From: Naegleria gruberi
Taxonomy: Eukaryota
Strand: one strand, 5' to 3'
DNA: 1,260 bases
NCBI GenBank assembly: GCA_000004985.1
Contig: GG739469.1
The notes beneath the pieces were generated by a model that made no database searches, was not told where the DNA came from, and saw nothing but the letters and a program-made list of their open reading frames with translations. The translations under genes and the position numbers were made by a program. Shown piece by piece: positions 1-1,260 of this stretch; the stretch's first letter is position 1; each line of letters starts with the position of its first letter.

Positions 1-183
1 AAATTGATCACAGGAACGCAAAACATCATTCACTTCATTTCCTTCAATGAATTCTACATTTGTATTATTATCAATAGAAAGATTAATTTGAACAAGATCG
101 TGCTGGGACAATGACAATATTGATTTTTGAATGGCCGAGCGAATAGATGGCAATTTGTGAAAGAACAGATCGTTTTGATTCAT
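1..183 (-). CDS. N-terminal fragment of a hypothetical protein (5' partial within window; continues beyond the left edge)
   Basis: I reverse-complemented 183..1 by hand. It reads ATG AAT CAA AAC GAT CTG TTC TTT CAC AAA TTG CCA ..., giving MNQNDLFFHKLPSIRSAIQKSILSLSQHDLVQINLSIDNNTNVEFIEGNEVNDVLRSCDQF (61 codons, no stop, open to position 1). The ATG at 183..181 is the first ATG after an in-frame TGA at 231..229. Its context is aacataaaaaaaATG, A-rich as is typical for nematode starts. The composition is mixed hydrophilic and protein-like, and the codon choices (GGA, CCA, CGT, GAA, ATT, CAA) fit an AT-rich eukaryote. I do not recognise a family. The LP..I..IL.L...DL pattern is only a vague F-box-like hint. 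The supplied ORF track appears to list only ORFs complete within the window, which would explain why this one is missing. Confidence 0.45.
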   Translation of the reverse strand, partial: MNQNDLFFHKLPSIRSAIQKSILSLSQHDLVQINLSIDNNTNVEFIEGNEVNDVLRSCDQF

Positions 184-364
184 TTTTTTTATGTTGTAAT
201 GGAAACTAGTTTCTTCTAACTTGAAATTTCACCTCCCATCCCAACAATAATAACCTTTGATCCAGTTTATATTAAGGGAGAAGGCTTTCCAATAAAAATT
301 TGAAAATACTAAACATTGTGAAGAAGAACAAATAACTCAAAGCAAGAACAAAAAATTGTGCAAA
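184..364. promoter_or_regulatory. Putative divergent intergenic/promoter spacer between the minus-strand ATG (183) and the plus-strand ATG (365)
   Basis: No credible ORF lies in this stretch. It holds a T8 run at 183-190 and a TATA-like TATATTAA at 268-275, about 90 bp upstream of ATG 365. CCAAT is at 289-293 and the 14-mer ATAAAAATTTGAAA at 292-305. AAGAACAAA occurs twice, at 324-332 and 344-352. A function as promoter is inferred, not shown. Confidence 0.3.
292..305. repeat. ATAAAAATTTGAAA 14-mer, copy 1
   Basis: Exact 14-bp direct repeat of 1132-1145. Each copy lies 76-100 bp upstream of a GGCGCCAAAA copy, in the same order and orientation. Confidence 0.4.
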
Positions 365-377
365 ATGGCGCCAAAAG
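365..377 (+). CDS. Candidate 13-nt first coding exon (ATG GCG CCA AAA G, M-A-P-K) ending at a canonical splice donor
   Basis: The start context is gcaaaATGg. AAG|GTAAAAcc at 375-384 is a good match to the AG|GTAAGT donor consensus. The exon overlaps the GGCGCCAAAA decamer. If it is not spliced, the ORF reads MAPKGKTARYLFKVSLPFSSFIFVTKNDKIFA* (30 aa, stop TGA at 455-457), which is not convincing either. Confidence 0.22.
368..377. repeat. GGCGCCAAAA decamer, copy 1 (minus strand TTTTGGCGCC = E2F-type TTTSGCGC consensus)
   Basis: This is an exact 10-mer, repeated at 1232-1241, and is the only strongly GC-rich decamer shared across the window. Copy 1 overlaps ATG 365 and copy 2 lies 6 nt after ATG 1224. 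Confidence 0.5.
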
Positions 378-474
378 GTAAAACCGCACGTTATCTATTT
401 AAAGTATCCCTTCCATTTTCAAGCTTCATTTTTGTGACGAAAAACGATAAAATTTTCGCTTGATTTTTTTCCAG
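378..474 (+). other. Candidate 97-nt intron (GTAAAA ... tttttttccag), nematode-type acceptor
   Basis: The donor GT is at 378-379. The acceptor tgatttttttccAG ends at 474, a T7 tract plus CAG that matches the TTTTCAG-type 3' splice consensus of Caenorhabditis-like genomes. The interval is AT-rich and contains a TATTTAAA-like element at 394-402. Confidence 0.25.
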
Positions 475-572
475 CCCCGAGCTTGCAAAGTGAGAGGACG
501 GCTTCTAATTTACTTTCTATTTCGATGCCTCAGTCTTACGCTTGTCCACCAGCTACAAACCTTTTTCAATAG
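475..572 (+). CDS. Candidate second exon of a micro-ORF; phase-1 continuation reads APSLQSERTASNLLSISMPQSYACPPATNLFQ* (stop TAG 570-572)
   Basis: This is the most GC-rich stretch of the window (475-560, about 45%). It is in frame with exon 365-377 (G + CC = GCC) and gives a 37-aa product MAPKAPSLQSERTASNLLSISMPQSYACPPATNLFQ. The peptide is not recognisable and has no clear domain. An alternative internal donor AAA|GTGAGA at 490-491 would end the exon at 489. AATAAA follows 12 nt after the stop, at 584-589. Confidence 0.15.
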
Positions 573-583
573 CAAACTTGAAC

Positions 584-589
584 AATAAA
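584..589 (+). terminator. AATAAA polyadenylation-signal-like hexamer, followed by an A-rich tract (596-602)
   Basis: The exact AATAAA lies 12 nt downstream of the candidate TAG at 570-572. Such hexamers occur often by chance in AT-rich DNA. A second one at 291-296 lies upstream of ATG 365 and is probably not functional. Confidence 0.15.
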
Positions 590-754
590 CAGAAGAAAAA
601 AACTCAATATTATCCAATGATGTTGTGATAAAGCAATTTATTGTTAGTTTTTGTTTTCATGAAGTAATAATAAGTTATTGCTCTAAATTGTTTTCTTGCT
701 TACTACCACCATCACGAATATTTTTTATTGTTGTGATGATCGAATTAGAAGTTG

Positions 755-835
755 AAATGGAAGCTGTCCTCCCGGCACTTTGCCAGCTAGCCGGTGGAAA
801 AAATTCTGATGGTGAAAAGTGGACAAAAAGTCTCC
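755..835. other. Local GC-rich island in AT-rich background containing a short inverted repeat (CCGGC 772-776 / GCCGG 790-794) and a GCTAGC palindrome (786-791)
   Basis: My count gives about 45% G+C here against about 30% in the flanks. The island overlaps the only protein-like half of track ORF 625..882 (…EAVLPALCQLAGGKNSDGEKWTKSLQRFWKGYF). It could be an exon fragment or a regulatory or structured element, and I cannot decide which from sequence alone. Confidence 0.2.
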
Positions 836-921
836 AGCGATTTTGGAAGGGATACTTTAGAATCAATTCAAATTCCAATTAAAAGTTACAATAAGAATGT
901 TTTAAGAGAAAAGGACAATTT

Positions 922-953
922 ATTGAGGATTGAAAGGAATTTGATTGAGGGAT
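922..953. repeat. Imperfect direct repeat ATTGAGGAT / ATTGAGGGAT about 22 bp apart, with additional ATTGA cores
   Basis: ATTGAGGAT is at 922-930 and ATTGAGGGAT at 944-953. ATTGA also occurs at 929-933, and GATTGA at 943-948. Confidence 0.35.
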
Positions 954-1047
954 TTTTTGTTCAAGGTAGATTCCAAGTGTTTTCATCTTTGAAATAATTG
1001 GCATAATTCACCTAACAATTTTGTAAAGAAGACACGTTTGTTGAATG

Positions 1048-1064
1048 GATTGATTGGTTGGTTG
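1048..1064. repeat. Short microsatellite-like run GATT GATT GGTT GGTT G
   Basis: Read directly: ggATTGATTGGTTGGTTGtaatag. It contains ATTGG, the reverse complement of CCAAT. Confidence 0.4.
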
Positions 1065-1131
1065 TAATAGAATTGAATTTGATGGTCTGAAACACAAGCA
1101 AAGACACAACAAAATCTTTCTAAATTAGTGG

Positions 1132-1145
1132 ATAAAAATTTGAAA
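1132..1145. repeat. ATAAAAATTTGAAA 14-mer, copy 2
   Basis: Exact repeat of 292-305. Confidence 0.4.
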
Positions 1146-1201
1146 GAAATTGGAGACTATTATGTTGTATTTGACCAATATTTAACATAGGACAATTAAG
1201 G

Positions 1202-1219
1202 AACCTATCAAACCTATCA
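1202..1219. repeat. Tandem duplication AACCTATCA x2
   Basis: Two perfect 9-bp units occupy 1202-1210 and 1211-1219, ending 4 nt before ATG 1224. Confidence 0.5.
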
Positions 1220-1223
1220 ACAC

Positions 1224-1260
1224 ATGATGTCGGCGCCAAAAAGCAAACAGAAAAAAACCG
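1224..1260 (+). CDS. Possible 5' end of a plus-strand gene: ATG ATG TCG GCG CCA AAA AGC AAA CAG AAA AAA ACC (M M S A P K S K Q K K T...), 3' partial
   Basis: The frame is open to the window end, but only 12 codons are visible. It shares the GGCGCCAAAA decamer, and therefore the -APK- tripeptide, with the ATG at 365. The basic Lys-rich continuation looks like a nuclear or ribosomal-type N-terminus, but it is far too short to call. Confidence 0.2.
   Translation, partial: MMSAPKSKQKKT
1232..1241. repeat. GGCGCCAAAA decamer, copy 2 (minus strand CTTTTTGGCGCCGA contains TTTGGCGCC)
   Basis: Exact repeat of 368-377, in the same orientation. Confidence 0.5.

Follow-up and report, generated by a model that had tools for sequence, protein, structure and literature searches.

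Repeated words and other features of the window

The window, by which we mean the whole stretch of DNA analysed, has a length of 1260 nt and a GC content measured at 32.5%, in agreement with the 33% background given in the first-pass annotation. Two words occur in it twice, each as an exact match on the plus strand. The 14-mer ATAAAAATTTGAAA, whose core is AAAAATTTGAAA, is found at 292-305 and 1132-1145, and the 10-mer GGCGCCAAAA is found at 367-376 and 1232-1241. We thus recovered the two repeats in the same order and orientation at both sites, as the first-pass annotation had described them. It had placed the second 10-mer correctly and the first one at 368-377, one base too far to the right; likewise, the start-to-start spacing of 100 nt held for the second site, whereas the 76 nt given for the first site was measured as 75 nt. 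The 14-mer had been said to consist of A and T only, which is not the case, as it contains one G. The gaps that separate the 14-mer from the 10-mer are 61 nt at site 1 and 86 nt at site 2.

The first 10-mer overlaps the ATG at 365-367, with the first G of the 10-mer being the G of the ATG, and this ATG is located 60 nt downstream of the first 14-mer. The same copy of the 14-mer is 109 nt upstream of a minus-strand ATG at 183. At site 2, ATG1224 is located 79 nt downstream of the 14-mer, and the 10-mer begins 6 nt past the end of ATG1224 and 3 nt past ATG1227. These two places had been singled out as the ones with a plausible start context; the plus strand has 20 ATGs, so the choice was a subjective one.

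The window looks like AT-rich DNA, probably from a eukaryote, that is mostly, or essentially, non-coding. Its longest open stretches (97, 76, and 68 codons) have lengths within the range of mononucleotide shuffles, with P=0.08 for at least 97 codons and P=0.37 for at least 76 codons. Long ORFs were absent from all frames under the standard code as well as under tables 4, 6, 10, 15, and 25. The Pfam search found no domain in the window ORFs, the word-based protein searches made with the 61-aa left ORF and a 51-aa peptide of the foldback described below found no homologues, and an exact look-up of four window ORFs in a gene-position index gave no record.

Three open frames are of interest with respect to the repeated words. 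The ORF MAPKGKTARYLFKVSLPFSSFIFVTKNDKIFA (365..463, plus strand) has 32 codons and no Pfam match; the first 10-mer is read in it, in frame, as Ala-Pro-Lys. From codon 12 this ORF runs into a foldback of about 460 nt, and it is probably not a gene. The second frame, MMSAPKSKQKKT... (1224..1260, plus strand), starts at ATG 1224/1227, carries the second 10-mer in frame, and runs off the right end of the window. A TAA at 1197-1199 is in frame upstream of ATG1224, and 12 codons of the ATG1224 frame are visible. The third frame, MNQNDLFFHKLPSIRSAIQK... (MNQNDLFF...; 1..183, minus strand), has 61 codons, starts at an ATG at 183-181 that is preceded by an A-rich context, and runs off the left end. We found no homologue of this frame among about 15 billion proteins. 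The sole match to the 61-aa ORF in an exhaustive phmmer search, P0001, was rejected as an artefact, since its score sums ten weak matches to a repeat protein of 1396 aa. The minus-strand frame, whose length does not exceed chance, may be a divergent neighbouring gene, as a candidate only.

The foldback that begins 22 bases past the first 10-mer is the sole statistically strong repeat in the window (BLAST E=4.5e-9). It is an inverted duplication with a left arm at 398..527 (plus strand), a right arm at 738..861 (minus strand), and a spacer at 528-737. The arms are identical at 91 of 139 aligned positions (score 86 versus -9 +/- 9 in shuffles), their outer 16 nt match exactly (400-415/844-859), and the RNA fold of 395-865 has an energy of -143 kcal/mol (z=-8.5). 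The flanking sequences TTATCTATT (391-399) and GAATCAATT (860-868) are alike at 6 of 9 positions and, on this resemblance, could be a decayed target-site duplication. The foldback may be a MITE-like or foldback element that cuts across the ATG365 frame. Translation of the arms, at 462-526 on the minus strand and 739-806 on the plus strand, gives two similar peptides, IEIESKLEAVLS-LCKLGAGKK...WKGYFK and IELEVEMEAVLPALCQLAGGKN...WKGYFR, with a 3-nt indel. Mismatches are spread evenly over the codon positions (6/3/6), the minus-strand copy is interrupted by a TGA in frame and lacks an ATG, and neither a homologue nor a domain was found for the peptides; these frames are probably not coding. A 16-mer taken from the foldback terminus had 11 chance matches in viral contigs, with no extended similarity. 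The foldback is given here as context; it lies outside the pairs of repeated words and is unrelated to them.

We also observed a perfect 9-nt tandem duplication at 1202-1219 (AACCTATCA x2), directly upstream of ATG1224, which looks like a slippage-type duplication in non-coding sequence. The Rfam search of the window gave nothing above threshold; a match to CRISPR-DR6 at 885-936 scored 24.3 bits versus a gathering score of 39, had a 32-nt insertion, and, not being part of a repeat array, was judged a chance match. The window contains no tRNA genes that we could find, and sites resembling sigma-70 promoters or terminators are about as frequent in it as chance gives. The sequence had no blastn match among phages and plasmids, an exact 27-mer from it had no match in prokaryote genomes, viral contigs, or metagenome contigs, and a viral scan found no relatives of the window.

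Possible E2F-type sites or chance recurrence of the words

The reverse complement of the 10-mer, TTTTGGCGCC, contains TTTGGCGC, which is read on the minus strand at 375-368 in copy 1 and at 1240-1233 in copy 2. The E2F-type word is GGCGCCAAA/TTTGGCGCC; the E2F consensus has been given as TTTSSCGC (PMC2891812) and as TTSSCGC (PMC5716687). The word TTTGGCGC is an exact instance of the E2F/DP consensus TTTSSCGC. The window has 2 matches to TTTSSCGC (minus strand, 368-375 and 1233-1240) versus 0.08 expected, and 2 matches were reached in 2 of 200 shuffles; both numbers have to be read with the fact that we became aware of the E2F match only once the repeat was already flagged, when many known motifs could have matched.

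An E2F/DP site has been described as a 12-bp sequence with a symmetric [C/G]GCGC[G/C] core and with T-rich and A-rich flanks (PMC3734150). In Cryptosporidium parvum, a protist with 30% GC, the E2F-like motif DTTGSCGCCH / TGGCGCCA is the most over-represented upstream motif (PMC3734150). Copy 1 matches DTTGSCGCCH at 10 of 10 positions and copy 2 at 9 of 10. Both sites have the GGCGCC core and the AAAA flank, with AT or TC in place of TTT on the other (left) side; of the 12-bp palindrome, each site has one half only. The likeness to E2F/DP binding sites, the C. parvum motif included, extends to TTTGGCGC, the symmetric GGCGCC core, the A/T-rich flank, and the placement in AT-rich non-coding DNA near possible gene starts. 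There are differences as well: the likeness here is a sequence match alone, with half of the palindrome, and one site would lie within an open frame, provided that ATG1224 really is a start.

One thing favours the 10-mer as a putative cis-regulatory element, namely this match to the E2F consensus. The reading that we put first, tentatively and at somewhat less than even chances, is that the window carries two E2F-type sites in non-coding DNA that would be constrained as DNA words. Recurrence of the 14-mer is near chance in this reading, and any link between the 14-mer and the two sites would be hypothetical. Two promoter-proximal sites of the E2F type would then be the likeliest functional reading of the repeat. 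Site 1 would sit between ATG365 and the minus-strand ORF (ATG 183), in a gap of 181 nt, and site 2 would sit at the right edge of the window. Each site would recruit an E2F/DP dimer, and a transcription unit close by would thereby be turned on or off with proliferation; binding or function of the sites, and the presence of E2F/DP in the host, are inferred. Against this reading, both sites are positioned in frame just 3' of ATGs, a placement that a coding explanation would predict as well.

Ranked close behind these E2F-type sites is pure coincidence, i.e., two matches of short words that are unrelated to each other, lie in AT-rich non-coding DNA of low complexity, and have neither a common origin nor a function, which we hold to be a quite possible account, just below the first. 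Several results favour it. In a BLAST self-comparison of the window the 14-mer alone had E=0.25, and the 10-mer region did not appear in the output at E<=1. An exact direct repeat of at least 14 nt occurred in 1.9-5% of dinucleotide, block-wise, and Markov-3 nulls and in 3 of the 136 windows taken from real viral DNA. Exact 10-mer repeats by themselves are ordinary, with 2-4 expected per window and 4-5 observed. The 14-mer has sharp edges with no similarity in its flanks, the spacers that separate the words show no more similarity than shuffled sequence (P=0.33), and parts of the 14-mer are widespread in the literature (289 papers), in unrelated sequences and in primers. The hexamer TTTGAA, which the 14-mer contains, was seen 6 times in the window versus 5.6 expected. 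The bipartite pattern ATAAAAATTTGAAAN{60,90}GGCGCCAAAA had a single match in 596 Gb of prokaryote genomes, an unrelated one in a coding sequence of a Planctomycete MAG with 52% GC, and had no match in the viral or metagenome collections. The single recurrence of the A/T-rich 14-mer is close to chance level.

What speaks against coincidence is the joint event, as well as the exact E2F consensus in the 10-mer with its 2 matches. A 14-mer together with a collinear repeat of at least 10 nt within 150 nt was found in just 0.13-0.9% of nulls and in 1 of 136 real viral windows. The pairing of the 14-mer with the 10-mer is therefore uncommon, roughly 1 window per 100-400, which is suggestive and not decisive; this rarity is weakened by the fact that the feature was picked out of a scan by eye and post hoc. 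Also counted against coincidence is a third exact 10-mer, TTATGTTGTA (189-198 and 1160-1169), which joins the same two regions and is not collinear with the other words. Its match reaches 13 of 15 positions over 189-203 / 1160-1174, and its first copy is 5 nt from the minus-strand ATG at 183. At least three such exact repeats in one pair of 200 x 200 nt regions were present in 2.4-11% of nulls. With p of about 0.002-0.01 per window and with many windows scanned, coincidence remains a serious rival of the E2F-type sites.

Possible duplication, gene starts, and composite promoter elements

The first-pass annotation had offered two further origins for the paired words, the remnant of a small segmental duplication and the promoters of two paralogous or co-regulated genes. 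For the former, the window could hold a local duplication relic of the 5' end of a gene (the promoter-proximal part with the first codons), in which 292-385 would be a decayed, truncated copy of 1132-1260 or would have been patched by gene conversion. We consider such a relic improbable. The identical order and orientation of the repeats fit it, as does the match around the 10-mer, which widens to 14 of 16 nt and is followed, past a 9-nt gap that keeps the frame, by a further AAAACCG match at the far end of the window. The window has other local duplications too, the inverted one at 398-527/738-861 and the 9-nt tandem at 1202-1219. A decayed duplication of a promoter and first exon resembles what is seen here in having two islands of identity that are collinear, equally oriented, and about 850 nt apart. 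It differs in that here no residual similarity is left between or around the islands. Local alignment of 260-400 with 1100-1260 yielded the 14-mer alone, bearing out the earlier remark that very little else aligns, and the bases flanking the two copies of the 14-mer had nothing in common. This absence of extended similarity, including the spacers of 61 and 86 nt that are not above shuffles, argues against a decayed duplication. If a spacer had decayed to random sequence, then 24 of 24 positions left intact in the two words would be extremely unlikely without selection, and the ORF at copy 1 has just 32 codons. The segmental-duplication remnant is thus disfavoured, and no duplicated segment has its ends at the word pairs; nor are they established as gene starts.

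It is comparably unlikely, in our estimate, that the sites belong to two paralogous coding genes, perhaps with introns, which would share a basic N-terminal peptide (M)APK[G/S]K..T, with the 10-mer being coding and the 14-mer a shared upstream element. The frame reads ATG GCG CCA AAA GGT AAA ACC.. at site 1 and ATG ATG TCG GCG CCA AAA AGC AAA CAG AAA AAA ACC.. at site 2. Both copies of the 10-mer follow an ATG in frame and are read as Ala-Pro-Lys, the ACC G match returns when a gap of exactly 9 nt (3 codons) is allowed, and both ATGs have an A at -3. Read directly, AAAAG|GTAAAA (373-383) and TTTTTTTCCAG (464-474) resemble a splice donor and acceptor. Against paralogous genes stands the length of what is encoded: ATG365 gives 32 codons, the spliced reading (AAAAG|GTAAAA ... 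TTTTTTTCCAG|) stops after about 36, no ORF exceeds the chance length, neither homologues nor domains were found, and the second frame is visible for 12 codons only. ATG365 leads neither into an ORF longer than chance nor into a recognisable protein, as the start of a paralogous gene would.

There is no synonymous divergence either. The residues shared by the two sites use identical codons (GCG CCA AAA ... AAA ... ACC), and for Ala, AT-rich genomes usually make little use of GCG. Identical codons, GCG included, within a neighbourhood that cannot be aligned are a sign of DNA-level sharing or of chance, not of conservation at the protein level. The GC-rich 10-mer is constrained, if at all, at the level of DNA. 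With a 32-codon ORF at ATG365, no ORF beyond chance, and no homologue, the premise of a gene start is weak.

Finally, the 14-mer, with its CHR-type TTTGAA, and the E2F-type 10-mer might make up one bipartite promoter module, maintained by selection with a flexible spacing of 60-90 nt. This is a candidate to which we give a low probability; if true, the module would mark co-regulated (e.g., proliferation-linked) transcription units in an AT-rich eukaryote. We obtained no result in this analysis that ties the 14-mer functionally to the 10-mer, a search of the literature for the exact words found nothing specific, and pairing at variable distances (61 and 86 nt) is not evidence for a physical bipartite element. 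TTTGAA is the canonical CHR hexamer, and the CDE/CHR and E2F/CLE tandems are cell-cycle promoter elements bound by DREAM/MuvB, with a 4-nt spacer as their defining property (PMC5716687). The likeness to such tandems consists of TTTGAA in the 14-mer and an E2F-type site in the 10-mer; the difference is in the gaps, 61 and 86 nt here in place of 4 nt. TTTGAA is 62 and 87 nt from the GGCGCC word, and we rejected a CDE/CHR or E2F/CLE tandem on spacing. Past a 4-nt spacer from the E2F-like sites, the plus strand has the hexamers AAAACC and AAACAG, and the minus strand has TTGCAC and ATCATG. The CHR hexamer carries little weight because TTTGAA occurs at chance rate and the 4-nt spacing is absent.

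Other known elements fit less well. Yeast ribosome-biogenesis promoters combine RRPE (AAAWTTTT) with PAC (GATGAG core). An RRPE-like AAAAATTT is present, and on the minus strand both 14-mers contain AAATTTTT; the yeast RRPE/PAC pair was rejected, as GATGAG is nowhere in the window. The early promoter of the NCLDV or poxvirus type is AAAATTGA, whereas the 14-mer has AAAATTTGA, with one T extra, and 1 kb of non-coding sequence is out of keeping with such genomes.

The sequence AGTGGATAA at 1127-1135 (reverse complement TTATCCACT) matches the DnaA-box consensus, TTATCCACA, at 8 of 9 positions. The GC skew of the window switches sign near 600. A DnaA box or an origin of replication was rejected, because TTATCCAC adjoins just one of the 14-mers, the second, and we recognised no gene in the flanks; AGTGGATAA and the GC skew are not enough to suggest a replication origin.

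Significance of the repeated words

The repeats are genuine, and chance would produce them with modestly low probability; they do not belong to a longer homology. The 'ATG-proximal' framing under which they had been reported is backed by no coding evidence. The useful outcome is a negative one: the locus is neither a duplicated gene start nor a decayed segmental duplication. The finding is ordinary either way, an element of a known kind or a coincidence. At worst, short words coincide here. At best, the window would add, in an AT-rich intergenic region, two further E2F-type sites that fit the consensus; promoter elements of this kind are well known, and their abundance in AT-rich protists, Cryptosporidium among them, has already been described.
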